Shown: positions 1 through 64,000 of the stretch, piece after piece | Layout of the letters: every line of letters starts with the position of its first letter | How positions within the stretch are numbered: the stretch's first letter is position 1 | NCBI GenBank assembly: GCA_047602405.1 | Contig: JASGHJ010000002.1 | Span: 2,816,001-2,880,000 of the forward strand | DNA length: 64,000 nt | Origin: Anaeromyxobacteraceae bacterium | Lineage (GTDB): Bacteria; Myxococcota; Myxococcia; Myxococcales; Anaeromyxobacteraceae | Reading direction: 5' to 3' | Made by a program: the position numbers and the translations under genes | Notes under the pieces: generated by a model | Told to the model about the DNA's origin: nothing | The model's database searches: none | Seen by the model: the letters and a program-made list of their open reading frames with translations, nothing else

Positions 1-1
1 C

Positions 2-292
2 TACCTCGCCGGCCGGCCGCGCACGTGGTCGAGCGAGATCGCGGGCGACCACGGGCTCCAGTACCGGTACGGGTTCGAGCCGGCGGAGCTCGCCGGGCGC
101 ACCGGGCTCGTCGTCCGGGACCTGCGCGAGAAGGATACCTGCAGGCGCCTCGCGGAGGCGTGCACGGTCCTCGCGCCGCTCCCCTCGCTCGTCCCGCTCC
201 GCGGGCAGGCGCCGGTGACGACCTTCGAGCTGTACCGCTGCGAGGGCTACCGGGGGCCGCCCCCGCGGGCCGGCGCGGCGAAGCCGGACTGA
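2..292 (+). CDS. 3' end of a gene running in from the left edge, possibly a GT39/ArnT-like membrane glycosyltransferase C-terminus
   Basis: Open frame YLAGRPRTWSSEIAGDHGLQYRY...FELYRCEGY ending in TGA at 290-292, with GC3-rich codons. The family is a guess from resemblance. Confidence 0.5.
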   Translation, partial: YLAGRPRTWSSEIAGDHGLQYRYGFEPAELAGRTGLVVRDLREKDTCRRLAEACTVLAPLPSLVPLRGQAPVTTFELYRCEGYRGPPPRAGAAKPD

Positions 293-313
293 GCCACCGC
301 CGGCGCTCCGGGC

Positions 314-1213
314 CTACCGACGACGGCCGCGCCCGCGCCCGCACGCCTCGACGAGCGGGCAGGCGGCGCAGCGCTCGGGCGAGCGGCGGGCCGGGCACTG
401 GCCGCTCATGCCGAGGTGGCAGAGGGCGAAGTCGAACCGCACCGGGTCGTCGGGGTCGAGGCGCCGGAGCCCGCGGGTGATCTCCTCGGCGGTGCGCCAG
501 GAGGCGTCGTTCCGGCGCGTGAGGCCGAGGCAGCGCGAGACGCGGTGCACGTGCGTGTCGAGCGGGACCACCAGCGCCGCGCGCGGCACGCCGGCGTCGC
601 GCCAGGCCCCGAGGTCGACGGCGTCCGGGCCGCGGATCATCCAGCGCAGGTAGAGGTTCCAGCGCTTGGACGCGCCGGGGCCGGAGGGATCCGGGAGGAG
701 GTGCCGCAGGCCCCGGCGGGGCCGGCGGGCGGCGGCGAGGATCGCGGAGACCTGCGGCGCGTCCCGGAGCTCCGCGGCGAACGCCGCGAGGGCCGGGCGG
801 AGCGCCCCGGGGCCGCCGCCGTGCGCCCGGAACAGCGCGGCGAAGCGCGCGCCCAGGGAGCCGTGGCGGAGCCGCTGCTCGCCGATCGCGGCCGCGAGCG
901 CGGCGAGGTCGGGGGGCCGGTTGAAGCGGTAGAGGAAGCCGTCGAACGCCCGGCGGTCCGGGGTCCGGGCGAAGGACTCGGTGAACGCGGCCGGCGAGGG
1001 TCCCATCCGCTCGAGGACACCGGCGACGATGGGCTTGAACACGTCCGCGCGGCCGTAGGCGAGCGAGACCGCGACGAGCGCCGCGACCTCCTGGTCGTCG
1101 GCGCTCGCATAGCGGCGGGGAAGCTCGACCGGGTCCGCGGCGAGCCGCGCGGACCGGTCGAGCGTCGCGTCCAGGCGGTCGAGGAGGGGGCGGAGCGCGG
1201 CGATCGGACTCAA
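314..1213 (-). CDS. TIGR02757/DUF2400 family protein (HhH-GPD-like)
   Basis: Motifs DPVELPRRY, LAYGR, SKRWNLYLRWMIR, PLDTHVHR, DPVRFDFALCHLG and a C-terminal Cys cluster. TTG start at 1213. Confidence 0.85.
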   Translation of the reverse strand: MSPIAALRPLLDRLDATLDRSARLAADPVELPRRYASADDQEVAALVAVSLAYGRADVFKPIVAGVLERMGPSPAAFTESFARTPDRRAFDGFLYRFNRPPDLAALAAAIGEQRLRHGSLGARFAALFRAHGGGPGALRPALAAFAAELRDAPQVSAILAAARRPRRGLRHLLPDPSGPGASKRWNLYLRWMIRGPDAVDLGAWRDAGVPRAALVVPLDTHVHRVSRCLGLTRRNDASWRTAEEITRGLRRLDPDDPVRFDFALCHLGMSGQCPARRSPERCAACPLVEACGRGRGRRR

Positions 1214-1220
1214 CGGTCCG

Positions 1221-1263
1221 CCCCCCTCACCCTTTTCCCCCCGGCGCCGCCGGGGAGAGGGGG
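1221..1263. repeat. REP-like palindromic element, family 2 (CCCCTCACCC...GGGAGAGGG)
   Basis: Similar to the copy at 50640-50684 and forms a hairpin. Confidence 0.6.
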
Positions 1264-1293
1264 CGATGGGGCTCCGGACGGAGGAGGCCAACC

Positions 1294-2412
1294 CTACCCC
1301 TTCTTCGACGCCTTCCACGCCGCGAGCACGGCGGCCTCGCGGTCGGGGGGGAGGCCGGCCTTCATCGGCGCGTTGCGGCGCTGCTCGGGCTCCTTCTTCC
1401 ACCACGCGAGCGTGTCGCGGGCGGTGTCGGCGAGCGGGCGGCACTTCAGCCCCTTCGCGATCGCCCGGGCGTTCGAGACGGCCATGCCGCCCGACTCCGG
1501 CCCCTTCGGGATCCAGCTCGGCATGTCGCTCCAGGCCTGGACCTTCTGCGCCTCGAGGAACGCCGCGGGCACCCAGGTCACGGTCGCCTTCGAGCCGACC
1601 CCCTTCGCGGTCGCCTCGACGAGGCCGCGCATGGTCAGCGGCTTCTCCGGGCCGGCGGCGTTGAAGATGCCGGGGGTGTTCGTCTCCACGAGGCCGATCA
1701 TGAACGCCGCGAGGTCGCGCACGTCGATGACCTGCGAGCGGTCCTCGCCGTCGCCGGGCGCGAGCACCTCACCGCCCCTGTCGAGCCGCACCGGCCAGTA
1801 GGTGTAGCGGTCGGTCGGATCGTCCGGGCCGACGATGAGCGTCGGCCGCACGACGGTGGTCTTCCCGGGCATGGCCGCCTCGGCCGCCTTCTCGCAGGCG
1901 GCCTTCAGCGCGCCGTAGTCCTGCCGGACGTTCTCGGACTTCGGGTCGGCGAGCACCTGCACGGCGGCGGTCTCGTCGGCGCCTGCGGGCACGTCGTCCG
2001 GATAGACCGAGATCGAGGAGACGAACATGTACTGCCCGACGTTCGGCGCGAGGAGCTCGGCCGACATCTTCACGATGCGCGGCACGTAGCCGGAGTCGTC
2101 GATGACGGCGTCCCACTTCCTGCCCTTCAGGGCGTCGAGCTTCCCGTCGCGGTCGCCCTGCAGCTTCTCGAGCTCCGGGAAGAGGTGCGGGTTCGTCTTG
2201 CCGCGGTTGAAGAGCGTCACGGTGTGGCCGTGCGCACGCGCCGCCTCCACGAGCGCGGGGCCGAGGAACTTCGTGCCGCCGAGGATCAGGATCTTCTTCG
2301 GCGCGGGCTTGGCCGTCGCGGCCTTCGAGTCGCCGCGGGCGGCGCGGGGCAGCGCGGCGGCGGCCGCCGCGGCGGCGGTCGTCGCGAGGAACTTCCTGCG
2401 GGTCACGGCCAT
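1294..2412 (-). CDS. NAD-dependent epimerase/dehydratase (atypical SDR) with Tat signal
   Basis: TRRKFL twin-arginine motif, Rossmann ILILGGTKFLG and YGALK motif. Confidence 0.9.
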   Translation of the reverse strand: MAVTRRKFLATTAAAAAAAALPRAARGDSKAATAKPAPKKILILGGTKFLGPALVEAARAHGHTVTLFNRGKTNPHLFPELEKLQGDRDGKLDALKGRKWDAVIDDSGYVPRIVKMSAELLAPNVGQYMFVSSISVYPDDVPAGADETAAVQVLADPKSENVRQDYGALKAACEKAAEAAMPGKTTVVRPTLIVGPDDPTDRYTYWPVRLDRGGEVLAPGDGEDRSQVIDVRDLAAFMIGLVETNTPGIFNAAGPEKPLTMRGLVEATAKGVGSKATVTWVPAAFLEAQKVQAWSDMPSWIPKGPESGGMAVSNARAIAKGLKCRPLADTARDTLAWWKKEPEQRRNAPMKAGLPPDREAAVLAAWKASKKG

Positions 2413-2440
2413 GGTCTCTCCTCCTCGGTGAAGCGGCCGC

Positions 2441-3361
2441 CTACTCGACGGCGGCCGCGATCTTCTTCAAGAGCGCCCGGTCCGGCAGCGGCCCCGTGCC
2501 CGCCTCGACGTTCTCCTCGAGGTGGCGGGGCTTCGCCGTCGCCGGGATGACGCAGGTCACCGCCGGGTGGGCGAGGATGAACTTCAGGAACACCTGGCTC
2601 CAGCTCGTGCAGCCGAGCCCCTCGGCCCAGTCCGGGAGCGGCTTCCCCCGCACGCGCGCGAAGAGCGCGCCCTCCTCGAAGGGCCGGTTCACGAGCACCG
2701 CGGTCCCGGTGTCGGCCGCCGCGGGCAACAGCCGCGCCTCCGCCCCGCGCACCGCCGCCGAGTACGGCAGCTGCACGAAGTCGACCTCTTCGGTGCGCAT
2801 GAGCTTCTCGATGTCCGCGAAGGCGGAGCTCGTGTAGTGCGTGATGCCGACGTACCGGACGAGGCCGGCCTTCTTGCGGTCGCGCAGGGTGGCGAGGTGG
2901 TGCTCCCAGTCCAGCAGGTTGTGCACCTGCCCGAGGTCGAGCGTGCGGACCCGGAGCTTCTTCATCGAGTCGGCGAGCTGCGCCTCGCCCTCGGCCTTGC
3001 CGCGGGTCCAGATCTTCGTCGCGACGAACGGGTGGCGCGCCTTCACGGCGGCGAGGAGGTCGCCCACGACCTCCTCGGACGTGCCGTACATCGGCGAGGA
3101 GTCGATGACCCGGCCGCCGGCCGCGAGGAACGTCTCGAGCACCTCGGCGAGCGGGGCCCGGGCGTTCGCGTCGCCGCCCACGTCGAACGTCTGCCAGGTG
3201 CCGAGCCCGATGACCGGGAGGGCCTCGCCGCTCCGGGGGATCTTGCGCGTCAGCATGCGGTCCGGTTCATACGACGGACGGGCGGCCCGTGCACGCGGGC
3301 CGATCGCCGCGAGCCCCGCCGCGGCGGCCGTCCCCGCCACGAACCGGCGCCGGCCGATCAC
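2441..3361 (-). CDS. Aldo/keto reductase with Tat signal
   Basis: GRRRFV signal, then IGLGTWQTF, IDSSPMYG, ATK, VIPAT. The GTG start overlaps the upstream stop (GTGA). Confidence 0.9.
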   Translation of the reverse strand: MIGRRRFVAGTAAAAGLAAIGPRARAARPSYEPDRMLTRKIPRSGEALPVIGLGTWQTFDVGGDANARAPLAEVLETFLAAGGRVIDSSPMYGTSEEVVGDLLAAVKARHPFVATKIWTRGKAEGEAQLADSMKKLRVRTLDLGQVHNLLDWEHHLATLRDRKKAGLVRYVGITHYTSSAFADIEKLMRTEEVDFVQLPYSAAVRGAEARLLPAAADTGTAVLVNRPFEEGALFARVRGKPLPDWAEGLGCTSWSQVFLKFILAHPAVTCVIPATAKPRHLEENVEAGTGPLPDRALLKKIAAAVE

Positions 3362-4698
3362 CGCGGGACCTCCGCGCCCCCGGGCACCGGGGCCGCGCCG
3401 GAGGCGGCCGGCGCACCCGCGCGCTCGCGGCGGGCGTGCTCGCGGGCGAGCCAGACCCCGACGAAGATGGACGCCACCGCGAAGGGCACCGCCGAGAGCG
3501 CGAGCGCGGACGCGGAGAGCCCGGCCGCCTTCAGCCCCTCGAACGCCCAGCCGCCCAGGGTGTCGCCGCCGCGGTAGACGACGGTGTCGACGAAGCTCTT
3601 CGCCTTGTACTTCTCGTCGCGGGACACGACCGTGTAGAGCACGTCGCGCGCCGGGCGCTGGAAGGCGAACTCGCTGACGCGCCGGAGCCCCTGGAACGCG
3701 ACGAGGCTCCACAGCCCCGGGACGAGGGCGAGCGCGAGGAAGCCGGCGGTCGTGAGGAGCGGCACCACCGTGAGCGCGGGCAGGAGGCCGAAGGTCGCGG
3801 CGATGGGCCCGGTGGCGAGCGTCTGGAAGCCGAGCGAGCCGAGCGAGACCGCGAAGTCCATCCAGGCGAAGAGCGCGGGCCGGGTCGCGGGGTCCGGGAA
3901 CGCCTGCGCGACGATGCGGGCCTGCTGGAAGTAGAGGAAGGTCGAGCCGAGCGTGAAGAGGAGCATGAGCGCGGCGGTGCCGAGGAGGTACGGCGAGCGC
4001 ACCACCGCCGCGAAGCCGGACCAGGCGCTCCCGCCCAGCGGGTCGGCGTCGCGCGCGCCGGGGGCGACGCCCCGGCCCGCAGCCCGCGCCCACGCGGCGA
4101 GCCGGGTCGCGCAGAACGCGGCGCCCGCGAGGAGCGCGACCGAGAAGAGGAGGATGTTCGCGACGCCCACCGCGTGGACGAGGGAGCCCGTGAGCGCGGA
4201 GCCCGCGAGCGCGCCGGCGCTGCCGCCCCCCGCCACGAGGCCGAAGAGCCGGCGTCCCTGCTCGCTCGTGAACAGGTCGGCCATGAGCGACCAGAAGACC
4301 GCCACCACGAACAGGTTGAAGACCGAGAGCCACGTGAAGAACGTGCGCGCGACGATCGGCTGGTGGGGGTCGATCCGGAAAGCGACGTGGAACGCGACGA
4401 GGCACGCCGCGAAGAAGGCGTAGACGATCGGCACGGCGCGGGAGCGCGGCACCCGGGCCACGAGCGCCGAGTAGACCGGCACCGCGACGAGCATGACGAG
4501 GAAGGTCGCGGTGAAGCTCCACTGCAGCTGATCGACGCCGCCGCGGATGCCCATCTCCTCGCGGATGGGCCTGAGCACGTAGAACGAGCCGATGAGGCAG
4601 AAGAAGTAGGTGAACGCCCAGCCGACCGCGGCGCCCTCGCCGGCCCGCACCTGGCCGTGCGCCCCGAGGCGAAGGCCCCCGCCGCGGCCGCGCTCCAC
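3358..4698 (-). CDS. MFS transporter of the NTP/NDP (ADP/ATP) exchanger-like family
   Basis: About 12 TM helices. Motifs YVLRPIREEMG, FWSLMADLF, RPARDVLYTVV, KYKAKSFVDTVVYRGGD. Confidence 0.85.
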   Translation of the reverse strand: MERGRGGGLRLGAHGQVRAGEGAAVGWAFTYFFCLIGSFYVLRPIREEMGIRGGVDQLQWSFTATFLVMLVAVPVYSALVARVPRSRAVPIVYAFFAACLVAFHVAFRIDPHQPIVARTFFTWLSVFNLFVVAVFWSLMADLFTSEQGRRLFGLVAGGGSAGALAGSALTGSLVHAVGVANILLFSVALLAGAAFCATRLAAWARAAGRGVAPGARDADPLGGSAWSGFAAVVRSPYLLGTAALMLLFTLGSTFLYFQQARIVAQAFPDPATRPALFAWMDFAVSLGSLGFQTLATGPIAATFGLLPALTVVPLLTTAGFLALALVPGLWSLVAFQGLRRVSEFAFQRPARDVLYTVVSRDEKYKAKSFVDTVVYRGGDTLGGWAFEGLKAAGLSASALALSAVPFAVASIFVGVWLAREHARRERAGAPAASGAAPVPGGAEVPR

Positions 4699-5205
4699 CT
4701 AGCGATCCCTCCGGACCTCTCGCACCACGTGGCGCAGCTCCGGGGCGATGAGCTTCTCCCAGGCGAGCCGCACCGCGGCGGACGAGCCCGGCATCGAGAA
4801 GACCGCCCGCCCCTCCCACACGCCGCCGACCGCGCGCGAGAGCATCGCCGCGGCGCCGATCTCGGCGTAGGAGAGCATCCGGAAGAGCTCGCCGAAGCCG
4901 TCCAGCTTCTTCTCGAGGACACCCGCGACCGCCTCGTAGGTCCGGTCGCGGCCGGTGATGCCGGTGCCGCCGTTCACGAGGACGGCGTCGGCCCCGGCGG
5001 CCTTCGCCGCCGAGAGGGCCTCGCGGATGAGCGCGGGCTCGTCCTTCACGATGCGGTAGCCGCAGACCTCGTGGCCGTCCGCGGCCACGCGCTCCCTGAG
5101 GTAGGCGCCGCTCGTGTCCTCGGCCTCGCCCCGCGTGTCGGAGGCGGTGACGACGAAGACCTTCAGCCGCTGCGGCGCTTCCTTGCGGTGCTCCTCGTGG
5201 CCCAT
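4699..5205 (-). CDS. moaB: MogA/MoaB molybdenum cofactor biosynthesis protein
   Basis: VTASDTR, DTSG, NGGTGITGRDRT, GFGELFR, MLSRA, MPGS. Confidence 0.9.
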   Translation of the reverse strand: MGHEEHRKEAPQRLKVFVVTASDTRGEAEDTSGAYLRERVAADGHEVCGYRIVKDEPALIREALSAAKAAGADAVLVNGGTGITGRDRTYEAVAGVLEKKLDGFGELFRMLSYAEIGAAAMLSRAVGGVWEGRAVFSMPGSSAAVRLAWEKLIAPELRHVVREVRRDR

Positions 5206-5217
5206 CGTGAGTCTCCT

Positions 5218-5259
5218 GCCCCTCGACTCCGCCCGCCTCTGGCGGGCTGCGCTCGGGGC
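5218..5259 (-). repeat. REP-like element, family 1 (GAGCG(T/C)AG-hairpin-GGAG(A/T)CGAGG)
   Basis: Matches copies at 7163, 14128-14384, 19680 and 28421. Confidence 0.7.
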
Positions 5260-5335
5260 GAGCGGGTCCTTGCAGGGAGCCGTGACAGCCACCTTTGTGA
5301 CTGCCCGGTCCGGCGGGCCACTCTATAACCCACCC

Positions 5336-7099
5336 ATGGCAGACAAGTTCGCCCTGGCGCGCGATCTCCGGGAGATCGGCGCCCTCCTCACGATGGAGGG
5401 CGAGAACCCGTTCAAGGTGCGGGCCTACGACCGTGGGGCCCAGGCGGTGGAAGGGCTGACCGAGGACCTCGAGCGGCTCGTCGCCGAGGACCGCCTGCTC
5501 TCGGTCTCCGGCATCGGCGAGGCGCTCGACGGGAAGATCCGGGCCTGGCTCGAGACCGGCAAGATCCCGCTCCTCGAGCGGCTGCGGGCCGCGCACCCGC
5601 CGGGCGTGGTGGCGCTCCTCCAGGTGCCCGACCTCGGGCCGAAGAAGATCGCCGCGCTCCGGGCCGAGCTCGGGGTGGCCTCGCTCCAGGACCTCGAGGC
5701 GGCGTGCCTCGCCGGGAAGGTCCGGGGCCTGAAGGGCTTCGGCGAGAAGACCGAGCAGAGGATCCTGGAGGGCCTGAAGCGGCTCAAGGAGCGGCCGGCG
5801 GAGAAGCGGATCGTGCTCGAGGAGGCGCTCGAGCTCGGCGCGGAGCTCCTCGCGCACGTGCGGGCGCACCCGGCGACGCTGCGGGCCGAGCTCGCCGGCT
5901 CCGCGCGCCGGGGCAGGGAGACCGTGGGCGACCTCGACGTCGTCGCGGCGTCCGCCGACGGCCCCGCCCTCGGGAGGCACCTCGTCGCGTTCCCGCGGGT
6001 GGCCGAGGTGCTCGGCCAGGGCGACACGAAGACCTCGGTGCGGCTCTCGACCGGCGTGCAGGTGGACCTCCGCATCGTGCCGCCGGAGGACTTCCCGACG
6101 CTGCTGCACCACCTCACCGGCTCGAAGGCCCACCACGTGAAGCTCCGCGGCCTCGCGCGCGACCGCGGGTTCACGCTGTCGGAGTGGGGGCTCTACCGGC
6201 TCGCGGACGGCGTGCCGGAGTCCGAGCTCAGGCCGGAGCACAAGGTCGCCATCGCCTCCGAGGAGGGGCTCTACGCGGCGCTCGGCCTCGCCTACGTGCC
6301 GCCCGAGCTGCGCGAGGACCAGGGCGAGCTCGAGGCGGCGGCCGGCGGGGGCCCGGGGTTGCCGAAGGACCTCGTCGCGCTCTCCGACGTGCGCGGCCTC
6401 GTGCACGCGCACACCACCTGGTCGGACGGCAAGGCCACGCTCCTCGAGATGGCCCGCGGCGCCGAGGCGCGCGGCGCGCAGTACCTCACCATCACCGATC
6501 ACTCCCGCGCGGCCGGCTACGCGGGCGGGCTCGACCGCGACCGGCTCCTCGCGCAGTGGGACGAGATCGCGGCCGTCCAGGAGCAGGTGAAGGTGAAGCT
6601 GCTGCGCGGCACCGAGGCCGACATCCTCGACGACGGCCGCATCGACGTGCCGGAGGAGCTGATCCCGCGGTTCGACGTCGTCATCGCCTCGATCCACTCG
6701 CGCATGAAGATGGACCGGGCGCAGATGACCGCGCGCCTCGTCGCCGCGATGAAGCAGCCCTTCTTCAAGATCTGGGGGCACGCGCTCGGACGGCTCCTCG
6801 GCGAGCGCGACCCGTTCGACTGCGACGCCGAGGCGGTGCTCGACGCCCTCGCGGCCTCGCGGGGCGCCATCGAGGTGAACGGCGACCCGCAGCGCATGGA
6901 GGCCGATCCGCGGATGCTCCGGATGGCCCGGGAGCGGAACATCCCGATCGTGCTGTCGGTCGACGCCCACTCGGTCCACGCCCTGGATTACTTGCCGCTC
7001 GCGGTCGTGACCGCCCGGCGCGGGTGGATCGAGCGCGGACGGGTGCTGAACACGCTCCCGGTCGAGGCGTTCCGGGCGGCGGTGAAGCCGGCGGCGTGA
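5336..7099 (+). CDS. polX: DNA polymerase X family / PHP 3'-5' exonuclease
   Basis: GENPFKVRAY, HhH motifs, AGSARR..ETVGDLD, TGSKAHH, and PHP motifs HAHTTWSDG, TDHS, DAH. Confidence 0.95.
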   Translation: MADKFALARDLREIGALLTMEGENPFKVRAYDRGAQAVEGLTEDLERLVAEDRLLSVSGIGEALDGKIRAWLETGKIPLLERLRAAHPPGVVALLQVPDLGPKKIAALRAELGVASLQDLEAACLAGKVRGLKGFGEKTEQRILEGLKRLKERPAEKRIVLEEALELGAELLAHVRAHPATLRAELAGSARRGRETVGDLDVVAASADGPALGRHLVAFPRVAEVLGQGDTKTSVRLSTGVQVDLRIVPPEDFPTLLHHLTGSKAHHVKLRGLARDRGFTLSEWGLYRLADGVPESELRPEHKVAIASEEGLYAALGLAYVPPELREDQGELEAAAGGGPGLPKDLVALSDVRGLVHAHTTWSDGKATLLEMARGAEARGAQYLTITDHSRAAGYAGGLDRDRLLAQWDEIAAVQEQVKVKLLRGTEADILDDGRIDVPEELIPRFDVVIASIHSRMKMDRAQMTARLVAAMKQPFFKIWGHALGRLLGERDPFDCDAEAVLDALAASRGAIEVNGDPQRMEADPRMLRMARERNIPIVLSVDAHSVHALDYLPLAVVTARRGWIERGRVLNTLPVEAFRAAVKPAA

Positions 7100-7119
7100 T
7101 CACCTTCGGGTGCCGGACA

Positions 7120-7206
7120 CCCCGAGCGCGCCGTCCGCACACCCCGAGCGCGTTGTCCGCACGCCCCGAGCGTAGGGGCCGCGGAGCGGCCCCGGAGACG
7201 AGGGGC
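7120..7206 (+). repeat. 22-bp tandem partial repeats leading into a family 1 REP-like element
   Basis: CCCCGAGCG at 7120, 7142 and 7164, then hairpin GGGGCCGC-GGA-GCGGCCCC. Confidence 0.7.
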
Positions 7207-7254
7207 CGCCCGTATCCTTGTGACCGGGCCGGGGGACGTCTACCCTCCCCTGGC

Positions 7255-8601
7255 TTGGACCCCGCGAAGAAGCCCACCCTGCTGACGAGGCGCGTCCAGC
7301 TCCTCGGCCTCCTCTCGATCTCGTCCGGGATGCCGCTCGGGTGGGTCTTCAACAGCCTGCAGTTCTTCCTCGTGGACCTCGGGTTCAAGCGGTCCACCAT
7401 CGGGCTCCTCTCCGGGGTCTCGATCCCGTGGACGTTCAAGTTCCTGTGGGCGCCGTTCGTCGACCGCTACGCGCTCGCCTGGCCGGGCCGGCGCCGCAGC
7501 TGGATCATCCTGGGCCAGCTCGCGCTCGCGGCGGCGTTCGGCGGCCTCGCCGCGTTCGCCTGGCGCACCCTCGCCGCGAAGCAGGCGGGGGATCCGCTCG
7601 ACGGCGTGCCGCTCCTCATCGGGCTCATCGCGGTCGGGATCGCGTTCCTCTCGGCGACGCAGGACATCGCCATCGACGCGTACGCGGTCGAGACGCTGCA
7701 CAAGGACGAGCAGGGGCCGGTCTCGGGCCTCCGCATCATGTACTACCGGCTCGGCATGCTGGTGGCGGGGGCGCTCGCGGTCTCCGCCTCCGACTGGCTC
7801 GGCTGGCCGGTGGTCTTCCTGCTCCTCGGCGTGCTGTTCGCGGCGTTCGTGGGCGTGACCCTCGCCGCGCCCGAGCCCGACGTGCCCGCCGCGCCGCCGC
7901 GCTCGCTCGGCAGCGCCGTCGTCGAGCCGTTCCGGACGTTCTTCTCCCGCTCCGACGCCATCCCCGTCGCCCTGTTCCTGATCTTCTACAAGTTCGGGGA
8001 CAACATGGGCGGGACGATGGTCAACCCGTTCCTGAAGGACCTCTGCTTCACGAACGCGGAGGCGGGGGCGGCGGTGAAGTCGATCGGGTTCGTCGCGACC
8101 ATCGTCGGCGCCGGCGTGGGCGCCGCGCTCATGAACCGGATGGGCCTCGGCCGGGCGCTCTGGATCTTCGGCGCGCTGCAGGCGGGGGCGAACGTCATCT
8201 ACTCCATCGCCGCCACCGAGCGCGGCGTGCCGCTCGCCGCCGCCCAGTGCGGCGGGCTGCCGCCGCTCGACCTCGTGACCCGCGCCTGGACCTACGTCGC
8301 GATCGCGAGCGAGTACGGCGCGCAGGGCATGGCGTCCGCCGCCCAGGGCGCGCTCCTCCTGCGCGTCTGCGACAAGCGCTACTCGGCGACCCAGTTCGCG
8401 CTGCTCTCGTCGCTCTTCGGGCTCGGCCGCTGGGCCGCGGGCCTCCCGAGCGGCTACCTCGTGGAGCAGGTGGGCTACCCGGCGTTCTTCGCGCTCTGCG
8501 CGACCGTGATGGCCGCGCCCGGGTTCGTCTTCCTGTCGCGGATCGCGCCGCTCCGGCAGCGCGAGGTGCTCACCGCGGACGCGAACCCGCCGGCGGGCTG
8601 A
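7255..8601 (+). CDS. ampG: AmpG-family muropeptide MFS permease
   Basis: SSGMPL, PWTFKFLWAPFVDR, GRRRSW, SATQDIAIDA, YKFGD, SATQFALLSS. The TTG start is approximate. Confidence 0.9.
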   Translation: MDPAKKPTLLTRRVQLLGLLSISSGMPLGWVFNSLQFFLVDLGFKRSTIGLLSGVSIPWTFKFLWAPFVDRYALAWPGRRRSWIILGQLALAAAFGGLAAFAWRTLAAKQAGDPLDGVPLLIGLIAVGIAFLSATQDIAIDAYAVETLHKDEQGPVSGLRIMYYRLGMLVAGALAVSASDWLGWPVVFLLLGVLFAAFVGVTLAAPEPDVPAAPPRSLGSAVVEPFRTFFSRSDAIPVALFLIFYKFGDNMGGTMVNPFLKDLCFTNAEAGAAVKSIGFVATIVGAGVGAALMNRMGLGRALWIFGALQAGANVIYSIAATERGVPLAAAQCGGLPPLDLVTRAWTYVAIASEYGAQGMASAAQGALLLRVCDKRYSATQFALLSSLFGLGRWAAGLPSGYLVEQVGYPAFFALCATVMAAPGFVFLSRIAPLRQREVLTADANPPAG

Positions 8602-8639
8602 CCCCCTGCGAAGCCCAGCGGAGCAGATCCGGGGAAGGG

Positions 8640-8682
8640 CCCCGCGGAGCTCCGCTCCGCGGGGAGGGGGCTACGCCCCCTC
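8640..8682. terminator. Double hairpin between convergent genes (possible bidirectional terminator or repeat)
   Basis: 11-bp stem CCCCGCGGAGC/GCTCCGCGGGG, then GAGGGGGC/GCCCCCTC. No U-tract. Confidence 0.45.
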
Positions 8683-8687
8683 GAAAC

Positions 8688-9278
8688 TCAGTACCGGTAC
8701 TCGGCCGTCGCCTGGGCCTGGAGGCCGTCGGCGGCGACCTCGCCACCTTGGTGCGCACGGGCGACGACGTAGCGGGCCTCGGCACCCAGCGCGAGGTGCT
8801 CGTCCGCCTGGTACACGAGCCCGGCGCCGGCCTGGCCGAGCGGGGCGGCGCGGGTCCACGAGGTGGAGAGGGGGCCCCTGCCGGCCACCGCCTCGACGGG
8901 GCGGACGCGCGTCACCTCGGCCCCGCCGCCGGCGAGGACGTACGGGCGCCAGCTCCCGGCCCAGAACGCCCAGCGGGCGGTCGCGGTGATCGGGAAGAGC
9001 GTGAGCGTCGCGTCGACGGGGAGCGCGGTCGCGACCGAGCTGAAGCCGCCGGGGCCGGTGAGGGACTTGCGGCCCGCGGCGAGCTCGAGCGTGAGGTGCG
9101 GCGTCACCCACCAGCCGGCGCCGGCCTCCACCGCGAAGCCCGTCCCGAAGCCGGACAGCTGGGTCGGGACGAGCGCACCCACCCGGATGGCGCCGTAGAA
9201 CGGCGAGCCGGCGCGCGCGCCGGACGGCGCGAGGGCGGCGAGGGACGCGGCGAGCGCGAGGGCGAGGCGGACGGGCAT
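8688..9278 (-). CDS. Outer-membrane beta-barrel protein (OmpW/OMP_b-brl-like)
   Basis: Signal peptide, RPYVLAGGG strand and a C-terminal aromatic (EYRY). Confidence 0.75.
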   Translation of the reverse strand: MPVRLALALAASLAALAPSGARAGSPFYGAIRVGALVPTQLSGFGTGFAVEAGAGWWVTPHLTLELAAGRKSLTGPGGFSSVATALPVDATLTLFPITATARWAFWAGSWRPYVLAGGGAEVTRVRPVEAVAGRGPLSTSWTRAAPLGQAGAGLVYQADEHLALGAEARYVVARAHQGGEVAADGLQAQATAEYRY

Positions 9279-9344
9279 GGCGAGCATCCTCGCCGCGGGT
9301 CGGCCCGCGCGCAAGCGCGGTGCGCGCTCGCCGGCCGGGAGCGC

Positions 9345-10772
9345 TCAGATGGCCTCGGGCGCCGCCGCGGGCAGCCGCACCGCCACCACCGAGCCGCGCG
9401 CGTCCGCGCTCGCCTCGATGCGGCCGCCGAGCCGGGCGACGGTGTCGTGGCACAGCGAGAGCGCGGCGTCGCCACCACCGAACGCCGAGCCCGCCAGCCG
9501 CGCCCGGTCGTCCTCGGCGAGCGGCACCCCGTCGTCCGCGAGCTCGACCACGATCTCGCTCGCCTCGAGGCGGGCGCCGAGACGCAGCGTGCCCTGCCCG
9601 CCGTCCCCGCCCGCCGCCCGGGCGGCGCGCTGGAGCAGCGTGAGGAAGACGCTCGCGAGGCTGGGCCGGTCGGCGAGCACCGGCGGCAGCGCCGGCACCT
9701 CGCGGACGAGCCGCGCCCGGCCGCGGAGCGCCGGCCCGGTGAGCGTCGCGCAGGCCGCGAGGAGCTCCCCGAGGTCGAGCGCCTCCGTCGTGCCGTCGCC
9801 CCGGGCCACCTGCGAGAGCTGCCGCACGGCGTCGCGGACCCGCTCGGCCGCCTGCCGCGACTCGGCGAGGGCCTCCTGGACGCCCTCGCGATCCATCGGC
9901 CCGGGCGCCCCGAGCTCCCGCTCCAGCCAGGACAGGTTCGCGAGCACGCCCGCGAGCGGGCTGTTCACGTCGTGTGCGACGCCGGCCGCGAGGCTGCCGA
10001 CGCTCGCGAGGAGCGAGGCGTGCGCGAGCTCGCGCTCGGCGCGCACGAGCTGGCCGGTCCGCTCCTCGACCTCCGCCTCGAGCGCCGCGTTGAGCGCCTC
10101 GAGCCGCGCGCGGGCGCGGGCGAGCCCGTCCACCAGCGCCTCGTTCCTGAACCGGAGCGCGAGCGCGGTCCGGAACCGCGTCCCGCTCACGTTCGCGACG
10201 AGCCAGATGACGACCCCGTAGAGGACCGCGAGCGGGATGAGGAAGCGGTCGATCGGGGTCCCCGCGGCGGACATCACCCAGGTGGCCGAGACGACGACCG
10301 GCACCTCGTAGGCCGTGAACGCCGGCATGAAGTCGGCGAGCGTGCCCGCCGCGCCGGCGACGAGCGCGGTGAGGATCGTGTAGACCGCGAGCCGCTCCTC
10401 GAGCGGCGCGCCCGGCAACAGCGCCACCACGCCGCCTGCCCAGAGGAGCCCCGTCGCGAGCGTGCTCCCGATCGCGCGGCGCGCCCAGCGGGCGGCCTCC
10501 CGGTTCCGGTCGGCGCTCCTCCGGTGGACCAGCATCACCGCGAAGCGCACCGAGATGACGAGCCCGAGCGCCGCGAGCCAGGCGACGATGCGCTCCCGGT
10601 CCCCGTGCTCCCAGAGCAGGACCGCCACCGCCCCGGCGCCGGGCACGTTCGTGCCGACCGCGAGCGGCATCTTCGCGTACAGCGCCTCGACCTGGGCCTC
10701 GAGCGTGCGGGCCTCGACCTCCGCGTCGGACGGGCCGTGATCCGCGGTCGGGCTCGGGTGGGTGGAGCTCAC
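9345..10772 (-). CDS. Membrane sensor histidine kinase with a degenerate ATPase domain
   Basis: Multi-TM N-terminus, coiled coil and H-box LAAGVAHDVNSPL. N and G boxes are eroded. Confidence 0.8.
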   Translation of the reverse strand: MSSTHPSPTADHGPSDAEVEARTLEAQVEALYAKMPLAVGTNVPGAGAVAVLLWEHGDRERIVAWLAALGLVISVRFAVMLVHRRSADRNREAARWARRAIGSTLATGLLWAGGVVALLPGAPLEERLAVYTILTALVAGAAGTLADFMPAFTAYEVPVVVSATWVMSAAGTPIDRFLIPLAVLYGVVIWLVANVSGTRFRTALALRFRNEALVDGLARARARLEALNAALEAEVEERTGQLVRAERELAHASLLASVGSLAAGVAHDVNSPLAGVLANLSWLERELGAPGPMDREGVQEALAESRQAAERVRDAVRQLSQVARGDGTTEALDLGELLAACATLTGPALRGRARLVREVPALPPVLADRPSLASVFLTLLQRAARAAGGDGGQGTLRLGARLEASEIVVELADDGVPLAEDDRARLAGSAFGGGDAALSLCHDTVARLGGRIEASADARGSVVAVRLPAAAPEAI

Positions 10773-10857
10773 GTTCTCATGAGACCACGTGCGCGCCGCC
10801 GCGGGCACCCCGTGTGGACGGGCGGGTCGGCGGGGTGGGGCGCCGAGACCCGGCCGA

Positions 10858-11805
10858 CTACCGGTGCAGGGCGACCCGCAGCTCGTCGATCGCCCAGGAC
10901 TCGTCGGAGAGATCCTGGATGCCGGGGCCCTCGACGACGAAGGTCACGGTCAGCGTGGAGGCGGTGTGCGGGATGCCCGAGAACGCCGGGTCGGCCGCGA
11001 GATCGTACGCGCTGTCGGTGTAGTAGCCGTCCGGACCCCCGAACCCGAGGTTGACCCGGCGTGCGAGCTCGACCCCGGCTGGCGGGACGTAGCTCTGGGT
11101 CTGCGCCGCCGTGGCGTTCGCGAAGGACTCCCGGAAGATCGTGGCCCCGTCGACGTCCACGCGGAAGAAGTCGCCCTGCGGGTAGGTCCCGGTGCCGTCG
11201 AGCGAGTCGATCGCGGCGAGGAGGAAGAGCACGTCGATCGCCTGGTGCGAGGGCAGGCCCGCGAGCGTGAGCGTGACGGTGTTGCCAGTCGGGCTCCGGA
11301 GGAAGTGCCCCGCGAACTTCACGGCGCCCCCGAGGCCGGCGTACTGCTGGACGCCCTCGATGGCCGCCACGCCCGGCGCGAGCTCGGGGACGAGCGCGGC
11401 CTCCTCGAAGTCGGTGTGGAAGGCGGTCAGGACGCGGGGCTCGACGGTGAGCGCCGCCGCGGCGCTCGTCGCCGAGCCGCCGGGACCGGTGACGACCGCG
11501 CGCAGGCTCGCGCCGTTCCAGGCGAGCGGGAGCGCCGCGAGCGTGAGCGTGGCCGTCGTCGCGCCGGAGACGACCGCGCCGCTCGCGTCGGGGCCGTCCG
11601 CGAGGTCGGCGCCGTCCCTCTGCCAGCGGAGGGAGGTCACGGTCCCGGCGGGGACGACCGTGAAGGTCGCGCCCGTGAGCTCGAGCGCGGTCGCCGCGGC
11701 CGGGGCCGACACCGTCGGGGCGGGAACGGGCTCCTCCTCGCCGCCGCCTCCGCCGCCCCCGCAGGCGGCGAGCGCCGCCGCGGCCGCGCACGCCAGGACC
11801 CCCAT
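10858..11805 (-). CDS. Lipoprotein with an Ig-like domain and a C-terminal beta-sandwich
   Basis: Lipobox LAAC-GGGG and Ig-like WQRDG...ATLTL...SATSAAAALTV. Confidence 0.7.
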   Translation of the reverse strand: MGVLACAAAAALAACGGGGGGGEEEPVPAPTVSAPAAATALELTGATFTVVPAGTVTSLRWQRDGADLADGPDASGAVVSGATTATLTLAALPLAWNGASLRAVVTGPGGSATSAAAALTVEPRVLTAFHTDFEEAALVPELAPGVAAIEGVQQYAGLGGAVKFAGHFLRSPTGNTVTLTLAGLPSHQAIDVLFLLAAIDSLDGTGTYPQGDFFRVDVDGATIFRESFANATAAQTQSYVPPAGVELARRVNLGFGGPDGYYTDSAYDLAADPAFSGIPHTASTLTVTFVVEGPGIQDLSDESWAIDELRVALHR

Positions 11806-11943
11806 CACCGTCGAACGCCCGCTCTCGCCACACGGCATCGTCTTGTCGACCCTCTCCAGGTGCCCGACCTCTAACAGGGCGGGGTGGCCCAGCCCTGGGC
11901 CACCCCGCGAATACCACCTGGGCCAGTACGGTGCGTTCGGGCC

Positions 11944-13950
11944 TCAGCCCGGTGCCCCACCCCGGTTCCGGAGGATCCGGATCCCGCCCTCGGCGTCGGC
12001 CACCGCGAGGTCGAGCCAGCCGTCCCCGTCGAGGTCGGCCGCGACGACGCGCGACGCACGGACCTCCGCCAGCGTCACGGGCGCCGCGAAGCGGCCGTCG
12101 CCGAGGTTGCGGTGGAACCGCAGCGCGCCGCGGGGGTCGGCCACCACGAGGTCGACGTCGCCGTCGCGATCGAGGTCGGCCGCGGCCACCGCGGTGCCGC
12201 CGGCGCCGACCTCCGCCGGCGGGCCGAAGGCGTCCTGCCCGGCGAGGAGCACGCGCAGGGCGCCACCGGGGCGGACGATCGCGAGGTCGGCGCGCCGGTC
12301 GCCGTCGAGGTCGGCGCAGGCCGCGGCGTCGCCCTCGTTCAGCCCGAGCCCGCCCGCGACCGCGTACGGGGCGAGGAACGAGGGCCCCTGCCCGGGCACG
12401 ATGGCGACCGAGGCGCCGGGCCCCGCGAGCAGCACGACGAGATCCTGCCAGCCCTCCCCCGTCGCGTCGGCGGTGCAGGCCGTCAGGGCCGAGGACAGAT
12501 CGAGCGGCGCGTCCACCAGGAACTGGAAGGTGTCCTCCACGTTCACGCCGTGGAGCTGGGCGTGGAGCGAGAGGTCCCTGCCGCCGCGAACGAGCGCGGA
12601 GAGCTCCACCGGGCCGTCGAGGCCGAAGTCGCCCGTGCCGAGCGCGAGGATTTGGCCCTCGAGCGTGCGCACCTCGGCGAGCCCGGGGCCGCCCGCGGAG
12701 CCGCGGTAGAGGAGCAGCCCGGTCGGGCCGCCCACCACGAGATCCTCGAAGCCGTCGCGGTTGAGGTCGGCCGAGGCGAGCGTGCGTGCGCCCTCGACGG
12801 ACTCGAGGTGGCCCATCGGCGTGAAGGCGCCGTGGCCGTCGTTGAGGAGCAGCGCGACGCCGGCGTGCGACGTCGAGATCGCCGCGAGGTCGAGGTCGCC
12901 GTCGCCGTCCACGTCGGCCGCGGTGAGCGCGGGGGTGTTCTCGGCGCCCGCGTCCACCGCGACCGGCGCCGCGAAGCCGGCCCACGCCGGCGGGGCGGCG
13001 CGGCGCAGCGGGCGCGCGGCGACGTCGTGGAGCAGGTGGTGCGTGAGGTTCTCGACCTCGCCGGTCTCGGGGTCGAGCGCGTGGAGCTCCCAGTCGTGCG
13101 CGACCGCGGCCGCGTACACGATGCGGCCGTCCGGAGACCAGGCCACGTTCGCGAGGCGGTGGTCGAGCGGGAAGAGCCGGTAGCCGGTGCCGTCCGGGCG
13201 GGCGATGCCGATGCCCATCTCGGCGGCGTCGCCGTCGAAGCGCGCCGCCTGGAACGCGAGCCTTGCACCGTCCGGCGACCAGGCCGGCGCGCGCTCGATG
13301 GCGTCGGGGAAGGCCTCCGCGAGCGGCGCGCGCAGGTGGCCGCCGGCGTGGTTCATGAGCCACAGGCGCGTGCGGCCGGTGCGGTTGGAGGAGAACGCGA
13401 TCGTCGCGCCGCCCGGGGACCAGGCCGGGCCGCGATCCGCGACGGTGGCCGGGAGCGGGTCCGGCGTGAGGTTCTCGCGGCCCGAGCCGTCGCGGTTCAT
13501 GACGAGGATGTCCTCGGAGGCCGAGAGGTCGGAGAACGAGACCGCGAGGTGCTGGCCGTCGGGCGACCAGCTGACCTCGTGCACCGCGAAGTCGCCGGTG
13601 AGGAGCGGCGTCAGCGCGCGCGACCACCGATCCATGAGCCACAGGTTCCCGTCGAGCTCCGCGGAGCGGACGAGCGCGAGCGTGCGGCCGTCCGGCGACG
13701 GCACCGCGGCGGCGACCTCCTGCGGGATGCCGACGAACGGCTCCACGCGGCTGCCGTCGGGCGCCATCGTGTACCAGCTCCACGGGCCTCCGGCCTGGAA
13801 CCGCTGCACGAGGAGCTCGACCTCGGCGTGCGGGACCTCGTCGGAGGGCGGCGGCGGGTCGGGCGGCGGCTGCTGCGGGGTGGGCTGCGAGGCCCCATCG
13901 GAGCAGGAGGCGAGGAGCGTGACGGTGAGGGCGGCAAGTGCGGTGCGCAT
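11944..13950 (-). CDS. Lipoprotein with TolB-like PD40 repeats and FG-GAP repeats
   Basis: Lipobox LLASC, repeated WSPDG and repeated ADLDGDG..DL. Confidence 0.85.
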   Translation of the reverse strand: MRTALAALTVTLLASCSDGASQPTPQQPPPDPPPPSDEVPHAEVELLVQRFQAGGPWSWYTMAPDGSRVEPFVGIPQEVAAAVPSPDGRTLALVRSAELDGNLWLMDRWSRALTPLLTGDFAVHEVSWSPDGQHLAVSFSDLSASEDILVMNRDGSGRENLTPDPLPATVADRGPAWSPGGATIAFSSNRTGRTRLWLMNHAGGHLRAPLAEAFPDAIERAPAWSPDGARLAFQAARFDGDAAEMGIGIARPDGTGYRLFPLDHRLANVAWSPDGRIVYAAAVAHDWELHALDPETGEVENLTHHLLHDVAARPLRRAAPPAWAGFAAPVAVDAGAENTPALTAADVDGDGDLDLAAISTSHAGVALLLNDGHGAFTPMGHLESVEGARTLASADLNRDGFEDLVVGGPTGLLLYRGSAGGPGLAEVRTLEGQILALGTGDFGLDGPVELSALVRGGRDLSLHAQLHGVNVEDTFQFLVDAPLDLSSALTACTADATGEGWQDLVVLLAGPGASVAIVPGQGPSFLAPYAVAGGLGLNEGDAAACADLDGDRRADLAIVRPGGALRVLLAGQDAFGPPAEVGAGGTAVAAADLDRDGDVDLVVADPRGALRFHRNLGDGRFAAPVTLAEVRASRVVAADLDGDGWLDLAVADAEGGIRILRNRGGAPG

Positions 13951-14033
13951 GGCGGTCTCCAGTACGTGTGGAGACCGGTGGGGCTCACGGACGTGGGGAC
14001 GCCCCGGGTGGGGGCGGCGACGAGCAGGGCCGC

Positions 14034-14096
14034 GGCCGGCGCAGACATCTGCGCATGGGCGCGGGCTACCGAGGGCCGGCGCAGACGTCTGCGCAT
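14034..14096. promoter_or_regulatory. Two 23-bp direct repeats, 40 bp apart, each containing the palindrome GCGCAGAC(A/G)TCTGCGC
   Basis: Copies at 14034-14056 and 14074-14096. A regulatory role is inferred. Confidence 0.55.
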
Positions 14097-14384
14097 CCAA
14101 CCCTCTCCCGCCCGTCCATCTCCCCCCGTCGAGCGTAGCGGCCGTAAGGCCGCAAAGACGAGGGACGGCCCGGGCCCCAGAGGTCCGCCGTTCGCATCCA
14201 ACCCTCTCCCGCCCGTCCCTCTCCCCCGTCCGTCCCGAGCGTAGCCCCCGCGCAGCGGGGGCGGAGACGAGGGACGGCCGGGCCCCAGAGGTCCGCCGTT
14301 CGCATCCAACCCTCCCCCGTCCGTCCCTCTCCCCCCGTCCGTCCCGAGCGTAGCCCCCGCGCAGCGGGGGCGGAGACGAGGGAC
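14093..14384 (+). repeat. Three tandem ~101-108-bp units, each containing a family 1 REP-like hairpin
   Basis: Units start with GCATCCAACCCTC at 14093, 14194 and 14302. Confidence 0.9.
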
Positions 14385-14468
14385 AGGGGCCCGGGGGCTC
14401 GGATCAGCCCTGAGCCCCAGCCGGATCGCGCGTTCTCACTGTCAGACCGGGGTGGCAGGATCGCGGGC

Positions 14469-16385
14469 ATGGACGCGTGCACGGCCAGCGAGCTCGTCGC
14501 GGCGGCGCTCCCGGAGTTCACTCCGGGTGCCGAGCCGACGGGCGCGGCCGCGACCGTAGCCGCCGCGAACGACGCCGCCCGCGGGGATCCGCTCCGCGAG
14601 CGCTGGGACCTGCACGCGCCGCGCTGGGAGTACCCGTCTTTCACGATGCTCGAGCTTCGAGAGCTGGTCCTCCGCGGCGAGGGCGGCCCGGAGAAGTTCG
14701 AGCGCGCGCTCGCGCAGGCCGCCTGCATGCGCAGCGCGCTCGAGCTCAGCCTCGGCGCGATCTTCGCCACGTTCACGGAGGGTGACCGCCTCGCCCGGCA
14801 GGGGTTCTCGAACCTCGGCGACCTCACCGAGAACCTCTTCGGCGTCCGCCGGCGCGCGGCGCAGGTGGCGGCGCAGCTCGCGAAGGCGCTCCGGGAGAGG
14901 CCTCTGCTGAGGGCCGCTGCGTACGAGGGGCTCGTGACCCCGTCGGCAGCGCTCGCGGTCCTGCCGGTCGCGGCCGGCGACGACGAGGAGCGCTGGGTGG
15001 AGGAGGCGAAGGTCCAGCCGGTCCGGAAGCTGAAGCAGCTCGTGAAGGAGGCCCTGAAGGAGCGGAAGTCGCTGCCGGGGCCGGATGCGGCCGCAGAGCA
15101 GGCGGAGGCCGACGAGGAGCCGTGGGTCCGGCTGCGCGTGCCGATCTCCGACGAGGACCACGCAGATCTCCGCAGCGCCATGGCCCTCGCCGGCGAGCTC
15201 GTCGAGAGCTCGCACCGGCACGTGCAGCTCGAGGCGCTCGCGCAGGAGTACCTGTCGGAGCACCCGGGAGACGAGTCGGTCGCCGCCGAGGCGGAGCGCG
15301 CCGTGGAGCGGCGGCTCCACCCGCTCGACGTCCAGACGAAGCGCGACGCCGCGGAGGCGAAGCTCGAGGCCGAGACCTCCCACTGGGAGGTCCTCGACCC
15401 GGTCCACGCCGTCGCGGCCCTCGACGTCGATCCGAACGCCCTCGCCACGGACGACGAGCTCATGGCGACGGGCCTCGGCATCGCCTCCGAGCTCAAGGCC
15501 TGGGACGACTTCATGGGCTGGTGCTCGGCCGTCGTGAAGGGCACGCACACCCACCGCGAGGCGGGGTTCGCGGACTTCCGGCACTACGCGACCGAGCGCC
15601 TCGGCGTCCCGGCCCGCACCATCGAGACCCGCGCCGCGCTCGAGAAGCACCTCTGGGAGAAGCCGGAGCTCCGGATCGCGAAGGAGATGGGGCTCACCTA
15701 CTCGAAGCTCCTCCTCCTGAAGGAGGTGCCCCAGATCGACCTCCTCAAGATGGCCCAGCGGGCCGAGAAGCTGACCGTGGTGGAGCTGAGGGAGGTCGTG
15801 CAGGCGAAGGCCGACGCGCAGATGTCTGCGCTGAAGTTCTTCGAGGCCCGGGTGCCGCGGAGCGTCGCGGTGCTGCTCGAGCAGGCGTTCCAGGTGTCGC
15901 TGATGAGGCGGGTGCCGAAGGAGCGCCCCGCGGAGGAGTCAGCCCCCTGCGCGGACGGGTGCGAGCACGACGGAACGCACGGGAAGGACAAGGGAACGCC
16001 GAAGCCGCCCGCCGAGCCGCCCGCCGAGCCGCGCCTCGACGGACCCTTCCTCGGCGAGCTCGCCCGCCACTTCATCCAGGCCTGGTGCAACGAGCGCACG
16101 AAGCCGAAGACCGTCTCCCAGAAGCAGCGCGCGAAGTACCGGCGCTGTCAGTTCCCGGGGTGCAGCCGCCGGAGCTGCCAGGGCCACCACATCGAGTTTC
16201 GCAGCCGCGGCGGCTCGGAGGACGACTGGAACCGGATGCCGCTCTGCGCCTACCACCACCTCGTCGTGGTCCACGAGGGCTTCGCCACCATCACGGGCAT
16301 CTTCCCGGAGGCCGTCGAGTTCCGCGTGAACGGCGTCGTCTGGAAGGACGGCCAGTTCGGGAGGAGGCGCAGCGAGCGGGTGTGA
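14469..16385 (+). CDS. HNH endonuclease with a duplicated DUF222-like N-terminal region
   Basis: C-terminal CQFPGC...GHHIEFRSRGG...N...LCAYHH..VH. Two similar GF...LG helical modules. Confidence 0.85.
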   Translation: MDACTASELVAAALPEFTPGAEPTGAAATVAAANDAARGDPLRERWDLHAPRWEYPSFTMLELRELVLRGEGGPEKFERALAQAACMRSALELSLGAIFATFTEGDRLARQGFSNLGDLTENLFGVRRRAAQVAAQLAKALRERPLLRAAAYEGLVTPSAALAVLPVAAGDDEERWVEEAKVQPVRKLKQLVKEALKERKSLPGPDAAAEQAEADEEPWVRLRVPISDEDHADLRSAMALAGELVESSHRHVQLEALAQEYLSEHPGDESVAAEAERAVERRLHPLDVQTKRDAAEAKLEAETSHWEVLDPVHAVAALDVDPNALATDDELMATGLGIASELKAWDDFMGWCSAVVKGTHTHREAGFADFRHYATERLGVPARTIETRAALEKHLWEKPELRIAKEMGLTYSKLLLLKEVPQIDLLKMAQRAEKLTVVELREVVQAKADAQMSALKFFEARVPRSVAVLLEQAFQVSLMRRVPKERPAEESAPCADGCEHDGTHGKDKGTPKPPAEPPAEPRLDGPFLGELARHFIQAWCNERTKPKTVSQKQRAKYRRCQFPGCSRRSCQGHHIEFRSRGGSEDDWNRMPLCAYHHLVVVHEGFATITGIFPEAVEFRVNGVVWKDGQFGRRRSERV

Positions 16386-16454
16386 GGCGACGTGCGGCGC
16401 GGCGCCTCCGCCGCGCCGTCCCGCCCCGCCGCCGTCCCGCCGCCGTCCCGCGGC

Positions 16455-18116
16455 CTACCGCGCGATCGGCTTGTACCGGATGCGCTTCGGCTTCGCGCCC
16501 TCCTCGCCGAGGCGGCGCTTCTTGTCGGCCTCGTACTCCTGGTAGTTGCCGGTGAAGAAGCTCCACTTCGAGTCGCCCTCGCACGCGAGGATGTGCGTGG
16601 CGATGCGATCGAGGAACCAGCGGTCGTGGCTGATGACCATGACCGAGCCGGCGTACTCGAGGAGCGCGTCCTCGAGGGCGCGGAGGGTCTCGACGTCGAG
16701 GTCGTTCGAGGGCTCGTCGAGGAGCAGGAGGTTCCCGCCCGTCATGAGCGTCTTCGCGAGGTGCAGGCGGCCGCGCTCGCCACCCGAGAGCGTGCCGACG
16801 ACCTTCGACTGGTCGGCGCCCTTGAAGTTGAAGCGCGCGATGTAGTTGCGGCTCGGCATGGTGAACTTGCCGACCGTGATCTGGTCGGAGCCGCCGGAGA
16901 GCTCCTCGAAGATGGTCTTCGTGGAGGTGAGGTTCTCGCGGCTCTGGTCGACGAAGGCGAGCTTCACCGACTGGCCGATCTTCACCTCGCCGGAGTCGGG
17001 CTGCTCCTTGCCGGTGATCATCTTGAAGAGCGTCGACTTGCCGGCGCCGTTCGGGCCGATGATGCCGACGATGGCGCCGGGCGGGACGATGAAGCTGAGG
17101 TCGTCGATGAGGAGCCGGTCGCCGAAGCCCTTTGAGACGTTCTTGAACTCCACCACCTGGTCGCCGAGCCGCTCGGCGACCGGGATGAAGATCTCCTGGG
17201 TCTCGTTGCGCCGCTGGTACTCGACCGAGGAGAGCTCCTCGAAGCGGGCGAGGCGGGCCTTCGACTTCGCCTGGCGCGCCTTCGGGTTCTGGCGAACCCA
17301 CTCGAGCTCCTGCTTCATCGCCTTGATGCGGGCCGACTCCTGCTTCTGCTCGAGCTCGAGCCGCTGCTCCTTCTGGTCCAACCACGAGGAGTAGTTGCCC
17401 TTCCAGGGGATGCCCCTGCCGCGGTCGAGCTCGAGGATCCACTCGGCGGCGTTGTCGAGGAAGTAGCGGTCGTGCGTGACGGCGACGACGGTGCCCGGGA
17501 AGCGGGTGAGGAACTGCTCGAGCCACTCGACCGACTCGGCATCGAGGTGGTTCGTGGGCTCGTCGAGGAGCAGCATGTCCGGCTTCGAGAGGAGCAGCTT
17601 CGCGAGCGCGACCCGGCGCTTCTCGCCGCCGGAGAGCACGCCGATCTTCTGGTCCCAGGGCGGGAGGCGGAGCGCGTCGGCGGCGATCTCGAGGGCGGTG
17701 CCGGTGTCCGCGCCGGCGGTCGCGATGACGTGCTCGAGCCGGGCCTGCTCCTCGGCGAGCTTCTCCATGTCGGCGTCGGGGTCGGAGTAGGCCGCGTAGA
17801 CCTCCTCGAGCCGCTTCTGGGCGGCGGCGACGTCACCCTGCGCCGACTCGACCTCCTCGCGGACCGTCCGCTCGGCGTCGAGGACCGGCTCCTGCGGGAG
17901 GTAGCCGATCTTCACGTTCATCCGGGTGATCTCGCCGGAGTACGCGTCGTCCACGCCCGCCATGAGCCGGAGCACCGTGGACTTGCCCGCGCCGTTCAGG
18001 CCGAGGAGGCCGATCTTGGCGCCCTGGAAGAACGACAGGGAGATGTCCTTGATGATCTCGCGCTTGGGCGGGACGATCTTGGACACCCGGATCATCGACA
18101 TCACGTACTGGGGCAT
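16455..18116 (-). CDS. ettA: Energy-dependent translational throttle EttA (ABC-F)
   Basis: Two ABC domains (GLNGAGKST, LSGGE, LDEP) and linker ELEWVRQNPKARQAKSKARL. Confidence 0.95.
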   Translation of the reverse strand: MPQYVMSMIRVSKIVPPKREIIKDISLSFFQGAKIGLLGLNGAGKSTVLRLMAGVDDAYSGEITRMNVKIGYLPQEPVLDAERTVREEVESAQGDVAAAQKRLEEVYAAYSDPDADMEKLAEEQARLEHVIATAGADTGTALEIAADALRLPPWDQKIGVLSGGEKRRVALAKLLLSKPDMLLLDEPTNHLDAESVEWLEQFLTRFPGTVVAVTHDRYFLDNAAEWILELDRGRGIPWKGNYSSWLDQKEQRLELEQKQESARIKAMKQELEWVRQNPKARQAKSKARLARFEELSSVEYQRRNETQEIFIPVAERLGDQVVEFKNVSKGFGDRLLIDDLSFIVPPGAIVGIIGPNGAGKSTLFKMITGKEQPDSGEVKIGQSVKLAFVDQSRENLTSTKTIFEELSGGSDQITVGKFTMPSRNYIARFNFKGADQSKVVGTLSGGERGRLHLAKTLMTGGNLLLLDEPSNDLDVETLRALEDALLEYAGSVMVISHDRWFLDRIATHILACEGDSKWSFFTGNYQEYEADKKRRLGEEGAKPKRIRYKPIAR

Positions 18117-18177
18117 CGGCGGCGGTTCCTCTCGGGAGGGTGCGGCGACGCAGCGAGCGGGCTGCGGGGGGCGGAAT

Positions 18178-19671
18178 CTAGTCCATCGGAGGCGGGAGGG
18201 CCACCCGGGTGATCGAGCCGGCGAGGCCGTACGCCGAGAGCCAGCGGTCCGCCTCGGCCTCCTCCCCGGGCGCGACGCAGACGCGCGCGCCGGGCCGGGC
18301 CCAGCGCGGCACGGTGGGGCCGGCGCGATCGGCGACCCCGTACAGCGCCCGCGCGTCACGCGCGGTCCAGCCCGCGTGCCAGACGGCCGGCCAGACGTTC
18401 CAGTAGGCGCCGGCGAGCGCATCGCAGCGGGCCTCGCGCACGCGCGCGGTGAGCGCGCCGGCGGTGCGGTCGAGGTCGTCCCGCACGCGGACCGGCGAAG
18501 GCGGGCCGAAGGTCCACAGCGCCCCGAGCACGGGGAGCGCCAGCGCCGCGGCCCAGGCGAGCCGCCCGGCGGCCACCCCGGCGCGCCGGGTGCGCGCGAC
18601 GGGCTCCGCGAGGAGCGAGAACGCGGCGACGTGCACGAGCACGAAGCTCGGCGCGAGGTAGCGCCAGTGGAAGCCGTTCCGGGCGACCCACCGGAGCGCG
18701 CCGGCGAGGAGCGCGTAGGCGACCGCGGCCGCGAGGAGCGCGAGCGAGCGTAGGAGGAGCCGCGGGAGCGCCGGGCGGCCCTCGCGCTCGAGCGCGAGGA
18801 GCGCGACGCCGAGCCCGGCGGCGACCGCGAGGGCGCAGGCCCAGCCCGCGCCGAGCGCCCAGGCGTCGCGGAGGAGCGTCGCCCAGGCGCGCGGCCACTC
18901 CGCGAGCGGCAGGAGGCCGGAGGCCTGCGAGGCGTCGACCTCGCGGCCGGCGAGCAGCGGGAACGCGAGCTGGCCGGCGGCGAGGCCGCAGAGGAGCAGC
19001 ACGACGTCGAGGAGCAGGCGGTCGCGGATGCCGGTGCGGTAGGGGGCCGTGCTCCCCGGGGAAGGAAGCAGCTCCTTCTCGGCCTTGTCGACGAGCGCGC
19101 GGGCGACGGCGAGCGGGAGGAGCAGGAGCCCGGCGCCGGCGTTCACCCAGTGCGCGAGGAGCACGAGGAGCGCCCCGAGCGCCACCTGCCCTCCGCCGCG
19201 GCGGCCCCGATCGCCGTGCCCCGGAGAAGCAGGCTCCGCGAGCGCGAGGCCCAGGAGCGCGACGCCCAGCGAGAGCCCGTAGGGCTGGTCGGCGAGCCAC
19301 TCGAAGAGCCACGGCGCGGGCGCGAGCGCGAGGAGCGCGCCCGCGGAGAGGAGGCCGGCGAGGCGCCAGTCGCGCTCCTGGAGCACGTGCCTCGCGAGGA
19401 GGACGACGGCGCCGAGGCTCGCGGTCGCGAGGAGCAGGCGCTGCAGGAGCAGGTTCCAGAGCGGGTCGCGCACCGGGAGCGCGAGGAGCGGCACGAGCAT
19501 GCCGTAGCGCTCCTGCTCCCAGTAGAACGGGGTCCAGCGCTGGAGCGAGACCAGCACCGGCACGAGCGCGTCGGCGTGCTGGTGCGCGTGGAGGCCGCCC
19601 GAGATCGCGCAGGCCGCCCCCGCCGCGACCGCGACGCCGGCGAGCCAGGTGCGGGGGCGGGGCCAGAGCAT
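18178..19671 (-). CDS. Multi-pass membrane protein, possibly a GT-C glycosyltransferase
   Basis: Many TM segments, HADALVPVLVSLQRWTPFYWEQERYG loop, RYLAP and YW motifs. Confidence 0.6.
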   Translation of the reverse strand: MLWPRPRTWLAGVAVAAGAACAISGGLHAHQHADALVPVLVSLQRWTPFYWEQERYGMLVPLLALPVRDPLWNLLLQRLLLATASLGAVVLLARHVLQERDWRLAGLLSAGALLALAPAPWLFEWLADQPYGLSLGVALLGLALAEPASPGHGDRGRRGGGQVALGALLVLLAHWVNAGAGLLLLPLAVARALVDKAEKELLPSPGSTAPYRTGIRDRLLLDVVLLLCGLAAGQLAFPLLAGREVDASQASGLLPLAEWPRAWATLLRDAWALGAGWACALAVAAGLGVALLALEREGRPALPRLLLRSLALLAAAVAYALLAGALRWVARNGFHWRYLAPSFVLVHVAAFSLLAEPVARTRRAGVAAGRLAWAAALALPVLGALWTFGPPSPVRVRDDLDRTAGALTARVREARCDALAGAYWNVWPAVWHAGWTARDARALYGVADRAGPTVPRWARPGARVCVAPGEEAEADRWLSAYGLAGSITRVALPPPMD

Positions 19672-19679
19672 TGCGGTCC

Positions 19680-19723
19680 GCCTCTCGTCTCCGCCGCCGC
19701 TGCGCGGCGGCTACGCTCGAGGC
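19680..19723 (-). repeat. REP-like element, family 1
   Basis: Reverse complement reads GAGCGTAG-CCGCCGC-GCA-GCGGCGG-CGGAGACGAG. Confidence 0.75.
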
Positions 19724-19762
19724 GAACGGGGTGGAGGTTCCGCCCGCTCCCGTCCCTCCAAG

Positions 19763-20473
19763 CTACTTCCCCTGCTCCATCCGGAGCTTCGCCTCGGCCG
19801 CCAGCGCGCGGACGGAGAAGCCCGGCGTCTGGCTGGCCTCGTCGGTCGCGTTCTCGGGGAACGGGCGCGCGGCGGCGCGGAGCTTCTCGAGCTGCTCGGG
19901 CGCGAGCTCGGACGGCCGGCGGAGCCACGGGTCGTAGTGGTACGAGACCGGCGGCCCGCGCAGGAGGCGGTGCTCGTCCCAGATTTGCGCGGCCCGGCTG
20001 TAGGACGGCGGCGTGTGCTCGCCGGAGTCCATCCGGATGGCGTCCTTCGGGCACGCCTCGACGCAGAAGCCGCAGACCACGCAGCGGAGCTCGTCGATGA
20101 CGAACTTCACCGGGTACTTCTCGATGGGGTCGTCCGGCAGCTCGCCCGCCTCGATGTAGATGCACTGGGCCGGGCAGGCCGTCGCGCACATGTAGCAGGC
20201 GACGCAGCGCGGGTTGCCGTCCTCGCGCGGCACGAGCCGGTGCAGGCCGCGGTAGCCGGGCGGGTACGGCGTCCGCTCCTCCGGGTACTGCACGGTCATG
20301 TTGTCCGAGTACCCGAACCCGCGCGGGCGCTCGAGCACGTCGGGGTTGCGGTCGCGCGCGAAGAACAGGTTGCGGAAGAAGTGCTTCGCGACCTGGCCGA
20401 TGCCCCGGACGATCTCCGGGAAGTACATCGACTCGCGCAGGTCGGGCGGACGGTTGTCGAGCTGGTACGGCAT
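19763..20473 (-). CDS. nuoI: NADH-quinone oxidoreductase subunit I (operon 1)
   Basis: TVQYPEE and two CxxCxxCxxxCP motifs. Confidence 0.95.
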
Positions 20474-20477
20474 GGGT

Positions 20478-21914
20478 CTAGTGCCCCCCCGCGGCGGCGG
20501 CCGGCGCGTGGCCGTGGTCGTCCTTCGCGCCGTGCGCCCCGTGCCCGTGACCGCGCGCGGCGGTCTCCGGCCGGTGGCCCACGGCGGCGGTGACGATGGC
20601 GATGACGACGATGGTGCCGAACCCGAGCCACGCGAGCGGCCGGAGGTCCTCGGGGTCGAGCGCCGGCGTCCCGTCGTAGGACAGGAGCGCGATGGCCGCC
20701 GTGACGAAGACGTTCACGAGCGCGGCGGGCAGCAGGATCTTCCAGCAGAGCTTCTGGATCTGGTCGTACCGGAAGCGCGGCAGGAGCCAGCGGATCGTGA
20801 TCTGCAGCCACATCATCACGATCATCTTCACGAGGAAGGCGCCGGCGCAGATGGCCCCGAACCAGAGCGGCGACACCTGCGCGCGCAGCCAGTCGGGCGA
20901 GACGAACGGGTGCCACCCGCCGAGGAACACGGCGGTGACCGTCGCCGAGAGCACCACGATCTCGACGAACTCGGCGAGGAACATGAGGCCGAACTTCATG
21001 CCCGAGTACTCGATGAAGTACCCGACGATCTCCGACTCGCCCTCGGGGAGGTCGAACGGCGCGCGCTTCGTCTCGGCGAAGGCGGACGCGAAGAAGATGA
21101 GGAAGCCCACCGGCTGCAGGAGGATGCCCCAGGCCGGGATGCCGCCGATGACCGGGACCGCCTGCGCCACGGCCATCTCGTCGAGGCGGAGCGTCCGGAA
21201 CGCGATCATCGAGCCGACGAGCGCGAGGCCGAGCGAGACCTCGTAGGAGATCATCTGCGAGGAGGCGCGGACGCCGCCGAGGAGCGCGAGCTTGTTGTTC
21301 GAGGACCAGCCCGCGAGCGAGGTGCCGTAGACCTGCAGGGACGCGAGGGCGAAGAGGTAGATGAGGCCCGCGTCGATGGAGGCGACCTGCAGCGGGACGT
21401 CGATGGCGCCCTGCGCGCCGCCCCAGAGGGAGGCGAGCGGGAGCGCCGGGCCCACCGGGATGATCGCGAAGAGCGCGAACACCGGGGCGAACGCGAGGAT
21501 CGGGCCGAGCTCGTAGAGGATCCGGGTGAGGCCCTGCGGCTCGACGCGCTCCTTCGTGAGCATCTTGAGCGCGTCGGCGACGAGGAACGGGATGCCGCCG
21601 AGCGCCGAGCCGAAGACCTTGATGCGGTTCGCGCCGATGCGGTTCTGCAGGAGCGCGGACCACTTGCGCTCCGCCACCGTCAGGAGCGAGCCCGAGATCA
21701 TCATCGCCACGAGCATCAGGAAGACGACGTTCGAGATCGACGAGCCGTAGTAGACGAGCACCGGGTCGATGCCCGTCTCGCCGGTGAAGAAGTGCACGGC
21801 GTTGTTGAGCCCCACGCCGAGCGCGCCCGCGGAGAGGTAGGCGAGCGCGCCGAAGCCGACGAGCAGCCCCACCAGCACGAGCAGCATCACCACCATGCCG
21901 AAGAAGCGGTTCAC
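20478..21914 (-). CDS. nuoH: NADH-quinone oxidoreductase subunit H (operon 1)
   Basis: ERK...[35 protein letters not shown]. His-rich tail. Confidence 0.95.
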
Positions 21915-23701
21915 GGCGTCTCCCCTCCGGCACGCGAGGAACTCAGCACCGGCAGCGTCTTGCGGTAGTCCTCGGTGATGCCCGGGTCGGTGCGGTCGCG
22001 GTAGCCGGGCAGGCGCCCGTCGACCGTGCCGGCCGCGAGCGGGACGATGCCCGGGCGCTTCGCGATCGACGGCATCGCGTCGAAGGCGTAGTCGCCGAGC
22101 GCGCCCCCGAGGCGCGGCGCGAGGGCGAGGTGGGCCTCGCGGGCGTTCTGGAACGCGAGCTTCGCCTGGCCGAGCGCGCGCCCGACCGCGGCGGCGAGCC
22201 ACCAGTGCGGCCTCGAGTCGCCGGCCGGCCAGTACGCCATCTCGAAGCGCTGGGCCCTCCCCTCGAAGTTGACGAACGTGCCGTCGGACTCCGCGGCGGT
22301 GGCCGCGGGGAGGAGCAGCGTCGCCTGGTGCGCGAGCGGCGCCTCGCCGAAGGCCTGCACCACCAGCACCTCGGCCCTGCCGAGGCGCGCCGCGAGGGCG
22401 GCGTCCGGCAGCTCCGCGCCGACCGCCCAGATCGCCTTCACCTTCCCGGCCTCGACGAGCCCGGCGAGGTCGGCGGCCGGGCGGACCGCGAGGCCGAGCG
22501 CCTGCGCGACGAGCTCGAGGCCCTTGCGGTTCGGGTTCTCGTCGGCCTTCTTGAGGAACGCGTCCTCGCGGCCGTCGGGGCGGCCGCCCACGAAGACCTC
22601 GCGCACGCCGAGCGCGTCCTTCGCGACGACCGCGGCCGCGAGGAGGTCCTCGACCGAGCCGACCGGCGAGAGGAGCACGCCGAGCACGCCGGCCTTCGCG
22701 GCCGTCGCGAGCTGCCCGGCCGCCTTCGCGATCGCGCCGTCGAGCGCGAGCGTCTGCGCGGCTGCGCCGCGGCCCTCCTTCGCGAGGCGGGCCCGGCCGT
22801 TGTTCAGGTACTTGTACGAGAGCCGGCCGTCGTCACACATCCACTCCTGGTTCACGGCCTCGTTCTCGCGGGGCCGGTACCGGTAGGTGACGCCGTCGTG
22901 GTAGTCGAGGAACGTGTTGCACCCGCGCGAGCAGCCGGTGCAGACCGAGCGCGCCGAGCTCATGAACCAGACCCGGCCGCGGAAGCGGAAGTCGGTCGAG
23001 GTGAGCGCGCCGACCGGGCAGATGTCGACCACGTTGCCGGCGTACTTCGAGTCGAGCGGCTGGCCGGGGAAGGTCGTGATCGCGCTCCTGTTGCCGCGGT
23101 TCTCGACGCCGAGCTGCGGCTCCTTCGCGACCTCGCGCATGAAGCGGACGCAGCGGGTGCAGAGGATGCAGCGCTCCTCGTCGAGCGTGACGAGGGGCCC
23201 GAGCTTCACCCGCTTGTTCTTCTGGACCTTCGGGACGTCCAGCCGGGAGGGCTGGCGGTCGAAGGTCATGTAGTAGTCCTGCAGCTTGCACTCGCCGGAC
23301 TGGTCGCAGATCGGGCAGTCGACCGGGTGGTTCAGGAGGAGGAACTCGAGCGTCGCGCGCTGCTGGTCCTTCACGCGCGGCGTGTCGGTCTTCACCACCA
23401 CGTTCTCGGCGAGCGTCGCCTGGCAGGACGGCTGGAGCTTGCCACCCGGCGAGTTCGACATCTCGACGAGGCACATCCGGCAGTTGGCCGCGATGCTGAG
23501 GCGCTTGTGGTAGCAGTAGTACGGGATGTCGATCCCGAGCCCCTTCGCCGCCTCGATGACGGTCGTGCCGGGCTTCACCACCACCTCGCGCCCGTCGATC
23601 GTCGCCGTCACGAACCCCGGGTTCTTCGGGGGCGGCGGCGCGGGGGGCCCCGCGGGCTTCGGCGGGGGCGGCGCAGGGGCGGGCTTGTTCTCTTCGGCCA
23701 T
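21911..23701 (-). CDS. nuoG: NADH-quinone oxidoreductase subunit G
   Basis: IPYYCYH...CRMCLVE, HPVDCPICDQSGECKLQD, CILCTRCVRF, CTGCSRGC. Confidence 0.95.
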   Translation of the reverse strand: MAEENKPAPAPPPPKPAGPPAPPPPKNPGFVTATIDGREVVVKPGTTVIEAAKGLGIDIPYYCYHKRLSIAANCRMCLVEMSNSPGGKLQPSCQATLAENVVVKTDTPRVKDQQRATLEFLLLNHPVDCPICDQSGECKLQDYYMTFDRQPSRLDVPKVQKNKRVKLGPLVTLDEERCILCTRCVRFMREVAKEPQLGVENRGNRSAITTFPGQPLDSKYAGNVVDICPVGALTSTDFRFRGRVWFMSSARSVCTGCSRGCNTFLDYHDGVTYRYRPRENEAVNQEWMCDDGRLSYKYLNNGRARLAKEGRGAAAQTLALDGAIAKAAGQLATAAKAGVLGVLLSPVGSVEDLLAAAVVAKDALGVREVFVGGRPDGREDAFLKKADENPNRKGLELVAQALGLAVRPAADLAGLVEAGKVKAIWAVGAELPDAALAARLGRAEVLVVQAFGEAPLAHQATLLLPAATAAESDGTFVNFEGRAQRFEMAYWPAGDSRPHWWLAAAVGRALGQAKLAFQNAREAHLALAPRLGGALGDYAFDAMPSIAKRPGIVPLAAGTVDGRLPGYRDRTDPGITEDYRKTLPVLSSSRAGGETP

Positions 23702-23731
23702 GGTCGTTCTCGGGGGGGTGACCGGGGGCGG

Positions 23732-25036
23732 CTACTGCTCGACCTCGCCGCCGATCATGTTGATGCTGTCGAAGGTGGGGACGAGGTCGGAGAGCAGGTG
23801 CCCCTTCGTCATGTGGGGCAGCGCCGCCAGCATCGGCCAGCCCGGCGCGCGCAGGCCGAGCTTGTACGGCCGGCCGCCGCCGTCGGACACGACGTAGAAG
23901 CCGAGCTCGCCGTTCGCCGCCTCGGTGTACCCGTAGGCCTCGCCGGCGGGGACCTTGATCCCCTCCATCACGAGCTTGAAGTGCGCCATCGCGCCCTCGA
24001 TCGTCCCGTAGACGAGCGGCTTCGGCGGGAGCGCGTAGCGGAAGTCCTTCACGATGATGTCGCCGGGGCCCATCTGCTGGAACGCCTGGCGGACGATCCG
24101 GTCGGACTGGCGCATCTCCTCGATCCGCATGAGGTAGCGGTCGAAGTTGTCGCCGTTCGAGCCGACCGGGACGTCGAAGTCGAACCGGTCGTAGAGCATG
24201 TACGGCTGCGCCTTGCGGAGGTCCCACGGCTCGCCGGAGGCGCGCAGGCATGGGCCGGTGAAGCCGAGGTCGATCGCGTCCTCGCGGGTCACGACCCCGG
24301 TGTGGCGGGTGCGGTCGAGGAAGATGCGGTTGCGGGTGAGCAGCCCGTCGATCTCGTCGCGGAGCAGCGTCACGCGGTCGAGCGTGCGGGTGGTCTTCTC
24401 GATCCAGCCCTCCGGCACGTCGCGCGCGACGCCGCCGATGCGGGCGTAGTTCGAGGTGAGCCGCGCGCCGCACAGCTCGGCGAGGCGGTCCCACAGCATG
24501 TCGCGCGCCTCGATGCCGTAGAGGAACACGGTCATCGCGCCGAGCTCCATGCCCATGGCGCCGACCAGCGTGAGGTGGTCGCAGATGCGGTGGATCTCGG
24601 AGGTGATGGTGCGCAGGTACGTCGCGCGCTCGGGCACCTCGAGCTTGCAGAGCTTCTCGACGGCGAGCGCGAACCCGACGTTGTTCATGATCGAGCTGAC
24701 GTAGTTCAGCCGATCCGTGTACGGGAAGCACTGCGTCCAGGTCACGTTCTCGCAGCTCTTCTCGAACCCCCGGTGCAGGAAGCCGATGTCGAGCTTCATG
24801 TCGGTGATGATCTCGCCGTCGAGCTCCACCACCGCGCGCGTGACGCCGTGCATGGCGGGGTGGGACGGGCCGAGGTTCACCACCATCCGCTTCGAGTCGA
24901 GCGGGGCGTCGAGCTCCGAGGGGGCGCGCGCCGCGCGCTCCTTGCCGAGGGCCGGCGCGGGCACGCCGGAGCCGCCGCTGCCGGGGGTCTCCCGCGTGTC
25001 CTCGCCCGCCCTTCCGTGTGGGGTCTCGGTGTCCAT
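23732..25036 (-). CDS. nuoD: NADH-quinone oxidoreductase subunit D (operon 1)
   Basis: NLGPSHPAMHG, GFLHRGFEK, DRLNY, GELG. Confidence 0.95.
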   Translation of the reverse strand: MDTETPHGRAGEDTRETPGSGGSGVPAPALGKERAARAPSELDAPLDSKRMVVNLGPSHPAMHGVTRAVVELDGEIITDMKLDIGFLHRGFEKSCENVTWTQCFPYTDRLNYVSSIMNNVGFALAVEKLCKLEVPERATYLRTITSEIHRICDHLTLVGAMGMELGAMTVFLYGIEARDMLWDRLAELCGARLTSNYARIGGVARDVPEGWIEKTTRTLDRVTLLRDEIDGLLTRNRIFLDRTRHTGVVTREDAIDLGFTGPCLRASGEPWDLRKAQPYMLYDRFDFDVPVGSNGDNFDRYLMRIEEMRQSDRIVRQAFQQMGPGDIIVKDFRYALPPKPLVYGTIEGAMAHFKLVMEGIKVPAGEAYGYTEAANGELGFYVVSDGGGRPYKLGLRAPGWPMLAALPHMTKGHLLSDLVPTFDSINMIGGEVEQ

Positions 25037-25045
25037 GGGGGGTCC

Positions 25046-25570
25046 CTAGTCGCGCCCGGCGGGGCCGGGGCCGCGGAAGATGTCGTCGACCTGGCGCTCG
25101 GGCACGAGCGGCTGGCGCGCCTTCAGCGGGTAATCCTTCCTCAGCGGGTGCCCGACGAACTCGTCGTACATGAGCAGGCGCCGCGGGTCGGGGTGGTTCT
25201 CGAACCGGATGCCGTACATGTCGAGGCAGTACCGCTCGAACCAGTCCACGCCGCGCCAGACCGGGGTGACGGTCGGGACCACGCAGTCGGCCTCGGACAC
25301 CTTCACCCTCAGGCGCACGCGCTGGTTCGTGCGGGTGGAGACGAGGTTGTAGACCACCTCGAAGCGCGGGTCCTTGCCGAGGTAGTCGACCGCCGTGATG
25401 TACGGCGCGAGGTTCATCTGCAGCCTCGGGTCGTCCTTCAGGAACCGGCAGACCTCGAGGATGCGCTCCTTCTTCACGAACGCGCAGTCGTCGCCGCCGA
25501 CGCCCTCGTAGGTGTCGTACACGGCGTCCGGGAAGCGCTCGACGAGCGCGGCGATGGCGGCCTTGGACAT
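25046..25570 (-). CDS. nuoC: NADH-quinone oxidoreductase subunit C (operon 1)
   Basis: [25 protein letters not shown]. Confidence 0.95.
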   Translation of the reverse strand: MSKAAIAALVERFPDAVYDTYEGVGGDDCAFVKKERILEVCRFLKDDPRLQMNLAPYITAVDYLGKDPRFEVVYNLVSTRTNQRVRLRVKVSEADCVVPTVTPVWRGVDWFERYCLDMYGIRFENHPDPRRLLMYDEFVGHPLRKDYPLKARQPLVPERQVDDIFRGPGPAGRD

Positions 25571-25580
25571 GGGGCCTTCC

Positions 25581-26132
25581 TCAGCGCGTCCCCGGCTCGC
25601 CGCCGAGGGTGGGCAGGGGCTTGCGGTCGATGACCTTGTGGTGCTGGTCCTGGATCTTCTTCTGCAGGAGCATGATGCCGTCGAGCACCTGCTCCGGCCG
25701 CGGCGGGCAGCCCGGGATGTACACGTCCACCGGGACGATCCGGTCGATGCCCTGCACCGTGGCGTAGTTGTCGTAGAAGCCGCCCGACGACGCGCACACG
25801 CCGAACGCGATGACCCACTTCGGATCGGCCATCTGCTCGTAGATGCGGCGGAGGATCGGCGCCTGCTTCACGTTCACCGTGCCGACGACCATGAGCAGGT
25901 CGGCCTGCCGGGGCGAGAAGCGAGGAAGCGCCGCGCCGAACCGGTCGACGTCGTACCGGGCCGAGGCGACGGTCATGTACTCCATGCCGCAGCAGGCGGT
26001 GACGAAGGGGTACTGGAAGAGCGAGTACTTGCGCGCCCAGCCCAGGCCCTTCGAGACGAGGTTCTGGAGGAAGCCCTGGGCCTCCTCTCGCCGGGTGGTG
26101 ATCGCGGGGACGGCTTCGAGGTCGGTGGACAT
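25581..26132 (-). CDS. nuoB: NADH-quinone oxidoreductase subunit B (operon 1)
   Basis: [26 protein letters not shown]. Confidence 0.95.
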   Translation of the reverse strand: MSTDLEAVPAITTRREEAQGFLQNLVSKGLGWARKYSLFQYPFVTACCGMEYMTVASARYDVDRFGAALPRFSPRQADLLMVVGTVNVKQAPILRRIYEQMADPKWVIAFGVCASSGGFYDNYATVQGIDRIVPVDVYIPGCPPRPEQVLDGIMLLQKKIQDQHHKVIDRKPLPTLGGEPGTR

Positions 26133-26152
26133 CGCGGTTCCTATCTAACGGC

Positions 26153-26536
26153 CTAATCCGCCCAGTCGAGGACGCCCTTCTTCCACACGTAGACGAGGCC
26201 GGCGACGAGGGTGAAGACGAAGATCCCCATCGACACGAACCCGGGCCAGCCGAGGCCGGGGTAGCCCTCGCTCGGCAGGAGGAGCACGGCCCACGGGTAG
26301 AGGAAGATCGCCTCGATGTCGAAGACGATGAAGAGCAGCGCCACCACGTAGAACTTCACGCCGAACCGCTCGCGGGACGAGCCGACCGGCACGGAGCCGC
26401 ACTCGAACGGCATCTGCTTAACCGCGCTCGGGCGCCGCGGACCGAGGGTGTTCGCGAGGCCGACCATCAGCGCGGCGATTCCGATGGCCACCAACAGGAC
26501 GATGCCGATGGGGAAATAGGTCTGGAGGGCGGTCAT
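26153..26536 (-). CDS. nuoA: NADH-quinone oxidoreductase subunit A (operon 1)
   Basis: PFECG, FIVFDIE, WKKGVLDW. Confidence 0.95.
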   Translation of the reverse strand: MTALQTYFPIGIVLLVAIGIAALMVGLANTLGPRRPSAVKQMPFECGSVPVGSSRERFGVKFYVVALLFIVFDIEAIFLYPWAVLLLPSEGYPGLGWPGFVSMGIFVFTLVAGLVYVWKKGVLDWAD

Positions 26537-26584
26537 GGGCGCTGGGGGGACAGCTTGCCACGGTGCCTGTGTGAGGGCGTCCTC

Positions 26585-26744
26585 CAAATGCCGGTGATGA
26601 CTCGGCTTGTCAACGCTTTTCCCGGACGGAAGGACCGCCCGCCCCACCCGCACCGCAGGTCAGCAATTCCCTGCGACCGGTCACCACGGGATGCGGTGCG
26701 GCGCCGCAGGTGCCCCTTGACTTCGGGGTCCCCTTCTGTATGCT
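26585..26744. promoter_or_regulatory. Divergent promoter region for the two nuo operons
   Basis: Plus strand: TTGACT (26717-22), 16-bp spacer, TATGCT (26739-44). Minus strand: TTGACA (26613-08) with only a weak -10. Confidence 0.5.
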
Positions 26745-26812
26745 GCGCCCCCGAAAACCTAATCCTGTCGCCTGGATAGCCACGCCCCACCCGCCGAAGT
26801 ACGGAGGAACCC

Positions 26813-27286
26813 GTGGGCTTCGAGTTCGGCGCAGTACTGGTCTTTGCGGTCGTCGCGGTCGGTTTCGCCCTCGGCGGAATCACCCTGTCGCGCCTGGTGG
26901 GTCCGAAGTTCCCATCGGCGGACAAGGCGAGCGTCTACGAGTGCGGCGAGCGGCCCATCGGGACCGCCTGGTTCAACTTCAACCCGCGCTTCTACCTCGT
27001 GGCCCTGGTGTTCGTGGTCTTCGAGGTCGAGATCGCGCTCACCTTCCCGGTGGTGGTCGTCTACCGGGCCTGGGTGAACGCCGGGGCCTCCTTCGCCTGG
27101 GTGGCCTTCCTCGAGATCCTGGTCTTCACGGTCATCCTGATCGTCGGCCTCGCGTGGGCCTGGGCCCACGGCGACCTCGACTGGGTGAAGGAGCTGCGGA
27201 CCACGGACGCACGCCCCGCCGCCCCGACCGGCCCCGAGACCGCCGTGAACCCCGAGTCCCACCCGCAGAAGAAGGTGGCGGCCTAA
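26813..27286 (+). CDS. nuoA: NADH-quinone oxidoreductase subunit A (operon 2)
   Basis: YECGE, FVVFEVE, GDLDW. GGAGG RBS. Confidence 0.95.
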
Positions 27287-27308
27287 GGCCGCCGCCGGGG
27301 GAACCCCC

Positions 27309-27827
27309 GTGCCCCAGAACTACGCACCCTCGGCCGGCGGAGAGGTCACCCTCTTCCACACGAGCCAGCTCGACCACCTCATCAACATGGCCCGCGAGAG
27401 CTCGCTCTGGTACCTGCTCTTCGGCCTCGCCTGCTGCGGCATCGAGCTCATCCAGACCGGCGGCCCGCGCGCCGACCTCATGCGCTTCGGCGCGATCCCG
27501 CGCGCGAGCCCGCGCCAGGCCGACTTCATGATCGTGGCCGGCACGCTCACCTACAAGATGGCCGAGCGGGCGAAGCTGCTCTACGAGCAGATGAGCGAGC
27601 CGAAGTACGTGATCTCGATGGGCTCGTGCTCGAACTGCGGCGGCCTCTTCCAGCAGTCGTACTCGGTGTGCAAGGGCGTCGACAAGATGTTCCCCGTCGA
27701 CGTCTACGTCCCCGGCTGCCCGCCGCGCCCCGAGGCGCTCACCGAGGGGCTCATCCGGCTGCAGGAGATCGTCCGCCAGGAGCGCTGGTCGCTGAAGCGC
27801 CGGCCCATCCGCCAGGGCGCCCGGTAG
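27309..27827 (+). CDS. nuoB: NADH-quinone oxidoreductase subunit B (operon 2)
   Basis: [22 protein letters not shown]. Confidence 0.95.
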
Positions 27828-27862
27828 TCCCCTCGCCCGCCAGGCCCACGGAGAACGCCGCG

Positions 27863-28483
27863 ATGACGCCCCAGGAGATCCAGGCCGCGCTCGCCGGGAA
27901 GTTCGGCGAGGCCGTCGGCCCGATGGCCGAGACGAAGCGGGACCCCTTCTTCACGGTGAGGAAGGACGCGATCGTCGAGGTCTGCCGCTTCGCGAAGGAG
28001 GACCCCGCGCTGGCGATGGACTGCCTCGAGGACCTCACCGCCCTCGACTGGCCGGCGAGGAAGGTCATCGAGGTGGTGCTGCACCTCTGGTCCTTCCGCC
28101 ACCGCCACGGCGCGTGCGTGAAGGTGGAGCTGCCCCGCGACGCGCCGGCCGTGCACTCGCTCACCGGCGTGTGGCGCGCGGCCGACTGGTTCGAGCGCGA
28201 GGTGCTCGACCTCTTCGGCGTGACGTTCGAGGGGCACCCGGACCCGCGGCGGATCATGCTGCCCGACGACTGGGAGGGCCACCCGCTCAGGAAGGACTAC
28301 GTCGAGACGGGCGGCTGGCACGGCATCTCCAACGAGCGCGAGAACCCGCTCGTGGAGCTCCGCCGGCTCGACGAGGTGAAGCGGGCGGAGCTGAAGGCGG
28401 CTGCGGTGAACGTGGCCGCTCATCCTGAGCGTAGCGCCGGCGCAGCCGGCGCGGAGTCGAAGGACGCCCCGGAGGGCACCTAG
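27863..28483 (+). CDS. nuoC: NADH-quinone oxidoreductase subunit C (operon 2)
   Basis: [33 protein letters not shown]-derived tail. Confidence 0.95.
28421..28466 (+). repeat. Family 1 REP-like element inside the nuoC 3' end
   Basis: GAGCGTAG-CGCCGGC-GCA-GCCGGCG-CGGAGTCGAAGG. Confidence 0.75.
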
Positions 28484-28485
28484 CC

Positions 28486-29625
28486 GTGGAGAAGCTCATC
28501 CTCAGGAAGATCGAGGCCGGCCGCGAGGAGATGATCCTCAACTTCGGCCCGCAGCACCCCTCCACCCACGGCGTCATCAACCTCCTCGTCGAGACCGACG
28601 GCGAGGTGCTGCGGCGGGCCATCCCCGACGTCGGCTACCTGCACCGCGGCATCGAGAAGATCGGCGAGCAGACCGGCTACCCGGGCTTCATGCCCTTCAC
28701 CGACCGCGTCGACTACGTCGCCGCGATGTTCGCGAACGAGGGCTACGCGATCGCGGTCGAGAAGCTCCTCGGCGTCGAGGCGCCCCCGCGGGCCCAGTGG
28801 CTGCGCGCCATCTCCTGCGAGCTCTCCCGCATCGCGAGCCACCTCGTCTCGGTCGGCACGATGGCGATGGACATCGGCGCCTTCACCCCGATGCTCCACG
28901 GCATCCGCGAGCGGGAGAAGATCAACGACCTCGTCGAGGCCCTCTGCGGCGCGCGGCTGACCTTCAACTACCACCGCATCGGCGGCGTCGCGTTCGACCT
29001 CCCCGAGGGCTGGCGCGACGACTGCCTCCACTTCCTCGACCACTTCGACCGGTTCCTGAAGGAGTTCGACCGGCTCATCTCGTTCAACGAGGTCTACGTC
29101 CGCCGCCTCGCGAACGTCGCGGTCATCCCCGGCCCGATGGCGGTCGACTACTCGCTCTCCGGCCCGAACCTGCGCGGCTCGGGCGTCGACTTCGACCTGC
29201 GCCGCGACGCGCCCTACGGCGCGTACGCGAGCTTCCAGTTCGACGTCCCGGTCGGGAAGGGCTTCGTCGGCACGGTGGGCGACTGCTTCGACCGGTACTA
29301 CTGCCGCTGCCTCGAGATGGCCCAGTCCTCGCGCATCGTGCGCCAGGCGCTCGAGAGCCTCCCCGAGGGCGAGATCGCCGCGAAGGTGCCGCGCAAGGTG
29401 AAGCCCGAGCCGGGCGAGGTGCAGTCGAAGGTCGAGTCCGCCCGCGGCGAGATGGCCTACTACGTGGTGTCGGACGGGACCGACAAGGCCCACCGGGTCC
29501 GGGTCCGCACCGGCAGCTTCACGGCGATGGGCGTCATCGAGGAGGTCTCGCGCGGGCTGATGCTCGCCGACCTCGTCGCCCTCATCGCCTCGCTCGACGT
29601 CGTCGCCCCGGAGATCGATCGATGA
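28486..29625 (+). CDS. nuoD: NADH-quinone oxidoreductase subunit D (operon 2)
   Basis: [20 protein letters not shown], ends EIDR. No NiFe CxxC motifs. Confidence 0.95.
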
Positions 29626-31025
29626 CGAGAAAGAAGCACGACCGCACCCCTCGCATCGGCGCCAACCCGCGCGGGGTCGTCCTCGGCACCCTCGCCTTCG
29701 GGTTCGGGCTCCCCGCCCTGCTCTTCTCGGCGGTGCTGGTGCTCTCCCCCATCTCGCGCCCGGCGATGATGACCGCGCTCGTCAGGAAGCTCGGCGCCGT
29801 GCTCGGCACCGGCTGGGACCCCGACACCTGGTCGGCGACCGGCCACCAGGTCCTCTACGGCGTCTCGGTCGCCCTGCTCGCCTTCGTGCTCGTGAACTTC
29901 GGCGCGGTGGTCTCGGGCATGACGGTGTGGTGGGAGATGCGGGTCTCCTCCCGCATGCAGAGCCGGGTCGGCTACAACCGCGTGGGCGCGGGCGGCTTCT
30001 TCCAGTGGGTCGCCGACGCGGTGAAGCTCCTCTTCAAGGAGGACCTCGTCCCCGCCGACGCCGACCACGCGCTCTTCCGGGCGGCGCCGTACTTCGTGCT
30101 CACCGGCTTCGCGCTCGTCTTCGTGGCGCTGCCCTTCGGCGAGAGCCTCGTCGCCGCGAACCTCGACGTGGGCGTCTTCTACGTCGTCTCGGTCACCGCC
30201 CTGGTGGTCGTCGGCATCCTCCTCGCCGGCTGGTCGTCCAACTCGAAGTGGGCGCTCTTCGGCGGCATGCGGTCGGCCGCGCAGGTCATCTCCTACGAGA
30301 TCCCGGCCGGCATCGCGATCCTCGTGCCGGTGATGCTGGCGGGCACGCTCTCGCTCCAGGGCATCATCCGCGCGCAGGGGCCGTGGCCCTGGCAGTGGTT
30401 CGTGTTCACCTCGCCCGCCGGCCCGCTCGCGTTCCTGGTGTTCTTCATCTCGCAGCTCGCCGAGGGCAACCGCACCCCGTTCGACCTCCCCGAGGCCGAG
30501 TCCGAGCTCGTCGCGGGCTACCTCTCCGAGTACTCGAGCTTCCGGTTCGCGCTCTACTTCCTGGTCGAGTTCGGCAACCTCTGGATCATGGCCGCGCTGA
30601 GTGTCTGCCTCTTCTTCGGCGGCTGGCAGGTGCCCTTCACGACGGCCCAGACCTTCGAGGCCGCGAAGGGCGCCGGCGAGCTCCCCGGGCTCGGCTGGTG
30701 GGGGCTGCAGATCCTCTCGATGGCGGTCTTCGCGCTGAAGACCCTCGTCGTGGTGAACGTGATCGTCTGGGTGCGCTGGACGCTGCCCCGCATCCGCGTC
30801 GACCAGATGATGACGCTCTGCTGGAAGTACCTCGTGCCCTTCGCGTTCGCGGCGCTCCTCGTGACGCTGCTCTGGCAGATCCTGATCGCGGCGGTGCCGG
30901 CCGTCGGCCTCGCGACCGGGATCGTCCTCACCGGCGCGGCCGTCCTGGTGGGCGGGGTCTTCCTCCGCAAGACCTTCAGGAACCTCGCGACCGCGGGCGA
31001 CCGCGTCGACCTCACGAACTGGTGA
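29622..31025 (+). CDS. nuoH: NADH-quinone oxidoreductase subunit H (operon 2)
   Basis: [36 protein letters not shown]. Confidence 0.95.
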
Positions 31026-31030
31026 CCGCC

Positions 31031-31672
31031 ATGAACGCCCTGCGCGACTACGCGGCCCCGGTCCTCCGCTCCTTCACGTCCATCTGGGACGGGCTCAGCA
31101 TCACGCTCTCCCACCTGCTGCGGCGGCCGACGACCATCCAGTACCCGGACCGCACCGAGATCCCGGTGCGCGACATGCTCCCGCCGCGCTACCGCGGCTT
31201 CCTCGAGGTCGACACCGCGATCTGCACCGGCTGCCAGGCCTGCGAGCGCGCCTGCCCGATCTCGGTGATCGCGATCCACCTCGAGAAGGACCCCGCGAAC
31301 CCGAAGGTCCGCGTCGTCGACCAGTTCGACATCGACCTCTCGAAGTGCATGTTCTGCGGCCTGTGCGTGGAGCCGTGCCCGACCGGCGCCATCCAGCACA
31401 CCCGCGAGTTCGAGGGCTCCCAGCGCCACGTCCGCAACCTGGTGGTGCGCTGGGCCGATCCGGTGGCGCCGTTCCCCGTCTACAAGGTCGACAAGTCGGC
31501 CGACCACTACCCGCGCGCCCCGCTCGGCACGCTCGTCCGCGCGAAGCTCGAGTCCCACCGCTGGGACGCGGCGGCGCCGGTGTTCCTGCCGCCCGCGCCA
31601 CGCGCCCCGGCCGCCCCGGCCGCCGCACCCGCCGCGGCCGCGGCGCCCGCGAAGAAGGAGGAGCCGAAGTGA
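31031..31672 (+). CDS. nuoI: NADH-quinone oxidoreductase subunit I (operon 2)
   Basis: TIQYP, CTGCQACERACP, CMFCGLCVEPCP. Confidence 0.95.
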   Translation: MNALRDYAAPVLRSFTSIWDGLSITLSHLLRRPTTIQYPDRTEIPVRDMLPPRYRGFLEVDTAICTGCQACERACPISVIAIHLEKDPANPKVRVVDQFDIDLSKCMFCGLCVEPCPTGAIQHTREFEGSQRHVRNLVVRWADPVAPFPVYKVDKSADHYPRAPLGTLVRAKLESHRWDAAAPVFLPPAPRAPAAPAAAPAAAAAPAKKEEPK

Positions 31673-32301
31673 CCCGCCTCCGCGCCCTCGCCCTCTGGGC
31701 CGTCGCGACCGCGCTCGTGGTCGCGTTCGTGTGGGCCATCGGCCGCCTCGCCATCGAGCCCGCGCTCGAGCAGGGCGCCCGGCCCGACCTCGGCACCTGG
31801 GGCCTCGCCGACGTCCTCTTCTACTTCCTCGCGGCGGTCGCCGTCGGCGGCGCCGCCGCGGTCGCGCTCTCGCGCAACATCCTGCGCAGCGCGGTCGGGC
31901 TCCTCGCCGCGCTCCTCGGGGTGGGCGGCCTGTACGTCTTCCTGTCGGCCGACTTCGTCGCCATCACCCAGGTGCTCGTCTACATCGGCGGCGTCCTCGT
32001 CCTCGTGCTCTTCGCCGTCATGCTGACGAGCAAGATCACCGAGGTCACCGTCTCGAACACGAGCGTCGGGCTCTGGGGCGGGCTCCTCCTCTTCGTCGCG
32101 GTGGCGCCGGTGCTCGGCGCGGTCGCGTTCCTCACCCCCTGGAGCGTGCGGGAGCCCGGGGCGCTCGCCCCCACCACCCAGGCCATCGGGAACGCCTTCC
32201 TGACGAAGTGGCTCCTCCCGTTCGAGGTGGCGTCGCTGCTGCTCCTCGCGACCCTGGTCGGCGCGGTCGTGATGGCGCGCAAGGAGATCCGGCCCGAATG
32301 A
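31669..32301 (+). CDS. nuoJ: NADH-quinone oxidoreductase subunit J
   Basis: QVLVYIGGVLVLVLFAVML, PFEVASLLLL. Confidence 0.95.
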   Translation: MTRLRALALWAVATALVVAFVWAIGRLAIEPALEQGARPDLGTWGLADVLFYFLAAVAVGGAAAVALSRNILRSAVGLLAALLGVGGLYVFLSADFVAITQVLVYIGGVLVLVLFAVMLTSKITEVTVSNTSVGLWGGLLLFVAVAPVLGAVAFLTPWSVREPGALAPTTQAIGNAFLTKWLLPFEVASLLLLATLVGAVVMARKEIRPE

Positions 32302-32603
32302 TCACGCTCGCGCACTTCCTCGTCGTCGGCGCGCTCCTGTTCACGCTCGGGCTCGTCACGGTGTCCACCCGCCGGAACGCGGTCGGCGTCCTGATGGGCG
32401 TCGAGCTCATCCTGAACGGCGCCAACGTGAACTTCGTCGCCTTCGAGCGGTACGTGGGCGGCGGCGGCGCGGGCCAGGCCTTCGCCCTCTTCGTCATCGT
32501 GCTCGCGGCGGCGGAGGCGGCGGTGGGGCTCGCCATCGTCCTCGCCATCTTCCAGACCACGAAGACCATCGACGTCCGCGCCGCGGACCTGCTCCGGGAG
32601 TGA
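32298..32603 (+). CDS. nuoK: NADH-quinone oxidoreductase subunit K
   Basis: MGVELILN, AAAEAAVGLAI. Confidence 0.95.
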   Translation: MITLAHFLVVGALLFTLGLVTVSTRRNAVGVLMGVELILNGANVNFVAFERYVGGGGAGQAFALFVIVLAAAEAAVGLAIVLAIFQTTKTIDVRAADLLRE

Positions 32604-34852
32604 CCGTGGAACACGAGGCCATGGAGCTCGCCCCGCTCGTCACGACCACGGTGTCGTGGCTGCGGCTCATCCCGCTCCTCCCGATGCTGGGGGCGACCTG
32701 GAACTTCCTGTTCGGGAAGCGCCTGCAGGCCCGCTACGGGAACGCGCCGATCCACGCGGTCGCCGTCGGCGTGATGACCGTCGCCTTCGCCCTCGCGGTC
32801 GGCGCCTTCGTGACCATGCTCGGGCTGGAGGCGTCGCACCGGTTCCTGCAGGACACCGCCTGGACGCTCGCGGTGGCCGGGCCGCTGAAGGTCGACCTCG
32901 GCTTCGCGCTCGACCCGCTCTCGATGACGCTGACCCTGGTGGTCACCGGCATCGGCACGCTCATCCACGTCTTCTCGACCGGCTACATGCACGACGAGAA
33001 GGCGTACTGGCGCTACTTCACGTACCTCAACCTCTTCGCCGCCGCGATGCTCACGCTCGTCATGGGTGACAACCTCGCGGTCGTCTTCTTCGGCTGGGAG
33101 GGCGTCGGCCTCGCCTCCTACCTCCTCATCGGCTTCTGGTGGCGCGACCGCGACAAGGCCGCCGCCGGCATGAAGGCGTTCGTCGTCAACCGCGTCGGCG
33201 ACTTCGGCTTCCTCGCGGGCCTGCTGCTCCTCTTCTGGCTCCTCGCCGGCGCCTGGGGCACCGGGGTCCCGGCCCACGTCGCGCCGACCGTGAACTGGCG
33301 CGAGCTGCGCGACCTCATCGCGCTCCCCGAGACGGGGCTCGCCCACCACCTGCAGTCGGTGCAGGTGCTCGGGCTGCCCGCCCTCGCGGTGGTCGGGATG
33401 CTCCTCTTCGTCGGCGCGATGGGGAAGAGCGCCCAGCTCCCGCTGCACGTCTGGCTGCCCGACGCGATGGCCGGCCCGACCCCGGTCTCCGCCCTCATCC
33501 ACGCGGCCACGATGGTGACCGCCGGCGTCTACCTCGTCGCCCGGCTCAACTTCGTCTACGCGCTCTCGCCCTCGGCGATGGGCTGGGTGGCGCTCGTCGG
33601 CGGGCTCACCGCCTTCTTCGCGGCGACCATCGGCGTCGTCCAGACCGACATCAAGAAGGTGCTCGCCTACTCCACCGTCTCCCAGCTCGGCTTCATGTTC
33701 GTGGGCGTCGGGGTGGGCACCTACTGGGCCGGCGTCTACCACCTCGTCACGCACGCCTTCTTCAAGGCGGCGCTCTTCCTCGGGTCGGGCTCGGTCATCA
33801 TGGCCTGCCACCACGAGCAGGACATGCGGAAGATGGGCGGGCTCGGGAAGCTCATGCCCATCACGCGGTGGACGTACCTCATCGCGACGCTCGCCATCGC
33901 GGGCTTCCCGGTGGCGTCCGGCTTCTACTCGAAGGACGAGATCCTCTGGAAGGCGTTCACCGCGCGGCACCTCGAGCTCTTCGGGCACCCCACGCCCTGG
34001 CTCGGGCCGGCGATCTGGCTCGCGGGGCTCGTCGCCGCGACCGGGACGTCGTTCTACATGTTCCGCTCGTACTACATGACCTTCACGGGCGCCTACCGCG
34101 GAGGCCACGCCGACCACGGGCACGACGCGCACGCGGCGCACGGCGCCGACGCCGCCCACGGCGCCGCGAAGACCGCGCACGGCCATGACGCTCACGGCCA
34201 CGGCCACCTGCCGAAGGAGTCCCCGGTCGCGATGACCGCCGTGCTGATCGTGCTCGCGGCCGGCGCGATCCTCATGAGCTTCTTCGGCCTCCCCATGGCC
34301 TGGACCGGCCACGAGCCGCTCCTCGAGGCCTGGCTCGCGCCCTCGCTCCCCGCCGGCCCCACGGTGCCGTTCACCGAGTTCCCGCACGCCATGGAGTACC
34401 TGTTCCAGGCGCTCGGGGTCGGCGCGGCGACGGTGGGCTGGCTCATCGCCCGCGCGCTCTACGCCGACGCGCGGTCGAGGACGCCCGAGGCCCTCAAGGC
34501 CCGCTTCCTCGCGGCCTGGACCTTCGTGAACCAGGCCTGGCGGGTCGACGCGCTCTACGCGCGCACGGTCATCCGCCCGACCGTGGCGACCGCGCGCGGC
34601 CTCTCCCGCTTCGACGGCGCCGTCATCGACGGCCTCGTGAACGCGGTGGGCGCGGTCGGCCGGTTCCTCGGCTTCATCGACGCCGCCATCGACACGCACC
34701 TCGTCGACGGCGCGGTCAACCTCGTCGCCACGCTCACCGGCCGGGCCGGCCGCGCCATGCGCGGCCTCCAGACCGGCCGGATCCAGACCTACCTCTACGG
34801 CGCGCTCGGCGGAGCGCTGTTCGTCGTCCTCCTCAACTTCCTCGTTCGCTGA
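32600..34852 (+). CDS. nuoL: NADH-quinone oxidoreductase subunit L
   Basis: GWEGVG, KSAQLPLHVWLPDAMAGPTPVSALIHAATMV, HAFFKA. Confidence 0.95.
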   Translation: MTVEHEAMELAPLVTTTVSWLRLIPLLPMLGATWNFLFGKRLQARYGNAPIHAVAVGVMTVAFALAVGAFVTMLGLEASHRFLQDTAWTLAVAGPLKVDLGFALDPLSMTLTLVVTGIGTLIHVFSTGYMHDEKAYWRYFTYLNLFAAAMLTLVMGDNLAVVFFGWEGVGLASYLLIGFWWRDRDKAAAGMKAFVVNRVGDFGFLAGLLLLFWLLAGAWGTGVPAHVAPTVNWRELRDLIALPETGLAHHLQSVQVLGLPALAVVGMLLFVGAMGKSAQLPLHVWLPDAMAGPTPVSALIHAATMVTAGVYLVARLNFVYALSPSAMGWVALVGGLTAFFAATIGVVQTDIKKVLAYSTVSQLGFMFVGVGVGTYWAGVYHLVTHAFFKAALFLGSGSVIMACHHEQDMRKMGGLGKLMPITRWTYLIATLAIAGFPVASGFYSKDEILWKAFTARHLELFGHPTPWLGPAIWLAGLVAATGTSFYMFRSYYMTFTGAYRGGHADHGHDAHAAHGADAAHGAAKTAHGHDAHGHGHLPKESPVAMTAVLIVLAAGAILMSFFGLPMAWTGHEPLLEAWLAPSLPAGPTVPFTEFPHAMEYLFQALGVGAATVGWLIARALYADARSRTPEALKARFLAAWTFVNQAWRVDALYARTVIRPTVATARGLSRFDGAVIDGLVNAVGAVGRFLGFIDAAIDTHLVDGAVNLVATLTGRAGRAMRGLQTGRIQTYLYGALGGALFVVLLNFLVR

Positions 34853-34876
34853 GCCTTCGACCGGAGCCAGACCCCC

Positions 34877-36538
34877 ATGTTCGACGCCGGCAACGTCCTC
34901 ACCTGGGCCACCTTCGCCCCGCTCCTCGGGTCGGCGGCCATCCTCGTGCTCGTCGCGGTGCGCTACGCGGCGAACCTCCCGAAGCGCGTCGCCGACCAGG
35001 GCGCGCGCGCCATCGCCCTCTTCACGAGCGCGCTCTCGTTCGTCGCCGCCATCTACGCCTGGTCCTTCTACCAGTCGGCCGACGCGGGCCCGCAGCTCGT
35101 GCAGCGCGCGGTCTGGATCCGGAGCTTCGGCGTCGAGTACCACGTCGGCGTCGACGGCCTCTCGATCTCGATGGTGCTCCTCTCCGGGCTCATCTCGCTC
35201 GTCGCGACCGTCGCCTCGATGCCCTGGTGGTCGGGCGCGAAGGACGCCGAGATGGCCGGCATCACCCAGCCTCACGAGGCGGGGGGCCACGGCGACGGCC
35301 ACGGGCACCACAAGCCGCACTTCTCGGTCCGGATGACGCCGGGCTACATGGCGCTCCTGCTCCTCCTGCAGACGGGCATGATCGGCACCTTCGTCGCCCT
35401 GGACATGTTCCTCTTCTACGTGTTCTGGGAGGTCATGCTCCTGCCGATGTACTTCCTCATCGGCATCTGGGGCGGGCCGCGCAAGGAGTACGCGGCGATC
35501 AAGTTCTTCCTCTACACGCTCGCGGGCTCCGTGCTCATGCTGCTCGCGATCATCGGCGTGTACTACGCGTCGGGCCCCTCGACGCTCGTCGACGGCACCC
35601 CGGTCCAGCACACCTTCGACCTCGTCGAGCTCGCCCGCCAGGGCGCGGCCGGCCGCTTCACGAACGCCGCCCCCATCCTCGGGATGGAGTTCGCGAAGCT
35701 CTGCTTCGTCCTCTTCTTCATCGGGTTCGCCATCAAGATCCCGATGTTCCCGTTCCACACCTGGCTGCCCGACGCCCACGTCGAGGCCCCCACGCCCATC
35801 TCGGTCATCCTCGCGGGCGTGCTCCTCAAGATGGGCCCGTACGGCATCCTCCGCTTCAACTACCCGCTTTTCCCCGACGCCACGCACTGGGCCGCGAACG
35901 CCGTCGCCGTGCTCGGGATGATCAACATCGTCTACGCGGCGCTCGTCTGCCTCGGGCAGAAAGACCTCAAGAAGCTCATCGCGTACTCGTCGGTCTCGCA
36001 CATGGGCTTCACGCTGCTCGGCATGGCGGCCATGACGCCGACCGGGATGTCCGGGGCGATCCTCAACCTCTTCACCCACGGCATCATCAGCCCGATGCTG
36101 TTCCTCGTGGTCGGCGTCATCTACGACCGCGCCCACCACCGCGAGATTGAGGGCTTCGGCGGCCTCGCCCAGGAGCTGCCGGAGTACACGGCGATCATGG
36201 GCCTCGCCTTCTTCGCCTCGCTGGGCCTCCCCGGCCTCGCGGGCTTCGTCTCCGAGTTCCTGGTGTTCGCCGGCTCCTTCCCGACCTTCACCGCGTACAC
36301 GGTGATCTCGGCGACGAGCGTCGTCTTCACCGCGGCCTACTACCTGTGGGCCATCCACCGGATGTTCCTCGGCGCGCCCAACCCGAAGTACGCGGGCTAC
36401 CCCGACCTCAACTGGCGCGAGCGCCTCACGCTCTACCCGCTCGGCGCCTTCGCGATCGTGCTGGGCTTCTACCCCCAGTTCATCCTGAGCGCGGTCAACG
36501 GCACGCTCCACGCGATCGTCCGCTCGATCCCGAGCTAG
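34877..36538 (+). CDS. nuoM: NADH-quinone oxidoreductase subunit M
   Basis: FYVFWE, KIPMFPFHTWLPDAHVEAP, AYSSVSHMG. Confidence 0.95.
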   Translation: MFDAGNVLTWATFAPLLGSAAILVLVAVRYAANLPKRVADQGARAIALFTSALSFVAAIYAWSFYQSADAGPQLVQRAVWIRSFGVEYHVGVDGLSISMVLLSGLISLVATVASMPWWSGAKDAEMAGITQPHEAGGHGDGHGHHKPHFSVRMTPGYMALLLLLQTGMIGTFVALDMFLFYVFWEVMLLPMYFLIGIWGGPRKEYAAIKFFLYTLAGSVLMLLAIIGVYYASGPSTLVDGTPVQHTFDLVELARQGAAGRFTNAAPILGMEFAKLCFVLFFIGFAIKIPMFPFHTWLPDAHVEAPTPISVILAGVLLKMGPYGILRFNYPLFPDATHWAANAVAVLGMINIVYAALVCLGQKDLKKLIAYSSVSHMGFTLLGMAAMTPTGMSGAILNLFTHGIISPMLFLVVGVIYDRAHHREIEGFGGLAQELPEYTAIMGLAFFASLGLPGLAGFVSEFLVFAGSFPTFTAYTVISATSVVFTAAYYLWAIHRMFLGAPNPKYAGYPDLNWRERLTLYPLGAFAIVLGFYPQFILSAVNGTLHAIVRSIPS

Positions 36539-36556
36539 GGGACCGGCGAGGAACCC

Positions 36557-38108
36557 ATGGAGACCCTCCTCCCCATCGTGAAGGACAACGTCGGCTCGGT
36601 CGCCGCGTTCCTGCCGGAGCTCGTGCTCGGCGCGGCCGCGATGCTGGTGCTCGTGCTCGACGCCGCGCTCCGGAAGCACCCGCGCCGCACCGGGATTCCT
36701 CACCGGCGCCGCGCTCGCCTCCCTCGCGGTGGTCGCGCTCCTGCACGGCGCCCGCCCCGAGGGCGAGAAGCTCATCTGGGCGGGGCTCATCGCGTCCGAC
36801 GCCTTCTCCCGCTTCTTCGGCTGGCTGTTCCTCGGCGCCGGCGCGATGACGGTCGTGCTCGCCGGCTTCGGGCGCGACTTCCCCGCCCCGCGCATCGGCC
36901 AGTTCCACGCGCTCCTGCTCACGGTGGTGCTGGGCCTGTTCCTGATGGCGAGCGCCACCGACCTGTTGATGATCTACCTCGCCATCGAGCTCGTCTCGGT
37001 GCCGAGCTACGTGCTCGCGGGCTTCCGGCGCAACGACCGCCGCGCCTCCGAGGCGGCGCTGAAGTACGTCGTGTTCGGCGGGGTCGCCTCCGGCGTCATG
37101 CTCTTCGGCATGAGCTACCTCTTCGGCCTCACCGGCACGACCGCCATCGGCGAGATTGGCCCGCGGCTGGCGGTGATCCAGACCCAGCTCGGGCTGCCGC
37201 AGGCGGCGGTGCGCTTCACGCTCGTGGTCTCGATCGTCTTCGTGCTCGCCGGCGTCGGCTACAAGATCTCGGCGGTGCCGTGGCACATGTGGTGCCCCGA
37301 CGTGTACGAGGGCGCCCCGAGCCCCTTCACCGCGTTCCTCTCGGTGGGCCCGAAGGCCGCCGGCTTCGCGCTCGCGCTCCGGCTCTTCCACGTGGCGTTC
37401 TCGATGCCGCTCGGCGCGCCGCTCGCCGACGCGCTCGACGGCGTGCCCTGGCCGGCGGTCATCGGCGTCGTCGCCGCGGTCACGATGACGCTCGGGAACC
37501 TCGCCGCGCTCTCGCAGACCAACCTGAAGCGCCTCCTCGCGTACTCCTCGATCGCGCAGGCGGGCTACACGCTCATGGGGCTCGCGGCCGCGTCCGAGCG
37601 CGGCACCCAGGCCGTGATGATCCAGCTCGTGATGTACCTCGTCATGAACCTGGGCGCCTTCATGGTGGTGATCCGGGTCGCCGACGCGACGGGCTCGGAG
37701 TCGATCCAGGACTACCGCGGCCTCGCGCGGCGCCAGCCGCTCGCCGCGATCACCTTCGCGGTGTTCCTCTTCTCGCTCACCGGGCTCCCGCCGCTCGCGG
37801 GCTTCGCCGGGAAGTGGTGGCTGTTCTACGCGGTGTTCGAGCGGGTCGGCGGGCCGGGCGGCGCGGGCTACGCGCTCCTCGCGCTCTGCGGCGCCATCAA
37901 CACGGCGATCTCGCTCTACTACTACGCGCGGATCGTGAAGGCGATGTTCCTCGACGACCTGCCGGAGGGCGAGGTGAAGCCGCTGCCGCGCGCCTGGCTC
38001 GACCAGCTCTTGCTCGGCGGGCTCGCGACCGGGGTCCTCGTGCTGGGCCTCTGGTGGCAGCCGGTGATCGACTGGACCGGCGCCGCGGTCCGGATGTTCC
38101 GCGGCTGA
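36557..38108 (+). CDS. nuoN: NADH-quinone oxidoreductase subunit N, with an apparent +1 frameshift near 36695
   Basis: The N-terminus (FLPELVL) and the body (EAALKY, VPWHMWCPDVYEGAP, KRLLAYSSI) lie in different frames. Confidence 0.9.
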
Positions 38109-38310
38109 GGCGCGGCCCCTCCGACGAGGGCGGGCCGACCGTGGAGGAATGGGACGGACCGAGGGCCGGTCCGTCCCGGATCTCCCCAGCTCCCGGCCGC
38201 CGGCGGCGCCAACCCCCGATTCTTCCGGGAGTGCACCCGTGGCACGTCGGATGCGAGGCGAGCGGGCCCGGGACACACGTCCGTCCACCCGTCCCATGAG
38301 GAGAGCCCCC

Positions 38311-38517
38311 ATGAAGAACGCCATCTTCGCCGCGCTCGTGCTCGCCATCGCCGCCCCCGCGTTCGCGGACGAGGCCAAGAAGGACGCCGCCCCCGCGAAG
38401 GCCCCGGCCGCCGCGAAGGCCGAGGACAAGAAGGACGCGAAGGCCCCCGCCGGCGCCCCGAAGGCCGAGGAGAAGAAGGACGCCGCGAAGCCGGCCGAGG
38501 CGCCGAAGGCGAAGTAA
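38311..38517 (+). CDS. Small secreted Ala/Lys/Pro-rich protein
   Basis: GAGGAG RBS, signal MKNAIFAALVLAIAAPAFA and repetitive KKDAAPAK. Confidence 0.8.
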   Translation: MKNAIFAALVLAIAAPAFADEAKKDAAPAKAPAAAKAEDKKDAKAPAGAPKAEEKKDAAKPAEAPKAK

Positions 38518-38538
38518 CGAGGTCTCCGCACGGGACCC

Positions 38539-38577
38539 GGAGGGCCGGCAGGCGTCCTGCCGGCCCTCCTCCGTTTT
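38539..38577 (+). terminator. Intrinsic terminator
   Basis: 14-bp stem GGAGGGCCGGCAGG/CCTGCCGGCCCTCC followed by a short T-run. Confidence 0.65.
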
Positions 38578-38594
38578 CGTGGTAGACGGTCGCC

Positions 38595-38944
38595 ATGTCG
38601 ACCGACCGCGCCGCGCTGAAGCGCCAGTACCGTGAGGCGAAGGAGCCCATGGGCGTCTTCGTCATCCGGAACCTCCGGAACGGCCGCTTCCAGGTCCGCC
38701 AGGCGCTCAACCTGCGCGGCGGGATGAACCGCCTCAAGGTCGAGATCACCCCCGGCACGAACCCCAACGTCGCGCTCCGGGACGACTGGCGCGCCATGGG
38801 CCGGAGGCCTTCGAGGTGAAGGTGCTCGACGTGCTCGAGCCGCCGAAGGACGCGCCGTCGAGCTGGGACCCGAAGGACGACCTCGCCGAGCTCGAGCGGA
38901 TGTGGATCGAGCGGCTGAAGGCGGAGGGCGGGGTGCCCTACTGA
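38595..38944 (+). CDS. GIY-YIG nuclease family small protein, frameshifted near 38800
   Basis: GVFVIRNLRNG...NVALRDDW..G, continuing EAFEVKVLD...ELERMW in the shifted frame. Confidence 0.75.
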
Positions 38945-39001
38945 GGCCGGGATGAGCTCCTCACGGCGCCGCGCTCGACGCGCCCGGGCGGGGTGGCGGC
39001 C

Positions 39002-39715
39002 TCACTTGAAGCGGGCGCCCGCGAGGGCCTCGCGGCGGTCACGTCCGGCGGCGGGGAGGCCGTCGAGGTAGAGGACCACCCCGAGGGCGGCCTTCGTGTA
39101 CAGGTTCCCGCCGTACTGCGCGTAGACGGCGAGCGACGTGGAGGTGCCCCGGTGCGCCGTCCACTCCCCTCGCAGCACCACGTCCGCGCGGGTCTGCTTG
39201 AGCTGGCTGACGGCGTACGAGACGCCGGCCGAGGCGAACCAGCGGTCGGACGGGTAGAGCCGCAGGAAGAGCTCCCAGAAGCGCAGGTCGTCGCCGAAGC
39301 TCTTGCGCTCGAGGCCCACGCTCCCGACGACGCGCAACCACGGCTCCTCCTCGACCTCCCCGTGCAGCGCGAAGGTGTCGCTCCGGATGCCGCCCTGGAG
39401 CTCCGTGTGCCCCCAGGAGGCGCCCGCGACGAACCGGCCGAGCCAGGCGTAGGCCCGCAGCGCCCCCGAGCCGACCCACTCGCCCTGGCCGAATCGCCCG
39501 CCGAGCGCGTCGACGCGCAGCCGCAGCGGGCCGGGCAGCGGGACGCCGAGCGAGAGCTGGGCCGCGGCGAAGCCCTGGGTCCGGCCTCCGACGGTGGAGT
39601 AGTCCGCCCGGTACACGCCGCCCAGGGCCTCGGCCGAGACGAGCCGCAGGCCGGCGTCGCGGGGCGGGTCGCCCGCGGCGGCGAGGAGCGCGAGCACGAG
39701 GAGGGAGGCCGTCAC
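39002..39715 (-). CDS. Hypothetical secreted or outer-membrane beta-rich protein
   Basis: Signal-like N-terminus and amphipathic strands. GTGA coupling to the upstream gene. Confidence 0.65.
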   Translation of the reverse strand: MTASLLVLALLAAAGDPPRDAGLRLVSAEALGGVYRADYSTVGGRTQGFAAAQLSLGVPLPGPLRLRVDALGGRFGQGEWVGSGALRAYAWLGRFVAGASWGHTELQGGIRSDTFALHGEVEEEPWLRVVGSVGLERKSFGDDLRFWELFLRLYPSDRWFASAGVSYAVSQLKQTRADVVLRGEWTAHRGTSTSLAVYAQYGGNLYTKAALGVVLYLDGLPAAGRDRREALAGARFK

Positions 39716-40251
39716 CGCGCGTACCTCAGGCCGACGTGGAACGAGAGCCCGTCGTAGGCGGGGTTGTCGGTGACGAGCCCGCGGCCGTTCGAGTGGTGAA
39801 GGAACCGGACCCCGCCTGCGACGGCGACCCCGCGGCCGAGGTCCAGGTCGGCCCCGAGGCCCCAGGCGGAGTACCCGTTCCACCGCGTCCCGCCGGGCGG
39901 GAACGGCCTCGCGAACCTGGCTCCGCCGAACCCGAACTCGAAGGCGCACGAGGACTCGCCGAGCCGGAGGAAGTGCCAGCGCGCGAGCGGCAGGGCCGTG
40001 ACCCCGGTCGCGTCCGCGATGACGCCGCCGCGCGTCCCCTCGAACCGCACCGCCGCGAGCTCCAGCCCCGCGGAGAGCGAGGGCGCGAAGCGGCGCATCG
40101 CCCCGGCGCGCAGCTCGAGCTTGTCGAGGCGGGAGTTCACGTCGATCCCGCTCCCCCACCCCGCCGCGAGCGTGTACTCCCAGCGCGGGTCCCACCCGGA
40201 GGCGGGGGTGGCGGCGAGCAGCAGGGCGGCGGCGGCGAGCCTCGGGGGCAT
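39712..40251 (-). CDS. Acyloxyacyl hydrolase / PagL-like lipid A deacylase beta-barrel
   Basis: Signal peptide and RFLHHSNG...NP motif. Confidence 0.75.
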   Translation of the reverse strand: MPPRLAAAALLLAATPASGWDPRWEYTLAAGWGSGIDVNSRLDKLELRAGAMRRFAPSLSAGLELAAVRFEGTRGGVIADATGVTALPLARWHFLRLGESSCAFEFGFGGARFARPFPPGGTRWNGYSAWGLGADLDLGRGVAVAGGVRFLHHSNGRGLVTDNPAYDGLSFHVGLRYAR

Positions 40252-40318
40252 GCGGCGACGTGACACGCCGTCCTCGTAGCACGGTTCCCCCGCTTCCACG
40301 ACGCGTTATGGTGAAGGC

Positions 40319-40651
40319 ATGCCCCTCGAGAAGAAGCGCCTCGACGTCCGCCGTTGGGACGCGGCGAAGCTCCAGAAGCTGAACCTCTTCGAGACCGCCC
40401 GCTTCTTCGCGGACGTCTACTGCATGGAGGTCGGCCAGCAGCAGAAGCCGCACGTCCACGCGGACTCCGACAAGCTCTACGCCGTGCTCGAGGGTACCGC
40501 CGTCGCGACGGTGGGCGGCGAGGAGGCGACGCTCGGCCCGGGCGAGGTCGTGCTCTGCCCGGCCGGCGTCGAGCACGCGATCGAGAACCGCGGCCCGGGC
40601 CGGGCCGCGGTGCTCGCGTTCGCGGCGCCGCACACGCATCCGCCGAGGTGA
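40319..40651 (+). CDS. Cupin domain protein
   Basis: PHVHADSDKLYAVLEG, PAGVEHAIEN. Confidence 0.9.
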   Translation: MPLEKKRLDVRRWDAAKLQKLNLFETARFFADVYCMEVGQQQKPHVHADSDKLYAVLEGTAVATVGGEEATLGPGEVVLCPAGVEHAIENRGPGRAAVLAFAAPHTHPPR

Positions 40652-40726
40652 GGCGGCGGCTGCAGCTGGCCGAACCCCTACCGGTAGCCGGGTCAGGTGC
40701 TTCCCACCGGGCCGGGCCGCGGCAGT

Positions 40727-41020
40727 TCACCGTCGGTGGATCAACCGCAGGGCCGCAGCGGCGGACTCGCGCGAGAGCACGCGTCCCTCACGCAGCTTCG
40801 GGGCCCCGGGATCCGCCAGGCGCCTCAACGCGACCGCCAGTTCGTCCGCGAACCAGTCACGCCAGTCCAGCACGCGCTCGAGCTCCGTCTTCCGTGTCCC
40901 CCCCGGCGCCTGGTTGTGGGGCGGGCTGTTGAAGTAGCAGTCCGCGCAGGTCGCGATGAGCTCGAAGGCCTCGTTCAGGACGCGGACATCGTCGATCGGA
41001 TCGGTGGGCGCGAGCGACAT
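40727..41020 (-). CDS. Small hypothetical protein
   Basis: GGAGG RBS before the ATG and plausible codon usage. Confidence 0.5.
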   Translation of the reverse strand: MSLAPTDPIDDVRVLNEAFELIATCADCYFNSPPHNQAPGGTRKTELERVLDWRDWFADELAVALRRLADPGAPKLREGRVLSRESAAAALRLIHRR

Positions 41021-41116
41021 GGTGTTCCTCCCGTAGAGAGAGACCCCGAGCAACGCACCTTCCGACGCGCTCCGCTGCGCCCACGACGGGCCGCCACGAA
41101 CGCGGCACGCCACGCC

Positions 41117-43957
41117 TCAGCGCGACTCGAGCGCGGCGCGGGCCTCGCGGGCGGATCGCAGGAGCTCCAGATCGGGATCCGCTCGCGACAGCGCGGCGAG
41201 GAGCCCATCGAGCTCCACCCGCGCCTCCGCGGCGCGGCCCTGCCGCGCGAGCCAGCCCGCGGCCTCGAGCCGGCTCTGCGGCAGCGCCCAGGGGCGCCAG
41301 TACGAGTCCGGCGCGTAGAAGGCCTGGTAGTGGCGGAGCGCCTCGAGGGCCTCGGGCGCGTCGGCCCGGGCGAGCGCCACGGCGAGCAGGAACGCGCGGC
41401 CGTCGACCGGCACGTCGGCCGCGAACGCACCCTCGGGCCCGGCCCTGAGGAGCCGCACCGCGCCGGCGGCGTCGCCGGAACGCAGGGCGGCCACCGCGGC
41501 GTGGATCGCCGCAGCGGTCGAGCCCGCGGGGAGCCGGGCCGCGAGCTCGGCGGCGCCCGCGAGGTCCCCGGCCCAGGCGAGCGGGATGGAGACCCAGGGC
41601 ACCTCCTCCGGCCCCTCCCGCGCGAGCGCCTCGAGCTCGCGGCGCACGCCCGCGGCGTCGCCAAGCCCGGCGAGCAGGCTCAGCCGCCGGAAGCGCACCA
41701 CGAGCGGGGACTCGCCGTCCGCGAGCGTGAGCCCCTCGAGCTCGGCCCGCGCCTCCCGGACCCGCCCCTCCTGGAGGAGGATCGCCGCGAGGCGGCTCCG
41801 GGCTCGCCAGCCCACCTGCGGCCTCAGGATCGCCTCGGCCTCCTCGAGCCGGCCTCCCGCGACGAGGGCAGCGAGCACGTCCGCCGCGCCGGTGGGCGCG
41901 CCCTGCGCCTCCGCCTGCCGCGCCGCCGCGATCGCGCGGTCGTGCTCCCCCAGCCAGCCGAGCGCGCGCACCAGCGCGTGGCGCTCGCCCGCGCCGACCG
42001 CCGCCTCGAGGCCCTGCGCGAGCTCCCGGAGGCGCCCGAGCTGGCCGAGGTAGCCGAGCGCGCGCACGAGGTGGTCGAGCGCCCACGGGTGCCGCGGGTC
42101 GAGCCGGAGCACGGTCTCGAGGAGCGGCACGGACGCGGCGACGTCCCCGGCGTGCCACTCGAGCTCACCGAAGGTCCACGCCACCTCGGCGTCGTCGGGC
42201 GCCTGCTCGAGGAGGGCCGCGTACCGCGCGCGCGCCGCCGCGACCTTCCCGTCGAGCCGTTCGCGCCAGGCGAGCACGAGCTCCCGCTCGCGGGACGGCA
42301 ACCGCTCGAGGTGGCGCAGCGCGGGCGCGAGGACGCCCTCCTGCTGCGCCGCCGCGTCGTGCGACATCTCGGCGGCGCGCGCGAGCTGGTAGTGGGCGAG
42401 GCCGAAGCCGGGGTCGCGGGCGAGCGCGGCCTGGAGCGCGGGGGCGCACGGCTCGCCCGTCCCGCCCACCTGCCGCTCGAGGCACCGGACCCCCTCGTCG
42501 TAGAGCCGGTAAGCCTCGGCGTCGCGGGTCACGAGCTCCTCGATCGGCCGGGCCGGCTCGGCGCCCGCCGCGGCGCGGAGCACGGTCCGCACGCGCTCGG
42601 AGGCGTCCTCGACGAGCGCGAAGAGGGGCGCCTCGCCCTGGCGACGCACGGGCTCGATCGCCCGCACCGCGCGCTCGGAGGCGGGATCCACCGCCGAGAC
42701 CGCGAGGGCGACGCCGTCGCCGTCCGGGTGCAGCTGGGGCACGAGCACGAGCGCCGCGCCGGCCTCGGAGGCCACCGCGCAGGCGGCGCCGACGTCGAGC
42801 CGCCCCCCGGCGCCGTGGCCGGCCCGCGCCGCGAGCCGGACCACCCGCTCCCGGCGCACGACCTGGATGTGGAACCGCGCGAGCGCCGTCTCGAGAAGTC
42901 GCCCCGCACCGTCGAGGCGGGCGTCGCCGGTCTCGTTCACCGCATCGGCCACCAGCACGACCGGGGGCGGCGCCCCGGGCCGGGGCCACGCGAGCCACCC
43001 CAGGGCGCCGAGGGCGACGGCCGCGGCCGCGGCGACTCCCCCGTGGAGCCGGCGGCGGGACGCCTCCCACTCGCGGATCGCGCCGTCGAGCGCGGCCTCG
43101 AGCGCGCGCCCGTCGGCGGGGCGGCCCGCGGGATCCTCCGCGCGGCAGCGCTCGAGCAGCCGCGCGAGCGGGGCCGGCACGCCCGCGGCGCGGGGCGCCC
43201 GGGCGCGGCCGGGGTCCGGGAGCGTGGCGGAGGCCACCGTCGCCGCCGCGCCGCCGGGGCGCGCCGAGAGCGCCTCGTGCAGCAGGACCCCGAACGCGTA
43301 GACGTCGGTGCGGGCGTCCTCCGGCTCTCCCCGGGCCTGCTCGGGGGACGCATACCCCGGCGTCCCGCCGGCGAGCCCGGCCCGGTGATCCGGCGAGGTG
43401 GAGAGCCCGAAGTCGAGGACCTTCACGCGGCCGTCGGTGGTCAGGAACACGTTGCCGGGCTTGAGATCGCGGTGGACGACGCCGGCGGCGTGGGCCGCGG
43501 CGAGCGCGCTCGCGACCCGCCGCCCGACGCGGAGCGCGTCCTCCCGCGGCAGCGGCCCCCGCCGCAGCCGCTCCGCCAGCGTCTCGCCGTGCAGCCGCTC
43601 GAGCACGAGGTAGAGCCCGCCGCGCCAGGGTCCGAGATCGTGGACCGTCACGACCGCCGGGTGATCCAGCCTGGCCGCGGCGAGCGCCTCCTCGCGGAGC
43701 GGCTCACGCTCGGCGAGCGCCCGCAGCGCGCGGTGCCGGAGGACCTTGACCGCCACCTGCCGCAGCAGGGTGGTGTCGAGCGCCGCGTAGACCACCCCGA
43801 AGCCGCCGCGGCCGAGCTCGCCGAGGATCTCGTAGCGCCCGCCGAGGAGGTCGCCCGGCAGCGGTGGCGGGGCGTCCTCCGGCCCCGGCGCCTCGCGGGC
43901 GAGGGCCCGGAGGAGCGTCTCGAGGCGCGCGGACAGGTCGTCCGGGAGCGAGGCCAT
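41117..43957 (-). CDS. Membrane Ser/Thr protein kinase with C-terminal TPR repeats
   Basis: LGRGGFGVVY, VAVK, HRDLKPGN, DFG, GTPGYASPE, then a TM segment and TPRs. Confidence 0.92.
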   Translation of the reverse strand: MASLPDDLSARLETLLRALAREAPGPEDAPPPLPGDLLGGRYEILGELGRGGFGVVYAALDTTLLRQVAVKVLRHRALRALAEREPLREEALAAARLDHPAVVTVHDLGPWRGGLYLVLERLHGETLAERLRRGPLPREDALRVGRRVASALAAAHAAGVVHRDLKPGNVFLTTDGRVKVLDFGLSTSPDHRAGLAGGTPGYASPEQARGEPEDARTDVYAFGVLLHEALSARPGGAAATVASATLPDPGRARAPRAAGVPAPLARLLERCRAEDPAGRPADGRALEAALDGAIREWEASRRRLHGGVAAAAAVALGALGWLAWPRPGAPPPVVLVADAVNETGDARLDGAGRLLETALARFHIQVVRRERVVRLAARAGHGAGGRLDVGAACAVASEAGAALVLVPQLHPDGDGVALAVSAVDPASERAVRAIEPVRRQGEAPLFALVEDASERVRTVLRAAAGAEPARPIEELVTRDAEAYRLYDEGVRCLERQVGGTGEPCAPALQAALARDPGFGLAHYQLARAAEMSHDAAAQQEGVLAPALRHLERLPSRERELVLAWRERLDGKVAAARARYAALLEQAPDDAEVAWTFGELEWHAGDVAASVPLLETVLRLDPRHPWALDHLVRALGYLGQLGRLRELAQGLEAAVGAGERHALVRALGWLGEHDRAIAAARQAEAQGAPTGAADVLAALVAGGRLEEAEAILRPQVGWRARSRLAAILLQEGRVREARAELEGLTLADGESPLVVRFRRLSLLAGLGDAAGVRRELEALAREGPEEVPWVSIPLAWAGDLAGAAELAARLPAGSTAAAIHAAVAALRSGDAAGAVRLLRAGPEGAFAADVPVDGRAFLLAVALARADAPEALEALRHYQAFYAPDSYWRPWALPQSRLEAAGWLARQGRAAEARVELDGLLAALSRADPDLELLRSAREARAALESR

Positions 43958-44061
43958 CTCGGACACACCGTAGATCAACGGTGGGCCGCTCACCACCCGC
44001 CTGCGCCACGCCGACGCCGGCGCGAGCCTTGCCGCCAGCCCGGGAGCCCGCACATTGCTGC

Positions 44062-45534
44062 GTGCACGATCCTGCTCTGCTCGAGCGCCTCACCACGGGC
44101 GTCCCCGGGCTCGACACGGTGCTCCTGGGCGGCCTCTACCGGGGCAGCGGGACGCTCGTGGCGGGCGCCTCGGGCAGCGGCAAGACGGTGCTCGGCGCGC
44201 AGATCGCGTTCGCGCACGCCGCGGGCGGGGGCCGGGCCGGGGTCCTCACCTTGCTCACCGAGAGCCACGAGCGCCTGGTCTCCTACCTCTCGACGCTCTC
44301 CTTCTTCGACCCCGGGGCGGTCTCGGACAACGTCTACGTGGTGAGCGGCGCGGCCCGGCTCGCCAGCGACCGCGCCCAGGGGGTGCTCGACCTCGCCCGG
44401 ACCCTGATCCGCGAGCGGCGGCTCACCATGCTGGTGGTGGACGGCGTGGGCGCGCTCGAGGAGGCCGCGACGACCGTGGAGCTCCGCCGGATTGCCCAGG
44501 CGCTCCTCGCGTTCCTGCCGGCCACCGGCTGCACCGGGCTCCTGCTCGTCGGGACGCCGAGCGTCCTCGAGGTGCTCGGCGCCTGCGACGTCCACCTCCA
44601 CCTCGACGCATCGCCGTTCGGGCCACGCCTCGTCCGCGGGATCGAGGTCTCGAAGCTGCGCGGCGGCGCGTTCCTCGAGGGACGCCACACCCTCGTGATC
44701 GACGGGGACGGCGTGAAGGTCTTTCCGCGGCTCGAGGCCGTGGCCACCCGCACGGCCGGGGCCCCGCCCCGGGAGACGCACCGGGCCAGGACCGGCGTCA
44801 CGGTGCTCGACGCGATGCTGGGAGGCGGGCTCGTCGCCGGCTCGTCCACCGCCCTGCTCGGCGCGCCGGGGACGGGGAAGACGCTCCTCGGGATGACGTT
44901 CCTCGCGGCGGGCGCGAAGGCCGGTGAGCCGGGGTTGTACGCCGGGTTCTACGAGTCGACCGAGCGCCTCGTCGCGAAGTGCGAGGCGGTCGGGCTGCCG
45001 ATCGCCCGCCGGGTGCGAGAGGGGCGGCTCCACCTCGACTGGGCGCCGCCGATGGAGCGCCTCCTCGACGAGACCGCCCAGCGGCTCCTCGAGACGGTGG
45101 ACCGGGGGGGCGTCCGGCGGGTGGTGGTCGATGGCATCGATGCGCTCCGGCTCTGCGCGGAGCAGCCGGGGCGGATCCCGGCGTTCCTCGCGGCCCTGAC
45201 CCTCGAGCTGCGCCGGCGGGACGTGACCACCGTCCTCACCGAGGAGACCGACCTCTTCGCGCCGCAGCTCACGGCCCCGCTCGCGGAGCAGGTCCTCTCC
45301 GCGGTGGTCGAGAACATCGTCGTGCTGCGGTACGTCGAGCTCCACGCGCGCCTCCACCGCCTGCTCGCCGTCGTGAAGACCCACGAGGGCCAGCACGACG
45401 CCAGCCTGCGAGAGCTCACCATCGGGCCCGAGGGGCTCGCGGTGAAATCGGCGTTCCGGGGCGCCGAGCACCTCCTGACCGGCGTTCCGGTGGAGGCCGC
45501 GCCGCTCGCGCGGCCGCGAGGGCGGCGCCGGTGA
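44062..45534 (+). CDS. KaiC-like / RAD55 double-domain ATPase
   Basis: Two RecA-like domains: TGVPGLD..L.GG with GASGSGKT, and TGVTVLD.MLGGG with GAPGTGKT. Confidence 0.9.
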   Translation: MHDPALLERLTTGVPGLDTVLLGGLYRGSGTLVAGASGSGKTVLGAQIAFAHAAGGGRAGVLTLLTESHERLVSYLSTLSFFDPGAVSDNVYVVSGAARLASDRAQGVLDLARTLIRERRLTMLVVDGVGALEEAATTVELRRIAQALLAFLPATGCTGLLLVGTPSVLEVLGACDVHLHLDASPFGPRLVRGIEVSKLRGGAFLEGRHTLVIDGDGVKVFPRLEAVATRTAGAPPRETHRARTGVTVLDAMLGGGLVAGSSTALLGAPGTGKTLLGMTFLAAGAKAGEPGLYAGFYESTERLVAKCEAVGLPIARRVREGRLHLDWAPPMERLLDETAQRLLETVDRGGVRRVVVDGIDALRLCAEQPGRIPAFLAALTLELRRRDVTTVLTEETDLFAPQLTAPLAEQVLSAVVENIVVLRYVELHARLHRLLAVVKTHEGQHDASLRELTIGPEGLAVKSAFRGAEHLLTGVPVEAAPLARPRGRRR

Positions 45535-45899
45535 GCACCGTCCTGGTCGTGGACGACGAGCCCACCATCGCCGAGACGCTCTGCATGGTGCTCGAGATGG
45601 ACGGGTACCGGTGCGTCACCGCCAGCGACGGCCTACAGGCGCTGGAGCGGCTCCCCGACGTCTCGCCCTCGCTCGTCCTGCTCGACGTCATGATGCCCGT
45701 GATGGACGGCCGCGAGTTCCTCCGGCGGCTCCGCGCGGACGCGCGGTGGAGGGACCTCCCGGTCATCGTGATGACCGCCGCCCCGCGCCTCGCCGGCAAC
45801 GACGCCCTCCCTCCGCACCAGGGCTTCTTCCAGAAGCCGTTCGACCTCGATCGCCTGCTGGCCGAGATCGGGCGGTTCACCAGCCCCGCGCGGGAGTGA
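45531..45899 (+). CDS. Single-domain response regulator
   Basis: VLVVDDE, LLDVMMPVMDG, KPF. Confidence 0.92.
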   Translation: MSTVLVVDDEPTIAETLCMVLEMDGYRCVTASDGLQALERLPDVSPSLVLLDVMMPVMDGREFLRRLRADARWRDLPVIVMTAAPRLAGNDALPPHQGFFQKPFDLDRLLAEIGRFTSPARE

Positions 45900-47034
45900 G
45901 CACGCCGGCCGACGTCTCGCGCGGGAGCCGGAGGCGAAAGGTCGAGCCCACCCCCGGCGCGCTCGCGACGTCGATGTCGCCGCCGTGGGCGAGGGCGATC
46001 TCCCGGGCCGCCCAGAGCCCCACCCCGAACCCGCTGATGTTCCGGGTCGGGACCGCCCGCTCGAACCGCTCGAAGATGCGACGCTGGTCCTCCTGGCTGA
46101 CGCCGAGCCCGGAGTCGGTGACCGACACGCTGGCCCAGTCACCCCCGGCGGCCACCTCCACACGCACCGGCCGCCGCTCTCCGTACTTGATCGCGTTGTC
46201 GACGAGCGCCGCCAGCGCCTCCTCCAGGCGGTCGAGGTCCCACTCGCCCTCCGGCCGGGCATGGCAGACGAGGCGGAGCCTCACGCCTGCCCTCGCGGCC
46301 TGCGGGCGGAGCCTCGCGACGAGCCGCCTCGCCACCTGGGCGAGATCGCCGCGGCGGAGCGAGAGCGCCGGATGCCGGCCGCTCGCCCGCGTGCTCGCCT
46401 CGAGGAGCCGGTCCACGAGCGTGTCCAGGCGGCCGGCTTGCAGCTCGAGCTCGCCCACCTGTCGCCGCTGGACCGGCGGCAGCTTCGAGGAGGCGGCCCA
46501 CCGCCGGAGCGCTTGCGAAGTGAGGAGGAGCGCGGCGACCGGCGTCCGCAGCTCGTGCGAGGCCGCCGCCAGGAACTCGTCCCGGGCCGCCATCGCCCGG
46601 CGCGCCACCTCGAGGGCCCGCGACGCCTCGGCCTCTCGCAGGGGCCCGGTGAGGTCGCGGGTGATCTTCGCGAACCCGACGAGCGTCCCGTCGTCGTCGC
46701 GCACCGCCGTGAGCACCACGCTCGCCCGGAAGAGCGTCCCGTCCTTGCGGACCCGCCAGCCCTCCTCCTCGGCGCTCCCCTCCTCCGCCGCCTTTCGGAG
46801 GTTCTGCTCCGGGCGGCCGGCCCGGACGTCCGCCGGGTCGTAGAAGAGCGAGAAGTGCCGGCCGAGCACCTCCTCGGCGCGGTAACCGTTGATGCGCTCG
46901 GCCCCGCGGTTCCAGCTCGTGATCCGCCCCTCGGTGTCGAGCAGGAAGATCGCGTACTCCCGAACGGCCTCGACGAGGAGCCGGAACAGGTCGCGGGTGT
47001 GGGGACTCCCCACGGAATGGGCGGACGCGTTCAT
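45877..47034 (-). CDS. PAS-domain sensor histidine kinase
   Basis: PAS (SWNRGAERINGY, RKDG), SHELRTP, NAIKY, DSGLG, GFGVGL. Confidence 0.92.
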   Translation of the reverse strand: MNASAHSVGSPHTRDLFRLLVEAVREYAIFLLDTEGRITSWNRGAERINGYRAEEVLGRHFSLFYDPADVRAGRPEQNLRKAAEEGSAEEEGWRVRKDGTLFRASVVLTAVRDDDGTLVGFAKITRDLTGPLREAEASRALEVARRAMAARDEFLAAASHELRTPVAALLLTSQALRRWAASSKLPPVQRRQVGELELQAGRLDTLVDRLLEASTRASGRHPALSLRRGDLAQVARRLVARLRPQAARAGVRLRLVCHARPEGEWDLDRLEEALAALVDNAIKYGERRPVRVEVAAGGDWASVSVTDSGLGVSQEDQRRIFERFERAVPTRNISGFGVGLWAAREIALAHGGDIDVASAPGVGSTFRLRLPRETSAGVLTPARGW

Positions 47035-47173
47035 CCTGCGAGAGTTCGCCGGACGCGCACCACCCGCCCGAGACGACGCCGCGCAATGTACTCACCCTCG
47101 GCCGGCGGCGCCTGCCCGTCGCTCGGATCGAGCGCGTGGCGCGAGGCCCCGGTCGCGCCGCGTGGGGGCCGTC

Positions 47174-47439
47174 ATGAAGGTCCTGCTCCTCGCCTGCCTG
47201 GGGACCTGCCTCGCCTGCCGGAGCGGTTCCTCCGGAACCCCCGGCCCCGCGGACCCGACCGGCCCCGCAGGCCCCCCGGGACCCACGGGGCCCTCGGGCG
47301 CGCTCTCCGCGGCCGACTGGAGGCTCGCGCCCGCCCACGTCCCCGACCTGCTCGACGCCGGGGACGGGCTCACCTTCGCGCGCTCGACGCGGCGGAGGTC
47401 GCGGCGCACCACCGGGCCTCGGCCGGGCTCTATCCCTGA
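47174..47439 (+). pseudogene. Truncated lipoprotein remnant with collagen-like G-x-x repeats
   Basis: Signal ending CLAC, then GPADPTGPAGPPGPTGPSG. The tail RALDAAEVAAHH is in another frame. Confidence 0.45.
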
Positions 47440-48677
47440 TCCGTCCCGGCGAGCCAGCCCCGCAGCCGCGCGTACACCTCCGCGCTCGAGAGCAGCTCCA
47501 CGTGGCCCGTCCCCCGCACCACCGCGCGCCGCGCCTCGGGGAAGCGGAGGTCGCGGGACGGATCGGCGTGGCGGCCGAGCGCGCTGTCGAGCGGCACGAG
47601 CCCGTCGCCGAGGAGCCGGCCCGCGGCGTGGTCGCCGGCGGCGGTGGTCGCCGCGACGGCGAAGCAGCGGACCCCGGCCGGCAGGGGCACGTGGCGCGGC
47701 GGCGGCTGGGGCCGGGCGAAGCGGTCGCGCCCGGCCCAATCCTCGTCCGACACGCTGCCCTGCCGCAGGTCGGTCACGCCCGCGCTGCGGATGCGCCCCA
47801 GCCGGCCGATCGGCGCCGAGGTGCGGCTCACGCCGAGCGCCACGTCCACGAGGTTGCCGCCCCGCTCGAGCGGCGCGCCGTGGTGCGGGGTCCCCAGGAA
47901 CACGGCGTCCGAGAGGCGCGCGCGCCAGGTGTGCCCCGCCGCCTCCGCGTGCGCGCACGCGCTGCGCACCACGAGCCCGCCCATGCTGTGCGCCACGATC
48001 GCGAGCCGCCGCGCCGGCGCCGGCCACGCCGCGAGGAGCGCCTCGAGCAGCGCGGAGAGCGCACGCCCGTTCGTCGAGACGTGGAGGCCGGTGTTGTAGT
48101 GGAGGTAGACCGGGGTGAAGCCGAGGTCGCGCGCGAGCGCCGCGCCGTGGTCGTGCCCGGCGCGCCGCCAGCGCAGGTCGTCGAAGCACGAGCCGTGGAC
48201 GAGCACGAGCGGCGCGCCGCCGGCGTCCGGCAGGGCCGCCCGGAGCGCCTCGCGCTCGAGCACGAGCGGCCGCCCGCCGCGCCGCAGGCGCATCGTGATC
48301 GCGAGCGGGTTCCCGGTCGCGGCGAGGTGATCGCCGAGGACGCCGTTCAGCACCGCCTGCACCGCCACGCGGCGCGCCGTTGGCGCGGCGTCCGTGGCGC
48401 CGCGCCCCGCCGCCCCGAGCGCGAGGTCGACCCCGAGCCCGGTCGCGCGGGTGACGCCGCGGACGGCCGAGTACACGAGCCCCGTGAGCCCGCGGGTGCG
48501 CCCGGGCGCCGGCCCCGGGCCGAAGCCGGGCCAGCGCGCGATGGTCTCGTGCATCGCCTCGACGACGCCGGTCAGGCCGAGGACGCCGTCGAGCGCGAGG
48601 CGGCCCCAGCCCTGGAGCTCGGAGGGCTCCTGGGCGGGTCGGACGAGGTCGTCGTCGGAGGGGCGGCGAGGGGACAC
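47430..48677 (-). CDS. Alpha/beta hydrolase (PGAP1-like lipase/esterase)
   Basis: LVHG, YNTGLH, AHSMGG, LGTPHHG, DGLVP, H. Confidence 0.88.
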   Translation of the reverse strand: MSPRRPSDDDLVRPAQEPSELQGWGRLALDGVLGLTGVVEAMHETIARWPGFGPGPAPGRTRGLTGLVYSAVRGVTRATGLGVDLALGAAGRGATDAAPTARRVAVQAVLNGVLGDHLAATGNPLAITMRLRRGGRPLVLEREALRAALPDAGGAPLVLVHGSCFDDLRWRRAGHDHGAALARDLGFTPVYLHYNTGLHVSTNGRALSALLEALLAAWPAPARRLAIVAHSMGGLVVRSACAHAEAAGHTWRARLSDAVFLGTPHHGAPLERGGNLVDVALGVSRTSAPIGRLGRIRSAGVTDLRQGSVSDEDWAGRDRFARPQPPPRHVPLPAGVRCFAVAATTAAGDHAAGRLLGDGLVPLDSALGRHADPSRDLRFPEARRAVVRGTGHVELLSSAEVYARLRGWLAGTDQG

Positions 48678-48693
48678 CGAGGTACGATACGCC

Positions 48694-49206
48694 ATGATCA
48701 CGCTCCGCACCGCGCGCCTCCTGCTCCGCCGCCCGGCGCCGGAAGACCTCCAGCCGCTCTTCGCCATCCTCTCCGACGCGGCCACGATGCGGTACTGGTC
48801 CACCCCACCGCACGCGGACCTGGACACGACGCGGCGCTGGCTCGAGCGCACCATCGCGGAGGGGCACGACGAGTTCGTCGTCGTGCTCGGCGAGCGGGTG
48901 ATCGGAAACGCCGGCTTCTGGCGCGACCCGGAGGTCGGGTTCGTCCTCGACCGGGCCTTCACCGGCCAGGGCTACGCCTTCGAGGCCGCGCAGGCCGTGA
49001 TCGCCCGCGCCTTCGCGGTGCGGGGCCTCGCGGTGGTGACCGCCGACGTGGACCCGCGCAACGCAGCGTCGCTGCGGCTCCTCGCGCGGCTCGGCTTCGT
49101 CGAGACCGGCCGCAAGGCGGGCACGTTCCAGATCGGCGACGAGCGCTGCGACAGCGTCTACCTGGCGCTGACGGCGGAGCGGCTGGCGGGACCGCGAGCG
49201 GAGTGA
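48694..49206 (+). CDS. GNAT acetyltransferase (RimJ/RimL-like)
   Basis: LRTARLLLR, GQGYAFEA, NAASLRLL.RLGF. Confidence 0.9.
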   Translation: MITLRTARLLLRRPAPEDLQPLFAILSDAATMRYWSTPPHADLDTTRRWLERTIAEGHDEFVVVLGERVIGNAGFWRDPEVGFVLDRAFTGQGYAFEAAQAVIARAFAVRGLAVVTADVDPRNAASLRLLARLGFVETGRKAGTFQIGDERCDSVYLALTAERLAGPRAE

Positions 49207-49244
49207 GCAGCGGCGGTTTGCGTCGCCGCATCGAGTCGCGCGGA

Positions 49245-49922
49245 TCAGATGCGCAGCGCGCTCAGCGCCGGGTCGGCTTCCAGCGCTGCGTCCAGCCGGG
49301 CCACGAAGGCGTCGGGCTTCTCGGTCCTGAGGAGGTCCGGCGTGGCCTCGAGCGCCCTCGCGCGGATGCCGCCGCGGGCCTGCGCGTCGTCGCCGGCCAT
49401 CACCGCGGCCAGCGCCTCGAGCGCCTCGCCGCCGCCGCGCGCGAGGTCGCGCTGCAGCGCCCGGTGGTTCATGACCGCGAAGCGCCACGCGTCCAGCTTC
49501 CGGCGCTCCTCCGGCGAGCCGGCCTGGCCGGCGGGGATCATCTGCACGTGGTAGTCGAGGGGCGAGAACTTCATGAGCGCACCGGTGATGAGATCGATGC
49601 CGCCCGAGGTGAGGGTGCTCGAGACGTCGAGGATGGCGACCGCGTTGAACTCGCGCTTGAGCTGGAACTCCTGGGTCTGGTACCCCGCCCGCTCGAACTT
49701 CGCGACGAACTGGCGGCCCCCCATGAAGTTGCGGGACATGGGCACGGTGAGCGGCAGCTCCCCGAGGTACTGGCCGTCGACGCTCAGCCGCACGTTCGGC
49801 ACGTTCGCCTCGAAGCGGAGCACGTCGGAGGTGCCGGTGAAGATGGTGGCGCAGCCGGCGAGCCAGGCGGCGGACGAGACGGCGACGGCGGCGGAGAGGG
49901 CGAGCGGATGGCGGACGCGCAA
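49245..49922 (-). CDS. PEGA-like domain lipoprotein
   Basis: Lipobox LAGCATIF, VDGQYLGELP, IDLITGA. Confidence 0.75.
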   Translation of the reverse strand: MRVRHPLALSAAVAVSSAAWLAGCATIFTGTSDVLRFEANVPNVRLSVDGQYLGELPLTVPMSRNFMGGRQFVAKFERAGYQTQEFQLKREFNAVAILDVSSTLTSGGIDLITGALMKFSPLDYHVQMIPAGQAGSPEERRKLDAWRFAVMNHRALQRDLARGGGEALEALAAVMAGDDAQARGGIRARALEATPDLLRTEKPDAFVARLDAALEADPALSALRI

Positions 49923-49982
49923 GGGAGGCTCCTCGGAGCTGGGTGAAGCCGTGATCCTACCCCGCGCGGCGGAGGCGGTACC

Positions 49983-50633
49983 ATGTCTCGCGTGAGCCCC
50001 CACCGAGAGGTGATCACCGGCGACGGGATCGCGTACCTCGCCCGCGGCCGCCTCCCGGCCGATCACGCCGTCGTGACCTCCCTCCCCGACCACTCCGAGG
50101 TGCCCCGGCTCGGCGTGGACGGCTGGAAGGCGTGGTTCGTGGAGACGGTGGCGCTCGCCTGCGGCGCGCTCGCCGACGAGGCGGTCGCGATCTTCTACCA
50201 GACCGACGTGAAGCACGACGGCCGCTGGATCGACAAGGGGCACCTCGTGCACGCCGGCTTCGACCGGGCGGGCGCGCAGCTCCTCTGGCACAAGGTGGTC
50301 TGCCGCGCGCCCGCGGGCACCACCACCTTCGGCCGCCCCGCCTACGCACACCTCCTCTGCGCGAGCCGCGCGCTCCGGCTCGAGCCCAAGCAGTCGTCGG
50401 CCGACGTGCTGCCCGCCCTCGGCGAGATGACCTGGGCGCGCGCGATGGGCCGGGCGGCGTGCGACGCCGTGGCGCGGTTCCTCGTCGACCACACGGCCTG
50501 CCGCACGGTAGTCGACCCGTTCTGCGGCGTGGGCACGATGCTCGCGGTCGCGAACCTGCACGGCCTCGACGCGGTGGGCGTCGAGCTCTCGGCGAAGCGC
50601 GCCGAGAAGGCCCGCAAGCTCACGCTGCGGTGA
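49983..50633 (+). CDS. SAM-dependent methyltransferase (N4/N6-methylase-like fold)
   Basis: VTSLPD and VVDPFCGVGT...GVEL. Confidence 0.8.
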   Translation: MSRVSPHREVITGDGIAYLARGRLPADHAVVTSLPDHSEVPRLGVDGWKAWFVETVALACGALADEAVAIFYQTDVKHDGRWIDKGHLVHAGFDRAGAQLLWHKVVCRAPAGTTTFGRPAYAHLLCASRALRLEPKQSSADVLPALGEMTWARAMGRAACDAVARFLVDHTACRTVVDPFCGVGTMLAVANLHGLDAVGVELSAKRAEKARKLTLR

Positions 50634-51861
50634 AGCCCACCCCCTCACCCCGGCCCTCTCCCGCGGCGCCGGGGGAGAGGGGGAGGTGAACCCGGTCCAC
50701 GAGGCGCCGCGCGACCTCCACGAGGCACGCCAGGCGGCGGTGCGCGCGCCCGGGGCCGGCCTGCGGCGGCAGCTCGGGCCGGCCGAGGAGCCGCACCGCC
50801 TGCTCGGCGCCGCCCGGGCGGCGGCCCAGGACCCGCGCGCAGGCGAGGCGCACGTCGGCGAGGTCGACGATGGGCGCGCCCTCGGCCCGCAGGAGCCCGA
50901 GCGCGTACGGCCCCCAGGCGCAGTAGAGGTCGCCCGGCCGCACGAACCGCGCGAAGCGCGCGACGGCCTCCGCCGCGGGCTCGCCTGCCAGGAGCCGCTC
51001 CGCGGGCAGCTCGAGGTGGGTCGCGACGCCGGGGCCGAGCGGCCGCCGGGGCGCGATCACCGCCTCGAAACGCTCGCCCGTCGACGGCCGCTCCGCCACG
51101 AGCTGCACGAGCTCGGGCTCGCCCTCGAGGGAGCTCCCCTCGGCCCACGCGTTCGCCTCCGCGTAGATCGCGACCACGTCCCCGGGGCGCCGCGCGAGCT
51201 CGGCGACCGTCGCGTCGACGCGCGGCCGGCGGGGCCCGCGCCGCTCGAGCCGGCGCGGCGGGCCGGTCCGGCGCGCCTTCTCCTCGAGCTGCAGGTCCAC
51301 CATCCGGTCGAAGGCCTCGAGCACCGGCAGGAACCGCTCCGGCTCGCCCTCGAGCGCGCCGAGGAGGTGCACGAGCGCCTCGATCGTCGAGACGCAGTCG
51401 GCGGAGGGCTCCCGGCGGATGCGGTAGTTGCTCGGCCGCTCCGGCGCGAGGCCGATGCGCGGCAGCGCCTGCAGGAACGGGTTGAGGCGGATGAGCTTCC
51501 TCGCCTGGGACCAGGTGCCGTCGACGACCACGACCGTGCGGGGCGGCCGCCCCCGGAGCGCGGCGGGGTCGACGGCCCCCGGCCCCGGGAAGAGCAGCAT
51601 CGTGCCCTCCTCCGCCGCGACCTCGCGCACCCGCGGGTGATCCTCGAAGGAGACCCCGAGGTGGAGCTCGGAGTTGGGCAGCGAGAGGTGGGCCATGCGG
51701 GCGGTGCCGATGGCGGTCTTCCGCTCGCGGACGTGCTGGAGGATGCAGGCGCGGGTCGCGCTCGCCGTGGGCCTGAGGTGCCGGCACCAGCAGGCGCGGC
51801 GGGCGCGGTAGCACCGGGGGCAGCGCTCGCGGTGGGCGGGGATCGCGGGGGCGTCGAGCAT
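50620..51861 (-). CDS. DTW-domain tRNA-uridine aminocarboxypropyltransferase with a C-terminal extra domain
   Basis: CPRC..C.C, QH.RE, VVDGTWSQARK, YRIRREP, STIEA. Confidence 0.88.
   Translation of the reverse strand: MLDAPAIPAHRERCPRCYRARRACWCRHLRPTASATRACILQHVRERKTAIGTARMAHLSLPNSELHLGVSFEDHPRVREVAAEEGTMLLFPGPGAVDPAALRGRPPRTVVVVDGTWSQARKLIRLNPFLQALPRIGLAPERPSNYRIRREPSADCVSTIEALVHLLGALEGEPERFLPVLEAFDRMVDLQLEEKARRTGPPRRLERRGPRRPRVDATVAELARRPGDVVAIYAEANAWAEGSSLEGEPELVQLVAERPSTGERFEAVIAPRRPLGPGVATHLELPAERLLAGEPAAEAVARFARFVRPGDLYCAWGPYALGLLRAEGAPIVDLADVRLACARVLGRRPGGAEQAVRLLGRPELPPQAGPGRAHRRLACLVEVARRLVDRVHLPLSPGAAGEGRGEGVGFTAA
50640..50684. repeat. REP-like element, family 2
   Basis: CCCCTCACCCCGGCCCTCTCCC...GGGAGAGGG. 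Lies within the DTW gene 3' end. Confidence 0.7.
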
Positions 51862-52000
51862 CGACGGCCGGAGGTGTACCACGGGCGCCCGGGGCGGGTC
51901 AGGGCGCCGGGCGCTCCGCCGTTCACGTTCCCGTCATCTGCCGTCGTCTAGCTTCGCGTGCAGCTCGGGGTCTCTCCCACCCCGCGAGGAGACACGTCAG

Positions 52001-53050
52001 ATGAGAACCGTGAAGGTCTGGGATCCCGTCGTCCGGCTGTTCCACTGGGGGCTCGCGCTCACCGTCCTGGGCTCCTTCCTCACCTCGGACGAGGACGCCC
52101 TCGTCCCCACCCACGTGAAGCTCGGCCTCGCCGTCGTCGCGCTCGTCGTGACCCGGCTCGCCTGGGGGCTCCTCGGCCCCGGCCCCGCCCGCTTCTCGAG
52201 CTTCGTGAAGCGCCCGCGGGAGGTGCTCGCCTACGCGCGCGAGCTCCTGCGCGGCCGCCCCACCCTCCACCTCTCCCACAACCCGCTCGGCGGCGCGATG
52301 GTGGTCGCGCTCCTCGCCGTGCTCGCCGGCCTCGCCGCGACCGGCGCGCTCGTCTACGCCGGGCCGGAGTTCCAGGGCCCGCTCTCGGGCGTCCTCTCGA
52401 AGGGCGGCGCGCACGCCGTGAAGGAGGTGCACGAGGGGCTCTCGGCCGCGCTGCTCGTGCTCGTCGGGCTGCACGTCGCGGGCGTCGTCGGCTCCTCGCT
52501 GCTCGAGCGCCAGAACCTCGTGCTCGGGATGATCACCGGCAGGAAGCGCGCACCGGACGGCGAGGCCGCCCCGGCGCCCGCCCCGTCCTGGCTCCCCCTC
52601 GCCCGCGCGGCCGGCGCCGCGACCGCGATCGCGCTCGGCGCCGCGGCCGCCTTCGGGCTGGGGTTCATCCTGGGGGTGCCGTCCCGCGCGGCCGCGGGCG
52701 GCGACGTCTCCCGCGGCCTCCTCGAGGAGTACGCCGCCGCCGCGAAGGCGGCCCGGCCCGGCTTCGCGGGCTTCTCGGCCGCCGAGGGGCGCCGCATCTA
52801 CACGGCCGAGCACGTCCAGGCGGGGCAGAAGGTGTCCTGCGCGACCTGCCACACCGACGACCCGCGCCGGACCGGCCGCACGCCCATCGGCAAGGTGGTC
52901 GAGCCGCTCGCCCCCGCGGCGAACCCGGCCCGCCTGACCAATCGCGCCGACGTCGAGAAGTGGTTCCGCCGGAACTGCACGCAGGTGCTGGGCCGGGAGT
53001 GCACCCCCGAGGAGAAGGGGCACTTCGTCACCTACCTCCTCTCTCCCTGA
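52001..53050 (+). CDS. Cytochrome b (Ni-hydrogenase b-type) fused to an SHP/DUF1924-like c-type cytochrome
   Basis: WDPVVRLFHW, SHNPLG, VHE, LHVAG, then SCATCH and KWFRRNC...REC. Confidence 0.88.
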   Translation: MRTVKVWDPVVRLFHWGLALTVLGSFLTSDEDALVPTHVKLGLAVVALVVTRLAWGLLGPGPARFSSFVKRPREVLAYARELLRGRPTLHLSHNPLGGAMVVALLAVLAGLAATGALVYAGPEFQGPLSGVLSKGGAHAVKEVHEGLSAALLVLVGLHVAGVVGSSLLERQNLVLGMITGRKRAPDGEAAPAPAPSWLPLARAAGAATAIALGAAAAFGLGFILGVPSRAAAGGDVSRGLLEEYAAAAKAARPGFAGFSAAEGRRIYTAEHVQAGQKVSCATCHTDDPRRTGRTPIGKVVEPLAPAANPARLTNRADVEKWFRRNCTQVLGRECTPEEKGHFVTYLLSP

Positions 53051-53066
53051 GTCCGAGGACCACGCC

Positions 53067-53658
53067 ATGAAGATCCAGCCGAAGCACGCCGCCCTCGCCG
53101 TCGCCCTCCTCGCCGCCACCGCCACCCTCGCCTCCGCCGGCGAGCACGGCCGCGACCGGGAGCGCGAGCACGAGGAGCGCGAGGGACACGAGGAGCACGA
53201 GGGGCGCCGGGAGCACGACGGGCGCGGCGCCCGCGCCGGGGGGGAGCGGGCGGGGCGCGGCGCCCCCGCGTCCGCCGCGGCGATCGAATCCCACCTACGC
53301 GAAGGAGTGCGGAGCGTGCCACCTCGCCTACCCGCCCTCCCTCCTGCCCGCGGCGGGCTGGCGCGGCGTCATGGCTGGCCTCGACCGCCACTTCGGGCAG
53401 GACGCCGCGCTGGACGAGGCGACCCGCGGCCGGATCGAGGCGTGGCTCGTCGCAGGGGCCGGCCGCGACCGCGGGCCCGCGGACGGCGATCCCTCACGGA
53501 TCTCCGGCCAGCGCTGGTTCGTGCGCGAGCACCGCGAGGTCCCCGCGGGCGCCGTGGCGCGCCCGGCGATCCGCTCCTGGGCGAACTGCCAGGCCTGCCA
53601 CGCCGGCGCCGCGGGCTGGGATTTCGACGACGATCGGGTGAAGATCCCCCGGGGCTGA
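53067..53658 (+). CDS. Diheme cytochrome c (DHC), frameshifted near 53283
   Basis: Signal and His/Glu-rich stretch. The shifted frame reads YAKECGACHLAYPP...HFG...NCQACH. Confidence 0.85.
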
Positions 53659-53661
53659 CCC

Positions 53662-54351
53662 ATGCGCATCCTGGTCGTCGAGGACACCCGGCCGCTCGCG
53701 CGGTCCATCGCCGACGGGCTCTCCGAGGAGGGCTTCGCGGTGGACGTGTGCCACGACGGCGAGGACGGGCTCCACCTCGCCTCGGAGATCGCCTTCGACG
53801 CGATCGTGCTCGACCGGATGCTCCCCTCCCTCGACGGCCTCACGGTGCTCTCCCGGCTGCGCGCGAAGGGCGTCCGCACCCCGGTCCTGCTCCTCACCGC
53901 GCTCGGCGAGGTGCGGGACCGGGTGGACGGGCTCGACGCGGGCGGCGACGACTACCTCGTGAAGCCCTTCGCGTTCGACGAGCTCCTGGCCCGGGTGCGG
54001 GCGCTCGTGCGCCGCAGCCAGGGCCACGCCCGCAACGTGCTCGAGCTCGGGCGGCTCCTCCTCGACCTCGGGGCCCGGGTGGCCTCGGTGGACGGCGCGC
54101 CGCTCGAGCTCTCGGCGAAGGAGTTCGCGCTCCTCGAGCTCCTCGCGCTCGCCCGCGGCAAGACGTTCTCGCGCACCGAGATCGCCGCGAAGCTCTACGA
54201 CGAGGAGAGCGACCGCGACTCGAACGTCATCGACGTGTTCGTGGCCCGCCTGCGGCGGAAGCTCGACGCCGCCGGGCTCGACGGCGCGGCGCTCGTGGTC
54301 ACGATGCGCGGCGCCGGCTACCGGCTCGCGCCCGGGGAGGCGGCCCGGTGA
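53662..54351 (+). CDS. OmpR-family response regulator
   Basis: ILVVED, LDRMLP, DDYLVKPF and a winged helix (RGAGY). Confidence 0.95.
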   Translation: MRILVVEDTRPLARSIADGLSEEGFAVDVCHDGEDGLHLASEIAFDAIVLDRMLPSLDGLTVLSRLRAKGVRTPVLLLTALGEVRDRVDGLDAGGDDYLVKPFAFDELLARVRALVRRSQGHARNVLELGRLLLDLGARVASVDGAPLELSAKEFALLELLALARGKTFSRTEIAAKLYDEESDRDSNVIDVFVARLRRKLDAAGLDGAALVVTMRGAGYRLAPGEAAR

Positions 54352-55751
54352 CGCTGCGCGCGAAGCTCGTGCTCCTCGTGGTGGGCCTCGTGGCCGCTGT
54401 CCTGCTCGCGCTCGGCGGGTTCCTCGACCGCTCCTTCCACCGCTGGTCGGGGGAGGCGACCGAGCACGAGCTCGAGGAGCGCGCGGCGCTGCTCGCCTCC
54501 CGGCTCGAGTACGAGCACGGCCGGGAGCTGCAGCTCGAGGACGACGACGAGGAGCACGGCACGCCGCTCCACGACCCGGCCCACCCCTACCGCGTGACCG
54601 CGCCCGGCGGGGAGGTGCTCCTCTCGCGCCCGGGCTTTCCGTGGCCGGCCGCGGAGGCGGGCCGCGCGCCGCGGGTGGAGGGCGTGACCGACGCCGGCGG
54701 GCGCGCCTGGAAGATCGTGACGGGGCGGTTCCCGATCCCCGAGAAGCACGGCCGGGGCGGGACGGTGATCGTGCAGGTCGCCGGCCCGGCCTCGCCGTTC
54801 ACGGCGCTCGAGGGCCCCTTCCGGCGGGGCCTCGTGGTCGCGGTGGCGGTCGCCCTCCTCCTCGCCGCGCTCGCCGCGGCCGCCCTGACGCACGCGTCGC
54901 TCGCGCCGCTCGACCGGCTCGCCGGCCAGGTCGACGCGATCGGAGCGCGCTCGCTCGACCGGCGCGTCGCCGAGGACGGGCTCCCGCCCGAGCTCCGCGG
55001 GCTGGCGCGCGCCTTCAACGCGCTGCTCGGGCGGCTCGAGGAGGCGATGCAGCGCGAGCGCCAGCTCGTGGCGCGGGCGAGCCACGCGCTCCGCACGCCC
55101 ATCGCGACCATCCGCTCGCGCGCCGAGGTCACCCTGCGCCGCGATCGCGACCCGGAGGCGTACCGCGCGGCCCTGCGGGAGGTGGACGAGGCGGCGGCGG
55201 AGGCCGGGCGGCTCGTGCAGGGGCTCCTGCAGCTTTCGCGGCTCGACGAGGCCGGCCGGGAGGAGCCCCGGGAGGACGTCGAGCTCGCCGCGCTCGTCGC
55301 CGGCGCGGTCCGCCTCCTCTCGCCGCGCGCGGAGCTCGCCGGCGTCGCCCTGGAGGCGGACGTGGGCGCCGGGCTGCGCGTGCGCGCGACGCCCGGTGCG
55401 CTCCGGGAGCTCGTCGAGGCGCTCCTCGACAACGCGGTCCACTACACGCCCCGCGGCGGCAGGGCGGGGGTCCGCGCGGCTGCGGCCCCCGGCGGCGGCG
55501 CGGAGCTCCGGGTCTGGGACACGGGCCCGGGCATCCCGGCGGAGGAGCGGGAGCGGGTCCTCGAGCGCTTCCAGCGGGGCGCCGCGGCCCAGGCCTCGGG
55601 CAGGCCCGGCAGCGGGCTCGGGCTCGCGATCGTGAAGGCGATCGCGGACGCCCACGGGGCGACGCTCACGCTCGGCGACCGCCCGGGCGGCGGGCTCGAG
55701 GTGGCGGTCGCGTTCCCTCCCGCGCTGGACGGCCCCCGGGCGGTCGGCTAA
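54348..55751 (+). CDS. HAMP-domain sensor histidine kinase
   Basis: Two TM segments, HAMP, SHALRTP, NAVHY, DTGPG, GSGLGL. Confidence 0.92.
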   Translation: MTLRAKLVLLVVGLVAAVLLALGGFLDRSFHRWSGEATEHELEERAALLASRLEYEHGRELQLEDDDEEHGTPLHDPAHPYRVTAPGGEVLLSRPGFPWPAAEAGRAPRVEGVTDAGGRAWKIVTGRFPIPEKHGRGGTVIVQVAGPASPFTALEGPFRRGLVVAVAVALLLAALAAAALTHASLAPLDRLAGQVDAIGARSLDRRVAEDGLPPELRGLARAFNALLGRLEEAMQRERQLVARASHALRTPIATIRSRAEVTLRRDRDPEAYRAALREVDEAAAEAGRLVQGLLQLSRLDEAGREEPREDVELAALVAGAVRLLSPRAELAGVALEADVGAGLRVRATPGALRELVEALLDNAVHYTPRGGRAGVRAAAAPGGGAELRVWDTGPGIPAEERERVLERFQRGAAAQASGRPGSGLGLAIVKAIADAHGATLTLGDRPGGGLEVAVAFPPALDGPRAVG

Positions 55752-55775
55752 CACGGGGCCTCCGGAGGTTCCCCC

Positions 55776-57162
55776 GTGCCGCCCACGGCCACTGCCGCCC
55801 TCCTCGCCTGCATGCTCACCACCACGCCCGCCTCGCGCTGGACCGCCTACGAGACCTCCCGCGACGGGAAGGCGCCGCTCGCCCCGCCCGCCACCGCCGG
55901 CGCCGGCGGAGGCCCCGAGATCGCCGTCGACCCCGGGGAGGGCTTCCAGGGAATCCTCGGCTTCGGCGGCGCGCTCACCGAGTCGTCGGCCTGGGTGCTC
56001 GCGCAGCTGCCACCTGCGCGGCGCCTCGAGGTGCTGCGCCGCTACTTCGACCCCGCGGACGGCCTCGGCTACACGCTCGCCCGCACGCACGTGAACTCGT
56101 GCGACTTCTCGCTCCACATGTGGGAGCTCGATCCCGTCCCCGGCGACTACGACCTGCACGGCTTCTCGCTCGAGCCCATGCGGCGCTGGCTCCTGCCGCT
56201 CCTCCACGACGCGCAGGCGGCGGCGGGCGGCGCGGGCAAGCTCCGGCTGCTCGCCTCGCCGTGGAGCCCGCCGTCCTGGATGAAGACGAACGGCACCATG
56301 GACCGGGGCGGGAAGCTCCGGCCGGAGTACGCACCGTCCTGGGCCGGGTACTACGTGCGCTTCGTGGAGGAGATGGAGAAGGAGGGCCTCCCGGTCTGGG
56401 CGCTCACGGTCCAGAACGAGCCCGAGGCCGCGCAGCGCTGGGAGTCCTGCGAGTACACGCCGGAGGAGGAGCGCGACTTCGTGCGCGACCACCTCGGCCC
56501 GGCCCTCGAGCGCGCCGGCCTCGCGCGCGTGAAGCTCCTCGGCTGGGACCACAACCGCGACCGGCTCGAGGCGCGCGCCGCGGCGATGCTGGGCGACCCC
56601 GCCACCGCGCGGTACCTGTGGGGGCTCGGGGTGCACTGGTACGTGAGCGACGACTTCGCCGCCTCCGCCCGCGTCCACGCCGCCCACCCGACGAAGCACC
56701 TCCTCTTCACCGAGGGGACCGTGGAGGGCGCGCGCATCGGCCTGTGGGAGAACGCCGAGCGCTATGCCCACCAAATCATGGGCGACCTCTCGAACTTCGT
56801 GGAGGGCTGGATTCGACTGGAACGTGGTGCTCGACCAGCGGGGCGGGCCGAACCACGTCGGCAACTTCTGCGACGCGCCGGTCATCGTCGACACGCGCAC
56901 GAAGGAGGTCCGCTACGGCCCGTCCTTCCACGCCATCGCCCACTTCTCCCGGTTCGTGAAGCCGGGCGCGCGGCGGATCGCCTCGCGCGCGGCGGCGGGC
57001 GCGCCGGAGGCCATCGCCTTCCGGAACCCGGACGGCGCGGTCGCGATCGTGCTCCTCAACGCGACCGACCGGGCCGTCGACTTCACGCTGCGCGTCGGCG
57101 CGGAGGCGCGGCCGGCGCGGATCCCGGCCCACGCCATCCAGACCCACCTCCTCCGGCCGTGA
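55776..57162 (+). CDS. Glycoside hydrolase family 30, frameshifted near 56812
   Basis: GFGGA.T, SPWSPP.WMK, QNEP, FTEG. Continues DWN...HFSRFVKPG in the shifted frame. Confidence 0.88.
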
Positions 57163-57185
57163 CCCTCCCCGTGAAGGCCGCCTCG

Positions 57186-57905
57186 ATGCGTCTCGCCCCG
57201 TGGCTGATCGCCGCCCTCGCGGCCCCCCTGCTCGCGGCCGGGGCCCCGCCTTCCGACGACCGCAGCGGCCTCTCGCGCTACCGGGCCGCGAACGCGCGCC
57301 TCGGCCCTCCCCGGCCCGACGAGCAGCGCGTCGTCCTCCTGGGCGACTCGATCGTCGAGGACTGGCCCGTCCGCGGCGCGGCGCTCTTCCGCGGCCGCCC
57401 CTGGATCGGGCGCGGCATCGCCGGCCAGACCACCGCGCAGCTCCTGCTCCGGTTCCGGCAGGACGTGGTGGAGCTCCGGCCCGCGGCGGTGGTGGTCCTC
57501 GGGGGCACGAACGACGTCGCCGGCAACGACGGCCCGTACCGGGAGGAGGAGACCGTCGCGAACGTCACCGCCATGATCGAGCTCGCCCGCCAGAGCCGGA
57601 TCCAGGTGGTCCTCGCCGCGGTGCTCCCGGCGGCCAGCTACCCGTGGCGGCCGGGCGGCGACCCGCCGGCGAGGATCCGTGCGCTCAACGCGCGCCTGCA
57701 GGCGCTCGCGGCGGCCACCGGCGCCGGCTGGGCCGACCTCCACGGGCCGCTGGCGGACGCGCGCGGCGGGCTCCCGCCCGCGCTCAGCGAGGACGGCGTG
57801 CACCCGAACGCCGCCGGCTACGCACGCATGAACCCGATCGTCGAGCGCGCCGTGCGCGAGGCCCTCGGGGTGAAGGCCGCGTCGCAGCCCGGCGGCGCGC
57901 CGTAG
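57186..57905 (+). CDS. SGNH/GDSL hydrolase (secreted)
   Basis: GDSI, GIAGQTT, GTND, DGVHP. Confidence 0.92.
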   Translation: MRLAPWLIAALAAPLLAAGAPPSDDRSGLSRYRAANARLGPPRPDEQRVVLLGDSIVEDWPVRGAALFRGRPWIGRGIAGQTTAQLLLRFRQDVVELRPAAVVVLGGTNDVAGNDGPYREEETVANVTAMIELARQSRIQVVLAAVLPAASYPWRPGGDPPARIRALNARLQALAAATGAGWADLHGPLADARGGLPPALSEDGVHPNAAGYARMNPIVERAVREALGVKAASQPGGAP

Positions 57906-57934
57906 GGCGGGCCGCGCCCGCGCGGCGCGCCGGT

Positions 57935-58780
57935 TCAGGGCCGCCGCGCCTCCAGCCGCGCGAGGTCGTCGGCGTGCATGCTCACCCCGCCGAACTTGCG
58001 GTCGGGCGAGATGGCGGGGCCGTGGTAGTCCGACCCCGCGGTCGGCACGAGGTCGTACGCCTCGGCGAGCCGCAGGTACTTCTCGCGCATCGACGGGTTC
58101 TGCTCGGCGTGGTGGACCTCGATGCCCGAGGCGCCCGCCTGGCGGAGGTACTCGATCGCCGGCTTCTCGAGGCCGGAGAGGCCGGGGTGGGCGATGGTCA
58201 CGGTGCCGCCCGCCTTCCGGACGAGGGCGACGGCGTCCTGGGCGAGGAGGCGGTAGCGGCCGACGTAGGCGGGCTTGCCCTCGCCGAGGTAGCGGTCGAA
58301 CGCCTCCCGCACGTTGAGGACCGCGCCCGTCTCCACGATCGCCCGCGCGACGTGCGGGCGGCCGATCGTCTTCCCGCCGCTGTGCTTCTCGATGTCGGCC
58401 TCCGAGAGCACCACCCCGAGCGCGGCCAGCTTCTTCACGATCTCGCCCATGCGCCGCCGGCGGTGGTCGGCGAGGAGATCCTCGAAGGCGCGCAGCTCGG
58501 GCGAGGCGGGATCCACGAAGTGGCCGAGGAGGTGGATCTCGCGCCGCTCGCGGTCGCTCACGTGGCAGCTGAGCTCGATGCCGGGCACGAACCGCACCCC
58601 GAGCCGCCCCGCGGCCTCCGCCGCCTGCGGGAGCGCCGCCACGGTGTCGTGGTCGCACAGCGCCCACACCTTCACGCCCGCCGAGGCGGCGAGCGCCGCG
58701 ACCTCGGCGGCCGGGTACTGGCCGTCGGAGGCGAGGCTGTGGGAGTGAAGATCGATCGTCCCGCCTTGACCGTCCGCCAT
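57935..58780 (-). CDS. PHP domain phosphoesterase (TrpH/YciV-like)
   Basis: DLHSHS.ASDG, DHD, GIELS, GRPH, AHP, GSDYHG. Confidence 0.92.
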   Translation of the reverse strand: MADGQGGTIDLHSHSLASDGQYPAAEVAALAASAGVKVWALCDHDTVAALPQAAEAAGRLGVRFVPGIELSCHVSDRERREIHLLGHFVDPASPELRAFEDLLADHRRRRMGEIVKKLAALGVVLSEADIEKHSGGKTIGRPHVARAIVETGAVLNVREAFDRYLGEGKPAYVGRYRLLAQDAVALVRKAGGTVTIAHPGLSGLEKPAIEYLRQAGASGIEVHHAEQNPSMREKYLRLAEAYDLVPTAGSDYHGPAISPDRKFGGVSMHADDLARLEARRP

Positions 58781-58813
58781 GTGCCGCACCTCGGAGCCTT
58801 CTGAAGCAGGGCG

Positions 58814-58822
58814 TGCTAGGAT
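58814..58822 (+). promoter_or_regulatory. Extended -10 promoter element for the Rrf2 gene
   Basis: TG-C-TAGGAT, 10 nt upstream of the ATG. Confidence 0.45.
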
Positions 58823-58832
58823 AGTCAACCGG

Positions 58833-59315
58833 ATGCAGCACGTCCTCCGCATCTCCCGGAAGATCGACTACGGCCTCAGGGCCATGATCTACCTCGCCAG
58901 CATCCCGGCCGAGGCGGTGGTCCCGTTCAGGGAGATCGCCCGCCAGATGGACGTCCCCGAGGACTTCCTGGCGAAGATCCTGAAGACCCTGGTGGACCAC
59001 ACCCTGGTCCGGTCGACCCGCGGACCGCACGGGGGGTACGCGCTCGCCCGGCCCGCCACGGACATCAGCTTCCTCGACGTCATCGAGGCGGTGGAGGGCC
59101 CGGTCGCGGTGAACGTGTGCCTCGACGGCGAGGACGCCTGCGGGCACTCGACCCAGTGCACCATGGTGCACGTCTGGCGGCTCGGCCAGGACCGGATGCT
59201 CGACGTCTACCGGCAGGCGAAGCTCGCCGAGCTCGCGTTCAAGCCCGGCCAGGGCGGCAACATCGGCCTCGTCCAGCTCGACGCCGCCGGCGCCCGGGCG
59301 ACGCCGCAGGGCTAG
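58833..59315 (+). CDS. Rrf2 family transcriptional regulator (IscR-like, three Cys)
   Basis: DYGLRAM, STRGPHGGY.LAR, and C-x6-C-x5-C. Confidence 0.92.
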   Translation: MQHVLRISRKIDYGLRAMIYLASIPAEAVVPFREIARQMDVPEDFLAKILKTLVDHTLVRSTRGPHGGYALARPATDISFLDVIEAVEGPVAVNVCLDGEDACGHSTQCTMVHVWRLGQDRMLDVYRQAKLAELAFKPGQGGNIGLVQLDAAGARATPQG

Positions 59316-59318
59316 GCC

Positions 59319-60761
59319 CAATGCCGATCGGTTAGCGCCAACCGATCGAGACCGATGGGGATTTTGGAGGCCGGGGCAGCAGAGTTGCCGCGGCGATCCA
59401 GGAGATCATGATGCGGCGATCGCCCGGAGGGCGATCCCATGCCGCGTCGCCCCGTTTCCGCCCAAGAGGACAGCTCGGGCGAGTTGCTGGATAGGTTCCA
59501 GGCGAGCCTCGATCCCGAATGGATCGAGGAAGCCCTTCAGGCCACCGGGACGGCCACCATCCGCCGGCGCCGCCTTCCAGCCGAGCAGGTCGTCTGGCTC
59601 GTGCTCGGGATGGGCATCTACCGTAACAAGCCCATCGCCGAGATCGTCGCGGAGCTCGATCTCGCGCTACCGGGGCGGCGCCCGCGCGCGGCCTCGAGTT
59701 CGGTGACCCAGGCGCGCGAGCGGCTGGGCAGCGAGCCCATCCGCTGGCTGTTCGAACGCAGCGCCGAAAAGTGGGCGCACGAGAGTGCGCGCCGGCACGC
59801 GTGGCGCGGGCTCGCCGTCTACGGCGTGGACGGCACGACCGTCCGTCTCCCGGACTCCGAAGCGAACCGCGATCATTTCGGCTACGCCGTGAGCTCCCGA
59901 GGCGAGAGCGCGTATCCGATGGCACGCCTCGTCACGCTGATGGCCCTCCGCTCGCACCTGCTGGCGGCGGCCCGCTTCGGTCCACAGTCGGGCAGCGAGA
60001 TCGCTCTCGCCAGGGAGTTGTGGCCGCTCGTGCCGGACGAGTCGCTGTGCATCGTGGATCGCAACTTCCTCTCGTCGGCGCTGCTCATCGGCATTGCGAG
60101 CCACGGGCATCGAAGGCACTGGCTCATCCGCGCGAAGAGCGACACGGCCTGGAAGGTAGTCCGCTCGCTCGGGCGCGGCGACTGGCTCGTCGAGAAGACC
60201 GTCCACCGGGACGCCCGCCGAGAGAACCCTGACCTCCCCGAGCGCTGGGAGATGCGGGCGATCCGCTATCAGCGGAAGGGCTTCAAGCCTCAGACCCTGC
60301 TGACGTCGATGACGGACCCGGAGGTTTACCCGGCGGCCGAGATCGTCGCGCTCTACCACGAGCGCTGGGAGATCGAGCTCGGCTACGACGAGGTCAAGAC
60401 TGTCATGCTCGACCGCGAGGAGACGACGCGCAGCAGGACTCCTCGCGGCGTCTCCCAGGAGCTCTGGGGCCTCGCCCTCGCGTACAACCTCGTCCGGCTC
60501 GAGATGGAGCGCATGGCCGAGGACGCCGGCGTCACGCCCGACCGCGTCAGCTTCAAGAACGCGCTCATGTACATCGAGCACGCCCTCCTAACGCTCTCCC
60601 TAGAGAGCGCGGGACGCATCCCGGAGCACCTCCGCCGCCTCCGGGAAGACGTCGTGCACTTCATCCTGCCGAAGCGACGGCTGCGGTCCTACCCGAGGGC
60701 CGTGAAGATCAAGATGAGCAACTACCCCCGGAAACGCCGAGGGCTTAAGTGAGCGGCATTG
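59319..60761 (+). mobile_element. IS4-family insertion sequence, 1443 bp
   Basis: TIRs CAATGCCGATCGGTTAG and (reverse complement) CAATGCCGCTCACTTAA. 10-bp target duplication GGGCTAGGCC at 59309-59318 and 60762-60771. Confidence 0.95.
59439..60752 (+). CDS. IS4-family DDE transposase
   Basis: VDGT, DRNF and YHERWEIE...K (YREK signature). Confidence 0.95.
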   Translation: MPRRPVSAQEDSSGELLDRFQASLDPEWIEEALQATGTATIRRRRLPAEQVVWLVLGMGIYRNKPIAEIVAELDLALPGRRPRAASSSVTQARERLGSEPIRWLFERSAEKWAHESARRHAWRGLAVYGVDGTTVRLPDSEANRDHFGYAVSSRGESAYPMARLVTLMALRSHLLAAARFGPQSGSEIALARELWPLVPDESLCIVDRNFLSSALLIGIASHGHRRHWLIRAKSDTAWKVVRSLGRGDWLVEKTVHRDARRENPDLPERWEMRAIRYQRKGFKPQTLLTSMTDPEVYPAAEIVALYHERWEIELGYDEVKTVMLDREETTRSRTPRGVSQELWGLALAYNLVRLEMERMAEDAGVTPDRVSFKNALMYIEHALLTLSLESAGRIPEHLRRLREDVVHFILPKRRLRSYPRAVKIKMSNYPRKRRGLK

Positions 60762-60852
60762 GGGCTAGGCCCCCCGGCCCCCGGCTGCGCCGGGAGCCCC
60801 CGCGACACGCCGGCTGATTCCGTCGGACTGCCGTGTTAGAGAGGGGCCCGCC

Positions 60853-61890
60853 ATGGCCTCCTCCAACGTCACCGCTTCGAAGCTCCCGACCTTCGAGCTC
60901 GTCCTCCGGAACTACAAGAACTTCAACGCCCGGGCGACCCGGGACGCGCTGCTCGCCTACTGGCGGCACGTCGAGTCCGGCGGCCGGATGTTCTGGGCCG
61001 TCGCCGGCGCGATGTCCTCGGCGCAGCTCGGCATCACGATGGCGCCCGCCATCCGGGCCGGCCTCATCCACGGCCTCTCGGTGACCGGCGCCAACCTGGA
61101 GGAGTCGCTCTTCCGGCTCGTCGCCCACCACGCGTACAAGGACTTCCCGGACTACCGCTACTTCACGAAGGAGGACGACACCCGCATCCTCGAGCAGCGG
61201 ATGCGCCGGGTGACCGACACCTCCATCCCGGAGGACGAGGCGTTCCGCGCGGTCGAGAAGATCATCGTCCCGATGTGGACCGAGGCGACCGCGAAGAACG
61301 GCCGCCGCTTCTGGCACGAGTACTTCTACGAGCTCATCCAGAAGATCCCGGCCGCGGCCTACGAGGGCAACCCCGAGGAGTGCTGGCTGCTCGCCGCCGC
61401 GAAGGCGGGGCTCCCCATCGTCGTCCCCGGCCACGAGGACTCCACCTTCGGCAACATCTTCGCGTCCCACGTGAAGACCGGCGAGTGCTCGCCCCTCATC
61501 GTGAAGTCGGGCATCGAGTACATGGCCGCCTTCTACGACCAGTACGAGACCCTCTCCGAGGGCAAGGGCGTCGGCTTCTTCCAGATCGGCGGCGGCATCG
61601 CCGGCGACTTCCCGATCTGCGTGGTGCCCTCGATCAAGTACGACCTCTCGAAGCCGGTGAAGCCCTGGGCCTACTTCTGCCAGATCTCCGACTCGACGAC
61701 GTCCTACGGCTCCTACTCGGGCGCGACCCCGAACGAGAAGATCACCTGGGACAAGCTCACGAAGGACACCCCGATGTACGTGGTGGAGTCCGACGCGACC
61801 ATCGTGGTCCCGCTCATGCTGACCGCGCTCCTCGAGGCGAAGGCGCACCCCGCCGAGGCGAACGCCCTCATCAAGAGCGCAGGCTACTAG
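60853..61890 (+). CDS. Deoxyhypusine synthase-like protein
   Basis: AGAMS, TGANLEE, DSTFG, IGGG, GSYSGATPNEKITWDK, SDATI. Confidence 0.9.
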   Translation: MASSNVTASKLPTFELVLRNYKNFNARATRDALLAYWRHVESGGRMFWAVAGAMSSAQLGITMAPAIRAGLIHGLSVTGANLEESLFRLVAHHAYKDFPDYRYFTKEDDTRILEQRMRRVTDTSIPEDEAFRAVEKIIVPMWTEATAKNGRRFWHEYFYELIQKIPAAAYEGNPEECWLLAAAKAGLPIVVPGHEDSTFGNIFASHVKTGECSPLIVKSGIEYMAAFYDQYETLSEGKGVGFFQIGGGIAGDFPICVVPSIKYDLSKPVKPWAYFCQISDSTTSYGSYSGATPNEKITWDKLTKDTPMYVVESDATIVVPLMLTALLEAKAHPAEANALIKSAGY

Positions 61891-61919
61891 CTCATCCGCA
61901 GAATCGTCGGCATGCGGTA

Positions 61920-62215
61920 CCGTGGGAGCCAAACGGGCCTCCGCGACAGCGCTTGCTCGGACGGGTTTGAGACGGAACAGATCGCCGGAACCGTTGCTGT
62001 TCCATGGCGGTGACCGCCGCAGCAGGCCTGCGCGCGAGTTGCGCGTGTCGACGCCGTGCGCTGCGCGCACGTCGCCGACACACGCCCTCGTCACTTGGCC
62101 TGCATTGCTAGGATCCTGGTGGCCGTACCTCGCCCGTCGCTCGCTGCGCGCTGCTGCGGAGGCCCGTTTGGCTCTCGGGCGTGGTGGACTGACGTCGGCC
62201 GTAGATGCCGGGTGC
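61920..62215 (+). repeat. Structured element copy A (candidate ncRNA or ssDNA hairpin)
   Basis: Homologous to the reverse complement of 62293-62588. Perfect 19-bp closing stem 61926-61944 / 62156-62174. Confidence 0.85.
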
Positions 62216-62292
62216 CGATGAACGACTAACGATGGGCGATGGCCATTTGGCAGTTTGCCCGCCGCATCTTCTTCACCATCAGTTCCGCACTT

Positions 62293-62588
62293 GCACCCCA
62301 GCACCATCGGCCGACCTCAGTCCGCTCGTTCCGAGGGCGAAACGCGCCTCCGCAGCGGCGCGCAGCGAGCGACGGGCGAGGTTCCGTCCCCACATCTGGG
62401 CATTGCAGGCCAAGCGACGAGGGCGTGTGACGGCGCCTTGCGCGCAGCGCAAGGCGTCGTCACGCGCAACTCGCGTGCAGGCCTGCTGCCACGATCACCG
62501 CACTGCAACAGCAACGGTTCCGGCGATCGACACCGTCTCATACCCGTCCGAGCAAGCGCCGTCGCGGAGGCGCGTTTCGCCCCCACGG
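62293..62588 (-). repeat. Structured element copy B (inverted)
   Basis: Perfect 19-bp closing stem 62335-62353 / 62564-62582, with compensatory changes relative to copy A. Confidence 0.85.
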
Positions 62589-62601
62589 CAACGTTCGTCG
62601 T

Positions 62602-63131
62602 CTAGAGCTTGCCGGGAAGCTTCTTGGTGAGGTCCTCGAGCTTGCGGACCTGCTCGGGCAGGACCGCCTGGACGAGGTTGTGCTCGCGGGCGAGCGAGGC
62701 GAACTCGCTCGTCGACGCCCTGGCCCCGATCCACGGCAGGGCGTCGCCGGCGATGGCGATGGCGGAGAGCGCGACCCAGGCCGCCACGAGCGCCTTCGCG
62801 CCGGACAGGACCGCGCCGAGGGCGCGGTCGGCCGGGGCGCGCACGGCCCGGGAGAGGGCGGTGCCGCGGAGGGCGGCCGCGCCGAGGAGGCCGAGCAGGG
62901 AGGCCGCGCCCGCGAAGACGAGCGCCGGGGCCGCGGCGCGTGCCAGGGCGGCCGGGAGCGCGTTCTCGAGGCCCGCGGCGATGGGGGCCGCGAGGATCCG
63001 CGCGGCCAGGGCGGCGAGCACGTAGGCGACGAGCTGGATCACCTGCCGGAGCGCGCCCGACCCGGCGCCCGAGAGGGCCGCGACGAGGAGGAGCGCGAGG
63101 ATGACGAGATCGAGGGCCAGGGGCGGCTCAC
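62602..63131 (-). CDS. CvpA (colicin V production) family membrane protein
   Basis: LDLVILALLLVAALSG..SG..RQ and ADRALGAVL. The start is uncertain: the GTG at 63131 is one base out of frame, or CTG at 63120 is used. Confidence 0.8.
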
Positions 63132-63694
63132 TTGATCTTGAAGCCGTCGGCCTTCGATCGGCCCTTGTCGAGCTCCTTCTCGACCTGGGCGAGGAGCTCC
63201 TTGAACTTCGCGTTCTGCGGCTCGTACATGAGGGCCGAGCGGAGCTGGCGGGCGGCGGCGTCCCAGCGGCCGGCCTGCACCTCGGTCACCGCGGAGGCGT
63301 AGAACTTCCGGCCGTTCGGGGTGGTGCCGTACTGCTCCTCGACCCGCTTCTTCGCCTGCTCCTTCACCTGGGCCTCCTCGGCCTCGGTGAAGCGGAGCTT
63401 CTTCGCGCGGTCGGGCCCCGTGACGTCGGCGAGGTACCGGGTGCGCTTCTGGTCGTCGCGCAGCACCGTGTACGCCTCGTTCACGCGCCGGTAGATCCTG
63501 CCGACCACCTCCCGCAGCTCCGCCGACGGGTGCGCGGCGAAGCGGTCGGGGTGGAAGGCGCGCGACTCGCGGTAGTACGCCTTCTTGATCTCGGCGGGCG
63601 TGGCCGAGTGCGGGATCTTGAGGACGTTGTAGTAGTCGAGCTGGTCGAGGACGGTCGCCAGGGTCTCGGCCTCGATGAGGAACTGCGCTTCCAT
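63128..63694 (-). CDS. J-domain (DnaJ-like) protein with a C-terminal TPR-like helix pair
   Basis: DYYNVL, EIKKAYY, FHPD, NEAY.VL.D. Confidence 0.92.
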   Translation of the reverse strand: MEAQFLIEAETLATVLDQLDYYNVLKIPHSATPAEIKKAYYRESRAFHPDRFAAHPSAELREVVGRIYRRVNEAYTVLRDDQKRTRYLADVTGPDRAKKLRFTEAEEAQVKEQAKKRVEEQYGTTPNGRKFYASAVTEVQAGRWDAAARQLRSALMYEPQNAKFKELLAQVEKELDKGRSKADGFKIK

Positions 63695-63718
63695 GGTGTC
63701 GGTGCGCGGCGGGCGCGC

Positions 63719-64000
63719 CTAGGCGGCCCGCACGTCCTTGGCGAGCTCCATCTCGGCGTTGGCGTCGGCGGCCTTCGAGATGTCGTCCTCGGAGAGGCCG
63801 GAGGAGAGGCTGATGGTCGTGGAGGTCTTCTGGCCGGTCTCGAGGTCGGTGGCCGACACGTTCACGATGCCGTTCGAGTCGATCTCGAAGGTGACCTGGA
63901 TGGAGACCTCGCCGCGGTAGCCGACGCGGAACCCGGTGAACTCGAACTGGCCGAGGAGCTCGCACTCCTCCGCCTTGTTCGACTCGCCCTGGTAGACGCG
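63719..64000 (-). CDS. Hsp70/DnaK-family protein, 3' end (partial)
   Basis: RVYQGES...LLGQFEF..F...IQVTFEIDSNGIVNVSA.D..TG...SGLS. Confidence 0.9.
   Translation of the reverse strand, partial: RVYQGESNKAEECELLGQFEFTGFRVGYRGEVSIQVTFEIDSNGIVNVSATDLETGQKTSTTISLSSGLSEDDISKAADANAEMELAKDVRAA

Follow-up and report, generated by a model that had tools for sequence, protein, structure and literature searches.

A short palindrome carried inside and upstream of dispersed HNH-family genes of a soil myxobacterium as the probable docking site of their product

In this report we describe a 16-bp site carried within and in front of an HNH-family gene in a 64,000-nucleotide stretch of DNA (the window) from an Anaeromyxobacteraceae bacterium, a soil myxobacterium with a genome (G000) of 6.16 Mb and 74% GC. 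The site, GCGCAGAYRTCTGCGC, is very probably the docking site of the HNH protein itself, a statement shared by the two leading models, and the fuller account, in which the docked protein cuts nearby and thereby causes conversion, scars and spread, is on balance probable. Since the site lies within and before the gene, and stray copies stand where relatives gained or lost DNA, the protein likely grips it. The sequences show that the stray copies lie at or inside strain-variable DNA, and that the upstream copies of this lineage are inverted wherever their direction is readable. The features of the locus are collected in Table 1.

Table 1. Features of the HNH locus (positions in the window)
Feature	Position	Strand	Remark
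G000-specific segment (cassette slot between FG-GAP gene and ettA-like gene)	14014..16453	.	
Upstream site 1, GCGCAGACATCTGCGC	14039-14054		inverted relative to intragenic site; exact match
Leader with three imperfect 101-108 bp repeats	14069..14390	+	
Upstream site 2, GCGCAGACGTCTGCGC	14079-14094		perfect palindrome
Dispersed hairpin repeat, two leader copies	14226-14280, 14335-14385		abundant through the genome
PafBC-type promoter motif TGTCAG-N10-CAGGAT	14440..14461	+	7 nt before ATG
638-aa HNH-family gene	14469..16385	+	one of 16 paralogs in G000
Module 1 (aa 74-195), predicted ParB-type helix-turn-helix DNA-binding fold	14688..15053	+	structure match
Strand-helix-helix segment 1 (aa 219-264), possible half of a single-chain ribbon-helix-helix (weak)	15123..15260	+	1u9p Z 4.5; Z 3.9
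Module 2 (aa 328-447), predicted ParB/Noc-type fold	15450..15809	+	internal duplicate of module 1
Patch of 14 differences among four near-identical copies	15755..15810	+	likely gene-conversion tract
Intragenic site, GCGCAGATGTCTGCGC	15816-15831	+	codons 450-454 (AQMSA), between module 2 and nuclease-coding part
HNH nuclease domain (aa 546-628)	16104..16352	+	

The first-pass annotation of this DNA had reported three related sequences, two of them upstream and 40 bp apart from start to start, and the third (15816-15831) as the exact reverse complement of the 14039-14054 copy, encoding AQMSA; all of this was confirmed at the positions of Table 1, the AQMSA stretch being A450-Q-M-S-A454 of the ORF 14469-16385. 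Their description as 16-bp palindromes holds for the copy at 14079 alone, the other two having one central mismatch. The TCT codon in the site had rightly been called rare, for it makes up 2 of the 27 serine codons of the gene (GC3 96%) and 0.8% of serine codons genome-wide. No further copy of the motif had been noticed, which is correct for the window (just 3 exact matches) and not for the genome, where 27 exact 16-mer matches were counted. The perfect 16-mer is present there in 21 copies vs 0.014-0.015 expected, and the 12-bp core GCAGACGTCTGC in 27 copies vs 0.35-0.49 expected, an excess of ~60- to 80-fold over Markov expectation; among the 788 12-mer palindromes observed in G000 the core is top-ranked, with a ratio of 32 (runner-up 7.6). 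Sorted by gene calls from a codon model made for the analysis, the 36 G000 sites that match GCAGAYRTCTGC comprise 5 within HNH genes, 11 in HNH leaders, 12 stray intergenic ones and 8 in other predicted genes, and the sites are spread over both contigs. The few coding-region matches elsewhere (RecJ-like and PheS-like genes) look incidental.

Conservation of the intragenic site was followed over 80 family loci, mostly 30-40% identical. Position 451 is Q or H in 77 of the 80, and the codon preceding it ends in G in 76 of these 77. At codon 453, Arg is encoded by CGT in 32/40 loci, Cys by TGT in 15/30 and Ser by TCT in 5/6, the genome use of these codons being 1.8, 2.2 and 0.8%, respectively; the third base remains T whichever of the three residues is encoded. 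In the protein both Q451 and A454 are conserved, and GCC is the codon of Ala454 in just 3/70. After five near-duplicate loci had been dropped, codon 453 was the most codon-biased of 529 columns across the 75 relatives left, with 68% A/T at the third position and 35% in the next column, and because it tops this ranking the constraint acts on DNA. These comparisons show that the site at codons 450-454 is kept at the DNA level across the family, so that the check for synonymous-site constraint at the AQMSA codons proposed in the first-pass annotation came out positive.

Extra copies of a lineage's own variant are found in at least six separate clades of the family tree, which is a quick version, and their layouts include inverted copies ~670 bp upstream inside the gene, direct copies at -380, +95 or +126, tandem copies and upstream ones. 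Two branches of the 670-bp clade show a change of the site from QMR to QLR, each accompanied by a change of the inverted partner from THL to TQL; two members of this clade, L242 and L244, have non-matching pairs. A genome-wide spread of Arg-type variants was considered as well and dropped, the pattern being too degenerate and the counts near control in most genomes.

The named homologues of the window HNH protein are Anaeromyxobacter HNH proteins, and three G000 paralogs are 97-98% identical to it in protein. A version of the site, GCANAYRTNTGC, stands at the same codons (QMSA, HMSA or QMCA) in 11/11 close paralogs. Upstream copies within 1 kb accompany 7 of these 11 (11 exact 12-mers vs ~0.06 expected) and are missing over that distance from the remaining 4, while a downstream copy is present in 0/11 close paralogs, and 0/5 distant paralogs have any copy; the motif is enriched in and upstream of the HNH paralogs, which answers another check proposed at the outset. 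The upstream copies sit 180-820 bp from the gene start, and the asymmetric ones are inverted with respect to the intragenic site in 9/9 cases, from six loci, two of them of common descent. Leader sequence common to the window gene and the paralog C2:3045.8k starts at the first palindrome (14039); at the other end, paralog homology stops at the stop codon, and the inverted partner site lies within the ORF. The paired sites show no significant helical phasing (p 0.04-0.47 according to the set and the test used), so the DNA looping that had been suggested is not supported in a form that keeps a fixed helical phase.

Outside G000 the HNH family is present in 24/24 other genus genomes searched, and the close gene clade only in G000 and G010, of 41 genomes. 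The 12-mer occurs in 36 copies in each of these two and in at most one in 23 other genus genomes. Among 92 family genomes the wider site pattern exceeds 3 copies only in G000 (38), G010 (40) and G013 (26), the copies of G013 forming in-frame tandem repeats grouped at its HNH genes. Genome-wide stray copies thus belong to one lineage, 2 related genomes of 92, and an unrelated QMSA-type gene (L272) has none in its fragmentary genome. Upstream copies are uncommon in other lineages, with 5 upstream vs 0 downstream matches in ~48 kb each at 53 loci, and a metagenome scan gave 3 loci, 2 of them with the intragenic site and a short or no leader.

Comparison with G010, 93% identical to G000 over 681 of 800 kb of control, covered part of the former genome. 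The window HNH gene has FG-GAP and ABC-F genes as neighbours; G010 holds at this slot a Phd/PIN toxin-antitoxin-like pair and an ORF of no assigned function, and no palindrome, and the slot after ettA carries different genes in four other species, all without the motif. Of the 11 close cassettes, five were missing from the syntenic position as searched in G010. In three of these the left edge coincides with an upstream site or lies 28-29 bp outside it, and the right edge falls 4-69 bp past the stop codon; the other two have no leader site within 1 kb. This leaves the proposal that the palindrome defines a mobile unit standing for the left end (3/5) and not for the right end, formed by the stop codon. 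As to target-site duplication, there is no clean empty site, the alternative alleles carrying other DNA.

The first-pass annotation did not register that ~20 stray copies are scattered over the rest of the genome, nor that these are linked to strain-variable DNA. In G010, a synteny break is found no more than 50 bp from 9/17 intergenic stray sites, the figure for control positions being 10.9% (p 2e-5). This "at the edge" count is inflated by the tendency of BLAST blocks to stop at the final conserved word, the matched control for this effect being too small (n=4); 16/17 of their regions are variable vs 117/345 in control (p 7e-7). In G000, 5 of the 12 intergenic stray sites are within 50 bp of a break and 7 are in DNA unaligned to the G010 stretches compared (one of the 7 adjoins a G010 contig end), a tally not independent of the former because several sites are common to both genomes. 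Clear examples are an insertion of 283 bp in G000 that stops 8 bp past the core, a site at a position occupied in G010 by 565 different bases, and an insertion of 1.3 kb in G010 that runs up to a shared site; the sites at C2:2994674, C2:1747939 and C1:1665783 are at exact indel edges, far from any paralog. Given the block ends, the shared sites, the partial coverage of G010 and the variable slots, the link to breaks is to be read as a strong association only. Stray sites were also considered as relics of cassette leaders; their flanks are mostly unrelated (best 5-10 of 12 vs 9 leader sites), and because most lack shared leader flanks they are not simple relics. When the four near-identical genes are compared, their densest patch of differences stops 6 bp short of the intragenic site, and a second patch, starting just after that site in the H clade, is not enriched by count (9/108, p 0.56), each patch representing a single event.

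The protein was modelled with AlphaFold2 (mean pLDDT 79), and its residues 74-195 and 328-447 are internal duplicates (probability 97.9%). DNA-binding domains of ParB, Spo0J, KorB and Noc head the fold searches for both modules, with which the parS-like guess of the first-pass annotation agrees at the level of predicted fold. Module 1 resembles the ParB domain on parS (6s6h; Z 8.3, rmsd 3.4, 101 aligned) and Spo0J (1vz0; Z 7.7), and module 2 resembles Spo0J, ParB and KorB (Z 4.2-5.7; 1vz0 Z 5.7) and the Noc domain on its site (6y93; probability 0.97, E 0.8), the Noc/ParB match probabilities being 0.84-0.97; fold Z of 4.9-8.3 is moderate, in a range where a common helical arrangement can account for a match. 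Foldseek with the whole model gave no match at E<=0.001, and the ribbon-helix-helix comparison reached Z 3.9-4.5 only. The C-terminus matches the HNH domains of IscB, TagI and McrA (Z 6.3-7.3). PF01844 is matched by 18/23 members (best E 4.8e-7), the window protein scoring 17 bits, below cut-off, and C560, C565, H573, H574, N588, C593, H596, H597 and H602 are invariant in 23/23 aligned sequences, so an HNH domain with catalytic-type residues is predicted. The DUF222-like label given earlier falls under the Pfam cut-off: PF02720 has no match in the window protein or its 23 aligned relatives and a weak one on two distant paralogs (18 bits, cut-off 24.4), and an Atlas neighbour cluster is 15% DUF222. 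Neither ParBc (CTPase-domain) nor GIY-YIG, DDE or HUH transposase domains were matched in the window protein or the 23 members.

The window HNH transcript is likely leaderless. YGTCAG is found 29-32 nt before the start in 16/16 paralogs, and the family promoter logo, TGTCAG-N10-xAxxxT from 64/78 loci, matches the PafBC consensus tGTCgg(N10)tA(N3)T as given in the available part of PMC8635444. The 24 matches to this motif include ones in front of SSB, UvrD-like, RecN-like and RadA-like genes, and G000 has two tandem WYL gene pairs; we infer that the HNH gene is induced by DNA damage via a PafBC-type activator. No sigma-70 consensus promoter was found in the leader, which also gave no Rfam match at gathering score; a guide or structured RNA there was dismissed, as only sub-threshold Rfam microRNA matches were seen.

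On the account that we favour, a PafBC-type activator would turn on the HNH gene, the two predicted ParB/Noc-type helix-turn-helix modules would read the two half-sites, and the bound HNH domain would nick or cut beside the site. Host repair would then heal the break, and its traces would be conversion patches next to the intragenic site, tandem duplications that have the site as their anchor and insertion/deletion scars bordered on one side by the site; now and then the cassette, spanning the upstream site through the stop codon, would be copied into a new slot. Protein bound at the intragenic site, 5' of the nuclease-coding part, would in addition lower transcription of its own gene. It is possible, if somewhat short of probable, that these genes make up a selfish, REP13E12-related class, in which tandem ParB-type readers are fused to HNH, the 16-bp site is carried in the gene itself, and the damage-activated protein cuts beside this site and therefore spreads without a transposase, leaving the site at gene-gain/loss junctions.

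The protein may, on the other hand, bind the site merely as an operator which curbs its own toxic expression, the upstream copies assisting an intragenic roadblock, with spread unrelated to cutting and the strays as passengers in variable DNA. The near-universal intragenic site and patchy upstream copies would suit this, as would the repeated origin of extra intragenic copies, the position 5' of the nuclease-coding part (a roadblock) and the distances of 180-820 bp, which fit looping and not promoter overlap; it leaves unexplained the three indel-edge sites far from paralogs, most stray sites are without leader flanks, and paired sites are not significantly phased, so we consider it unlikely, though to be taken seriously. 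Improbable in our view is a passive repeat, spread by another mover (e.g. a REP-type tyrosine transposase) or by palindrome-perfecting repair and collected in the same tolerant slots. The leader does contain an abundant hairpin repeat, a Y1 transposase gene directly follows a shared site in G010, and the slots are variable anyway, but the intragenic motif is constrained in 30-40% identical relatives whose genomes lack strays. The palindrome is, moreover, loop-less and has no unpaired tag of the GTAG/CGTC type, unlike REP with RAYT as described in the accessible text of PMC3733652, and no Y1 transposase is at the window locus. Generic palindrome repair, for its part, would not yield one fixed sequence.

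A host transcription factor (e.g. LacI-type) whose site happens to regulate HNH genes is very improbable. A look-alike, GCAAACGTTTGC, was counted 10 times in G009 (control 0), for the most part ahead of carbohydrate-enzyme-like genes, and a resemblance to LacI/PurR operators may exist; examined as a second HNH-linked case, the G009 palindrome was rejected, not being at HNH genes. Of the 23 intergenic G000 sites, however, 7 are no more than 30 bp from a stop codon and just 6 no more than 100 bp from a start, no common function is seen among neighbour genes, and site variants track the HNH lineage. That chance or protein-level constraint (Q-M-x-A) should suffice is hardly credible: Q451 and A454 are conserved and some coding-region matches incidental, yet the T kept across Arg, Cys and Ser, together with the core excess, refutes it.

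Free-standing HNH homing endonucleases are selfish nuclease genes whose insertion destroys the target of the empty allele. The cassettes resemble them in that presence/absence differs at syntenic slots between close genomes, and differ in that the site is kept at the cassette edge and in the gene, many loci are occupied per genome and alternative alleles hold unrelated cargo; destruction of the target is not what is seen, for at C2:2927k the site is kept in both genomes and the window slot of G010 has none. From a classical insertion sequence they differ in having no DDE/HUH transposase and no inverted repeats at both ends.

Closer is the mycobacterial REP13E12 family (DUF222 + HNH, PF02720 + PF01844), the 13E12 members of which are, in the available part of PMC3381160, damage-induced, equipped with RecA_NDp, called insertion elements with no mechanism of spread given, and home to a phage attachment site within a REP13E12 element. 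The window HNH element works like these, as a dispersed multi-copy gene of variable presence (16 paralogs) with a DNA-damage-type promoter, equivalent to that of the mycobacterial genes, and a C-terminal HNH domain, but it scores below the DUF222 cut-off, lives in a myxobacterial host and has two ParB-type modules; an intragenic plus upstream palindrome is not mentioned in that portion of the source. The ParB domain binds palindromic parS as a two-fold symmetric pair, and ParB/Noc with parS/NBS (PMC7383237, accessible text) share with our case the predicted helix-turn-helix fold and a similar-size palindromic site in several copies. Here, however, two modules in one chain are fused to a nuclease, without a ParB CTPase-domain Pfam match or a parA neighbour, and the sites are dispersed and not origin-clustered, one being inside the gene itself. 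SsnA-NTS, as far as the available part of PMC11893778 describes it, is also a nuclease gene tied to a genome-wide repeat linked to genome dynamics; Ssn, a single-strand nuclease of the GIY-YIG type, has sites by the hundreds, whereas here an HNH protein has predicted double-strand readers and 36 sites, one inside the ORF.

No published description of intragenic/upstream palindromes or ParB-type modules was found in a search of mostly freely readable articles without their supplements, and what the locus contributes is a control at the level of codons, site changes matched to lineage and the association with breakpoints. With a specific target sequence, a domain predicted to read it and 36 sites already mapped, it opens binding, cutting and the formation of hotspots to direct tests in a soil bacterium. 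If the protein cuts near its 16-bp site, it would be a natural long-recognition nuclease with a lineage-dependent site, and might drive the turnover of genes when DNA is damaged.

Around the multi-copy HNH-family gene carrying the 16-bp palindrome, several slots differ between the genome holding the window (G000, contigs C1 and C2) and its 93% identical relative G010 (coordinates are collected in the table below). One slot that carries an HNH cassette in G000 is occupied in G010 by a transposase gene and a lipoprotein-like gene, directly after a palindrome common to the two genomes. In place of another G000 cassette, on C1, 4.2 kb of cytochrome-like genes are found in G010, so that cassette gain and host-gene loss may represent a single event. 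A further HNH copy of G010, read by eye, appears to be split by an element that carries tyrosine-integrase-like genes. The palindrome is also located at the outer edge of a G000-specific insert, which adjoins a tRNA-like gene and is accompanied by a partial duplicate of the end of that gene.

Features and their positions
Feature	Position	Basis
PD40/FG-GAP repeat protein and EttA-like ABC-F protein	window 11944-13949 and 16455-18119 (minus strand)	
PafBC-type promoter motif	window 14440-14461	
PafBC-type motif, other G000 positions	C1:5296, C1:20535, C2:157595, C2:1840609, C2:3586416	
Tandem WYL gene pairs (n=2), G000	C1:233-234k and C1:2007-2008k	
Palindrome in-frame as AQTSA, G000	C1:835536, C1:794706, C2:3441815	
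Y1/IS200-like (RAYT-type) transposase gene and lipoprotein-like gene, G010	L295:2543-3475	
HNH cassette, G000	C1:209997-212015	
Its G010 counterpart	L346:11306-15557	
HNH copy, apparently interrupted, G010	L121 end and L123:1-3320	by eye
G000-specific insert, 1.2 kb	C2:1833100-1834400	
Hairpin repeat, ~50 bp	window 14226-14280 and 14335-14385	BLAST

Palindromes encoding AQTSA fall in low-complexity linkers of host proteins in G000, and are present in G010 too. The hairpin repeat, a REP-like family with well over 100 matches throughout the genome, directly adjoins the palindrome at some loci (L138, L149). In another genome, G009, GCAAACGTTTGC occurs 10 times versus 0 for the control (loci L308-L315), mostly 5' of glycoside-hydrolase-like genes, with one copy adjoining a LacI-like regulator (translations judged by eye); it is probably the operator of a carbohydrate regulon.

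The immediate neighbours of the window HNH gene look ordinary, and NADH dehydrogenase-like genes, recognized by eye, come next after them. The PafBC-type motif of its promoter is found elsewhere in G000 upstream of genes for SSB (two copies) and RadA-like, UvrD-like and RecN-like proteins. In passages from a M. xanthus paper (PMC12288472), PafBC is named for mycobacteria only. Together with the two WYL pairs, the genes downstream of the motif suggest that this myxobacterium possesses a DNA-damage regulon under PafBC-like control.

Follow-up and report, generated by a model that had tools for sequence, protein, structure and literature searches.

A dispersed family of large paired hairpins in convergent gene gaps of an Anaeromyxobacteraceae genome

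Introduction

The gap between two convergent genes in a 64,000-nucleotide stretch of Anaeromyxobacteraceae DNA (hereafter, the window) holds one member of a family of giant paired hairpins, a genuine and conserved repeat for which we know of no earlier description and which behaves as a much enlarged REP heterodimer. The source genome (G000; 6.16 Mb, 74% GC, two contigs) carries 31 copies of a ~330-nt hairpin, of which one stands alone and the others form 15 inverted pairs, including a collapsed one. We explain the family best as a non-autonomous, REPIN-like mobile DNA, the halves of which would fold as single strands and be moved in trans by a single-strand nuclease of the host, most plausibly of the HUH (Y1) class; we put the chance that this reading is correct at about even.

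The copying and persistence of REP-type repeats is a standing question in the field. A ten-fold larger, low-copy repeat with readable stem alleles and an informative sister genome makes individual steps visible, namely the arm-concordant exchange of modules, the stuttering of ends and collapse at an invariant helix.

Results

The paired element at the window locus

Inverted arms in the window lie at 61915-62108/62400-62593 (87%) and 62117-62212/62297-62392 (80%), and each copy is closed by its own long stem (Table 1). A preliminary description, made from the sequence of the window, had proposed two diverged, inverted and self-folding copies between convergent genes, and this is confirmed by the arms, by the closing stems and by folding, which gives z-scores of -5.3 and -5.5 against dinucleotide shuffles for A(+) and B(-), and of -9.2 and -9.7 for the strands opposite. 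The three compensated pairs that it noted in the closing stem, and the other compensated pairs it named, are present in the family alignment. Its dimensions of ~296 bp per copy and a gap of 77 bp are superseded: each copy measures ~326 nt and comprises a ~20-nt outer leader, the hairpin and a ~57-nt inner tail, and because the copies run on into leader and tail the spacer is reduced to ~44 nt. The side-arm loop that was described as invariant does have the same sequence in both window copies, but other members of the family differ in it.

Both tails (window 62217-62228 and, on the minus strand, 62277-62288) contain a start codon, one further codon, Asn or Asp, and often a stop, in register in the two types; this start-X-N/D-stop pattern is present in many copies of the family. 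An IS4-family transposase is encoded directly upstream of the left flanking gene (window 59439-60752).

Table 1. Parts of the paired element and its host genes in the window (window positions), with related loci elsewhere in the source genome (G000).
Feature	Position	Strand	Remark
Left host gene, deoxyhypusine/homospermidine-synthase-like	60853..61890	+	Under all curated cut-offs; ends 16 nt before A
Element A, 'a' type half-unit (leader, hairpin, tail)	61906..62231	+	Family alignment
Outer leader of A, variable	61906..61921	+	Counterpart tandemly stuttered at other loci
GTGG at closing-stem foot of A	61922..61925	+	REP-type tag; rule from the available part of PMC6006769
Closing stem P1/P1b of A, 5' arm	61926..61952	+
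P2 5' strand and side arm of A, X type	61953..62021	+	Swapped en bloc in Y-type copies
Helix P3 of A, near-invariant, 5' strand	62022..62028	+	Partner 62097-62103
Apical stem-loop P4 of A	62041..62085	+	Nested module traded between copies
P3 3' strand and adjoining segment of A	62097..62125	+	Weakly supported resemblance to opposite arm of sibling family
Closing stem of A, 3' arm	62148..62174	+
Inner tail of A, unpaired	62175..62231	+
Central spacer, low-complexity	62232..62275	.
Element B, 'b' type half-unit	62276..62602	-
End of tail B	62276..62287	-	IS1111-type position in four other pairs, unoccupied here
Closing stem of B, 3' arm	62335..62361	-
Closing stem of B, 5' arm	62556..62582	-
GTGG tag of B	62583..62586	-
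Right host gene, membrane protein	62602..63042	-	Weak MarP-family match; stop abuts B
IS1111-type element	G000:C2:480601-482070 and three more
Sibling paired-hairpin family	G000:C2:1207784-1208443 and 13 other loci
Cassettes	G000:C2:3644850-3645880, C2:7575-8640, C1:2167015-2168090, C1:316520-317560

Copies, pairing and genomic context

Copies were gathered from the source genome by BLAST and nhmmer, and an iterated HMM search of the genome added only stuttered end fragments to the 31. When gene gaps are defined by a purpose-built, codon-based gene caller, all 15 pairs fall in convergent gaps, a class that makes up 834 of 5079 gaps (16%); the singleton lies 3' of a stop codon in a co-directional gap. 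Every one of the 31 copies is downstream of a stop codon and in sense orientation, mostly at a distance of 6-113 nt, and the genes flanking the pairs have no common function. The occurrence of copies as inverted pairs with variable spacers, one of the tests set out in the preliminary description, is thus borne out by the 15 pairs. Exactly one 'a' type closing stem is found in 14 of 15 pairs and two in none (p = 0.0017), while pair partners are on average less alike (70% identity) than copies in general (74%); the pair of unlike halves, of ~700 bases, is therefore the unit.

The spacers are of low complexity, 40-270 nt long and G-rich on each element's own strand, and do not support the small 'cargo' that the gap had been suggested to carry; the larger ones result from later IS insertions, with an IS inside four spacers and a short IS end inside one. 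At four loci of the source genome the outer ends are repeated in tandem as stutters of two to five units, and one locus of its sister genome has a stutter of four. Of 32 copies, which are not independent of one another, 20 have GTGG at the base of the closing stem and 12 have other words there. Some 1.7 Mb around the probable origin lack both this and a second paired-hairpin family described below (G000:C1:1-1500000, with a KOPS-like polarity switch near C1 1.1 Mb).

The preliminary description did not recognise the element as a known family, and Rfam 15 agrees, giving only sub-threshold miRNA-like or hairpin matches at the window and none at gathering score in 10 further loci. Nor was a description of the element found in the literature, subscription journals, ISfinder and supplements lying outside the scope of the search. 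RNA runs, which consist of contigs without strand or ends, yielded one 74-nt contig piece in run X19 and small shares in X19 and X20, and no evidence of transcription.

Conservation of stems and exchange of modules

Structure was assessed in 32 copies (29 from the source genome, excluding the collapsed pair, and three from the sister genome) at 57 hand-set pairs, where 93.8% of cells are paired. Cells with changes on both sides number 119, compared with 50.2±6.0 in shuffles; they are spread over 14 of the 57 pairs, a pair count no higher than shuffles give (65 of 500), and the few alleles shared among copies imply few independent compensation events. Compensated pairs adjoin mismatches that persist (columns 25-35, third P1 allele), and this juxtaposition favours selection on pairing over simple or wholesale copying of one arm from the other, which would erase the mismatches. 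The earlier proposal that selection maintains a long branched rod is supported.

Alleles of the left and right arms are concordant in 32 of 32 copies for P1, P1b, P2 and P4a, whereas modules that neighbour each other on an arm show loose linkage (normalised mutual information 0.36-0.61, with 14 haplotypes), and P2 and P4a alleles occur in every one of their four combinations. Together, arm concordance and loose linkage of neighbours indicate that the inner domain passes between copies as a single block whose boundary is the near-invariant helix P3, at which one collapsed copy of the sister genome is likewise fused. Exchange between folded strands and double crossover followed by selection would both be compatible with these data.

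Neither strand of the hairpin is favoured. Folded as RNA, the minus strand is the more stable one in 19 of 32 copies, and folded as DNA in 21 of 32. The G-U pairs that had been taken to favour A(+) and B(-) lose their weight across the family, since 60 of the 106 G-U cells on the plus strand are terminal in their helix and internal positions contain 46 G-U against 68 A-C cells, the latter being G-U on the other strand. Origin as a DGR product was rejected, 23 of 42 A-consensus columns being invariant in the 14 'a' copies; among the hypervariable columns, A occurs in 14 of 15, but also G in 12, C in 10 and T in 9.

Distribution and orthologous sites in a sister genome

By BLAST the element is present in one of 40 relatives and in one of 36 members of the genus; a covariance model, which spans the inner 97 positions only and was applied to 45 scored candidates per genome, finds it in two of 92 family genomes, the source genome included. 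An exact pattern search of a genome collection returned one locus, with the pair, in an Anaeromyxobacter sp., which we do not count as a further genome, and among 400 genomes of the phylum there is a single candidate match (G117). A loose pattern gave no convincing copy in metagenomes and viruses among the matches listed (at least 147, 119 metagenomic and 28 viral; best E 0.008), coverage of metagenomes being slight, and plasmid and phage collections contained no match to the element. Several candidates were discarded: weak BLAST matches in G038 and G039 and four viral pattern matches had no HMM support, matches in G003, G004 and G015 correspond to an IS end within one spacer, and core-pattern matches in G075 and G076 lie within coding genes.

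The sister genome (G010), in which the flanking genes are 91-98% identical, permitted comparison at 10 of the 16 loci. The element is absent at six, so that empty sites, another feature for which the preliminary description had asked, do exist; the window site measures 43 nt there as opposed to 713. Of the remaining four sites, one has the pair intact, one has it with part deleted, one has it collapsed and with the types on opposite sides, and one has a 60-nt footprint consisting of the two outer ends. No target duplication was found at any of the 10 orthologous loci compared. Flanks are replaced at empty sites, so the insertion points are inexact, and some of these sites may be losses rather than pre-insertion states. 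Copies in the sister genome are nearer to non-orthologous copies of the source genome than to their orthologues (77-89%), which indicates sequence turnover in place. The empty window site is also seen in two DNA runs, one of which has short contigs of the element.

An IS1111-type element in the tail

Four copies of a 1470-bp element with an IS110-family transposase and subterminal inverted repeats occur in the source genome, all at one position of the tail. The transposase matches NF033542 at 253.9 bits (cut-off 140). Relatives are found in seven of 400 phylum genomes at other targets, and none of these is inside the element described here. Like IS621 and IS1111 elements as presented in the available part of PMC11208160, which sets out the right-end guide arrangement of IS1111 and the targeting of REPs by IS110s, the tail IS combines an IS110-family recombinase, subterminal inverted repeats and a CT core with a long right end containing guide-like segments, and every copy is in one repeat; it differs in its target, which is not a REP but the unpaired tail within a pair of giant hairpins. 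Two right-end segments match the left and right target halves around the CT core in the source genome, and the guide-like segments vary with the target in relatives: a script showed this for L365 and L369, and inspection by eye for three more, L366/L367 and L373. This co-variation suggests that the IS1111-type element is likely to be guided by RNA to the hairpin tail, in which event nature would have adapted an IS1111 guide to a repeat that is new to it as a host, while in relatives guide and target change together.

A sibling family, cassettes and an Ssn-like locus

Scanning the genome for long hairpins revealed a second family of ~270-nt paired rods, with 22 copies at 14 loci, all 14 in convergent gaps. 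It resembles the element in its inverted pairs of unlike rods, convergent setting, swappable stems and G-rich tail, but the two show no HMM cross-match and have in common one short segment, which lies on the opposite arm. The ~29-nt half that bears P3 has a mean score of 20.7 compared with 18.9±0.3 when shuffled, and the best local match between the families (21 of 23 nt) is not above the best shuffled match; a circularly permuted core common to both is a possibility to which these scores lend weak support. Between the two halves of one sibling pair lies a TPR lipoprotein-like gene of low GC content (C2:278087-279625).

The genome also contains four inverted pairs of a hairpin with a four-helix-bundle (TIGR02436) gene, a cassette that is found in 18 of 91 family genomes. 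The cassette hairpin, of ~130 nt, masks the ribosome site of the four-helix-bundle gene. A sigma54-like motif links the cassettes to the sibling family and not to the element family. In another genome (G051:C2:1209196-1212547; L356/L337), two cassette units point towards one another with 2.4 kb of low-GC cargo between them, and identical transposases lie outside.

A small, Ssn-like GIY-YIG gene (G000:C1:1892872; locus L403, C1:1892400-1893300) lies between tandem, short REP-like hairpins. One motif of this repeat has 63 matches in the genome and abuts several element copies. Ssn nucleases with their SRM/NTS repeats, as described in the accessible portion of PMC11893778, likewise involve a hairpin repeat that is acted on as single-stranded DNA; the Ssn-like gene of this genome differs in being flanked by a different, short repeat rather than by the element.

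Discussion

How the element might move

The preliminary description had left a choice between a non-coding RNA and a single-strand DNA substrate. The second fits better and the first less well, because copies are dispersed, orthologous sites are found empty and collapsed, neither strand is preferred and an IS targets the repeat. On the reading that we favour, the halves would fold once single-stranded, and a host enzyme acting in trans, most plausibly an HUH (Y1) tyrosine transposase, would then cut them and insert them again; folded or converting copies could meanwhile swap nested modules, with arm-discordant products being removed. An enzyme of the HUH type acting in trans is preferred because of the GTGG foot, the heterodimers, the missing target duplication and the folding of both strands. 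The RAYT guide rule places GT[AG]G 0-2 nt 5' of the stem (PMC6006769), and REP heterodimers have been described (PMC3733652), in each case according to the part of the source that was available.

The element does not flank any of the 11 Y1/HUH genes of the source genome, the nearest being 15.8 kb away, and no end homology was found in the genome between the element and the Y1, Ssn-like, IS4, group II intron or four-helix-bundle loci. Of the recombinase, transposase or RT that the preliminary description proposed to look for near copies, the IS110-family element in the tail of four pairs is an example, while Y1 and RT genes are not flanked by the element. Six Y1 genes lie within 40 kb of an element locus, but we discard this proximity (p 0.009 with six genes, 0.003 with 11), as the threshold was chosen post hoc and the association did not hold in a threshold-free test (p 0.10-0.13 against convergent gaps, which is not significant; 0.027 by circular shift). 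The closest Y1 subfamily is confined to the source and sister genomes, at more than 90% identity, as expected of any lineage-specific gene, and no DUF559 gene was found in the genome. A branched half of ~330 nt with conserved unpaired junctions exceeds the needs of a RAYT substrate, and this counts against the reading that we prefer, as does the lack of the GTGG tag in 12 of 32 copies.

Alternative explanations

The position of the copies invites a domesticated role at gene ends, in which the element serves as the 3' UTR of both convergent genes, as mRNA stabiliser or terminator, or as a gyrase or cruciform DNA site that relieves head-on transcription. All 31 copies do lie behind a stop codon in sense orientation, four loci are kept in both species despite the turnover of their sequence, and compensation occurs beside kept mismatches; yet 90 of 92 family genomes and six of 10 compared sister sites manage without the element, the flanking genes lack a common function, orientation follows from the architecture of the pair, and no terminator T-run was found in the family. 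We consider a 3'-end role unlikely as the explanation of the element, while noting that it is compatible with mobility. A similarly small share of our confidence goes to a derivation from the cassettes by loss of the gene, which would make each half an Frpo/ssi-like single-strand promoter or primer site and provide one initiation site per strand. The four TIGR02436 cassettes share the inverted, two-type design and occur in 18 of 91 family genomes, and the start-X-N/D-stop tails could be read in the same sense. The sigma54-like motif occupies a fixed place in the 3' arm of seven of seven cassette hairpins and 17 of 20 sibling copies, but the element family scores no better than shuffles for it (11.2 vs 11.1) and has a loose version in 12 of 32 copies at mixed places. 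Moreover, no sigma70 site was found in the element family, which has no HMM match to the cassette, and only two of four cassettes are in convergent gaps.

A rod-like RNA, possibly with a circular intermediate and copied by a host RT in trans, would account for stuttered ends and low-complexity tails, and the genome possesses eight group II intron RT genes, none of them flanked by the element. Under this model the element and the sibling family are one rod opened at opposite ends, as the ~29-nt P3 segment, found in the 3' arm of the element and the 5' arm of the sibling family with pattern matches in both, would suggest. The complementary half shows no excess over shuffles, however, and a matrix trained on the sibling family ranks the best element copy only ninth genome-wide, while two other matrices fail. 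Without a ribozyme or intron domain, strand bias or adenine-specific variation, and with group II introns that insert elsewhere and have no ends in common with it, the element is an improbable RNA rod, and derivation from a group II intron was rejected on its lack of intron domains and of resident-intron ends. The preliminary description had named a decayed duplication as what would be left if covariation, transcript and mobility were all lacking; a last rival takes the element for a decayed local inverted duplication, its apparent covariation being an artefact of template switching between arms. Template switching in quasi-palindromes is an established process, and the collapse of palindromes at element loci demonstrates that arm-to-arm events occur; nevertheless, the 31 dispersed copies, the lower similarity of partners (70%) than of copies in general (74%) and the compensated pairs flanking persistent mismatches refute local duplication as the origin of the family and reduce this account to an extremely slight probability, although template switching may have seeded single stem alleles.

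Comparison with known repeats

Bacterial MITEs that fold over their whole length into a stem-loop, such as ERIC/IRU, RUP and bcr1, consist of one unit of 100-160 nt that ends in terminal repeats and in most cases has target duplications. The element is like them in being dispersed, non-coding and folded as a long hairpin, and unlike them in consisting of two different 330-nt hairpins with asymmetric ends and no duplication. Its origin as a MITE of a DDE insertion sequence was rejected, as the empty sites show no target duplication and no parent with a gene between the halves was found, later IS insertions excepted.

The closest resemblance is to the REP/REPIN-RAYT system, with which the element shares an extragenic inverted dimer with variable spacer, heterodimers, a position behind convergent genes, a possible counterpart of the GT[AG]G tag in the majority of copies, restriction to a lineage, persistence with diversity and use as an IS110 target. 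REPs are 20-40 bp (PMC3733652) and REPINs ~100 bp long, as far as the available texts go, among them 10.1101/2021.07.10.451892, on which the comparison also draws. The element departs from these in the size of its half (~330 nt, about ten times a REP) and unit (~700 nt), in its branched rod with swappable nested modules, in its presence at only 16 loci and in having no RAYT gene flanked by it; since size and a cognate RAYT are defining for REP/REPIN, we do not file it as a member.

A bolder and rather doubtful generalisation is that, in genomes of the Anaeromyxobacter type, element, sibling family and cassettes form a class of mobile paired rods that replicate by way of a folded single-stranded, possibly circular intermediate. 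The two families would then have the same core opened at opposite ends, a single crossover of folded rods would swap both arms of whatever lies past it, and an Avd-like protein would be a candidate helper. If true, this would mean a viroid- or retrozyme-like lifestyle for a bacterial chromosomal repeat; if either the permuted core or the link to the cassettes holds, myxobacteria would harbour an undescribed class of mobile single-stranded rods.

The resident group II introns have features of their own. Eight near-identical introns (G000:C1:439597 and seven others; L027-L034) are inserted at a conserved motif with ATG as its end, seemingly where genes begin, and one intron RT is internally deleted (C1:1301199).
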